From assembly GCF_000012905.2 (NCBI RefSeq), contig NC_007493.2, positions 840,001 to 872,000 on the forward strand: DNA of 32,000 nucleotides, in the 5' to 3' direction. This stretch comes from Cereibacter sphaeroides 2.4.1 (GTDB lineage: Bacteria > Pseudomonadota > Alphaproteobacteria > Rhodobacterales > Rhodobacteraceae). Under the pieces are notes generated by a model. The model saw only the letters and a list, made by a program, of their open reading frames with translations, did no database searches and had not been told where the DNA came from. The translations under genes were made by a program, and so were the position numbers. Shown one piece after another: positions 1 through 32,000 of this stretch. Within the stretch, counting starts at the first letter, position 1; each line of letters begins with the position of its first letter.

Positions 1-30
1 CATGCGCGGCTGGCGGCGCTGTCGGGCTGA
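1..30 (+). CDS. 3' end of an unidentified CDS entering from upstream of the window (partial)
   Basis: Frame 1 reads cat gcg cgg ctg gcg gcg ctg tcg ggc TGA (HARLAALSG*). G/C occupies 8 of 9 third positions, as in the real genes here. A GC hairpin follows at 55-73. Too short to name. Confidence 0.3.
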   Translation, partial: HARLAALSG

Positions 31-54
31 GGCGACGGCCGGTTGAGGCGAAGG

Positions 55-102
55 CCGGGGGCGCTGCCCCCGGACCCCCGGGATATTTGGGCAGAGTGAA
101 AG
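55..102 (+). repeat. Dispersed intergenic element, copy 1: GC hairpin plus conserved 29-nt motif
   Basis: Hairpin CCGGGGGC-gct-GCCCCCGG lies at 55-73. It is followed directly by ACCCCCGGGATATTTGGGCAGAGTGAAAG (74-102), which is identical over 29 nt to 20003-20031. Confidence 0.8.
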
Positions 103-307
103 ACGGGAGGTTCAGCCGAACGCCAGGGCCCGCGGGCTGCCGGGGGGCGGCGGGCGGAGGCTGCGGCCCTGACGAGGAGCTAGGGCGGCAAGGGGCGCAG
201 GGTGCAGGCTGGAGGCGGACCCCGAGAGAGCTCGAGCGGTCCTGCTGTGTTCCGGGCGGCGGATCCGAGGAGCCGCCGCCGGGTAATGCCCGCCTTGGGA
301 GGCGGTC

Positions 308-2392
308 TCAGTCGGCCTCTTCGGCGGCCACCAGCACCATCACGCTCTGCCAGCCGACCGGGAGGGTGCCCAGAGCGGGCTCGTCGCAGGCGATGCGCTC
401 GCGCGACGTGTCGATCTTCAGCCGCCACTCGCCCTCGGGCAGCGCGAAGTCGCCGTCGTCGCCCGCGTTCAGCACCACGAGGAGGTCGCGCCCGCGCGGG
501 AGGTCGAGCCGGAGCGCGAAGAGCCTGAGCTCGCCCTCGTTCCAGTCGCCCTCCTCCATCTCGCGCCCGGCAGGATGGAGCCACGTAGCCACCGGCGTGT
601 CGTGCTGCACCGCGTCCGGGCCCACGGCGAAGCGGGCACGCGATATGCCGCCGTCGGCCTTGCGGAACTCGGCGAGGTCCGCCACGGCGCGGATCAACTC
701 GTCGCGCGCCTCCTCCCAGTCGAGCCAGGCGATCTCATTGTCCTGGCAGTAGGCGTTGTTGTTGCCCTGCTGGCTCTGGCCGAACTCGTCGCCCGCGAGG
801 ATCATGGGCACGCCCTGCGACAGGAACAGCGTGGCGAGCATGGCCTTCACCCGCCGCAGCCGCGCCTCGAGGATGCCGGGATCGTCGGTCGGCCCCTCGG
901 CGCCCAGATTGTGCGACAGGTTGTGCGAATGGCCGTCGCGGTTGTCCTCGCCGTTCGCCTCATTGTGCTTCTCGTCGTAGGAGACGAGGTCCCAGGCGGT
1001 GAAGCCGTCATGGGCCGCGATGAAGTTGACCGACGAGGTCGCAGGCCGGTGCGAATGGGAGAACTGCACCGGCGAGCCCAGAAGACGCTGCGACACGTCG
1101 CCGATCAGCCCGGGGTCGCGCCGCCAGAAGGCGCGGAGGTCGTCGCGCGCCTTGTCGTTCCATTCGCGGAACGGCCAGGGGAAGCCGCCGACCTGATAGC
1201 CGCCCTCGCCGATGTCCCAGGGTTCGGCGATCAGCTTGACCATCGAGAGCACCGGATCCTGCCGGATCGCCGCGAAGAACGTGCCGCCGCGTTCGAACCC
1301 CTCGGGCTCGCGGCCGAGTGTCGAGGCGAGGTCGAAGCGGAAGCCGTCGACATGCATGACTTCGACCCAGTAGCGCAAGGAGTCCATCACCATGCGCAGC
1401 ACCATCGGATGGGCCACGTTGAGCGTGTTGCCGGTGCCAGTCGTGTCGAAGGAATGGCGCTTCGCCTCGGGCGAGAGCAGGTAGTAGGAGGCATTGTCGA
1501 TGCCGCGGAACGAGAGCGTCGGGCCCTTCTCGTTGCCCTCGCAGGTGTGGTTGTAGACCACATCGAGGATCACCTCGATGCCGGCATCGTGGAACCGCTT
1601 GATCGCCCGCTTCACCTCGCGCATGGAGCCCGACTTCGTGTAGGGCCGATAGGGCGCGAAGAAGGAGAGCGTGTTGTAGCCCCAGTAGTTCGACAGGCCC
1701 TTCTCGATCAGGTGGCGGTCGTTGAGGAAGCCGTGGATGGGCAGAAGCTCGATCGCCGTGACCCCGATGGCCTTCAGATGGTCGATCACCGCCGGCGAGG
1801 CGAGGCCCTTGAAGGTGCCGCGATCCTCTTCCGGCACGCCCGGATGGCGCATGGTCAGACCCTTCACATGGGCCTCGTAGATCACGGTGTCCTGCCAGCG
1901 GTGCCGGAGCGCCTTGTCCGCCTCCCAGTCGAAGGCCGGATCGACCACCACCGCCTTCGGCATGAAGGGTGCGCTGTCGCGCGGATCGAGTTCGAGATCG
2001 TCGCCGCCGATCGGATAGCCGAAGAGCGCATCGTCCCAGATCAGGTCCCCGCGCAGTTCGCGGGCATAGGGGTCGATCAGCAGCTTGTTCGGGTTGAAGC
2101 GATGGCCCTCTTCGGGCGCATGGGGGCCGTGGACACGGTAGCCGTAGGTCTGTCCTTCGCGGATGCCGGGCAGGTAGCCGTACCAGATCCCGCCCTCGTA
2201 GGAGGGCAGATCGAGGCAGTGGGTCTGGGTCTGGCCGGTCTCGTCGAAGAGGCAGAGCTCGACCCGCGTGGCATTCTCGGAGAAAAGGGGGAAATTGGTG
2301 CCCTCGCCGTCGAAATCCGCCCCGAGCCGGTTGGGATGGGCCGAGGACATGTCGAACTTGAGCGGCGGGGCCGGGCGGGTCGGGCGCTTCAT
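308..2392 (-). CDS. glgX: Glycogen debranching enzyme (GH13, GlgX type)
   Basis: 694-aa ORF with an N-terminal 'GADFDGEGTNFPLFSENATRVELCLFD' module and GH13 catalytic blocks (DVVYNHT, GFRFDLAS, EPWD, FIAAHDGF). Its ATG overlaps the glgC stop (ATGA at 2389-2392). Confidence 0.9.
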   Translation of the reverse strand: MKRPTRPAPPLKFDMSSAHPNRLGADFDGEGTNFPLFSENATRVELCLFDETGQTQTHCLDLPSYEGGIWYGYLPGIREGQTYGYRVHGPHAPEEGHRFNPNKLLIDPYARELRGDLIWDDALFGYPIGGDDLELDPRDSAPFMPKAVVVDPAFDWEADKALRHRWQDTVIYEAHVKGLTMRHPGVPEEDRGTFKGLASPAVIDHLKAIGVTAIELLPIHGFLNDRHLIEKGLSNYWGYNTLSFFAPYRPYTKSGSMREVKRAIKRFHDAGIEVILDVVYNHTCEGNEKGPTLSFRGIDNASYYLLSPEAKRHSFDTTGTGNTLNVAHPMVLRMVMDSLRYWVEVMHVDGFRFDLASTLGREPEGFERGGTFFAAIRQDPVLSMVKLIAEPWDIGEGGYQVGGFPWPFREWNDKARDDLRAFWRRDPGLIGDVSQRLLGSPVQFSHSHRPATSSVNFIAAHDGFTAWDLVSYDEKHNEANGEDNRDGHSHNLSHNLGAEGPTDDPGILEARLRRVKAMLATLFLSQGVPMILAGDEFGQSQQGNNNAYCQDNEIAWLDWEEARDELIRAVADLAEFRKADGGISRARFAVGPDAVQHDTPVATWLHPAGREMEEGDWNEGELRLFALRLDLPRGRDLLVVLNAGDDGDFALPEGEWRLKIDTSRERIACDEPALGTLPVGWQSVMVLVAAEEAD

Positions 2393-3618
2393 GCCGAGCG
2401 ACCCATGCGGGAGTCGGCGAAGGGCGCGACCAGCCGGCCGCGGTCGGCGGCGCGGCGGGCGAGCATGGGGGTCGTCACGAGAACCGTGCCCTCCTCGGTG
2501 CGGCGGAACCAGCGGGCGTCCTCGTCGGGATCCTCGCCGATGACGAGACCTGCGGGCACCGAGGTGCCGGGGGCCACGATGGTGCGGGTGAGGCGCACGC
2601 CGGGCGCCACGCGCGCGCCGGGCAGCAGCACGCTCTCGTCGAGCATGGTCCAGCGGCCGGGCAGGTCCCCGCCGAGCCGCGGGGAATGAAGCGCGATGCC
2701 GCCGGTCTGCATGCGGAAGGCGAACTGGATCAGCTCGCCGGTCGCGGCCTTCATCTCGTGCTCGCTCGCCGCGATGCGCGGCGGCAGCGCGCAGGGTGCC
2801 TCGCCCGTCTGGAACTCGAGCTGTGCCAGGCGGTAGGCATCGAGCGTGCCCACGTCGCGCCAGTAGAAGTTGTCGCCCGGCACGCGGTAGGCATGGGCCT
2901 CGCCCAGGGCCACCGCGAGCGGCAGGATGTCATGGCCGAAGTCCTGCGTTGCGCCGGGGATGATCCGCAGCACCGAGGCAAGCCAGTCGAGGTCGAAGAC
3001 ATAGATCCCCATGCTGACCTGCGCCCGTCCGGGAATGGCCGGATCGGCGGGCACCACCGCGGGCTTTTCGAGGAAGCTCTCGATGCGGCCGCCTTCGCTC
3101 GTGCGCACCACGCCGAATTCCGAGGCGCGGTCGGTGGGCACCGTATCCACGGCCACCGTGGCGGAGGCGCCAGACGCACGGTGGGCCGCCACCATGTCCG
3201 CGTAATCCATCTCATAGACATGGTCGGCCGCGAGCACCACGAGCTCGCGCACCCCTTCGGACTGAAGCTCGGCGAGGTTCGCGGCCACCGCCGCGGCCGT
3301 CCCGCCATAGCCCTGAGGACTGCCCGTCACCGCGGTGCCCTCGCGCAGACGCAGGCTGCCCCCGGCGAAGCGGCTGGCCCAGCGGCTCTCGAGGTGGTGG
3401 GCCAGCGTCTCCGGGCGGTATTGCGTGGCCACGATCATCCGGGTCAGGCCCGAGCGCGCCGCATTGGCGAGGGTGAAGTCGACGATCCGCCGCGGCCCGG
3501 CGAAGGGCAGGGCGGGCTTGCATTCGCGGGACGTCAACTCATGCAGGCGGGAGCCGCGACCTCCCGCGAGGAGGACCGTAAAGGTGGTGGACAGGTCCGG
3601 CCGTTGGGCGTCGCGCAT
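2389..3618 (-). CDS. glgC: Glucose-1-phosphate adenylyltransferase-like protein (divergent GlgC)
   Basis: Nucleotidyltransferase motif LLAGGRGSRLHELT, then KPALPFAG and IVATQY, plus a C-terminal left-handed beta-helix-like region. I place the start at the internal Met (MRDAQRPDL, cat at 3616-3618), not at the ORF-track start of 3690. That gives 409 aa. Confidence 0.8.
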   Translation of the reverse strand: MRDAQRPDLSTTFTVLLAGGRGSRLHELTSRECKPALPFAGPRRIVDFTLANAARSGLTRMIVATQYRPETLAHHLESRWASRFAGGSLRLREGTAVTGSPQGYGGTAAAVAANLAELQSEGVRELVVLAADHVYEMDYADMVAAHRASGASATVAVDTVPTDRASEFGVVRTSEGGRIESFLEKPAVVPADPAIPGRAQVSMGIYVFDLDWLASVLRIIPGATQDFGHDILPLAVALGEAHAYRVPGDNFYWRDVGTLDAYRLAQLEFQTGEAPCALPPRIAASEHEMKAATGELIQFAFRMQTGGIALHSPRLGGDLPGRWTMLDESVLLPGARVAPGVRLTRTIVAPGTSVPAGLVIGEDPDEDARWFRRTEEGTVLVTTPMLARRAADRGRLVAPFADSRMGRSA

Positions 3619-4087
3619 GGGGTTCGCATCCAGTTGTCGTGAAGTTGCGCGCTTCAACCGCCCGGCTGTCCCGCGGTTCCGCGGCGGCATGAAAAAAGGC
3701 TTGCGATCCGGGAGCCTGTGCCACCGGCTGCCTGTCCGCTGTGCAGGCGGCTGCGGCTCTCGGTCAGGCCTGCTCTTTGCGGGTCAGGACTGGGGTGCCG
3801 CACGACGTCGCGAGGCACGTCCGCGTCCGCGGTCCGGCGCGCATGGCGCGCCTCGGGACGGGACAGGATGCGGAACCTGCGGCCGGCCTGAGCCACCGAT
3901 CCGGTCCGGCGGGCGGAGCGGCCGTTCGGGCAGAGATGCTGGCGGAACCGGCAACTTCATGGGACGTTCCTCTGCCCAGATCCGAGGAGTCGCGCATGGC
4001 CGACAGCAGCTTCCGCACCACGCCCCGCCGGGCATCTGCCGCGACGGCGCGCAGACCGGACGGGGGTGCGGCTGTCCGCGGCGTCGG

Positions 4088-4618
4088 TCAGGTCCGGCGC
4101 TGCCAGGCCCGCACGAGCGCCGCCGCCGCATCCGCGAGCTGCCGGCGGCTGTCCATCTCGAGCCGGGCGGCCACCGCCCCGATCCGGGCCAGCTCGCGCG
4201 TCAAGGCGCCCGCATGACCGGCCGCGGCCTCCTGTTCGGAACTCCCAGACCGCCCAAGCTCGAACTGCGAGCCGAGGAAATAGTCGGGATGCCCGATGCT
4301 GCCTCCCACGGGATGCAGGAAGAGGAGATTGTCGAACCGCTCGCCCGAGAATCGGTAGTTGCGCAGCACGACCTGCGTCTCTTGCCCCTTGGACAGCGCC
4401 TCGCGGATGTCGGCCCGCGCCTGCTCGTTCTCGCCCTCGCGCTGGAGGAACCGGCAGTTGAACCCGAGGATCCGCCCTTCGGTATAGCCGGTCATCCGCA
4501 GGAACGGAGGGTTGGCCAGCACCAGCGGCTGTTCGGACAGGGACATGTCCACCAGCGTCAGGGCCACGCCCGAGCGATCGAAGATCCCGCGGATCTTCTC
4601 GAACTGTTTTTGGTCCAT
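4088..4618 (-). CDS. Short LOV-domain blue-light photoreceptor with no fused output domain (RsLOV-like)
   Basis: 176 aa with the canonical flavin-adduct motif GFNCRFLQ. Cys55 is encoded by gca at 4454-4456. The LOV core is followed only by C-terminal helices. AGGAGG lies 8 nt upstream of the ATG. Size and sequence match my memory of R. sphaeroides RsLOV. Confidence 0.9.
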   Translation of the reverse strand: MDQKQFEKIRGIFDRSGVALTLVDMSLSEQPLVLANPPFLRMTGYTEGRILGFNCRFLQREGENEQARADIREALSKGQETQVVLRNYRFSGERFDNLLFLHPVGGSIGHPDYFLGSQFELGRSGSSEQEAAAGHAGALTRELARIGAVAARLEMDSRRQLADAAAALVRAWQRRT

Positions 4619-4689
4619 TCCCCCTCGCCTCCTGTGCCGCCGGAGCGTATGCGTCGGGTTGTCGCAGTTCCAGACCGAAAGTTTACGAC

Positions 4690-7600
4690 ATGACGGAAAT
4701 GCTTTCCGCCGCCGAATCCGCGGCCGATCGCGACCTGGTCCTTCTCGGGATCGGGGCCTCGGCCGGCGGGCTGGAGGCGTTCCAGAGCCTGCTCGGTGCG
4801 CTGAGGCCCACCGACCGGTTCGCGCTGATCCTCGTGCAGCATCTCGATCCGGAACATGAAAGCCTGCTGCCCGAGCTTCTGTCCAAGCGCACGCGGCTGC
4901 CGGTGCAGTCCATCGAGGACGGAATGGAGATCGAGAGCGGCAACGTCTATCTCATCCCGCCGGCCTTCGGCCTCGACATCCGCGGCCGGGTCCTGAAGCT
5001 CGTGCCGTTCGAGGCGCCGCGGGGGCTGCGCCGGCCCATCGACAGCTTCTTCCAGGCGCTCGCGCGCGAGCATGGCAGCAATGCGGCGGGCGTGATCCTG
5101 TCGGGCACGGGATCGGACGGATCGAACGGCGTCCGGGCGATCAAGGAGGCGGGCGGTCTCGTCTTCGCGCAGGATCCCAAGGACGCCCGCTACGACGGGA
5201 TGCCCCGCTCGGCCATCGGCACGGGGGCGGTCGATCTCGTGCTGCCTGCGGCCGAGATGATCGGCGTGCTGCGCGATTTCCACGACCGCGCCTCGGGGAT
5301 CGCGCCGACCATCGAGAGCGACGCGGAGTTCATCGAGAAGGTGGTGCGCAACGTGCGCTACCGCACGGGCCACGACTTCTCCGGTTACAAGAGCGGCACG
5401 CTCCTCAGGCGAATCACGCTGCGCATGTCGGTGCTGGGGCTTACGGAGCCCGGCGACTATCTGCGCGAACTGGTGCAGAACCGGGGCGAGGCCGATCGGC
5501 TGTTCCGTGACCTGCTCATCAATGTCACCAGCTTCTTCCGCGACCCTGCGGCCTTCGACGCGCTGGCGCGGGTGGCGATCCCCGGGATCCTCGAGGAGAA
5601 GGGCCGCGGCGACGAGCTGCGGGTCTGGGTGCCGGGCTGTTCGACGGGGCAGGAGGCTTATACGGTCGCGATGATCCTCGCCGACGCGATGACGCGGCTC
5701 GACGTGCGTGCCCGGCTCTGCGTCTTCGGGACCGACATCGACGAGGATGCGCTCGCCATCGCGCGGCGGGCGCAATATCCCAATTCCATCGCCTCCGAGG
5801 TGCCGCCGCAGTTTCTCGAGCGCTACTTCACCCCCACCCGGCACGGTTTCGAGGTGCGCGGAGAGCTGCGCGACATGGTGCGCTTCTCGTCCCAGAGCCT
5901 CGTCAAGGATCCGCCCTTCTCCCGCCTCGACCTCATCACCTGCCGCAACCTGCTGATCTACTTCAATCACGAGCTGCAGGAGCTGGCGCAGCGCGTGTTT
6001 CACTACGCGCTCCGGCCCGGCGGTTTCCTGATGCTCGGCCCCTCCGAGACGGCCAAGGCCGAGGGCGACCCCTTCGTGAATGTGGTGCCCGAGCACCGGA
6101 TCTACCGGCGCAACGATGCGCTGGCGCGTTCGCTCGACCTGCCGCGCGGCTTCCGCAGCATCTCGCTTGCCTCCGAGGCAACGCACGATGCGCTGCCCGA
6201 GCAGATCTTCGGGCTGCCCTATGCCGCGGCCGAGGCGCTGGTCGTGCGCCATGTGCCGCCGTTCCTGCTCATCGGACCGCAGGACGAGGTGACGCGCGTG
6301 GGGGCGGGCGCCGAGAGGTTCGTGCGTCTCAATCCCGGCACCGCGTCGCTCGGCATCCGCGCCTTGATCCTTCCCGAGCTCGAGCAGCCGCTGAAGCGGC
6401 TTCTGACCGGAAGCGGGCTCGCCGGCGGCAGCTTCCGCCAGACACGGGTCGAGCTTTCCCGGGACGGAGAGGCGCAGGAGGTGACGATCGGCTGCGAGAC
6501 CCTGTCGAACGGTCTGCGTCTCGTGACCTTCGGCACCATCGCCAGCCCCTCCTCCGGCTCCGCCGCGGACCCCGACACGCGGATCGTGCTCGACGAGGCC
6601 TATGTGAGCCAGATCGAGGACGAGCTCGAGGAGGCGCGCCTGATGGTGCGCACCACGGTGGAGGAACTCGAGACGTCGAACGAGGAGCTGAAGAGCTCGA
6701 ACGAGGAAATGATGTCGATGAACGAGGAGCTCCAGTCGGCGAACGAGGAGCTCTCGACCACCAACGAGGAGCTGCAGACCAAGCTTGCCGAACTTGCCGA
6801 GGTCAATGCGGACCTCGCGAACTTCATGTCCTCCACCCAGATCGCGACCGTCTTCCTCGACCGCGAGCTGCGGTTGCGCTCCTTCACCCCCGAGGCCGCC
6901 ACCTGGTTCCGCTTCGTGGAGCAGGACCGCGGGCGCGAGATCACCGACATCCGCGCGCGTCTCGATATCGGGACCATCGCCGACGTCTGCCGTCGGGTGA
7001 TGGCGGAGGGCCCGGCCGAAGAGGTGGCGATGGTCTCGACCGATGGCGAGTCCGAGGTGATCGTGCGGTTCGCGCCCTATCGCAGCGGTTCGGGCGATCG
7101 GGGCGGGGTCGTCTTCTCGATCTTCGATGTGACCGCCGTCACCCGCTTCGCCCGCGCCGCCGAGGAGGCTTCGGCCGACGCCCGCGCCAGTGCCGAGGAA
7201 ATCGAGGAACTCTATCTCGGCAGTCCCGGCGCGATGGGCCTCGTCGACCGCGACTTCCGCTATCTGCGCGCCAATCCCAAGATGGCCGATTTCAGCGGCC
7301 TGCCCAATGAGAACCTCATCGGCCGGTCGATCTCGGAGGTCCATCCCGACGTGGCGGGGCGCATGGTGGCCTCGGTCCGCCGGGTGTTCGACAGCGGCGA
7401 GCCGGTGCTGCGGCAGGTGGTGCGCGGCACGACGCCCGCCGATCCCGACGTGCCGCGCGTCTGGGAGATCGACTGGTATCCCGTCCATCGCTCGGACGGG
7501 GTGCGGGCCGTGGGCTTCAACGTCACCGACGTGACCCGGCTTCTGGAACTTCAGGCCGACCTGCGCCGCATCATGCGCGAGCTGCAGCACCGGGTGAAGA

Positions 7601-8202
7601 ACATGCTTTCGAACGTGATCGCGCTGGTCAACCGGGCGCGGCGCGAGCAGGGCGACCCGCAGGAGATCCTCGAGACGCTGGCGCAGCGGATCCGGGCGCT
7701 CGCCAACACCCACAATCTGCTCACCTCGGAAAACTGGGCCTCGACCTCGCTCAGCGACATCTTCGCGCTCGAGCTTCTGAACGTCTATGGCGAGGAGCGG
7801 GTGACGCTCCGCGGCCCCGAGATGCGGCTCAACGCCCGCGCCACGCTGAGCCTCGGCATGGTGATCCATGAACTCGCCACCAACGCGTCGAAATACGGTG
7901 CCTTCTCGCGGCCCGAGGGGCGCGTGTCGGTGCGCTGGTCGCGGGTGGACGAGGGAGAAGGCGAGGAATTCCGTCTGGTGTGGCAGGAGAGCGGCGGTCC
8001 GGCGGTAAATCCGCCCTCGCGCGAGGGTTTCGGCACGCAATTGATGCGTTCGATGGTAGAGGGCTCCTTCTACGGCAGCATCGAGAGCAACTGGGAACCG
8101 GCCGGTCTTCGCCTCGTTGTGGCCCTGCCATGGAATGCAGCAACCGAAGTGGACTATGACAGTGACCTGGACCCCCTCCGCCATGCGGATCCTCTACCTT
8201 GA
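4690..8202 (+). CDS. Multidomain sensor: CheB-type methylesterase, CheR-type methyltransferase, coiled coil, PAS domains and an HWE-family histidine kinase
   Basis: CheB-like GIGASAGG, VQH and GTGSDG. CheR-like FFRD, VWVPGCSTGQEAYT and RNLLIYF. Six NEELxxx heptads. H-box LQHRVKNMLSN (His codon 7588-7590), N-box ELATNASKYGA, and the HWE signature VWQESGGP (7981-7989). Confidence 0.9.
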   Translation: MTEMLSAAESAADRDLVLLGIGASAGGLEAFQSLLGALRPTDRFALILVQHLDPEHESLLPELLSKRTRLPVQSIEDGMEIESGNVYLIPPAFGLDIRGRVLKLVPFEAPRGLRRPIDSFFQALAREHGSNAAGVILSGTGSDGSNGVRAIKEAGGLVFAQDPKDARYDGMPRSAIGTGAVDLVLPAAEMIGVLRDFHDRASGIAPTIESDAEFIEKVVRNVRYRTGHDFSGYKSGTLLRRITLRMSVLGLTEPGDYLRELVQNRGEADRLFRDLLINVTSFFRDPAAFDALARVAIPGILEEKGRGDELRVWVPGCSTGQEAYTVAMILADAMTRLDVRARLCVFGTDIDEDALAIARRAQYPNSIASEVPPQFLERYFTPTRHGFEVRGELRDMVRFSSQSLVKDPPFSRLDLITCRNLLIYFNHELQELAQRVFHYALRPGGFLMLGPSETAKAEGDPFVNVVPEHRIYRRNDALARSLDLPRGFRSISLASEATHDALPEQIFGLPYAAAEALVVRHVPPFLLIGPQDEVTRVGAGAERFVRLNPGTASLGIRALILPELEQPLKRLLTGSGLAGGSFRQTRVELSRDGEAQEVTIGCETLSNGLRLVTFGTIASPSSGSAADPDTRIVLDEAYVSQIEDELEEARLMVRTTVEELETSNEELKSSNEEMMSMNEELQSANEELSTTNEELQTKLAELAEVNADLANFMSSTQIATVFLDRELRLRSFTPEAATWFRFVEQDRGREITDIRARLDIGTIADVCRRVMAEGPAEEVAMVSTDGESEVIVRFAPYRSGSGDRGGVVFSIFDVTAVTRFARAAEEASADARASAEEIEELYLGSPGAMGLVDRDFRYLRANPKMADFSGLPNENLIGRSISEVHPDVAGRMVASVRRVFDSGEPVLRQVVRGTTPADPDVPRVWEIDWYPVHRSDGVRAVGFNVTDVTRLLELQADLRRIMRELQHRVKNMLSNVIALVNRARREQGDPQEILETLAQRIRALANTHNLLTSENWASTSLSDIFALELLNVYGEERVTLRGPEMRLNARATLSLGMVIHELATNASKYGAFSRPEGRVSVRWSRVDEGEGEEFRLVWQESGGPAVNPPSREGFGTQLMRSMVEGSFYGSIESNWEPAGLRLVVALPWNAATEVDYDSDLDPLRHADPLP
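6661..6786 (+). repeat. Six tandem 21-bp units inside the kinase CDS, encoding a heptad (EELxxxN) coiled coil
   Basis: Units start at 6661, 6682, 6703, 6724, 6745 and 6766, each beginning gaggaRMT. Translation is EELETSN EELKSSN EEMMSMN EELQSAN EELSTTN EELQTKL. Confidence 0.85.
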
Positions 8203-8536
8203 AGACGAAGCCATCATTGCGATGGAAACGGTGGAGACGCTGCGAGACATGGGGTTCGAGCAGATCGACATGGCCTACTCCCTGCCGGCGGCCGAAAAGT
8301 TCGTGGCCGAGGCACTGCCCGACATCGCCCTGCTCGACGTGAACCTGAGCCACGGGCGGACCTCGTTCGAGCTCGGAAGCCGCCTTCTGGGCGAGGGCGT
8401 GCCTGTCGTCTTCGCCACCGGCTATGCCAGTTCCAGCCTGCCGGCCGATCCCCGGGCGACCGTCATCGAGAAGCCGGTGACACCGGCCGCGCTGGAGCGC
8501 GCGCTGAACTCCGCCGCCTGCGCCTCCGAAGGCTGA
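8183..8536 (+). CDS. Single-domain response regulator (receiver only)
   Basis: 117 aa: MRILYLEDEAII..., a phosphoacceptor context IALLDVNL, then FATGY and EKP. The start is taken at the Met at 8183, which overlaps the kinase 3' end by 20 nt. The ORF-track start of 8117 adds non-receiver residues. Confidence 0.85.
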   Translation: MRILYLEDEAIIAMETVETLRDMGFEQIDMAYSLPAAEKFVAEALPDIALLDVNLSHGRTSFELGSRLLGEGVPVVFATGYASSSLPADPRATVIEKPVTPAALERALNSAACASEG

Positions 8537-8545
8537 ACCGGAGGG

Positions 8546-8571
8546 CGCTGCCGGGAACAAGCGCGGCAGCG
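8546..8571 (+). other. Perfect 8-bp stem-loop just after the response-regulator stop
   Basis: CGCTGCCG (8546-8553), a 10-nt loop, then CGGCAGCG (8564-8571). No U-tract follows, so its function as a terminator or processing site is uncertain. Confidence 0.35.
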
Positions 8572-8622
8572 GGACGTTGAGCTTCAAAGGCGGTGGCCCC
8601 GCCGCATCGGAGGATGAAGCCC

Positions 8623-8763
8623 ATGTCCAGCGAGACCCTGTCCCTGAGCCTGACCCTCGTTGTCGCCGCGACGATCGTGGTGACCGCGATCGCCATGGCG
8701 CGCCGCGAGAAGCGGCTGGTTCCCGTCACGGTGCCGGCCCGGGTGCGTCAGCGGGGGCGCTGA
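8623..8763 (+). CDS. 46-aa single-pass membrane micro-protein (absent from the ORF track)
   Basis: Read by hand: MSSETLSLSLTLVVAATIVVTAIAMARREKRLVPVTVPARVRQRGR*. GGAGGA (8609-8614) lies 8 nt upstream of the ATG. G/C occupies 43 of 46 third positions. A hydrophobic helix is followed by a basic tail. The TGA stop shares one nt with the next ATG (TGATG). Confidence 0.7.
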   Translation: MSSETLSLSLTLVVAATIVVTAIAMARREKRLVPVTVPARVRQRGR

Positions 8764-9017
8764 TGGACCGGCTGAGCATCCTCCTCACCCTGATGACCGG
8801 AGCGGTCATCACGGGCGTCCTCGTGATCCTGTTCTTCAGCATGGGCTGGTATGGCTGGACCCCGATCGCCATCGGAGCAGGGGCCGGCATCCTCCTGTCG
8901 TGGCCGGCTGGCTACCTCATCTCGCGCCGGATCAAGCGCACCGACCCCCAATGGGACGAGAAGCGGGTCGAGCGGGTGCCCACCACGATCCCCAAGCCCG
9001 ACGCGCCGGAAGTTTAA
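8763..9017 (+). CDS. 84-aa two-pass membrane protein of unknown function
   Basis: MDRLSILLTLMTGAVITGVLVILFFSMGWYGWTPIAIGAGAGILLSWPAGYLISRRIKR... has two hydrophobic helices, high GC3, and an ATG coupled to the upstream micro-ORF. The longer 8577 start in the ORF track gives an Arg/Pro/Gly-rich extension that does not look coding. Confidence 0.7.
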   Translation: MDRLSILLTLMTGAVITGVLVILFFSMGWYGWTPIAIGAGAGILLSWPAGYLISRRIKRTDPQWDEKRVERVPTTIPKPDAPEV

Positions 9018-9078
9018 AAGCGTCTCAGGACGCTCCTGTTCCGAAGCCGTGGCGGACCACCCCTGGCCGAGATCATGA

Positions 9079-9104
9079 GGGGCGCAGCAGCGCCCCTTGG
9101 TTTT
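9079..9104 (+). terminator. Rho-independent terminator
   Basis: GGGGCGC (9079-9085), loop agca, GCGCCCC (9090-9096), then TTGGTTTT. Confidence 0.65.
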
Positions 9105-9411
9105 GGCGCCTCGAAGGGGCTTCTGGGCGCGGCCGGCCACCTCTCCAGATCGCGCCGCGGACCGGATCTGCCGACAGGGAGGCGCGGGCGGTCCTTCAGC
9201 ATCGACTTTTTCCCGCGGGCACCGGCTCCAGCCAGAGCCCGGAGTCCTTCCTCCCAACACCGTCTTGCATCCGATTGCCCGGCAGAGGTTCCGCAGCCTT
9301 GCGCTTCGCCGAGGCCTGCGAGGTTCCCGCAGGGAGAAACTTCAGGCAGGACCCTCGTGTTCCCGCGATACCGGCGTCAGTCACGCAGCGCGGATCGACG
9401 CGCGGAATCGA

Positions 9412-10869
9412 TCAGTCCAGACGCTCCAGCAGCTGTCGGGCCGCCTGAAGATCGTCCCGGAACCGCCTGCGCTCCTCGACGCGCGCGGCCTCGTCCGGCA
9501 GGCGCAGGATGTAGGAGGGATGGACCGTCACGAAGACCGGCGTCCCGTCGTCGAGCCTCTCGACCGACCCGCGCCGCTTCAGGATCCCCGCCCCCGAGCC
9601 GGTGAGCGAGGCGAGCGCCGTTGCGCCCATCGCGACGATCAGGCGGGGGCGCACCAGATCCCGCTCGAGATCGAGCCACCAGCGGCAGGCGGTCACCTCG
9701 CCCGCATCGGGCTTCTGGTGGATGCGGCGCTTGCCGCGTGGGGCGAACTTGAAGTGCTTGACCGCATTGGTGACATAGACCGATCCGCGATCGAGGCCGG
9801 CCGCTGCCGCCTCCTCATCGAAGAGCTGTCCTGCAGGGCCCACGAAGGGCCGGCCGGCCAGATCCTCGCGATCCCCCGGCTGCTCGCCCACGATCATCAT
9901 GCGCGCCGTGGCGGGTCCTTCCCCGAACACGACCTGCGTGGCATTGGCCCAGAGGCCGCAGCGCCGGCATCCTTCGGCCGCGGTCTTCGCTTCGGCCAAC
10001 GTGCCGGGCGCTGAGCCGTCGCCGGCCGCAGCCGGTCCGCCGGCCGCCGCCGCACGCTGCCGCGCCACGGCCGCCGTTCGCGCGGGCGGCTCGGTCGGCG
10101 CTGCGGCCTGCATCTCGGCCGCCCGTTCGGCCGCACCCCGGATCAGGCCCGGAATCAGCTCCGCCTCGGGCAGGTTCTTCCAGTAGCGTTTCGGCATCTC
10201 GGACTGCATCGCCTTCACCATCAGCCGCGCCGGATTGAAGATGTTGGCGTAATAGGTCCGCCACAGCTCTTCCGTTCCATCGGCGGGTGGCGCGGTGCGC
10301 TCCTCGGTCAGGGCGAAATCGAGCTGCCCTGCCACGAACCGCGCGGTAACCTCGGGCGTGACGATGGCCCAGTCCATGTCGCCGAACCGGCGGGCGAAGA
10401 AGGGCGTCGCCGCCTCCTCGACCGGATGGTCCGGCTCGAACCAGGCCGCGAAGGCGCGGCGGGGGCCCTCCGAGGGAAGCTCGCGGAAGCGGACGAAGGC
10501 GTGCATCTTGTGGATCTCGCGCCGAACCATCTTCTCCTGCGCAAGGAGCTTGCGCAGCGCGGGATCGCTCCGGTCGCCCCAGCGCAAAGTGCCGTCCGCC
10601 AGCCGCAGGAGAAGACCGTAGGCACGGCCGAACCGCTCGGGATCGGCGTGGCAGAGGGCAGTTTCCAATGAGCCGACCGCCTCGCGCGACAGCCGGATCT
10701 GGCGCGCCGGGCCCGCGGGCAGGGCGGGCAGGTCGGCAAAAAGGTCGGCTTCGCCCGCGCCCACGCGCCAGACGACGCTTTCCGCCGGAACACCCGCCTG
10801 CGCCAGCCGCCGGGCCTCGGCGCGCCAGGCCGCCACGGTTCCCAGACGCGGCAGGACCACCTCGGGCAT
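9412..10869 (-). CDS. Fusion protein: N-terminal DUF4130 / TIGR03915-like domain and C-terminal family-4 uracil-DNA glycosylase of the UdgX type
   Basis: 485 aa. The C-terminal half has CRRCGLW, motif A VGEQPGDREDL (GEQPG at 9874-9888), FVGPAG, KHFKF..RGKRRIHQKP (KRRIH at 9718-9732) and motif B HPSYILR. The ATG shares one nt with the upstream radical-SAM stop. Confidence 0.85.
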   Translation of the reverse strand: MPEVVLPRLGTVAAWRAEARRLAQAGVPAESVVWRVGAGEADLFADLPALPAGPARQIRLSREAVGSLETALCHADPERFGRAYGLLLRLADGTLRWGDRSDPALRKLLAQEKMVRREIHKMHAFVRFRELPSEGPRRAFAAWFEPDHPVEEAATPFFARRFGDMDWAIVTPEVTARFVAGQLDFALTEERTAPPADGTEELWRTYYANIFNPARLMVKAMQSEMPKRYWKNLPEAELIPGLIRGAAERAAEMQAAAPTEPPARTAAVARQRAAAAGGPAAAGDGSAPGTLAEAKTAAEGCRRCGLWANATQVVFGEGPATARMMIVGEQPGDREDLAGRPFVGPAGQLFDEEAAAAGLDRGSVYVTNAVKHFKFAPRGKRRIHQKPDAGEVTACRWWLDLERDLVRPRLIVAMGATALASLTGSGAGILKRRGSVERLDDGTPVFVTVHPSYILRLPDEAARVEERRRFRDDLQAARQLLERLD

Positions 10870-12089
10870 CAGAAGAGGCTCAACTGTTCCGGCGGCGGCA
10901 CGAAGCGCGCGCGCAGGCTGGCGTCGTCCAGCCCCTGCGGCCGCCAGCCGGGGGCCACGATGAAGGGGCGCGCCTGTTTCACCACCGCGCCCATCGCCAC
11001 CAGATGCTCGTAGCGCACCGCCCCGTGCGCCCGCGCGGCAAGGATGCGGCCCACCGTCTTGGTGCCGAAGCCCGGCACGCGCAGCAGCATCTCGCGCGGG
11101 GCGCGGTTCACATCCATCGGAAAGGCCTCGCGATGCGCCAGCGCCCAGGCGAGCTTCGGATCGACCTCGAGATCGAGCATCCCCTTGTCCGCGATCTCGC
11201 CCACCTCGAAGCCGTAGAACCGCAGGAGCCAGTCCGCCTGATAGAGCCGATGCTCGCGCAGGAGCGGCGGACGCACGAGGGGCAGCGCCTTCGAGGCATC
11301 GGGAATGGGCGAGAAGGCCGAGTAATAGACCCGGCTCAGACCGTAGTTGGCATAGAGCGTCGAGGCATTGCCGAGGATGGCTGCATCGTCCGCCCCGTCC
11401 GCTCCCACGATCATCTGCGTGGACTGGCCCGCGGGCGCGAAGCGCGAGGGTCTGCGGCCGGAGAAGCTCGGCTCGCGCGAGGCCTCGCGCTTCAGCCGCA
11501 CCTCGGCCATCGCCTTGCGGATGCCGGTGGCCGACTTCTCCGGCGCGAAGCGGTCGAGCCCGGCTTCGGTCGGCAGCTCCACATTGATCGACAGCCGGTC
11601 GGCATAGAGGCCCGCCTGCTCGATCAGCTCGGGCGCGGCGTCGGGAATGGTCTTGAGGTGGATATAGCCCCGGAAATGCTCGCGCTCGCGCAGGGTCTTG
11701 GCGATGCGCACCATGTCGGCCATCGTGTCATCGGGCGAGCGGATGATGCCCGACGAGAGGAAGAGCCCCTCGATATAGTTCCGCCGGTAGAATTCGACGG
11801 TGAGCGTCACCACCTCTTCGACCGAGAACCGCGCCCGCTCGACCCGCGAGGAGACGCGGTTCACGCAATAGGCGCAGTCGAAGATGCAGAAATTGGTCAT
11901 CAGGATCTTCAGAAGGCTGATGCAGCGCCCGTCCGGCGCATAGGCGTGGCAGATGCCGCTTCCGCCCGAGGATCCCAGCCCCTTGCCATCCTTCGAATCG
12001 CGCCGTGTGCCCCCGCTCGAGGCGCAGGAGGCATCGTATTTCGCGGCGTCCGACAGGATAGCCAGCTTGCGGGCGAGGTCTTTCTTCAT
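10869..12089 (-). CDS. Putative DNA modification/repair radical SAM protein (TIGR03916-like) with a C-terminal helix-hairpin-helix
   Basis: 406 aa. N-terminus LAILSDAAKYDASCASSGG, radical SAM CIFDCAYC (CX3CX2C, 11865-11888), and an HhH-like LLRVPGFGTKTVGRILAAR near the C-terminus. Confidence 0.85.
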   Translation of the reverse strand: MKKDLARKLAILSDAAKYDASCASSGGTRRDSKDGKGLGSSGGSGICHAYAPDGRCISLLKILMTNFCIFDCAYCVNRVSSRVERARFSVEEVVTLTVEFYRRNYIEGLFLSSGIIRSPDDTMADMVRIAKTLREREHFRGYIHLKTIPDAAPELIEQAGLYADRLSINVELPTEAGLDRFAPEKSATGIRKAMAEVRLKREASREPSFSGRRPSRFAPAGQSTQMIVGADGADDAAILGNASTLYANYGLSRVYYSAFSPIPDASKALPLVRPPLLREHRLYQADWLLRFYGFEVGEIADKGMLDLEVDPKLAWALAHREAFPMDVNRAPREMLLRVPGFGTKTVGRILAARAHGAVRYEHLVAMGAVVKQARPFIVAPGWRPQGLDDASLRARFVPPPEQLSLF

Positions 12090-12091
12090 CT

Positions 12092-12116
12092 GTTCTTAAT
12101 ATGTTCCTAGCTGTTC
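12092..12116 (-). promoter_or_regulatory. Alphaproteobacterial LexA (SOS) box, GTTC-N7-GTTC, plus a third GTTC
   Basis: GTTC at 12092-12095, ttaatat, then GTTC at 12103-12106 form a perfect direct-repeat SOS box. It reads GAAC-N7-GAAC in gene orientation. A third GTTC lies at 12113-12116 after 6 nt. The box starts 2 nt upstream of the radical-SAM ATG. Confidence 0.7.
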
Positions 12117-12124
12117 GAAAGCAA
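12096..12124 (-). promoter_or_regulatory. Sigma70-like promoter for the radical-SAM/UdgX operon, positioned for a leaderless transcript
   Basis: On the minus strand, TTGCTT (12124-12119), a 17-nt spacer, then TATTAA (12101-12096). Only 6 nt (GAACAG) separate the -10 from the ATG at 12089, and there is no Shine-Dalgarno. Confidence 0.5.
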
Positions 12125-12171
12125 GCGCAGAACCAATCATGACCGGAACGTGAAGCAGCGGCGGGCCCTCT

Positions 12172-13185
12172 TCAGGCGCGCCTTAGCTCCGGGGCAACCA
12201 CCTCGCCGATCAGCCGCATCAGGTCGCCGAAATAGCCTTCGCTCCGGGCGGGCCGCGTCGGGTCGGAGGTGACGACCACCGTGGCCTCGAGATCGGGCAG
12301 GAGGCAGACGAGCTGGCCGCCGTAGCCGCGGGCCAGTGCGATCCGCTCGGTGCCCGCGCGGCCCACGAACCAGCCGTAGCCGTAGCCCAAGCCCGAGAAG
12401 GGCGAGCGCGTCCGCGGCTCGAGCGAACGGCGCACCCAGTCGGCGGACAGGACCTGCTCCCCGTCCCACCGGCCGCCCTGGCGGACCATCTCTCCGAAGC
12501 GCAGCAGCGCCAGAGGCGACAGCGCCATTTCGTTGCCGCCGAGGTAGAAGCCCTGCGGATCCTGCGTCCAGGGCGGGATCTCGATCCCGAGCGGGCGGCC
12601 GAGCCAGTCCCGCATCAGCGCGAGCAGGCTGCGGTCCGTGGCTTCGGAGAGGGCGGCGCCGAGGATGTGGAAGCTGCCCGTGGAATAGAGCATCCGGCTG
12701 CCCGGCTCGGCCACCATCGGGCGCGACAGGGCATAGGCCAGCCAGTTCCGGCTCGAGACCCAGGCGCCGTAGTTGCCGCCCGAGGTGCGTTCGAGCCCCG
12801 CGCGCATCGTCACCAGATCCTCGAGCGTCAGGTCCCGGACGCGGGGGTCGGCCTCGGCAGGGATGAGGCCGGGCGCGACCTCGCCCAGCGTGGCCCCGAG
12901 GGCGGGCACGGCGCCCCGGTCGAGCGCCGCGCCGAGCAGGGCTGCGACGAGCGTCTTCGAGACTGACTTCACATTGACCGCGCGATCCGGAGCGGGTCCG
13001 CGCAGCGCCTCGGCCACCAGCGTTTCGCCGCCCTGCGCGACGACGATCGCATGAAGCTGGTCAAGCCCGCGCGCGGCTTCCAGCGTGGCGGCAAGGGGCG
13101 GACGGCGCGGCGCCTGCGCGCGGAGGGCGCTAGGCAGGGCGAGCGCGGCGCCGGCCGCGAGAAGAAGACGGCGGGACAGGATCAT
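12172..13185 (-). CDS. Secreted serine hydrolase of the beta-lactamase / PBP (class C-like) family
   Basis: Signal peptide [25 protein letters not shown] and an S-x-x-K motif (KSVSKT). GGAGG lies 5 nt upstream of the ATG at 13185, so that start is preferred over 13212. Confidence 0.8.
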   Translation of the reverse strand: MILSRRLLLAAGAALALPSALRAQAPRRPPLAATLEAARGLDQLHAIVVAQGGETLVAEALRGPAPDRAVNVKSVSKTLVAALLGAALDRGAVPALGATLGEVAPGLIPAEADPRVRDLTLEDLVTMRAGLERTSGGNYGAWVSSRNWLAYALSRPMVAEPGSRMLYSTGSFHILGAALSEATDRSLLALMRDWLGRPLGIEIPPWTQDPQGFYLGGNEMALSPLALLRFGEMVRQGGRWDGEQVLSADWVRRSLEPRTRSPFSGLGYGYGWFVGRAGTERIALARGYGGQLVCLLPDLEATVVVTSDPTRPARSEGYFGDLMRLIGEVVAPELRRA

Positions 13186-13277
13186 GAAACCTCCGGGGGC
13201 TCCAGCGCACATGGCCCGCCGGCCTCCGGCATCAACCGCGCCGCCTCCTCACGATTTCGCGCGCAGCGAGGGCGGCC

Positions 13278-13306
13278 TTGCAATGATAAGCACGCTTATT
13301 ATATGT
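13278..13306 (+). promoter_or_regulatory. marR-emrAB promoter with an embedded palindromic operator
   Basis: TTGCAA (13278-13283), a 16-17 nt spacer, then TATATG/ATATGT (13300-13306). The palindrome ATAAGC-ac-GCTTAT (13286-13299) sits in the spacer. The ATG at 13314 is 8-9 nt from the -10 and has no SD. Confidence 0.5.
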
Positions 13307-13313
13307 CCCGCAC

Positions 13314-13781
13314 ATGGAAAAGGACACCGACAGATTGGGACTGCTGTTGCACGACGCCACCCGCGCCGTCCGCAAGCGCTTCGAGCAGAGAACCAGCCAT
13401 CTCGGCCTCTCGACGGCGCAGTGGCGGCTTCTGGCGCAACTCTCGCGCGAGCCGCGGGCCACGCAGGCGCGGCTCGCCGACCTGCTCGACATCGAGCCGA
13501 TCAGCGTCTCGCGGCTGATCGACCGGATGGAGCAGGGCGGCTGGGTGCGCCGCGAGGCCGACCCCTGCGACCGCCGCGCGCGGCTGGTGGCGCCGACCGA
13601 CAAGACCAAGGCCGCTTACGCGACCATCAAGACCATTGCCGACGAGGTCTATGACGAGGCGCTCGAGGGGATCCCGGCGGACCGCCGCAGGGAGCTCGTC
13701 GCGATGCTGCGGACCATCGTCACCAACCTCAACGACGCGGAGGCCGAGCCCCGCGTTCCCTGCATCAAGGCAAACGGATGA
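13314..13781 (+). CDS. MarR-family transcriptional regulator
   Basis: 155 aa with a winged-helix region LSTAQWRLLAQLSREPRATQARLADLLDIEPISVSRLIDRMEQGGWVRREADPCDRRA. Its stop overlaps the next ATG (ATGA at 13778-13781). Confidence 0.9.
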   Translation: MEKDTDRLGLLLHDATRAVRKRFEQRTSHLGLSTAQWRLLAQLSREPRATQARLADLLDIEPISVSRLIDRMEQGGWVRREADPCDRRARLVAPTDKTKAAYATIKTIADEVYDEALEGIPADRRRELVAMLRTIVTNLNDAEAEPRVPCIKANG

Positions 13782-14884
13782 ACGCCCAGACCTCTCCCGA
13801 GAAGGCCCGCTCCACGCCCGTGGTGGCCGAGCCGAATCCCCGCAAGACGCGCCGCATCCTGCTGATGGCGGCCCTTCCCGCGGCCCTTCTGGGCGGCGCG
13901 GGCGTCTGGTGGGTGACCGGCGGGCGCTACGAGACCACCGACAATGCCTATCTGCATCAGGCGGTGGTCGGCGTGGCTTCGGAACTTTCGGGCCGCGTGA
14001 CGCGCGTCTCCGTGTCCGACAACCGCCCCGTGTCGAAGGGCGAGGTCCTGTTCGAGATTGACCCCGAGCCGCACCGCATCGCGCTGGCCAAGGCCGAGGC
14101 GGCGGTGGCCTCGGCGCGTCTCGAGGTGGAGCAGCTGCGCGTGGCCTATGCTCAGGCTCAGGCGCAGGAGAAGCTCGCGGCGGACGACGCGGCCTATCTC
14201 GCCAATGAGCTCGAGCGCCAGCAGGCGCTGTCGCAGAAGGGCGTGGCTTCGACGACCTCGCTCGACGATGCGCGCCACGAATCGCTGCGCGCGAAGGAGC
14301 TGCTGCTGGTCGCGCGCCAGACCACCGCAAGCGCGCTCGCGGCGCTCGGCGGGGTCGCGGACGGGCCGGTGGACGAGCATCCGAAGGTGCGCACTGCGCT
14401 TGCCGCGCGCGACGACGCCGCCTACCAGCTGGCGCGGACCGAGGTCCGCGCGCCGGCCGACGGCATCGTCTATCAGGCCGCCTCCTTCAAGCCGGGCCAG
14501 ATGGTCACCGCCGGCCAGTCGCTCTTCTCGCTGGTCGAGACAGGCGATGTCTGGATCGACGCGAACTTCAAGGAGACGCAGCTGGCCGGCATCGCCCCCG
14601 GCCAGAAGGCCGAAGTCACCTTCGACCTGCACCCCGACCGGCCCTACGAGGCCACGGTCGAGGCGGTGGGCGCGGGCACGGGCTCGGAATTCTCGCTGCT
14701 GCCGGCGCAGAACGCCACCGGCAACTGGGTGAAGGTGACCCAGCGCGTGCCGGTGCGGCTGCGGTTCGAAGAGGGGGCCGACATCGCGGGCCTCGCCTCG
14801 GGCCTGTCGGCGGAAGTGTCGGTCGATACCGGCCGCGTCCGCCACATCCCGGGGCTCGCGAGTTTCGCCGCCACCGCCGACTGA
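13778..14884 (+). CDS. emrA: HlyD/EmrA-family membrane fusion protein
   Basis: 368 aa with an N-terminal TM segment, a long coiled-coil middle, and typical lipoyl and beta-barrel motifs (VRAPADGIV, WVKVTQRVPVR). Confidence 0.85.
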   Translation: MNAQTSPEKARSTPVVAEPNPRKTRRILLMAALPAALLGGAGVWWVTGGRYETTDNAYLHQAVVGVASELSGRVTRVSVSDNRPVSKGEVLFEIDPEPHRIALAKAEAAVASARLEVEQLRVAYAQAQAQEKLAADDAAYLANELERQQALSQKGVASTTSLDDARHESLRAKELLLVARQTTASALAALGGVADGPVDEHPKVRTALAARDDAAYQLARTEVRAPADGIVYQAASFKPGQMVTAGQSLFSLVETGDVWIDANFKETQLAGIAPGQKAEVTFDLHPDRPYEATVEAVGAGTGSEFSLLPAQNATGNWVKVTQRVPVRLRFEEGADIAGLASGLSAEVSVDTGRVRHIPGLASFAATAD

Positions 14885-14897
14885 TCCGGAGGGTGCC

Positions 14898-16421
14898 ATG
14901 ACCGCTGCTCAGAAACAGCCCGTGGAGCACCGCGGGCTGATCACCCTCGTGATCATGCTCGCCACGATCATGCAGGTGCTCGACACGACCATCGCGAACG
15001 TGGCGCTGCCCTCGATGACGGGCGACCTCGACGCCTCGGCCGATACGATCAACTGGGTGCTCACCTCCTACATCGTGGCCGCGGCGATCATGACGCCCGT
15101 GACCGGCTGGCTCGCCGACCGGATCGGCAAGCGCGAGCTGTTCCTCGTCTCTATCGTGGGCTTCACGCTCGCCTCGATGGCCTGCGGCCTGTCCTGGAGC
15201 CTGCCCTCGATGGTGGGCTTCCGGCTGCTGCAGGGCGTCTTCGGCGCGGCCATCGTGCCGCTGTCGCAGACCTTCCTGCTCGACATCAACCCGCGCGAGA
15301 AGGCCGGGCAGGCCATGGCGCTCTGGGGGGCGGGGATCATGGTGGGGCCGATCATCGGGCCCACGCTCGGCGGCTGGCTCACCGAGAGCTGGGACTGGCG
15401 CTGGGTCTTCTTCATCAACCTTCCCGTGGGCATCGTGGCCTTTCTCGGCTGCGCCGCCTGGCTGCCGCGGGCCGAGCGGGTGGTGCGCCGCTTCGACTTC
15501 TTCGGCTTCGCCATGCTCGCCATCGCGCTGGGCTCGCTCCAGCTCATGCTCGACCGCGGTGCCGAGGTGGAATGGTTCGCGGCCCTCGAGATCTGGATCT
15601 ACCTGTTCCTGATGCTGACCGGCTTCTGGGTGTTCGTGATCCACATCCTCGGCGCCGAAAAGCCCTTCCTCGAGCCCGCGATGTTCGCCGACCGCAACTT
15701 CGCCACCGGCCTCGTCTTCATCTTCGTGGTGGGGATCATCCTGCTAGCGAGCCTCGCGCTCCTGCCGCCGATGCTGTCGCACATCTTCGGCTATCCGGTC
15801 ATCACCACCGGCCTCGTGATGGCGCCGCGCGGGGTGGGGACGATGATCTCGATGCTGATCGCCGGGCGGATGCTGCGCTTCGTCGATGCGCGGCTGATGG
15901 TGACGGCGGGTCTCTCGCTCACCGCCCTGTCGCTGCACATGATGACGGGCTTCAGCCCGCAGATGGACAGCACGCCCATCGTGCTCTCGGGCGTCGTGCA
16001 GGGTCTGGGTCTGGGCCTCGTCTTCGTGCCGCTCTCGACCGTGGCCTTCGCCACCATCGCGCCGCGCTTCCGCGCCGATGCCACGAGCCTCTTCAGCCTC
16101 GTGCGCAACATCGGCTCGTCGGTGGGCATCTCGATGGTAACGGTGATGCTCACCCACAACAGCCAGATCAACCATGCCGAGCTCGGGGCAAATGTGACGC
16201 CCTACAATCCGCAGCTCTGGCAGCTTTCGCCCGACGCCGCGCAGGGTGGCCTGCAGTCGCTCGCGGTCATCGACCGGCTGGTGACGCAGCAGGCCACGAT
16301 GATCGGCTATATCGACGATTTCCGCCTGATGATGCTCATCACTCTGGCGGCGCTTCCGCTGGCGCTCCTGCTGCGCAAGCCCAGGGTGGGCGGCGCGCCG
16401 GTCACCGTTCACGCGGACTGA
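14898..16421 (+). CDS. emrB: DHA2-family (EmrB/QacA) MFS multidrug efflux permease
   Basis: 507 aa, about 14 hydrophobic segments, with LDTTIANVALPSM and GWLADRIGKRELF motifs. It lies immediately downstream of the MFP gene. Confidence 0.9.
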   Translation: MTAAQKQPVEHRGLITLVIMLATIMQVLDTTIANVALPSMTGDLDASADTINWVLTSYIVAAAIMTPVTGWLADRIGKRELFLVSIVGFTLASMACGLSWSLPSMVGFRLLQGVFGAAIVPLSQTFLLDINPREKAGQAMALWGAGIMVGPIIGPTLGGWLTESWDWRWVFFINLPVGIVAFLGCAAWLPRAERVVRRFDFFGFAMLAIALGSLQLMLDRGAEVEWFAALEIWIYLFLMLTGFWVFVIHILGAEKPFLEPAMFADRNFATGLVFIFVVGIILLASLALLPPMLSHIFGYPVITTGLVMAPRGVGTMISMLIAGRMLRFVDARLMVTAGLSLTALSLHMMTGFSPQMDSTPIVLSGVVQGLGLGLVFVPLSTVAFATIAPRFRADATSLFSLVRNIGSSVGISMVTVMLTHNSQINHAELGANVTPYNPQLWQLSPDAAQGGLQSLAVIDRLVTQQATMIGYIDDFRLMMLITLAALPLALLLRKPRVGGAPVTVHAD

Positions 16422-16433
16422 GAGGGGGAAAGT

Positions 16434-16467
16434 GGCCGCGGGCGCAATGGGGAGGTCGCCCGCGGCC
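16434..16467 (+). terminator. Perfect 11-bp stem-loop after emrB (terminator-like, no U-tract)
   Basis: GGCCGCGGGCG (16434-16444), a 12-nt loop, then CGCCCGCGGCC (16457-16467). It begins 13 nt after the stop. Confidence 0.45.
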
Positions 16468-16663
16468 AGAGCCCTCGGTGCGGAAGGGACACGCGGAAGG
16501 GCCACTCAGCGGACATAAGCATCCGGCAGACGGGCGCAAGGGCAGGGCTTGCGACGCATTGCCCCCCGCCCGGTGCGGCGGCGGGCCAGGGCCGAGCGGC
16601 GCGCTGCTTTCGGTCTCCCCGCCACACTCCCCCGCGCCCAGAACCCTGCTGCATCCGACCCCG

Positions 16664-16843
16664 TCAGAACGCGCGGAGCGCGCCGCTCAGGAGGGCCGTC
16701 ACGGCCCCGGCCGCGAGCGAGATCAGAAGCGCATGCGCCCCGATCGCCAGTCGGGAGCGGAAGTCGGAAGCATCGGGAGGGTTGTGACGGCGGAACGAGG
16801 GGCTCTTGGATGCCGGTCCCTCGCGGTCGCTTTCTTCGTGCAA
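16664..16843 (-). CDS. Possible 59-aa tail-anchored small membrane protein (TTG start)
   Basis: TTG at 16843 with GGAG 8 nt upstream. Translation is (M)HEESDREGPASKSPSFRRHNPPDASDFRSRLAIGAHALLISLAAGAVTALLSGALRAF*. It has high GC3 and a C-terminal hydrophobic helix. No homology is recognised. Confidence 0.3.
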   Translation of the reverse strand: MHEESDREGPASKSPSFRRHNPPDASDFRSRLAIGAHALLISLAAGAVTALLSGALRAF

Positions 16844-17006
16844 ACGGGTGTCTCCACCGGACTCGATACGCGCCCATGGTGGGACGCAGCCCGTGGAAGG
16901 TTCAACGCGGCGAAGTGGCCCGCTTGCAGGCCGGTCGACGCCTTCGGCAGGTCGGCTTCGGCCGATGCCCCGCCGGATCCCACAGAAAGACCGCTTGTCA
17001 GGAAGA

Positions 17007-17090
17007 TGGTGGGCGACCCTGGAATCGAACCAGGCACGAGTCGCCTCGGCGGAGTTACAGTCCGCTGCCGCACCTTGCAGCACGTCGCCC
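17007..17090 (-). tRNA. tRNA-Tyr (anticodon GTA), class II with a long variable arm and encoded CCA
   Basis: The reverse complement folds by hand. Acceptor GGGCGAC/GTCGCCC, D-arm GCTG-CAAGGTG-CGGC, anticodon arm GCGGA-CTGTAAC-TCCGC, a variable arm of about 14 nt, T-arm CCTGG-TTCGATT-CCAGG, discriminator A, then CCA. Confidence 0.9.
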
Positions 17091-17209
17091 ACTGGCGGCG
17101 TGATTATCCGAGGGCTCGGGGGCGGTCAAGGGCCGATCTGCGCATTTCTTTCGCCTTGCGCCGCCCCCGGGGAGGGATCATTCTGCGGCCCGTTTTTCAG
17201 GAGTTCCAG

Positions 17210-17995
17210 ATGCCGAAACCCGTCAAGCCCGCCTGGGTGATCGAGAAGGAGCGGTCGCGCCGCGCCGCCGCCCAGGAGACCGTCTGGCTGTTCGGCATCC
17301 ATGCCGTGCGCGACGCCCTTGCCAATCCGCTGCGGCAGAAGCTGCGGCTGGTCCTGACCAAGAACGCCGCCGACCGTCTGGGCGAGGCCATCGCCGAGAG
17401 CGGGCTCGAGCCCGAGATCGTCGACCCGCGCAAGTTCTCGGTCCCCATCGACGAGGGATCGGTCCATCAGGGCGCGGCGCTCGAGGTAAAGCCGCTCGAC
17501 TGGGGCAGCCTCGAGGATCTGGCCGCTTCGGGCGCAGGACAGCCGCTTCTCGTGCTCCTCGACCGGGTGACGGATCCGCACAATGTGGGCGCGGTGCTGC
17601 GCTCGGCCGAGGTCTTCGGCGCGCGGGCGGTGATCGCACCGCACCGCCATTCGGCGCCCGAGACGGGGGCGCTGGCCAAGACCGCAAGCGGCGCGCTCGA
17701 GCGCCAGCCCTATCTGCGCGTGGGCAATCTCGGCGAGACGATGGAGAAGCTGAAGGCCATGGGCTACATTCTTGTGGGTCTCGAGGGCGAAGCCTCCATG
17801 ACGCTGGCCGAGGGCCTGGAGGGCACGGCCGGCCGGCCGGTGGCGCTGGTCCTCGGCGCCGAGGGGCCGGGCCTGCGCGAGAAGACGCGCGAGACCTGCG
17901 ACCGTCTGGTGCGAATCCCGGCCGCGGGGGGATTCGGCTCCCTCAATGTCTCGAACGCTGCGGCGGTGGCCCTTTACGCCGCCGCAAGCAGATAA
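17210..17995 (+). CDS. rlmB: 23S rRNA (guanosine-2'-O)-methyltransferase, SpoU/TrmH family (RlmB-like)
   Basis: 261 aa. SpoU motifs LLVLLDRVTDPHNVGAVLRSAEVFG, LVLGAEGPGLR and IPAAGGFGSLNVSNAAAVALY. CAGGAG lies 6 nt upstream of the ATG at 17210. The ORF-track start of 15572 is an artefactual extension. Confidence 0.85.
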   Translation: MPKPVKPAWVIEKERSRRAAAQETVWLFGIHAVRDALANPLRQKLRLVLTKNAADRLGEAIAESGLEPEIVDPRKFSVPIDEGSVHQGAALEVKPLDWGSLEDLAASGAGQPLLVLLDRVTDPHNVGAVLRSAEVFGARAVIAPHRHSAPETGALAKTASGALERQPYLRVGNLGETMEKLKAMGYILVGLEGEASMTLAEGLEGTAGRPVALVLGAEGPGLREKTRETCDRLVRIPAAGGFGSLNVSNAAAVALYAAASR

Positions 17996-18105
17996 ATGTT
18001 CACGGACGCGCGATCCGCTCTTTTCTTTGCCGTTGTGGCGCCCATGTTACAGGAGGAGCGGGGCCGGAACCCCCGTTCTACCTTCACTGTCCCTCGTTCC
18101 GCACT

Positions 18106-18139
18106 AGCGCCCGGCCCTTCGGTCAGGGCGCTTTTTTTT
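18106..18139 (+). terminator. Canonical Rho-independent terminator
   Basis: AGCGCCC (18106-18112), a 13-nt loop, GGGCGCT (18126-18132), running into eight consecutive T (18132-18139). Confidence 0.8.
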
Positions 18140-18183
18140 GACCCGCCCGAGTTTGACAGACACGGGGCGGGCAAGGAGGCTTC

Positions 18184-18630
18184 ATGACCGACGATGCCGC
18201 GCGGGACATGCCCCTGACCGACGAGGAGGTGCGGCGGATCCTCGCCTTCACCCGCACGATCGCGGTCGTGGGATGGTCGCCCAACCCCGACCGGCCGAGC
18301 CATCAGGTCGCGGCCTTCCTGAAGGCGCGCGGCTACAGGGTCATTCCCGTCAATCCGGGGCAGGCGGGGCAGGAGGCGCTGGGCGAGACGATCCGCCCCG
18401 ATCTCGCGGCGCTGGCGGGCGAAGGGGTTGACATGGTGGACATCTTCCGCCGCTCGGATCATGTGCCCGAGGTGGTCGAAGCCGCTCTCGCGCATCTGCC
18501 GGACCTGCGCACCGTCTGGATGCAGCTCGGAGTCCGAAATCCCGAGGCTGCGCAGGAGGCGCGCGCCCGCGGCATCGATGTGGTGGAAAACCGCTGTCCC
18601 GCCATCGAGATCCCGCGCCTCGGCCTCTGA
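18184..18630 (+). CDS. CoA-binding domain protein (YccU/YneT-like)
   Basis: 148 aa with IAVVGWSPNPDRPSHQVAAFLKARGYRVIPVNP. AAGGAGG lies 4 nt upstream of the ATG. Confidence 0.8.
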   Translation: MTDDAARDMPLTDEEVRRILAFTRTIAVVGWSPNPDRPSHQVAAFLKARGYRVIPVNPGQAGQEALGETIRPDLAALAGEGVDMVDIFRRSDHVPEVVEAALAHLPDLRTVWMQLGVRNPEAAQEARARGIDVVENRCPAIEIPRLGL

Positions 18631-18736
18631 CCGATCCGGAGCGAGCGGTCCCGGCGCGCGTCCCATGGTGCCCCCGCCCTTCCGGCGAAGGACCGCACCG
18701 TCAAACCGGGGGATCAGGCCGAGATCCCGCCCCCGG

Positions 18737-18761
18737 CTTTCATTCTGGCCCAAATATCCCC
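18737..18761 (-). repeat. Dispersed intergenic element, copy 3 (diverged, reverse orientation)
   Basis: The minus strand reads GGGGATATTTGGGCCAGAATGAAAG, against GGGATATTTGGGCAGAGTGAAAG in copies 1 and 2. It is flanked by GC hairpins in the convergent gap downstream of hisE. Confidence 0.6.
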
Positions 18762-18831
18762 GCCGGAGGCTCCCACCGGACGACCGGGCGCGAGGCCGGA
18801 GGTTCCGCCGCCCATGCAGAAGCCCGGCAGG

Positions 18832-19143
18832 TCAGCCCCGCCCGGCCTTCTCCGCGATGCCCGAGGTGCCCTCGCGCGCCTCGAGCACGGCCATCACCTC
18901 GGCCAGCGTCACGTCCCGGGCCGCGAGCATGACGAGGAGGTGATAGAGCACATCGGCCGCTTCCGAGGCGAGCTTCGCGCGGTCGCCGCGCACCGCCTCG
19001 ATGATGGCCTCGACGGCTTCCTCGCCGAACTTCTCGGCGCATTTCTCCGGGCCCTTGGCAAAGAGCTTCGCGGTCCAGGAACTGTCGGGATCGGCGCCCT
19101 TGCGCGCCTCGACGGTGGCGGCGAGCCGTTCGAGGACGGTCAT
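18832..19143 (-). CDS. hisE: Phosphoribosyl-ATP pyrophosphohydrolase
   Basis: 103 aa: [50 protein letters not shown]... The ATG overlaps the hisF stop (ATGA at 19140-19143). The longer ORF-track N-terminus is spurious. Confidence 0.9.
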
Positions 19144-19901
19144 GCGAGCCTCACGGGGATGCCGGCGGCGGCCATGTGGGCCTTGGCCTCGCCGATGGTG
19201 AATTCGCCGAAATGGAAGATCGAGGCCGCGAGCACAGCGGACGCACCGCCTTCGGTCACGCCCTCGACGAGATGATCGAGCGTGCCCACTCCGCCGCTCG
19301 CGATGACCGGGATCGGCACGGCGTCCGAGATGGCGCGGGTGAGGGGGAGGTTGAAGCCCGCCCGTGTGCCGTCGCGGTCCATCGAGGTCAGCAGGATCTC
19401 GCCCGCGCCGCGGCTTGCCATTTCGCAGGCGAACGCCACCGCATCGATGCCCGTGGCGCGGCGCCCGCCGTGGGTGAAGATCTCCCACCGGCCCGGAGCC
19501 ACCGTCTTGGCGTCGATCGCCACCACGATGCACTGGCTGCCGAAGCGGTCGGCGGCCTCGGCCACCACGCCCGGATCGGCCACGGCGGCCGAGTTGAAGC
19601 TGACCTTGTCGGCTCCGGCCAGAAGGAGCGCCCGCACGTCCTGATGGGTCCGCACGCCGCCGCCCACGGTCAGCGGCATGAAGCACTGCTCGGCGGTGCG
19701 GGTCACGAGGTCATACATCGTGCCGCGGTTCTCATGCGTGGCGTGGATATCGAGGAAGCAGAGCTCGTCCGCCCCTGCGGCATCGTAGGCGCGGGCGGCC
19801 TCGACCGGATCGCCCGCGTCGCGCAGATCGACGAAATTGACACCCTTGACCACGCGGCCGTCGGCCACGTCGAGGCAGGGGATGATGCGGGTCTTGAGCA
19901 T
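19140..19901 (-). CDS. hisF: Imidazole glycerol phosphate synthase, cyclase subunit
   Basis: 253 aa: [32 protein letters not shown]...LTVGGGV...ASGGVG. Confidence 0.95.
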
Positions 19902-19970
19902 GGCGGGATCTCCTGAACCCTGGGCGGCCGCGTCAGGGCCTGTCGTAGCGCCTCGGGGGAGCGGGGGGAA

Positions 19971-20031
19971 GGGGGCTCCGCCCCCTCGCCGCGCTGCGGC
20001 TCACCCCCGGGATATTTGGGCAGAGTGAAAG
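19971..20031 (+). repeat. Dispersed intergenic element, copy 2: GC hairpin plus the conserved 29-nt motif, in the hisA-hisF spacer
   Basis: Hairpin GGGGGC-tcc-GCCCCC (19971-19985), then 17 nt, then ACCCCCGGGATATTTGGGCAGAGTGAAAG (20003-20031), identical to 74-102. It is antisense to the his genes and ends 4 nt from the hisA stop. Confidence 0.8.
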
Positions 20032-20035
20032 CGGC

Positions 20036-20755
20036 TCAGGCGCGGAGCGCCTGCAGGGCCTGCGTCAGGTCGAGGGCGCCGTCGTAGAGCGCGCGGCCCG
20101 AGATGGCGCCGGCGATGCTGCCTGTGTCGCGGAGGGCCAGGAGGTCGGCCAGCGAGGAGACGCCGCCCGAGGCGATGACCGGGATCGAGACCGCGCGGGC
20201 GAGCGCGTCGGTGGCCTCGATGTTCGGCCCCGCCATAGCGCCGTCGCGGTCGATGTCGGTGTAGATGATCGCCGCCACGCCCGCATCCTCGAACGAGCGC
20301 GCGAGGTCGGTCGCCATCACGTCGGTCTCGGTGGCCCAGCCTTTCGTCGCGACCCGGCCCTTGCGGGCATCGATGCCCACCGCCACCCGGCCCGGGAAGG
20401 CGCGGGCCGCCTCGCGCACGAGGCCGGGGTTCTCGACCGCGACCGTGCCGAGGATCACGCGGGCGAGCCCCTTCTCGAGCCACAAAGCGATGGTGGCCAT
20501 GTCGCGGATGCCGCCGCCGAGCTGGGCCGGCACCGCGATCCGCGCGAGGATCGCCTCGACCGCGGCCGCATTGACGGGCCGGCCTGCGAAGGCGCCGTTC
20601 AGATCGACGAGATGCACCCATTCGCAGCCCGCCGCCTCGAAAGCCGCCGCCTGCGCCGCGGGATCGTCGCCGAAGACGGTCGCGGCCTCCATCTCGCCGC
20701 GCAAGAGGCGCACGCACTGGCCGTCCTTCAGGTCGATGGCGGGATAGAGGATCAT
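20036..20755 (-). CDS. hisA: ProFAR isomerase
   Basis: 239 aa from [17 protein letters not shown]... with GGGIR and ASGGVSS motifs. The start is placed at the conserved N-terminus (cat at 20753-20755), not at 21115. Confidence 0.9.
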
Positions 20756-20894
20756 GGCGCTCTCCGGGATGTCACTCTCTCGGGCGGCTTCTGGCACGCC
20801 CCGTCCCCGATGCCAAGGACCCGACGTCATGCTTGCCCGCGGGCGGCTTCGGCCGCGATCCTCGGCCGCAGGGATCTTCGGGGAGGAGATGAGG

Positions 20895-21275
20895 ATGAGG
20901 CTCGGGATACTGGCGGCCTGTCTGGCGCTGGCGGCGGGGGCGGCGCTGGCCGATCCGGTCGAGGGGGTCTGGCAGACGGAGCCCGACGAGGGCGCCTTCG
21001 CGCATGTGACGATGGCGCCCTGCGGGCCGAAGATCTGCGGCACGATCGGCCGCACCTTCAGGGAAGGCGCCGAATATGTCTCGCCCAACCGCGGCAAGGC
21101 CATCGTCTGGGACATGGTGCCCGAGGGCCGCGGGCGCTACGGCGAGGGCAGGATCTGGCAGCCCTCGACGGGCAAGATCTACCGCTCGAAGATGGCGCTG
21201 GAGGGCGACCGGCTGAAGGTCTCGGGCTGCATCGGGCCCTTCTGCCGGGGCCAGACCTGGGTCCGGGTGAAGTGA
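20895..21275 (+). CDS. Secreted DUF2147-family protein
   Basis: Signal peptide [21 protein letters not shown], then VEGVWQTE...[28 protein letters not shown] lies 6 nt upstream of the ATG at 20895. Confidence 0.75.
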
Positions 21276-21499
21276 GGCCGGGGCCGGGGCGTGCGGTTCC
21301 GGCCGTCCGGACAAAGGGAAACCGCGGGGTCTGGCGCCGCGGTGCGGAGTGCGGGAGGGACTTCTGCCTTTCGCCCATATCAGGGCGGGCGGACCTGCCG
21401 GGGTGGGGGCCGCGGGGCGCGGTGGCCGAGCCCTCGAGCGGTCGTCGCCGGACCGGGCCATCGGCGGACAGAGTCCGCCCGGCCGGACCTTCCCGCCGC

Positions 21500-22138
21500 T
21501 CAGGGCTTCCAGGTCAGGAAGTTGGCGATCAGCCGCAGGCCGGTCTTCTGGCTCTTCTCCGGGTGGAACTGCGTGCCCACCATCGTGTCGCGCCCCACGA
21601 TGGCCGTGATGTCCGCGCCATAGTCGGCATGGGCCAGCCGCTCGGCATCGTGGGCCACCTGGAAATGGTAGGAATGGACGAAATAGGCGTGATCGCCCGT
21701 CTCGATCCCCGTCAGCACCGGGTGGGGATGGTCGACCGTCAGGTCGTTCCACCCCATGTGCGGCACCTTCAGATGCGGGTCGGAGGGCGCGATCCGCACC
21801 ACCTCGCCCGCGATCCAGCCGAAGCCCGGCGTCTCCTCATGTTCGAGACCGCGCGTGGCCATCATCTGCATGCCGATGCAGATGCCGAGGAAGGGCCGTG
21901 CGCGCCGCGTCACCGCCTCCTCGATCGCCTCGGACAGGCCGCCGTAGCTGCCGAGCGCGCGGCGGCAGGCCGGGAAGGCGCCGTCGCCCGGCAGCACGAT
22001 CCGGTCGGCGCGCGCCACATCCTCGGGCCTGTCCGACACGAGGACCTGCCCGGCCCCGGTCTCGGTCGCCATGCGCTGGAACGCCTTTTCGGCCGAGTGG
22101 AGATTGCCGCTGTCGTAATCGACGAGGACCGTCAGCAT
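21500..22138 (-). CDS. hisH: Imidazole glycerol phosphate synthase, glutamine amidotransferase subunit
   Basis: 212 aa: [15 protein letters not shown]..., nucleophile elbow GICIGMQ, and C-terminal QFHPEKS. The ATG shares one nt with the hisB stop. Confidence 0.9.
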   Translation of the reverse strand: MLTVLVDYDSGNLHSAEKAFQRMATETGAGQVLVSDRPEDVARADRIVLPGDGAFPACRRALGSYGGLSEAIEEAVTRRARPFLGICIGMQMMATRGLEHEETPGFGWIAGEVVRIAPSDPHLKVPHMGWNDLTVDHPHPVLTGIETGDHAYFVHSYHFQVAHDAERLAHADYGADITAIVGRDTMVGTQFHPEKSQKTGLRLIANFLTWKP

Positions 22139-22725
22139 CACAGCATCCCCTTGGTCGAGGGAATGGCATCCGCCCGGCGCGGGTCGGGCTCGACCGCCTC
22201 GCGCAGGCTGCGCGCCACCGCCTTGAAAGCCGCTTCGGCGATATGGTGGCTGTTCACCCCGTGGATCAGGTCGACATGCAGTGTAATCCCGCCGTGGGTC
22301 GCGAGCGCCTGGAAGAACTCGCGCACGAGCTCGGTGTCGAAGCTGCCGATCTTCTCGGTCGGGAAGGGCAGGTTCCAGACGAGGAAGGGACGCCCCGAGA
22401 GGTCGAGCGCCGCGCGCACCAGCGCATCGTCCATCGCGAGGTGGAAGCTGCCGTAGCGGCGGATGCCGCGCTTGTCGCCCAACGCGCGCGTCAGGGCCTG
22501 CCCCAGCGCGATGCCGCAATCCTCGACCGTGTGGTGGTCGTCGATATGCAGGTCGCCCTCGCAGCGCAGCGTGATGTCGATCAGCGCGTGCCGGGCGAGC
22601 TGGTCCATCATGTGGTCGAAGAAGCCCACGCCGGTGCGGATGTCGTAGCGCCCCGTGCCGTCGAGATCGACCGTCACGGAGATGTCGGTCTCGGCGGTCT
22701 TGCGGCTGATCTCGGCCTTGCGCAT
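22138..22725 (-). CDS. hisB: Imidazoleglycerol-phosphate dehydratase
   Basis: 195 aa: [23 protein letters not shown]..., with DDHHTVED and SHHIAEA motifs. GAAGGAG lies 7 nt upstream of the ATG at 22725. Confidence 0.9.
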
Positions 22726-22961
22726 GGGCGGCTCCTTCTCGGTCGGCCACCTTATAGGAAACTGCCGGGTCCGAGGGAAGGCCGCGGGAGAGGCCGAAAT
22801 CCATTGATTCAGGTCAAGGCAGTGGCGCGGGCGCAGGTGGAGCAATGGGCGCAGGCAGGCCACGAAACACTGGCCAGACTTCCGGCAAGGACGCACACTG
22901 AGCCGGGGAGAGGCGCGTTGGCGGCTCTCCGCCTCCGGATTGTGCGATGGGAGAACGATCC

Positions 22962-24971
22962 ATGAGCCATCAACCATCAGGCCCGCGCTGCGCCGCTCTG
23001 GTCGGCAGCTATACCTGCGGCAAGACGACCCTCTTCGAGGATCTGCTTTTTGCCGCGGGCGCCATCGACCGGCGCGGCGCGGTCAAGGACGGCAATACCG
23101 TGGGCGACGCGGCCCCCGAGGCGCGCGCCCGGACGATGAGCACCGAACTGTCGGTGGCGAACTTCGACTATCTCGGCGAACCGTGGGCGCTGATCGACTG
23201 CCCCGGCTCGGTCGAGCTGACCTACGAGGCGCAATGCGCCATGATGGTAGCCGACCTCGTCGTGGTGGTGGCCGAGCCGCTGCCCGAACGCGCGGTCACG
23301 CTCTCGCCGATCCTGCGCTTTCTCGACGACCGCAACATCCCCCACCTCATTTATGTCAACAAGATGGACCTTCCTGAGGCCACCGTGCGCGGCACCTTCG
23401 AGGCGCTGCAGGCGATCTCGGGCCGGCCGCTCGTGCTGCGCGAGATCCCGATCCGGGACGGCGCGGGCAAGGTCACGGGGATGGTCGATCTGGTTTCCGA
23501 GCGCGCCTGGCGCTGGAACCCGCACAAGCCCTCGGATCTCGTGGCCCTGCCCGACACGCTGGCGGATGCGAGCGGCGAGGCGCGGACGGGGATGCTCGAG
23601 GCGCTTGCCGATTTCGACGATGCGCTGATGGCCGAGCTTCTCGAGGATGCGGTGCCCTCGACCGACGAGATCTACGCCAATCTCACGCGCGATCTGCAGA
23701 AGGATCTGATCGTGCCGGTCTTCTTCGGCTCGGCCGAGAACGAGAACGGCATCCGGCGGCTCCTGAAGGCGCTGCGTCACGAGGCGCCCGGGGCCGAGGT
23801 CACGGCCGACCGGCTGGGCATCGCCACCGCGGGCACGATGGCGCAGGTCTTCAAGACGGTCTACGCGGGCCAGTCCGGCAAGATCTCGCTCGCCCGCATC
23901 TGGTCGGGCGAGGTGAAGGACGGGATCGGGCTCGGTCAGGATCGCGTGGGCGCGGTGCTGTCGCTGATGGGCCGCAAGACCGCACCGCGTGGCGTGGCGC
24001 GGGCGGGCGAGGTGGTGGCGCTCGGCCGGATGGCCGGGGCCGCGACCGGCGATCTTCTGACCGAGAGCGGCGTGGTCGAGGCCGACTGGCCCGCGCCGCC
24101 CGCGCCGCTTCATGCGCTGGCGATCCGGGCCGAGAAACAGTCCGACGATGTGAAGCTGCAGGCGGCCCTCGCGCGGCTGGCCGAGGAGGATCCCTCGCTC
24201 GCGGCGGCCCATCAGGCCGAGACGTCCGAGCTGGTGCTGAGCGGGCAGGGCGAGATGCAGCTTCAGATCGCGCTGGCGCGGATGAAGAACGAATACGGGC
24301 TGGCCGTGACCGCGGCCAAACCCGCCATCCCTTACCGCGAGACGATCACCAAGGCCGCCACGATCCATGCCCGGCACAAGAAGCAGTCCGGCGGGCACGG
24401 CGAATTCGCCGACGTCCATCTCGAGATCCGGCCGCAGCCGCGCGGGGCGGGCTTCGCCTTCGACGAGCGGATCACCGGCGGCGTGGTGCCCAAGTCCTAC
24501 ATCCCCGCGGTCGAGAAGGGGGTGCAGTCCTATCTCGGCAAGGGGCCGCTCGGGCACCGGGTCGTCGATGTGGCGGTGACGCTGACCGACGGCAGCTATC
24601 ACACGGTCGACAGTTCGGACATGGCCTTCCAGAAGGCCGCGCAGAAGGGGATGGCCGAGGCCATGCCGGGCTGCGGGCCGGTCCTGCTCGAGCCGGTGCT
24701 GACGGTGGCGATCTCCGTCCCGTCCGAGTTCACGCCCAAGGTGCAGCGGATCGTCACCGGGCGGCGCGGCCAGCTTCTCGGCTTCGATGCCAAGGACGGC
24801 TGGCCGGGATGGGACGAGGTGCAGGCGCTGATCCCGCAGGGCGAGATGGACGGGCTGATCGTCGAGATCCGCTCGCAGAGCCTCGGCGTCGGCACCTACA
24901 GCTGCCGGTTCGACCATCTGCAGGAACTGTCGGGCCGCGAGGCCGAGAAGATCCTGGCCGAACAGGCCTGA
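22962..24971 (+). CDS. Elongation factor G paralog with a degenerate GTPase centre
   Basis: 669 aa. P-loop [10 protein letters not shown]3 DCPGS (Ser at 23208-23210 where translational GTPases have the catalytic His), and G4 NKMD. EF-G domains II-V are recognisable. GGGAGAA lies upstream of the ATG at 22962. Confidence 0.8.
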
Positions 24972-24977
24972 AGCGGG

Positions 24978-25007
24978 AGGGGCGGCGTCGGCATCCGGGC
25001 CGCCCCT
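24978..25007. terminator. 9-bp GC stem-loop in the convergent gap (possible bidirectional terminator)
   Basis: AGGGGCGGC (24978-24986), a 12-nt loop, then GCCGCCCCT (24999-25007). It starts 7 nt after the EF-G-like stop. The U-tract is weak. Confidence 0.45.
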
Positions 25008-25103
25008 TCCTCGGTGCCGGAGGCGGAGGTGCTGGCTTTACCGTCATCCGCGGGGGCGCTCCCGCTTGCCCCTCCGGTGGCAGAGGCGCGTCCGCCCCGC
25101 CCC

Positions 25104-26324
25104 TCAGGCAGCGTCCCTCTCCGGCTGTCCCGCACCTCGGACATGCAGCACCAGCGCGCCCACCATCAGCAGCGAGGCGAGCAGGAACGGCGCGCCGGGC
25201 AGGTGCAGCGGCGCGCCCGGCGCGGTGAAGGCGCGGAAGGTCGCGGTCATGACCAGCGGCGAGGCGATCATGGCGATGGCGTTCAGCGAGGCCAGCACGC
25301 CCTGCAGCTCGCCCTGCGCATCCGCCGGAGTAGCGCGCGACAGGATGGACTGGAGCGCGGGCACCACCACGCCGCCGAGCGCCGTCACCGGGATGAGAAA
25401 GAGCACCCCCGTGCCGGATGCAAGGACGCCCAGAATCGCCAGGGTGACGATGTCGACCCAGATCCCCACCAGCGCCGTGCGGTGCTCGCCGAGGTGCCGG
25501 ATCGCCGGCCCCACCAGCGCCACCTGTCCCACCGCAAAGCTGATGCCGTAGAGCGCGAGGGACGCCCCGACCATGCCCGCGCCCCAGCCGAACTGCGCCT
25601 GTCCATAGAAGGCCCAGACCGCCGGATAGACGTTCATGGCGATCCCGAGGATCAGGAACACGGCGAGCGGACGGCTGAGGCCGGGCAGGCGGGCGACCGC
25701 GCGCAGGGCGCCCAGAGGGTTCGCGCGCGAGAGCGTGAAGGCGCGGCGGGTGGCGTCCGTCACCGTCTCGGGCAGGATCAGGCTTCCGAGCCCGAGGTTG
25801 AGCAGCGCCATCAGCGCCGCCGCATAGAAGGGCGCGCGCGTGTCGAGCCCCGCCAGAAGGCCTCCCAGCGCCGGCCCCAGCACGAAGCCGATCCCGAAGC
25901 CCGCGCCCACCAGGGCGAAGCGCTTGCCGCGGTCCTCGGGCGGGGTCACGTCGGCGATGAAGGCCGAGGCGGTGGCATAGGTGGCCGACACGATCCCCGC
26001 CACGATCCTCGCTGCAAGCAGGATCGCCATCGTGGGGGCGAGCGCCATGGCGAGGTATGTGCCCGACATGAGGACGAGCGAGCCGAGAAGGATCGGCCGC
26101 CGGCCGAACCGGTCGGAGAGGCTGCCGATGGTCGGGCCGAACAGGAACTGCATCACGGCGAAGGAGGCCGACAGAAGGCCGCCCCAGACCGCCGCCTCGG
26201 ACAGCGGCTGGCCCGTGATCTCGAGGATGAGGTCGGGCATCACGGGAAAGATCAGCCCGATCCCGATCGCGTCGAGCGCCACGGTGATCAGGATGAAGGC
26301 AAGGGCGAGCCGGGGCTGTTGCAT
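25104..26324 (-). CDS. DHA1-family MFS transporter, TetA-like (12 TMS)
   Basis: 406 aa. N-terminus LITVALDAIGIGLIFPVMP and MFS motif A GSLSDRFGRRPILL, both typical of TetA-class efflux pumps. Confidence 0.85.
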   Translation of the reverse strand: MQQPRLALAFILITVALDAIGIGLIFPVMPDLILEITGQPLSEAAVWGGLLSASFAVMQFLFGPTIGSLSDRFGRRPILLGSLVLMSGTYLAMALAPTMAILLAARIVAGIVSATYATASAFIADVTPPEDRGKRFALVGAGFGIGFVLGPALGGLLAGLDTRAPFYAAALMALLNLGLGSLILPETVTDATRRAFTLSRANPLGALRAVARLPGLSRPLAVFLILGIAMNVYPAVWAFYGQAQFGWGAGMVGASLALYGISFAVGQVALVGPAIRHLGEHRTALVGIWVDIVTLAILGVLASGTGVLFLIPVTALGGVVVPALQSILSRATPADAQGELQGVLASLNAIAMIASPLVMTATFRAFTAPGAPLHLPGAPFLLASLLMVGALVLHVRGAGQPERDAA

Positions 26325-26354
26325 GATGCATCCGCGGGGAAGGGCGGGCGGACC

Positions 26355-27083
26355 CTAGCCGGGGGTCGGGCGGCAGGAAAGCGGATTTGCCGCCACCGAG
26401 ATGAGACGTTTTGCCAGAGCCTCGGGGCAGGAGAGGAAGGGCGAGTGGCCTGCGGGCAGGGTCGAGACGCTGCCCGCAGGCCAGTCCGCGGTCATGGCCT
26501 CCTGCGTCTCGGGCGGGATGGCGCGATCCTCGAGACAGCGGATGTAGTGCTTGGGCAGGGCGTGATAACGCGCGCTCAGGCGGATCCTCTCTTCCTGCGG
26601 GCCCACGGGTTCGGCGCCCATGCGGGCCAGCGCCGCGGCGCGCACCTCGGGCGGGCAATCGTGAAAGAGCGCCTCGCCCGCGAGGTCGGGGTCGAAGCTG
26701 TAGCTCAGCCGGTCGGGCGCGAGCCGGATCGCGGGGCGGAGCGGCTGGCGCGCCTGCGCGCGGCGCATCGAGGCCACGGACGCGCCGTCGCGGGGCGCAT
26801 AGGCGCAGAGGAAGATCAGCCGCTCGATGAGGCCGGGGGCTGCGGCCTCGGCCGCAGCGGCGATGGAGAAACCGCCCGCCGAATGCCCCACCAGCGTGAC
26901 GGGCGCGCGGATTTCCTGAAGGATTGCCGCGGCATGGTCGGCGAGGCTCAGACCGGGCGTGAAGATCCGCCCCGGCAGGTCGAGGGCCCGGGCGCGGGCG
27001 CCGTGGGCTGCCAGCGCCCGGATCGTCGCGTCCCAGCACCAGCCGCCATAGCCCGAGCCATGGACGAGCAGGATGTCAGACAT
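26355..27083 (-). CDS. Alpha/beta hydrolase (methylesterase / SABP2-like fold)
   Basis: 242 aa from MSDILLVHGSGYGGWCW, nucleophile elbow GHSAGG, and a C-terminal GHSPF. The ATG lies 8 nt inside the upstream gene (ATGTCTGA overlap at 27076-27083). Confidence 0.75.
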   Translation of the reverse strand: MSDILLVHGSGYGGWCWDATIRALAAHGARARALDLPGRIFTPGLSLADHAAAILQEIRAPVTLVGHSAGGFSIAAAAEAAAPGLIERLIFLCAYAPRDGASVASMRRAQARQPLRPAIRLAPDRLSYSFDPDLAGEALFHDCPPEVRAAALARMGAEPVGPQEERIRLSARYHALPKHYIRCLEDRAIPPETQEAMTADWPAGSVSTLPAGHSPFLSCPEALAKRLISVAANPLSCRPTPG

Positions 27084-27864
27084 GGCCGATGGAGCGGAGG
27101 AACTCGGTGACGAGCGCGGCCACCTCGGCCGGCTTGTCGACCGAGGGGACATGGCCCGCGCCGCGCACGATCTCGAACCGGCTGCCGCGGATCAGCTCGG
27201 CCGTCTCGCGCACGAGGTCGGGCGGGGTCGAGCCGTCCTCGGATCCGACCAGCGCCAGCGTGGGCAGGGTCAGGCGTGCCGTCGTCGTGTAGAAGTCGGT
27301 GCCCGCGATGGCCGCCGCGCCGCCCGCATAGCCGTCCGGATCGCCCTCGATGAAGCGCTCGCGCCAGAGCTGGCCCTCCGGTCCCTGCCGGAAGGCCGGC
27401 GCGAACCAGCGCTTCATCGTGGGATCGGCCAGCGACTCGAGCCCGTAGCTGCGCACCTGATCGATCCGGTCCTGCCAGATCTCGGGCGTGCCGATCTTCG
27501 CCGCCGTGTCGCAGAGGACGAGCCCGCGCACCAGATCGAGCCGCTTCACCGCGAGTCCCTGCGCGATCATCCCGCCGATGGAGCAGCCGACGAAGACCGC
27601 CTCGCGGATGGACAGCGCCTCCATCAGCCGTTCGGCGTCGCGGATGAGGGCGCCCATCGCATAGGGCGGCTCGGGTGTGGTGGATCGGCCATGGCCCCGC
27701 AGGTCGTAGCGCACGAGGCGCAGGTCCTGCGGCAGGAGGGGGATGAGATTGTCCCAGATCCGCAGGTCCGAGCCGAGCGCATGGGCGAAGACGACGGGCG
27801 CGCCGGTCGCGCGGCCCTCGTCGAGATAGTTGAGGCGCAGATCGCCGATTTCGATATGGGGCAT
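27076..27864 (-). CDS. Alpha/beta hydrolase, 3-oxoadipate enol-lactonase-like
   Basis: 262 aa from MPHIEIGDLRLNYLDEG, with HALGSD, RYDLRGHGRS, nucleophile GCSIGG and C-terminal GAGHVPSV. GGAG lies 6 nt upstream of the ATG at 27864. Confidence 0.75.
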   Translation of the reverse strand: MPHIEIGDLRLNYLDEGRATGAPVVFAHALGSDLRIWDNLIPLLPQDLRLVRYDLRGHGRSTTPEPPYAMGALIRDAERLMEALSIREAVFVGCSIGGMIAQGLAVKRLDLVRGLVLCDTAAKIGTPEIWQDRIDQVRSYGLESLADPTMKRWFAPAFRQGPEGQLWRERFIEGDPDGYAGGAAAIAGTDFYTTTARLTLPTLALVGSEDGSTPPDLVRETAELIRGSRFEIVRGAGHVPSVDKPAEVAALVTEFLRSIGHV

Positions 27865-27879
27865 CGCTGGCTCCGGGGC

Positions 27880-28047
27880 GCGGAAGGAGGCTTCAGGGGC
27901 CGCCATTCGCGAAGCGCGAACGGCAGGAGGCAGTAGGGTGCCACTCGCAACGCGCGAACGGCAGGGGGCTTGGGGTTGCCATTCGTGAACGGCGGGAGGC
28001 TTCGAGGGCGCCATCCGCGACGCGCGAACGGCAGGAGGGGTCGTGCG
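27880..28047. repeat. Tandem array of about 38-bp units, each with a TTCGCG-N3-CGCGAA-type palindrome
   Basis: Units at 27902-27939, 27940-27977, 27978-28009 (a 32-nt deleted form) and 28010-28047, with a partial unit at 27880-27901. Consensus GCCAYYCGCGANGCGCGAACGGCAGGRGGC plus about 8 nt. A 38-nt period is not a multiple of 3. Confidence 0.8.
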
Positions 28048-28070
28048 GCCCGCAGGAAGGCTTGCGGGCC
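28047..28070 (-). terminator. 8-bp stem-loop 22 nt downstream of the dehydratase stop (terminator-like)
   Basis: GGCCCGCA (28047-28054), an 8-nt loop, then TGCGGGCC (28063-28070). No clear U-tract. Confidence 0.4.
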
Positions 28071-28091
28071 GTAAGGCTCATCGGCGCGCGC

Positions 28092-29069
28092 TCAGTCGGC
28101 GGCCTCCGCGAGGGCGCGGGCAAAGAGGGGCGGATCCACATTGCCGCCCGAGGCGGTGCAGATCACGGCGTCGCCCTCGAGCGCGTCGGGCCGGAAGAGC
28201 GCCGCGGCCAGCGCCACCGCCCCGCCGGGCTCGAGCACGATCTTGAGCCGCAGGAAGGCCAGCGCCATGGCGCGGAGCGCCTCCGCGTCGGTGACGGCGA
28301 GGCCCGGCCCGCAGAGCCGCGCGAGGATCGGAAAGGTGATCCGGCCCGGCTGGGGCGTCACGATCGCATCGCAGATCGAGCCCGAGAGCGCCGCGTTCGA
28401 CCGGATCTCGCCGGCGGCGAGGCTGCGTGCCGTATCGTCGAACCCCACCGGCTCGACCGGGCGGACCCGGAGGCCGGGCGCGCGCGCCTCGAGCGCCAGC
28501 GCGATGCCCGCGGTGAGCCCGCCGCCGCCGCAGCAGGTGAGGACATCGGCAGAGGTCACGCCCTCCTCGGCCGCCTGCTCGGCGATCTCGAGCCCGGTCG
28601 TGCCCTGACCGGCGATCACGAGGGGCTCGTCGAAGGGGCGGATCAGGGTGAGACCCCGCTCGTCGGCCAGCCGCGCGCCGATCGCATCGCGGTCCTCGGT
28701 CGCGCGGTCGTAGAGCACCACCTCGGCGCCGAGCGCGCGGGTGTTCTCGATCTTCAGCTGCGGCGCATCGGCGGGCATGACGATCACGGCGGGCGCGCCG
28801 TGGCGGGCCGCGGCCAGCGCCACGCCCTGCGCATGGTTGCCCGAGGAATAGGCCATCACGCCCTGCGCGCGCCGGGCCGGCTCCAGCGCCGAGAGCGCCG
28901 ACCAGCCGCCGCGGAACTTGAACGAGCCCGTGTGCTGCAGGCACTCGGCCTTCACCAGCACCCGCCGCCCCGCGATCTCGTCGAGAAAGGGCGAGGAGAG
29001 AAGCGGCGTCCGCCGGGCATGGCCCGCAAGCCGGGCCGCTGCAGCCTCGATCATCGCGATGTCGCTCAT
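28092..29069 (-). CDS. PLP-dependent threonine/serine dehydratase family enzyme (fold type II)
   Basis: 325 aa with the PLP-lysine motif HTGSFKFRG, SSGNHAQG and a glycine-rich CCGGGGL loop. The ATG overlaps the upstream stop (ATGA at 29066-29069). Confidence 0.85.
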   Translation of the reverse strand: MSDIAMIEAAAARLAGHARRTPLLSSPFLDEIAGRRVLVKAECLQHTGSFKFRGGWSALSALEPARRAQGVMAYSSGNHAQGVALAAARHGAPAVIVMPADAPQLKIENTRALGAEVVLYDRATEDRDAIGARLADERGLTLIRPFDEPLVIAGQGTTGLEIAEQAAEEGVTSADVLTCCGGGGLTAGIALALEARAPGLRVRPVEPVGFDDTARSLAAGEIRSNAALSGSICDAIVTPQPGRITFPILARLCGPGLAVTDAEALRAMALAFLRLKIVLEPGGAVALAAALFRPDALEGDAVICTASGGNVDPPLFARALAEAAD

Positions 29070-29890
29070 GCCACCCGCTCCAGGAAGGCGCGGATCGCGG
29101 AAAGGCTCTCGGGCTCGTCGAGGAAGGGGATATGGGCGCGCCCGGGCACCTCGGCAAAGATCATGTCGGGCCTGCGCCGCCGCATCTCGGCGGCCGTTGC
29201 GGGCGACAGGAGATCCGAGTTGGCGCCCCGGATCAGCGCGAGCGGCAGGCCCTCGCAGGCGTCGAACAGCGGCCAGAGATCGGCGGGCTCGCCCTCGAAG
29301 GCGGCGAGGAAGGCCTCGCGCAACGCAGGGTCATAGGTGATGCGCAGCCCCTGCGGGGTCTCGGTGTAGTGGAGCTGCGCCTCGGCCAGCCAGCGCTCCG
29401 CCGGCACGTCCGAGAAGCCGGTCATGAGCTTCGGCAGGGCCGCCGCCAGCTCGGCATGGGTGGCGGGCGAGGGGTTGCGGCCGACATAGGCAAAGATCTT
29501 CTCGAGGCCCGACCGCTCGATCTCGGGCCCCACGTCGTTCAGGCAGAGGCCCCGCATCCGGTCCTTGACGGTCGCGGCGAGGAACATGCCCACCAGCCCG
29601 CCGCGCGAGGTGCCGAGGATGGCCGCCGCGCCCAAGCCCAGATGGTCGAGAAGCTCCACCGCGTCGCGCGCCTCGCGCGGAACGGTGTAGGTGGCGGCCC
29701 CGGTGAAGTCCGAGCGGCCCCGTCCGCGATAGTCCGGCCGGATCAGCCGGACGCCGGACAGGTGCGGCGCCAGATAGTCGAAGTCGGCGCCGGTCCGGGT
29801 GAGTCCCGAGAGGCACAGGAGCGGCAGGCCCTCGCCCTCGTCGGTGAAGGCCAGGCGGGCACCGTCGCTCGCGGTGAAGAATTGGGTCAT
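29066..29890 (-). CDS. Alpha/beta hydrolase
   Basis: 274 aa from MTQFFTASDGARLAFTDEGEG, with RPDYRGRGRSD, nucleophile GTSRGG and C-terminal GRAHIPFLDEP. The start is at the Met at 29890, not 30148. Confidence 0.75.
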   Translation of the reverse strand: MTQFFTASDGARLAFTDEGEGLPLLCLSGLTRTGADFDYLAPHLSGVRLIRPDYRGRGRSDFTGAATYTVPREARDAVELLDHLGLGAAAILGTSRGGLVGMFLAATVKDRMRGLCLNDVGPEIERSGLEKIFAYVGRNPSPATHAELAAALPKLMTGFSDVPAERWLAEAQLHYTETPQGLRITYDPALREAFLAAFEGEPADLWPLFDACEGLPLALIRGANSDLLSPATAAEMRRRRPDMIFAEVPGRAHIPFLDEPESLSAIRAFLERVA

Positions 29891-29893
29891 GGG

Positions 29894-29927
29894 AAGGCTC
29901 TCGTGGCGTCGGTCGGGCGAGAGCCTT
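29894..29927 (-). promoter_or_regulatory. Perfect 10-bp hairpin ending 3 nt upstream of the hydrolase start codon
   Basis: AAGGCTCTCG (29894-29903), a 14-nt loop, then CGAGAGCCTT (29918-29927). In the mRNA sense the 3' arm covers the position where a ribosome-binding site would sit. Confidence 0.4.
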
Positions 29928-30298
29928 GCACAGCTTCGCCCGCGGCGGAAGCCCCGCGCGTGTGGCGATGGGGGCCGGACGGGTCTGCCTCGGGACGCCG
30001 CGGGCCGGGCGAGAGGCGCAGGCACGGTGGAGGGGCAGGTCAGGTGCCCCCGATGGCCTGCACCGTGCGGTGGGCAGCAACCCGGGGATGCTCCGGCTGC
30101 GGGCCTCCGCGCGGCACGCCGGCCGGCACATGATCCGCCTGCTTCCACTCCGTGAAACCTTCTGCCGTGAAGTCAGTCCGAAGGGTGCGCTTGCCGCGGG
30201 GGGCATTGCGGCCTAAACCACGCCGCGACAAGAGGAGGACGGGACGCATGGCATGAAGACCCACCACCCAGCTCGAGGATCGTCCGAAGTCGAGGAGG

Positions 30299-32000
30299 AT
30301 GAGCGCGCTGCGGGGCCTCGTGCCGTTCCTCGCGCCCTACCGCAAGCTCACCTTCGGCGCGCTGGGCGCGCTCGTTCTCACCGCGATAATCAGCCTGATC
30401 CTGCCGGTGACGGTCCGGCGCGTGGTCGACGGCTTCATGGAGAACAATGCGGCCCTGCTCGACCAGTATTTCGCCGCCGCCCTCTTCATTGCGGCCGCAC
30501 TCGCTGCAGGCACGGGGCTGCGCTACTATCTCGTGACGCGGCTCGGCGAGCGGGTCGTGGCCGACATGCGCCGCGCGCTCTTCGACCGGATGATGGGCAT
30601 GAGCCCCGCCTTCTTCGAGCGGATCATGACGGGCGAGGTGCTGTCGCGGCTCACGACCGACACGACGCTGCTTCTGTCGGTGATCGGCTCCTCGATCTCG
30701 GTGGCGCTGCGCAACCTCCTGATCCTGATCGGCGGGCTGGTGCTTCTCCTGTTCACCTCGACCAAGCTCACTGGCCTCGTGATGCTGCTCGTGCCGCTCG
30801 TGGTGGTGCCGATCGTCATCCTCGGCCGCAAGCTCCGCCGCCTCTCGCGCGAGAATCAGGACTGGATCGCCCAGAGTTCGGGCAATGCGTCCGAGGCGCT
30901 CCTGTCGGTGCAGACGGTGCAGGCCTTCACCCACGAGCGCCAGTCGCGCGCCTTCTTCGGCGATGTGACGGAGAAGTCCTTTCTGTCGGCCAAGGACCGG
31001 ATCGGGACGCGGGCGCTGATGACGGTGATCGTGATCTTCCTCGTCTTCACCGGGATCGTGGGCGTGCTCTGGGTGGGCGCGCGCGATGTGCGCGCGGGCA
31101 CCATGACGCCGGGCGAGATGGTGCAGTTCCTCATCTATGCGGTGATGGTGGCGGGCTCGGTCGGCGCGCTCTCCGAGATCTGGAGCGAGCTGCAGCGGGC
31201 GGCGGGCGCGACCGAGCGGCTGAACGAGCTGCTGACGGCCGAGGATCCGGTGCAGGATCCGGCCACGCCGGTGGCGCTGCCGCGGCCGGTGAAGGGCGAG
31301 ATCAGCTTCGAGGGCGTGCGTTTCCGCTATCCGGCGCGGCCCGAGGTCTCGGCGCTCGACGGGATCGATCTCGTCGTGCGGCCGGGCGAGACGGTGGCGC
31401 TTGTGGGGCCGTCGGGGGCGGGCAAGACCACGATCCTCCAGCTGCTCCTGCGCTTCTACGATCCCCAGCAGGGGGCCGTGCGCATCGACGGGGTGGATCT
31501 GCGCGACATGACGCGCGACGATTTCCGCCGTGCCATCGCCCTCGTGCCGCAGGATCCGGTGATCTTCGCCACCTCCGCGCGCGAGAACATCCGCTTCGGC
31601 CGTCCCGAGGCCACGGATGCCGAGGTGGAGGCTGCGGCCCACGCCGCCGCCGCGCACGATTTCCTGAGCCTCCTGCCGCAGGGCTACGACACCTATGTGG
31701 GCGAGCGCGGCGTGATGCTCTCGGGCGGGCAGAAGCAGCGCGTGGCGCTGGCGCGGGCGATCCTGCGCGACGCGAAGATCCTGCTCCTCGATGAGGCGAC
31801 CTCGGCACTCGATGCCGAGAGCGAACGCGCCGTGCAGACCGCGGTCGAGGCGCTGGCGCAGAACCGCACGACGCTGGTGGTGGCCCACAGGCTCGCCACC
31901 GTGAAGCGCGCGGACCGGATCGTCGTCTTCGACAAGGGCCGCATCGTGGCCACCGGCACCCACGATGCGCTGGTGGCCGAGGGGGGGCTCTATGCCCGTC
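30299..32000 (+). CDS. ABC exporter, fused permease and ATPase (ABCB/MsbA-like), 3'-truncated by the window edge
   Basis: Translated by hand, and absent from the ORF track because no stop lies in the window: MSALRGLVPFLAPYRKLTFGALGALVLTAIISL... It has six TM segments, Walker A GPSGAGKTT (31406-31429), signature LSGGQKQR and Walker B ILLLDEATS. An in-frame upstream stop lies at 30254-30256. Confidence 0.85.
   Translation, partial: MSALRGLVPFLAPYRKLTFGALGALVLTAIISLILPVTVRRVVDGFMENNAALLDQYFAAALFIAAALAAGTGLRYYLVTRLGERVVADMRRALFDRMMGMSPAFFERIMTGEVLSRLTTDTTLLLSVIGSSISVALRNLLILIGGLVLLLFTSTKLTGLVMLLVPLVVVPIVILGRKLRRLSRENQDWIAQSSGNASEALLSVQTVQAFTHERQSRAFFGDVTEKSFLSAKDRIGTRALMTVIVIFLVFTGIVGVLWVGARDVRAGTMTPGEMVQFLIYAVMVAGSVGALSEIWSELQRAAGATERLNELLTAEDPVQDPATPVALPRPVKGEISFEGVRFRYPARPEVSALDGIDLVVRPGETVALVGPSGAGKTTILQLLLRFYDPQQGAVRIDGVDLRDMTRDDFRRAIALVPQDPVIFATSARENIRFGRPEATDAEVEAAAHAAAAHDFLSLLPQGYDTYVGERGVMLSGGQKQRVALARAILRDAKILLLDEATSALDAESERAVQTAVEALAQNRTTLVVAHRLATVKRADRIVVFDKGRIVATGTHDALVAEGGLYAR

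Follow-up and report, generated by a model that had tools for sequence, protein, structure and literature searches.

A DUF4130-UdgX fusion gene and its radical-SAM partner behind a predicted LexA box in Cereibacter sphaeroides 2.4.1

The 32-kb window (the whole stretch of DNA that was analysed) harbours two adjacent genes on the minus strand: a radical-SAM gene and, immediately downstream, a gene encoding a fusion of a TIGR03915/DUF4130 domain and a UdgX-type uracil-DNA glycosylase (UDG) domain. The stop and start codons of the two genes overlap by 1 nt (TGATG, in which TGA and ATG share one base), which suggests translational coupling, and a predicted LexA box stops 2 nt ahead of the radical-SAM start codon. 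The neighbouring genes in the window were housekeeping and signalling genes. The features of the locus were as follows (residues of M. smegmatis UdgX, MSMEG_0265, are given as MsmUdgX residues).

12092..12106, minus strand: alphaproteobacterial LexA (SOS) box, predicted from a perfect match, GAACATATTAAGAAC (GTTC-N7-GTTC on the plus strand)
10869..12089, minus strand: TIGR03916 radical-SAM gene, first in the operon (NCBIfam 595.8 bits, cut-off 343.5; Pfam Radical_SAM E=6e-8)
11865..11888, minus strand: CX3CX2C cluster motif CIFDCAYC (C68, C72, C75) of the radical-SAM protein, from the sequence
11016..11114, minus strand: aa 326-358 of the radical-SAM protein (...LLRVPGFGTKTVGRILAAR...), helix-hairpin-helix-like and predicted to bind DNA, from weak Pfam matches
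9412..10869, minus strand: DUF4130-UdgX fusion gene, an open reading frame with an ATG start, 485 aa
10162..10842, minus strand: N-terminal TIGR03915/DUF4130 domain, aa 10-236, from Pfam and NCBIfam matches
9979..10161, minus strand: Ala/Pro-rich low-confidence linker, aa 237-297 (about 60 aa), from the sequence and AF2 pLDDT
9439..10005, minus strand: UdgX-type uracil-DNA glycosylase domain, aa 289-477, from NCBIfam, phmmer and Foldseek
9958..9969, minus strand: CRRC, with C301 and C304 aligned with the Fe-S ligands C24 and C27 of MsmUdgX
9874..9888, minus strand: motif A GEQPG, G328-G332, with E329 and Q330 aligned with E52 and Q53 of MsmUdgX
9718..9732, minus strand: R-loop KRRIH, K380-H384, with H384 aligned with the crosslinking H109 (HMMER and MAFFT alignments)
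9685-9687, minus strand: third conserved Cys, C395, from the alignment
9502..9522, minus strand: motif B HPSYILR, with H450 and R456 aligned with H178 and R184 of MsmUdgX

Both halves of the fusion protein were assigned to families by Pfam (DUF4130 at aa 91-235, E=5.8e-36, 124.2 bits with a cut-off of 27; UDG at aa 315-474, E=1.1e-32) and by NCBIfam (TIGR03915 at aa 10-236, 172.8 bits with a curated cut-off of 112.25; TIGR03914, “UdgX family uracil-DNA binding protein”, with 331.7 bits over aa 238-476 and a cut-off of 189.95). This agreed with the original prediction, made from the sequence alone, of a UdgX-form family-4 UDG in the C-terminal half and a member of the TIGR03915 family in the N-terminal half. 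The UdgX model was passed easily, with a score above that of a 97% relative of MsmUdgX (240.5 bits), and the family-4 subfamily model was narrowly missed (124.7 vs. 125.3 bits).

In the full-length AF2 model, pLDDT was mostly higher than 90 over aa 1-200 and in the UDG domain, which adopted a family-4-like alpha/beta/alpha UDG fold, and ranged from 44 to 63 over aa 201-290; no fixed contact between the DUF4130 and UdgX domains was predicted in this model (pTM 0.52). Foldseek searches with the AF2 model gave UdgX crystal structures as best matches (E about 1e-19, target TM 0.83-0.92). Because comparison of the full-length model with PDB folds gave matches for the UDG domain only, the N-terminal domain was modelled separately, and its fold search returned weak matches only, all of them DHH/DHHA1 proteins (E 0.01 or higher, TM no higher than 0.34). 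Numerous His, Asp, Glu, Arg and Lys residues of the N-terminal domain were invariant in 57 fused homologues, e.g. H74, D99, H120, K121, H123, E152 and D164.

The glycosylase domain was about 50% identical to MsmUdgX over its whole length, and phmmer searches of the PDB sequences retrieved the M. smegmatis UdgX entries (6ajo, 6ail, 6iod and others; E about 4e-52, aa 289-477), well outside what chance would give. The phmmer alignment paired KRRIH with KRRIH, GEQPGDRED with GEQPGDKED, and HPSYILR with HPSSLLR (window protein and MsmUdgX, respectively). The R-loop had been placed correctly at 9718-9732 by the original prediction, and alignment to MsmUdgX put it in the same loop, K380-H384 matching K105-H109 column for column in both HMMER and MAFFT; the outcome that the original prediction had named as refuting it, KRRIH outside the R-loop position, thus did not arise. 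GEQPGDRED, which had been located at 9874-9888, was also present, but these coordinates cover GEQPG only and the full motif spans 9862-9888. Motif A carried Gln instead of Ala/Gly, and E329 and Q330 were invariant in the 57 fused homologues. Relative to the family pattern HPS(S/A)(L/V)(L/V)R, motif B retained the His, Pro, Ser and Arg, with the Tyr/Ile typical of the fused clade at positions 4 and 5. Only three Cys residues were conserved across both fused and solo UdgX proteins. The R-loop had pLDDT values below 50 in the AF2 model, consistent with a flexible loop.

Alanine mutants of MsmUdgX lose activity at D59, F65, N91, K94, R107 and H178, as well as at E52 and H109 (PMC10776899; PMC10359453). 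All of these residues were present in the window protein (D336, F342, N368, K371, R382, H450, E329 and H384), and all were invariant in the 57 fused homologues except F342, which was conserved in at least 90%. Crosslinking by H384 is a predicted activity, inferred by homology. Two differences from MsmUdgX were common to the fused clade, a segment before the R-loop 2 aa shorter and a Gln in place of K110, and these could alter the geometry of the loop. The literature search found no assay of a protein known to be fused; Bll3023 of B. diazoefficiens, which may be either the fused or a solo paralogue, has been assayed.

In line with the TIGRFAMs description cited in the original prediction, by which the N-terminal family is always paired with a specific radical-SAM protein, a TIGR03916 gene (595.8 bits) lay immediately upstream. 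Neither this adjacent partner gene nor the LexA box was noticed in the original prediction. The segment at aa 326-358 of the radical-SAM protein gave weak matches to Pfam HHH_3 and HHH_5 (E about 0.01, below the gathering score), and an HHH_3 domain has been reported in a homologue (bioRxiv 10.64898/2026.08.19.745780). No PDB chain matched the radical-SAM protein at E 0.01 or better. The partner has been loosely termed “SplB-like” (PMC3765255), and it resembles SplB (spore photoproduct lyase) in being a radical-SAM DNA-repair enzyme. The label was not supported here, as no PDB sequence, SP lyase included, was matched, and the two proteins belong to different COGs, COG1533 for SplB and COG4277 for the partner (PMC8565304).

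Perfect matches to the alphaproteobacterial LexA motif (defined in PMC3323433) were found at only two sites in the 32-kb window. One was the predicted box upstream of the radical-SAM gene, beside which lay a further (third) GAAC at 12112-12115; the other, at 5467-5481, was within a CheB/CheR gene and was taken as a chance match. Of 50 related operons, 49 had a perfect GAAC-N7-GAAC box between -200 and +20 relative to the start codon of the radical-SAM gene, usually at -20, with 0.005 expected (the 506,703 nt of background contained 12 such perfect matches, or 0.005 per 220 nt). The conserved box agrees with the published SOS regulation of this type of operon, which is predicted here too: the UDG-radical-SAM operon (COG1573-COG4277) has been described as LexA-regulated in Bacteroidetes, Verrucomicrobia and Alphaproteobacteria (PMC8565304), and in Acinetobacter the genes for the radical-SAM protein and TIGR03915 belong to the DNA-damage response under a different regulator (PMC12392091). 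A simple consensus scan for promoters and terminators between 9000 and 12400 found none. By eye, a candidate promoter (TTGCTT-N17-TATTAA) overlaps the LexA box, and its mRNA would be leaderless or near-leaderless.

The fusion was widespread. Among 80 related loci, the two domains were fused in 56 and split in 3 (56 fused out of the 59 with both domains), and the radical-SAM gene was directly upstream in all but two of the loci for which upstream sequence was available. Two loci (L072 and L074) carried the fusion gene with neither an adjacent radical-SAM gene nor a LexA box. All of the best 120 database matches to the fusion protein had the same architecture (120/120), and Cereibacter sphaeroides proteins 97% identical to it are already named “UdgX family uracil-DNA binding protein” by NCBI; the novelty attributed to the fusion by the original prediction was therefore overrated, and the window holds one ordinary, already annotated instance, with nothing new in kind. 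Among the best 150 DUF4130 cluster representatives, 72 carried a UDG domain, 3 a DUF72 domain (a family predicted to be endonuclease-IV-like; PMC3828134), and about 60 were short enough to consist of DUF4130 alone. With partners varying in this way, DUF4130 stays constant and the module that deals with the DNA lesion is exchangeable. Solo UdgX genes were also common. That they arose repeatedly is only suggestive, since the neighbour-joining tree of UdgX domains rested on 187 columns and carried no support values.

Of the closest known systems, MsmUdgX shares GEQPG, KRRIH, the His and Arg of motif B, the three Fe-S cysteines and the TIGR03914 model with the window protein. MsmUdgX-type proteins are solo proteins of about 210 aa, whereas in the window protein a DUF4130 domain of 236 aa and a linker come in addition, and its gene is predicted to share a LexA-controlled transcript with that of the radical-SAM protein. 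In M. mageritense (three assemblies), the one mycobacterium whose neighbourhood was read, no radical-SAM gene, DUF4130 gene or LexA box was found near the solo gene, which encodes a close relative of MsmUdgX. Family-4 UdgA proteins (Thermus thermophilus 1ui0 and Thermotoga maritima 1l9g) had the same fold and Fe-S region (E=5.5e-31, TM about 0.88); they carry GE(A/G)PG, are devoid of the KRRIH loop, and turn over (PMC10359453). With respect to genomic organization, the window appears to be an instance of the SOS-regulated UDG-radical-SAM operon of the Erill and Barbe groups (COG1573-COG4277; TIGR03914/03915/03916), with the same families, gene order and LexA control and no difference in kind. 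The SOS papers found on this operon made no link to UdgX crosslinking chemistry, and the UdgX literature found made no mention of the fusion, the operon or SOS; a search for “UdgX” together with “radical SAM” gave no paper.

Proteins of the SRAP/HMCES/YedK type also capture abasic sites covalently and are tied to the SOS or replication-stress response; their link is a thiazolidine formed by an N-terminal Cys, whereas UdgX forms a His-C1' bond after its own base excision. The likeness between them is a functional analogy only, fold and chemistry being unrelated. DUF4130 is mentioned in the same SOS gene-neighbourhood survey as SRAP (PMC3765255).

The explanation favoured here, and held to be moderately probable in its full form, is that of a LexA-repressed two-gene operon, with UdgX capturing uracil/AP sites and DUF4130 serving as the docking point for its radical-SAM partner. 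It starts from domain identities, conserved catalytic residues, an operon structure and a conserved LexA box that were directly observed. Upon DNA damage, LexA would leave the box overlapping the promoter/start region and both proteins would be made: the radical-SAM enzyme with its helix-hairpin-helix tail, encoded by the first gene, and the coupled DUF4130-linker-UdgX fusion, encoded by the second. The UdgX domain would flip uracil out of the helix or the single strand and cleave its glycosidic bond, in double- and single-stranded DNA alike, and His384 of the KRRIH loop would then attack C1' of the abasic sugar; because the domain would become covalently attached, the abasic site would be capped rather than exposed. 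DUF4130 would act as an adaptor docking the radical-SAM enzyme, so that radical-SAM chemistry would be delivered to, or held at, the DNA site. The DUF4130-radical-SAM complex is inferred from an AlphaFold 3 model by others, which predicts a large interface (ipSAE 0.80; bioRxiv 10.64898/2026.08.19.745780), together with the gene fusion and adjacency, and any action of the radical-SAM enzyme on DNA or on the adduct is speculative. The shorter segment before the loop, the Gln in place of K110, the lack of inter-domain contact, the two exceptional loci and the lack of a promoter match were counted against this mechanism, and it is an odd one in that a stoichiometric suicide reaction is joined to a partner that is catalytic.

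A simpler possibility, considered doubtful, is that UdgX only shields abasic sites: working like the solo mycobacterial protein and, in function, like SRAP/HMCES/YedK, it would cap them during replication stress and be cleared by RecA-dependent repair or by proteolysis. The radical-SAM/DUF4130 pair would carry out an unrelated repair reaction, and the fusion would reflect no more than co-regulation. Protection of AP sites resolved by RecA pathways or proteases was proposed by the Varshney group (PMC10359453), and it is in line with solo UdgX genes that are functional without partners, with a long and flexible linker, and with an SOS neighbourhood network shared by radical-SAM repair genes, SRAP and ImuB-C (PMC3765255). 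However, the predicted interface between DUF4130 and the radical-SAM protein is large, and the fusion in 56 of 59 loci, together with the tight radical-SAM adjacency, argues for physical coupling. DUF4130 has also been called [quoted passage not shown] (PMC3765255), and its many invariant polar residues would suit an SOS-linked system in which a DUF4130 enzyme and the radical-SAM protein modify pyrimidines and the UDG domain processes the product. Such a system is unlikely, given that no DHH-type catalytic residue is conserved and a binding role has been argued (bioRxiv 10.64898/2026.08.19.745780), that the fold matches of the N-terminal domain were weak and confined to the DHH family, and that MsmUdgX is reported to be uracil-specific (PMC10359453).

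The glycosylase might instead be an ordinary turnover family-4 UDG that starts SOS base-excision repair, with a KRRIH loop that does not crosslink in the fused clade. The invariance of His384, Glu329, Gln330 and Arg382 in this clade and the UdgX-model score, higher than that of the MsmUdgX relative, make this quite improbable, even though in the SOS literature the operon is simply a UDG-based, putative system of base-excision repair (PMC8565304), H109 substitutions turn MsmUdgX into a conventional UDG (PMC10359453), so that small changes matter, and the segment before the R-loop is shorter in the window protein. Anti-phage defence, a thought that arose from no tool result, would exploit the toxicity of covalent uracil-DNA capture to uracil-DNA phages and is extremely unlikely: the neighbouring genes were housekeeping and signalling genes and the LexA box was conserved, and the defence and phage readings were rejected because PADLOC and PHROGs gave no match for the fusion or the radical-SAM protein.

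Beyond the favoured LexA-repressed operon with capture by UdgX and docking by DUF4130, the adduct might be a programmed intermediate and no dead end, formed in the common native setting where DUF4130 ties UdgX to a radical-SAM/HhH enzyme induced together with it by DNA damage. The crosslink would anchor radical chemistry at uracil or abasic sites, or else the His-C1' bond would be undone by the radical-SAM enzyme, which would turn UdgX into a catalyst; the much-studied solo mycobacterial UdgX would be a decoupled derivative hiding the real pathway. This idea is tentative and of rather low probability. UdgX is toxic in ung- strains. It has become a common tool for uracil mapping, base editors and DNA-protein conjugation, and its cellular role is “largely unknown” (PMC10359453); the biological role had likewise been called unresolved by the original prediction, in keeping with the literature (bioRxiv 10.64898/2026.08.19.745780; PMC10359453). 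Joining UdgX chemistry to the SOS/radical-SAM context suggests specific experiments on the action of a glycosylase that is induced by damage, crosslinks itself and is tethered to a radical-SAM enzyme, and the host of the window instance is a genetically tractable organism.

The original prediction of a DUF4130-like domain fused to a UdgX-type uracil-DNA glycosylase (UDG) domain was borne out by the ORF and by the Pfam and NCBIfam matches, both NCBIfam scores lying above their cut-offs.

Genes and domains of the radical-SAM/fusion pair
9412-10869 (minus strand): fusion gene, ATG start, 485-aa product
aa 91-235 of the product: DUF4130 (Pfam, E=5.8e-36)
aa 315-474 of the product: UDG (Pfam, E=1.1e-32)
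aa 10-236 of the product: TIGR03915 (NCBIfam, 172.8 bits, cut-off 112.25)
aa 238-476 of the product: TIGR03914, presently named “UdgX family uracil-DNA binding protein” (NCBIfam, 331.7 bits, cut-off 189.95)
10869-12089 (minus strand): radical-SAM gene (TIGR03916), directly upstream of the fusion gene, 406 aa

The radical-SAM protein contained a CX3CX2C motif (C68, C72 and C75) and a weak helix-hairpin-helix (HhH) signal around aa 326-358. Its TGA and the ATG of the fusion gene shared one base (TGATG), and both genes are probably translationally coupled. The domain identity and operon structure of the pair are practically certain.

The KRRIH loop was located at 9718-9732, as predicted; GEQPGDRED was also present, at 9862-9888 and not 9874-9888, a range which encodes only GEQPG. 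The expected position of KRRIH in the UdgX R-loop, a check set beforehand, was confirmed by phmmer and MAFFT: KRRIH aligned with KRRIH, and H384 with the crosslinking H109 of Mycobacterium smegmatis UdgX (MsmUdgX). Among all PDB sequences, phmmer matched M. smegmatis UdgX entries over aa 289-477 (E ~4e-52), with GEQPGDRED on GEQPGDKED and HPSYILR on HPSSLLR; the register was identical in the MAFFT alignment of ten mycobacterial and six fused homologues. Alanine mutants of E52, D59, F65, N91, K94, R107, H109, H178 (PMC10776899) and R184 (PMC10359453) of MsmUdgX are inactive or impaired. Equivalents of all these residues were retained in the fusion protein, and were invariant across 57 fused homologues (60-93% identity) except F342 (equivalent to F65), at least 90% conserved. 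The differences with respect to MsmUdgX were small: 2 aa fewer ahead of the R-loop, Gln in place of K110, and Tyr/Ile in motif B. In the AF2 model (mean pLDDT 81.8) the UDG domain was confident and the R-loop low-confidence; UdgX structures were its top PDB fold matches (TM 0.83-0.92). The only cysteines common to fused and solo UdgX domains were C301, C304 and C395 (alignment A2 of UdgX domains; window 9685-9969, minus strand). Family-4 UDGs have been described as 4Fe-4S proteins.

The same protein type is already annotated in the source species: the closest database matches were Cereibacter (Rhodobacter) sphaeroides proteins (97% identity) named “UdgX family uracil-DNA binding protein”, and all of the best 120 of at least 8000 matches had the DUF4130+UDG architecture. 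A scan of species-representative genomes yielded 80 loci, nearly all from Alphaproteobacteria: 56 one-ORF fusions, 3 split into separate ORFs and 21 solo UdgX genes. The radical-SAM partner, “always paired” according to TIGRFAMs, lay directly upstream of the fusion gene here and wherever upstream sequence was available, except in two loci. In these exceptions, L072 (1361-2839) and L074 (4142-5545), the 300 nt upstream of the fusion gene also contained no LexA box.

[quoted passage not shown] A perfect GAAC-N7-GAAC box was present in 49 of 50 testable loci between -200 and +20 of the radical-SAM start, mostly at -20 (consensus across related operons, GAACATATnnTGAAC), against a background of 0.005 per 220 nt (12 perfect boxes in 506,703 nt). 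Because the box is conserved across related loci with respect to this background, SOS control of the operon is strongly supported by comparative evidence and very probable. This agrees with a two-gene COG1573-COG4277 operon under LexA in Bacteroidetes (PMC8565304, which cites prior reports of the same regulation for Verrucomicrobia and Alphaproteobacteria). In Acinetobacter, the WYL activator DdaA controls radical-SAM and TIGR03915 genes among damage-response genes (PMC12392091).

Since the box stops 2 nt from the ATG (window 12090-12125, minus strand), there is no space for a Shine-Dalgarno sequence. A consensus promoter scan of window 9000-12400 gave no match; by eye, TTGCTT-N17-TATTAA overlaps the box, so the mRNA may have little or no leader and the putative -10 element would be occluded by LexA. 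A third GAAC (12112-12115, N6 spacing) lies beside it. In L050, L079 and L081 (Bradyrhizobium and an uncultured alphaproteobacterial MAG) the same 15-mer box was reversed (GTTCATGATATGTTC) and lay ~90 nt ahead of the radical-SAM start, not at -20. This may point to a start site elsewhere, or to a divergent promoter that is shared.

Solo UdgX loci
L004, L015, L026, L029, L030, L032, L033, L043, L053, L059, L061-L064, L068, L070, L071, L077, L078, L080, L082

Neither a radical-SAM nor a DUF4130 gene lay within 5 kb of the solo genes (~205-290 aa; 20 alphaproteobacterial, one in a Terriglobia genome), and only 3 of 21 (L033, L061, L063) had a perfect box within 250 nt upstream. Some belonged to Mesorhizobium and Bradyrhizobium, genera in which the fused operon is also present. 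The alphaproteobacterial solos were interspersed with fused forms in an NJ tree without support values, and actinobacterial solos formed their own clade. Mycobacterial UdgX are solo proteins of ~210 aa, unlike the window's fusion. A solo protein with 97% identity to MsmUdgX also falls within TIGR03914 (240.5 bits, below the window domain's score). In M. mageritense, UdgX was surrounded by catalase, hydrolase and MarR regulator genes, without a radical-SAM gene, DUF4130 gene or Gram-positive-type LexA box nearby.

The DUF4130 domain had 1901 relatives (E ≤1e-3; 1.84 billion cluster representatives). Among the best 150 of these, 72 carried a UDG domain, which in nearly every case had GEQPG and an xRR(I/L)H loop; ~60 were short enough to hold only DUF4130, and may include fragments; and in three (P0283, 626 aa; P0305, 705 aa; P0322, 655 aa) UDG was replaced by DUF72 (Pfam E=1e-44 to 7e-55), computationally predicted to be endonuclease-IV-like (PMC3828134). 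As UDG, nothing or DUF72 is attached, DUF4130 appears to be the constant radical-SAM partner, which suggests an adaptor bearing exchangeable abasic-site or lesion modules.

In the most likely mechanism, DNA damage would lift LexA repression, so that both proteins are produced together; the UdgX domain would excise uracil, and the abasic site would be capped covalently when His384 captures C1' of its sugar. An ordinary turnover UDG was considered for this step; homology makes crosslinking to DNA by the fusion protein likely. The radical-SAM/HhH enzyme, held by DUF4130, would perform chemistry at or near the capped site, which may be repair of a lesion, resolution of the adduct or modification of a base. 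Others' model and the gene linkage make a DUF4130-radical-SAM complex somewhat probable; the alternative considered is that UdgX only shields abasic sites and the radical-SAM reaction is independent of it. Further alternatives were a system for mutagenesis or modification (PMC3765255) and phage defence, although neither protein had a PADLOC or PHROGs match.

Curated databases or papers already cover the family and its fusion, as well as the link to radical-SAM genes and the SOS regulation. In the papers compared, the UdgX biochemistry and SOS regulon literatures do not cite each other's findings: fusion, operon, radical SAM and SOS were all absent from a keyword search of UdgX papers including PMC10359453, and a literature search for “UdgX” with “radical SAM” returned no paper. 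In addition, the prototype has a close relative in mycobacteria that lacks the partners which most sampled alphaproteobacterial homologues have. Both points merit experiment.

The operon was interrupted by a hemerythrin (HHE cation-binding) gene, placed between the radical-SAM and DUF4130-UdgX genes, in ten Sphingomonadaceae loci (Pfam E=3.4e-16; 46-60% identity between loci).

Hemerythrin insertions
L031:3506-4123 (plus strand); also L010, L016, L034, L037, L041, L052, L054, L056, L058

As both partner proteins have Fe-S clusters, it may play a role in Fe-S cluster protection/repair or oxygen sensing.

The remaining neighbours in the window were unrelated: glycogen genes, a beta-lactamase-family protein, a MarR regulator, and the following two.

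4690-8202 (plus strand): 1170-aa single polypeptide combining CheB methylesterase, CheR methyltransferase, two PAS domains and HWE histidine kinase
8117-8536 (plus strand): small response-regulator gene overlapping the 3' end of the kinase gene

Follow-up and report, generated by a model that had tools for sequence, protein, structure and literature searches.

The closest described relative of the locus reported here is found in Caulobacter, where the gene pair CCNA_02417-CCNA_02418 (CC2332/CC2333) is bound by LexA in vivo with a ChIP peak of 787 rpm. The box of CCNA_02417, GTTCTTGATTTGTTC, is located 7 bp from the CDS and has a box score of 0.991. The two genes form a 2669-bp transcription unit that is classed as early SOS, and mitomycin C treatment results in a log2 fold change of approximately 1.0–1.1 at 20 min and 1.8–2.2 at 40 min. 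The coordinates in the Caulobacter operon table are those of the CDS, not of start sites. A passage in Sanchez-Osuna et al. 2021 (PMC8565304) reports SOS regulation of the UDG (COG1573)/COG4277 operon in Verrucomicrobia and, citing da Rocha 2008, in Alphaproteobacteria. An initial annotation of the DNA studied here, which mentioned a UDG and radical-SAM pair in the Caulobacter SOS regulon, was correct in this respect. LexA control of the radical-SAM/UdgX operon is therefore already published for Caulobacter, and the regulatory link as such is not new.

Related operons are known from more distant phyla, and reviews assign the UDG/radical-SAM operon to the SOS response of Alphaproteobacteria, Verrucomicrobia, and Bacteroidetes. 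In the latter two, the same COG1573-COG4277 pair is placed under LexA and read as a base-excision-type repair module (Erill 2016; Sanchez-Osuna 2021). The LexA motifs differ from the one described here, with a tandem repeat in Verrucomicrobia and a GGA-N5-TCC-type motif in Bacteroidetes, and the regulatory link has thus been maintained or re-acquired with different operators. The DdaA regulon of Moraxellaceae also includes a radical-SAM gene and a TIGR03915-family gene in a damage response. However, DdaA is a WYL activator, so that control is by activation rather than by LexA repression, and its cis element is unrelated.

The GTTC-N7-GTTC operator was first defined in R. sphaeroides. SOS boxes of this direct-repeat type are known for recA, lexA, and uvrA of R. 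sphaeroides and rhizobia (Fernandez de Henestrosa 1998 and Tapias and Barbe 1999, as cited in later papers). These boxes sit 16–96 nt upstream of their genes, whereas the box at the present locus abuts the start codon. A supplementary table lists lexA of R. sphaeroides as RSP_1997, and the recA and RSP_2966 sites of this organism have their second half, TATGTTC, in common with the site described below. Boxes that abut a start codon are known from other Caulobacter genes, namely imuA, relB-3, bapE, and uvrD, with a distance of 0–2 bp from the CDS (S6 Table). Leaderless mRNAs are common in Caulobacter (Schrader 2014), which is consistent with this arrangement.

The locus is part of a 32,000-nt stretch of the Cereibacter (Rhodobacter) sphaeroides 2.4.1 chromosome, referred to as the window. 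Its features are collected in Table 1.

Table 1. Genes and predicted control elements of the radical-SAM/UdgX operon, in positions of the window
Feature	Positions	Strand	Remark
Gene 2, TIGR03915 (DUF4130)-UdgX-family uracil-DNA-binding fusion, 485 aa	9412–10869	-	profile matches
Gene 1, radical-SAM protein	10869–12089	-	TIGR03916 with 595.8 bits (cutoff 343.5; E = 4.7e-179)
Candidate for a second LexA box, weaker than the first	12081–12095	-	TTTCTTCATCTGTTC on the + strand; 18.9 bits
Start codon (ATG) of gene 1	12087–12089	-	CAT on the + strand; transcription predicted to begin at 12089 or an adjacent position
LexA operator (alphaproteobacterial SOS box, predicted)	12092–12106	-	perfect GTTC-N7-GTTC direct repeat
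Predicted -10 hexamer TATTAA	12096–12101	-	within the spacer of the LexA box; putative
Third GTTC/GAAC repeat	12113–12116	-	separated from the box by 6 nt (ctagct, 12107–12112) and upstream of it in coding-strand direction; spacing N6, not N7
Predicted -35 hexamer TTGCTT	12119–12124	-	distance from the start of TTG is 35 nt to the A of the ATG and 18 nt to the box

The family assignment of both proteins is based on NCBIfam and PDB sequence matches and is unambiguous. The translation of gene 1 contains CIFDCAYC, a CX3CX2C cluster motif. Gene 2 exceeds the cutoffs of two profiles, TIGR03915 (E = 1e-50, 172.8 bits) and TIGR03914 (E = 2.4e-99, 331.7 bits). Its residues 289–477 align to the M. smegmatis UdgX structures 6AJO and 6IOD (E ~4e-52), and the alignment includes GKRRIH, which corresponds to the KRRIH motif of the histidine loop. 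UdgX crosslinks covalently to uracil in DNA. To our knowledge, no reaction is known for the radical-SAM partner and DUF4130. The start of gene 2 and the stop of gene 1 overlap by 1 nt (TGATG). The Caulobacter pair is organised in the same manner and has matching gene lengths, with a radical-SAM gene ('biotin synthase related', 1230 bp), a UDG-superfamily gene (1440 bp) behind it, and a 1-nt overlap, although Caulobacter belongs to the Caulobacterales and C. sphaeroides to the Rhodobacterales. A lexA gene was not identified in the scanned parts of the window.

The predicted operator lies in the 82-nt intergenic region upstream of gene 1 and reads GTTCTTAATATGTTC on the + strand, with GTTC at 12092–12095, ttaatat at 12096–12102, and GTTC at 12103–12106, exactly to the base as first annotated. 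On the coding strand, this corresponds to GAAC-atattaa-GAAC, which spans -3 to -17 from the A of the ATG and leaves 2 nt between box and start codon. The site was scored with a matrix derived from 31 Caulobacter boxes with ChIP support; the training range is 15.1–26.9 bits. With 25.9 bits, the operator ranks at the top of the approximately 64,000 window positions scored, and the best unrelated site reaches 13 bits. This value falls at the top end of the training range, and the likeness covers all 15 positions, beyond the tetramers. A single base separates the operator from the box of Caulobacter CCNA_01600, and two bases separate it from the orthologous CCNA_02417 box, likewise a perfect GTTC-N7-GTTC repeat. 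The latter is printed GTTC-wise for a + strand gene and may be inverted relative to the present site, as in two orthologous loci (L040 and L045).

The bare GTTC-N7-GTTC pattern occurs twice in the window, with 0.46 occurrences expected, and at least two are found in 5 of 100 shuffled sequences; the rarity of the pattern alone is insufficient for significance. The question of chance is settled by the matrix score together with the positional conservation of the repeat in orthologous loci. The other perfect repeat, at 5467–5481, is inside a CheB/CheR-PAS-HWE kinase gene, scores 10.2 bits, and is regarded as a chance match. Allowing one mismatch, a scan of the whole window yielded 21 matches against 16.3 expected and thus no enrichment, and no second SOS promoter was found within the window.

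The comparison of orthologous operons, which the initial annotation had suggested, comprised 80 alphaproteobacterial loci from Rhodobacterales, Rhizobiales, and Acetobacteraceae; these are related and do not represent 80 independent events. A perfect direct repeat is present no more than 55 nt upstream of the start in all 80, as GAAC-N7-GAAC in 78 and as GTTC-N7-GTTC in 2. The background in these loci is 9 matches in 555 kb (0.016 per kb), which corresponds to approximately 0.001 expected per 60-nt zone. In 70 of 81 sequences, the box and the start codon are 0–7 nt apart. Together with the 25.9 bits and the Caulobacter ChIP and mitomycin C data, this distribution supports the earlier placement of the operon in the SOS regulon. 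By analogy with Caulobacter, LexA would be expected to bind the site in C. sphaeroides and DNA damage to induce the operon.

The start codon of gene 1 is secure because an in-frame TAA inside the box, 9 nt upstream of the ATG, blocks extension of the reading frame, and the N-terminus MKKDLARKLA aligns with orthologues and TIGR03916 from residue 1. The identical start is called in public assemblies, and the exact protein is present in CP047031.1 and CP047037.1. Read on the - strand, the order of elements is TTGCTT (12124–12119), a 17-nt spacer, TATTAA (12101–12096), GAACAG, and the ATG, so that 6 nt separate TATTAA from the start codon, in agreement with the letters given by the initial annotation. 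The operator overlaps this predicted -10 and the -35/-10 spacer, as had been proposed, the promoter itself being putative. TTGCTT/TATTAA matches the sigma-70 consensus at 7 of 12 positions and lacks the last T of the -10. A generic sigma-70 promoter and terminator scan of 11900–12400 called nothing; it neither supports nor excludes the promoter because its rule demands T at the last -10 position. The promoter is tentatively assigned on comparative geometry, not on consensus strength.

This geometry is shared widely. In 59 of 81 sequences, a TTG precedes the A of the ATG by 35–37 nt, while TTG at other positions occurs in 1–4 of 81, and the distance from -35 to ATG is conserved in 59–69 of 81. 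Two placements of the box are observed, either over the -10, with TTG 16–19 nt before the box, or abutting the -35, with TTG 5–7 nt before it, and the distance from TTG to ATG holds in both. The combination of 18 nt from TTG to box with a gap of 2 nt is common to the window and 21 loci. In the orthologues, box positions 6–11 read TATAGT/TATCAT. T at positions 6, 8, and 11 is found in 89, 63, and 67% of them, compared with 35, 29, and 13% of generic Caulobacter LexA boxes, and the spacer is thus enriched for a TATAGT-like hexamer beyond general LexA-box preferences. An A after GAAC and an A/T-rich spacer are general traits of alphaproteobacterial LexA boxes, and the conservation of the spacer is therefore only partly evidence for a -10.

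In work on Caulobacter and E. coli, initiation at AUG and a 5' end free of structure serve as criteria for leaderless translation. Both features are found here together with the absence of a Shine-Dalgarno sequence. The minimum free energy fold of the putative mRNA leaves nucleotides 1–13 unpaired, and its overall stability is ordinary (z = 0.09). A tetramer scan detected no Shine-Dalgarno sequence in -16 to -4, in line with the initial annotation. The only similar tetramer, AGGA, lies at -19 to -16 from the ATG and is too distant for this function. Among the orthologues, 78 of 81 sequences use ATG as start codon, and Shine-Dalgarno-like tetramers are absent from -16 to -4 in 73 of 81. An Rfam scan of 11950–12300 (E <= 1) returned only a meaningless lncRNA match, and the region is thus not accounted for by a known RNA element. 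Of the leaderless start proposed earlier, the geometry fits, and the start itself stays a prediction. A leaderless or near-leaderless mRNA is thus supported indirectly.

Taken together, the repeat at 12092–12106 very probably represents the LexA operator of the two-gene operon, overlapping a core promoter from which a leaderless transcript would start. The 7-bp spacer of the operator would hold the -10 TATTAA, and its promoter-distal half-site would lie inside the 17-bp -35/-10 spacer. Bound LexA may keep RNA polymerase off the -10 and the start site because the operator covers the -10 and the -35/-10 spacer. Upon DNA damage, RecA-stimulated self-cleavage of LexA would free the promoter, and transcription would start at, or 1–2 nt from, the A of the ATG at 12089. 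The resulting mRNA would have neither leader nor Shine-Dalgarno sequence and would be translated through direct recognition of the 5' AUG, with gene 2 following by coupling via the TGATG overlap. The exact transcription start and leaderless translation are predicted from sequence.

A working operator could also serve an mRNA that is not leaderless. Transcription would then start further upstream, from another promoter within the 82 nt that separate gene 1 from the beta-lactamase-like gene, or by read-through from the latter, with the box acting as a roadblock in a short leader and translation starting by another route that needs no Shine-Dalgarno sequence. No terminator is predicted between the box and this upstream same-strand gene, 82 nt away, which would allow transcripts to read through and carry a leader. 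The -35 and -10 hexamers match the consensus weakly, and two orthologues offer room for a leader, namely L079, with a gap of 37 nt and GGAG, and L012, with a gap of 23 nt. No mapped transcription start was found for the operon in any species within reach, no start-site study of R. sphaeroides turned up, and a global 5'-RACE study of Caulobacter under non-inducing conditions reports only antisense starts for CCNA_02417. Against a leader, TTG at -35 to -37 is kept in three orders while the surrounding sequence varies, it is kept irrespective of where the box is placed, and a -10-like hexamer is found in the box spacer at the correct distance. The prevailing absence of Shine-Dalgarno-like tetramers points in the same direction, and a shared upstream promoter is unlikely because the upstream flanks vary between genera. 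A start further upstream is consequently considered improbable. A chance origin of the repeats, or their use by another regulator, with the operon outside LexA control in this organism, is barely credible. The double occurrence of the bare pattern, equalled in 5% of shuffles, leaves some room for it. However, the repeat occupies the same promoter position in every orthologous locus against a background of 0.016 per kb, it scores at the upper end of the training range, and the Caulobacter orthologue is both bound by LexA and induced. The same operon is, moreover, linked to damage regulons in distant phyla.

The number of LexA dimers at the promoter concerns a refinement of the LexA operator reading rather than a true alternative to it. 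The candidate box at 12081–12095, a TTTC-N7-GTTC sequence, has one half-site in common with the main box and covers the ATG and codons 2–3. Together, the two boxes would amount to an array of three half-sites, phased at 11 bp and extending over the start codon. Either the N6-spaced GTTC at 12113 or an imperfect GGTC-N7-GTTC at 12130–12144 might add to it, resulting in tighter or cooperative repression. The score of the candidate is the second best in the window and lies within the range of bound Caulobacter sites. TTTC first halves are present in the accepted Caulobacter boxes of sidA and relB-4, and true N7+N7 triple repeats occur in L016 and L075. On the other hand, neither this box nor the other extra half-sites are conserved among orthologues, the GAAA of the second box is accounted for by AAA, a Lys codon of MKK, the window shows no enrichment of one-mismatch matches, and the site at 12130–12144 scores 11.0 bits, below the training range. 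The status of 12081–12095 as a LexA box is uncertain, and an array of several dimers appears rather unlikely. The third GTTC pointed out by the initial annotation is indeed present 6 nt from the box. An extra GAAC within 16 nt is found in only 8 of 79 orthologues, and at N7 spacing only in the two loci named above. As an unconserved element, it is rejected as a functional half-site and is probably incidental.

Under the preferred reading of a single operator over the promoter, the site in the window appears to be a well-supported but ordinary member of the SOS regulon. It adds one more such alphaproteobacterial member, in R. sphaeroides, and current understanding of the SOS response is unchanged. 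The box lies upstream of the radical-SAM/UdgX operon in every orthologue fetched, from 80 alphaproteobacterial species, which adds weight to the idea that the two uncharacterised enzymes act on DNA damage. The operon would be silent until LexA is cleaved, which tells experimenters when activity should be sought. The conserved geometry from promoter to AUG is a modest, testable addition that predicts a leaderless mRNA. The balance tips slightly towards a compact control module conserved across Alphaproteobacteria, in which the operator carries the -10 in its spacer and the transcript starts from the AUG. The 35–37 nt spacing from -35 to AUG is kept although the operator moves, which suggests selection on leaderless expression itself, beyond LexA control. 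If this holds, the radical-SAM/DUF4130-UdgX operon would be a good test case for leaderless translation in the SOS programme and would provide a defined induction condition for studying the chemistry of the enzyme pair.

The start codon and predicted promoter elements of the radical-SAM/UdgX operon lie close together. On the forward strand, CAT is followed by ct, the first GTTC (12092-12095), ttaatat and the second GTTC (12103-12106), and beyond this box by ctagct, a third GTTC, gaa and agcaag. The coding strand reads TTGCTT-tcGAACagctagGAACa-TATTAA-GAACag-ATG. Re-reading of the window sequence confirmed all coordinates and spacings given in the initial annotation for the box, the hexamers and the ATG. 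This ATG opens the radical-SAM reading frame, which cannot extend further 5' because the box contains an in-frame TAA 9 nt upstream of the ATG; alignment with orthologues begins at residue 1 of the N-terminal MKKDLARKLA. The beta-lactamase-like gene upstream ends 82 nt away, and a promoter/terminator scan found no terminator between it and the operon. CP047031.1 and CP047037.1 encode the identical radical-SAM protein, there too with a beta-lactamase-like neighbour.

Coordinates of features in the window and in orthologous loci (handles beginning with L); scores are from the Caulobacter matrix
Feature	Sequence	Position	Strand	Description
Kinase gene	window	4690-8202	+	1170 aa; CheB methylesterase, CheR methyltransferase, two PAS, HWE histidine kinase
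Second perfect GTTC-N7-GTTC	window	5467-5481		inside kinase gene; 10.2 bits
Intergenic stretch	window	8203-9411		about 1.2 kb, kinase gene to UdgX gene end
Small ORF	window	8748-9260	-	170 aa
UdgX gene	window	9412-10869	-	485 aa; TIGR03915 (DUF4130) fused to TIGR03914 (UdgX family)
Radical-SAM gene	window	10869-12089	-	406 aa; TIGR03916
Overlapping repeat TTTCTTCATCTGTTC	window	12081-12095		TTTC-N7-GTTC; 18.9 bits
Start codon (CAT)	window	12087-12089	-	
Main box	window	12092-12106		GTTC-N7-GTTC; 25.9 bits
Third GTTC	window	12113-12116		N6 spacing
Upstream repeat GGTCATGATTGGTTC	window	12130-12144	-	imperfect GGTC-N7-GTTC; 11.0 bits
Beta-lactamase-like gene	window	12172-13212	-	
Box abutting the -35	L012, L019, L036, L037, L048, L050, L052, L060, L076, L078	~2960-3000 in each		minority layout
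Triple repeat	L016, L075	~2970-3000		GAAC-N7-GAAC-N7-GAAC; two overlapping canonical boxes
Apparently leadered promoter	L079 (Bosea MAG)	~2946-3000		37-nt box-ATG gap, GGAG
Extra perfect repeat GAACAATACATGAAC	L034 (Rubellimicrobium)	4284		

The radical-SAM stop and the UdgX start have one base in common (TGATG). This overlap marks the pair as an operon in which translational coupling is likely. In the second protein, residues 289-477 match crystal structures of Mycobacterium smegmatis UdgX (E ~4e-52), and the aligned stretch takes in the KRRIH loop with the histidine that becomes covalently linked to DNA. Aravind and colleagues predicted a mutagenesis-related role for DUF4130, as a partner of radical-SAM enzymes and UDGs, and a 2026 preprint describes a predicted DUF4130/radical-SAM complex. 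A literature search found no paper containing both 'UdgX' and 'radical SAM'. Between the kinase and UdgX genes, the small ORF has no Pfam match, and no clear terminator was seen downstream of the UdgX stop.

The motif GTTC-N7-GTTC was first defined in Cereibacter (Rhodobacter) sphaeroides. By itself, the bare pattern is without significance, occurring twice in the window versus 0.46 times expected, with 5 of 100 shuffles reaching two. The copy in the kinase gene is probably a chance match. For the main box, matrix score and conservation in orthologous loci settle the question, making it more than chance. The position weight matrix was derived from 31 LexA boxes under Caulobacter crescentus ChIP peaks (S6 Table, PMC12700426), excluding the orthologous operon. 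The main box has the highest score of all window positions on both strands, near the upper limit of the training range (15.1-26.9 bits); the best match away from this promoter reaches 12.95 bits. The SOS box proposed initially is thus borne out by the matrix and by its orthologues.

These orthologues comprise 80 loci from Rhodobacterales, Rhizobiales and Acetobacteraceae with 65-79% protein identity. A perfect direct repeat lies just 5' of the start codon in all 80, which are related and do not represent 80 independent events. Flanks cannot be aligned between genera, yet the box is invariant. Outside the 75-nt zone, the same loci hold 9 matches in 555 kb, corresponding to about 0.001 expected per 60-nt zone. 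The coding strand carries GAAC-N7-GAAC, as in the window, in 78 loci; in the other two (L040 and L045), the repeat reads GTTC-N7-GTTC but is placed alike, with 1-2 nt separating it from the ATG. Orientation relative to the promoter seems to be of no importance. The Caulobacter box is also printed in the GTTC orientation. One contig (L014), labelled as a MAG of an uncultured Exiguobacterium (Firmicutes), has a Rhodobacterales-like operon of high G+C with a GAAC-N7-GAAC box and 75% identity; this label in the public record probably stems from a binning error. In L034, the extra repeat follows the radical-SAM match at a distance of about 75 nt, close to the expected start of the second gene, and might be an internal or second operator.

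Further LexA-like repeats surround the main box. The third GTTC, also pointed out in the initial annotation, is present at N6 spacing but is not conserved, as just 8 of 79 orthologues show any extra GAAC within 16 nt; triple repeats with true N7 spacing throughout are confined to two loci. The overlapping repeat has the GTTC at 12092 in common with the main box and runs across the start codon and codons 2-3. It scores second best in the window and within the bound Caulobacter range, and may represent a second LexA site, but the repeat is unconserved among orthologues, and the Lys codon AAA of MKK makes up its distal half. The upstream repeat, oppositely oriented and just upstream of the predicted -35, scores below the training range of bound sites and is probably due to chance.

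Promoter geometry was compared across 81 start-codon-aligned sequences, 78 of which start with ATG. The gap between box and start codon is 0-7 nt in 70, 13-16 nt in nine, and 23 or 37 nt in two. TTG begins 35, 36 or 37 nt before the A of the ATG in 29, 11 and 19 sequences, versus 1-4 at other positions; a -35 hexamer so placed is what would be expected of a promoter whose transcripts begin with this A or slightly upstream of it. The distance is kept whatever the box position. Promoters with the box over the -10 have TTG 16-19 nt upstream of the box. Box positions 6-11 of orthologues read TATAGT, TATCAT or TATAAG, and T at positions 6, 8 and 11 occurs in 89, 63 and 67% of them versus 35, 29 and 13% of generic Caulobacter LexA boxes. 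With this enrichment, the spacer seems to double as the -10. In the minority layout, the box directly adjoins the -35 (TTGAC-GAAC...) and has a separate ATATAT-like -10 downstream, with TTG-ATG still 34-36 nt; here, the operator has shifted inside an otherwise fixed promoter-to-AUG frame.

Shine-Dalgarno-like tetramers are absent from -16 to -4 in 73 of the 81 sequences. The clearest exception, the Bosea locus, has an evident Shine-Dalgarno, and its version of the operon appears to be leadered. In the window, the hexamers are weak (7 of 12 consensus positions) and a generic promoter scan makes no call; the predicted mRNA has its first 13 nt unpaired and an unremarkable overall folding energy. 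The leaderless model put forward initially is supported by box position, TTG-ATG distance, embedded -10 and Shine-Dalgarno absence, that is, by geometry rather than measurement. A leaderless or near-leaderless mRNA is the probable product of this promoter.

The suggestion in the initial annotation that a UDG/radical-SAM pair belongs to the Caulobacter SOS regulon was right. According to Sanchez-Osuna et al. (2021), SOS control of the UDG (COG1573)/COG4277 operon has been reported in Alphaproteobacteria and in Verrucomicrobia. The promoter of CCNA_02417, in the counterpart operon CCNA_02417-CCNA_02418, belongs to the early induction class and serves a 2669-bp transcription unit; its box (GTTCTTGATTTGTTC, score 0.991) is 7 bp away from the CDS, and its LexA ChIP peak reaches 787 rpm (PMC12700426). 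Mitomycin C gives log2 fold changes of ~1.0-1.1 at 20 min and 1.8-2.2 at 40 min (PMC12700426). The Caulobacter genes (1230 and 1440 bp, one-base overlap) match those of the window (1221 and 1458 bp). At several other Caulobacter SOS promoters the box lies 0-2 bp from the CDS (PMC12700426), making this layout typical of the group. The TATGTTC half of the main box recurs in the LexA sites tabulated for R. sphaeroides (recA, lexA and others); the table concerned covers only E. coli SOS gene orthologues, and the operon is absent from it (Sanchez-Alberola 2012). In Moraxellaceae, a WYL activator replaces LexA, with radical-SAM and TIGR03915 genes again in the damage response.

The main box is very likely the site at which LexA acts as repressor on the core promoter of the radical-SAM/DUF4130-UdgX operon. 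LexA control has already been reported for the Caulobacter counterpart and, in general terms, for Alphaproteobacteria, so the finding is correct but ordinary. What is added here is the conservation in every orthologous locus, the constant spacing from -35 to AUG and a predicted -10 that lies within the operator itself; together, these yield a clear, cheap prediction for the position of the transcription start.
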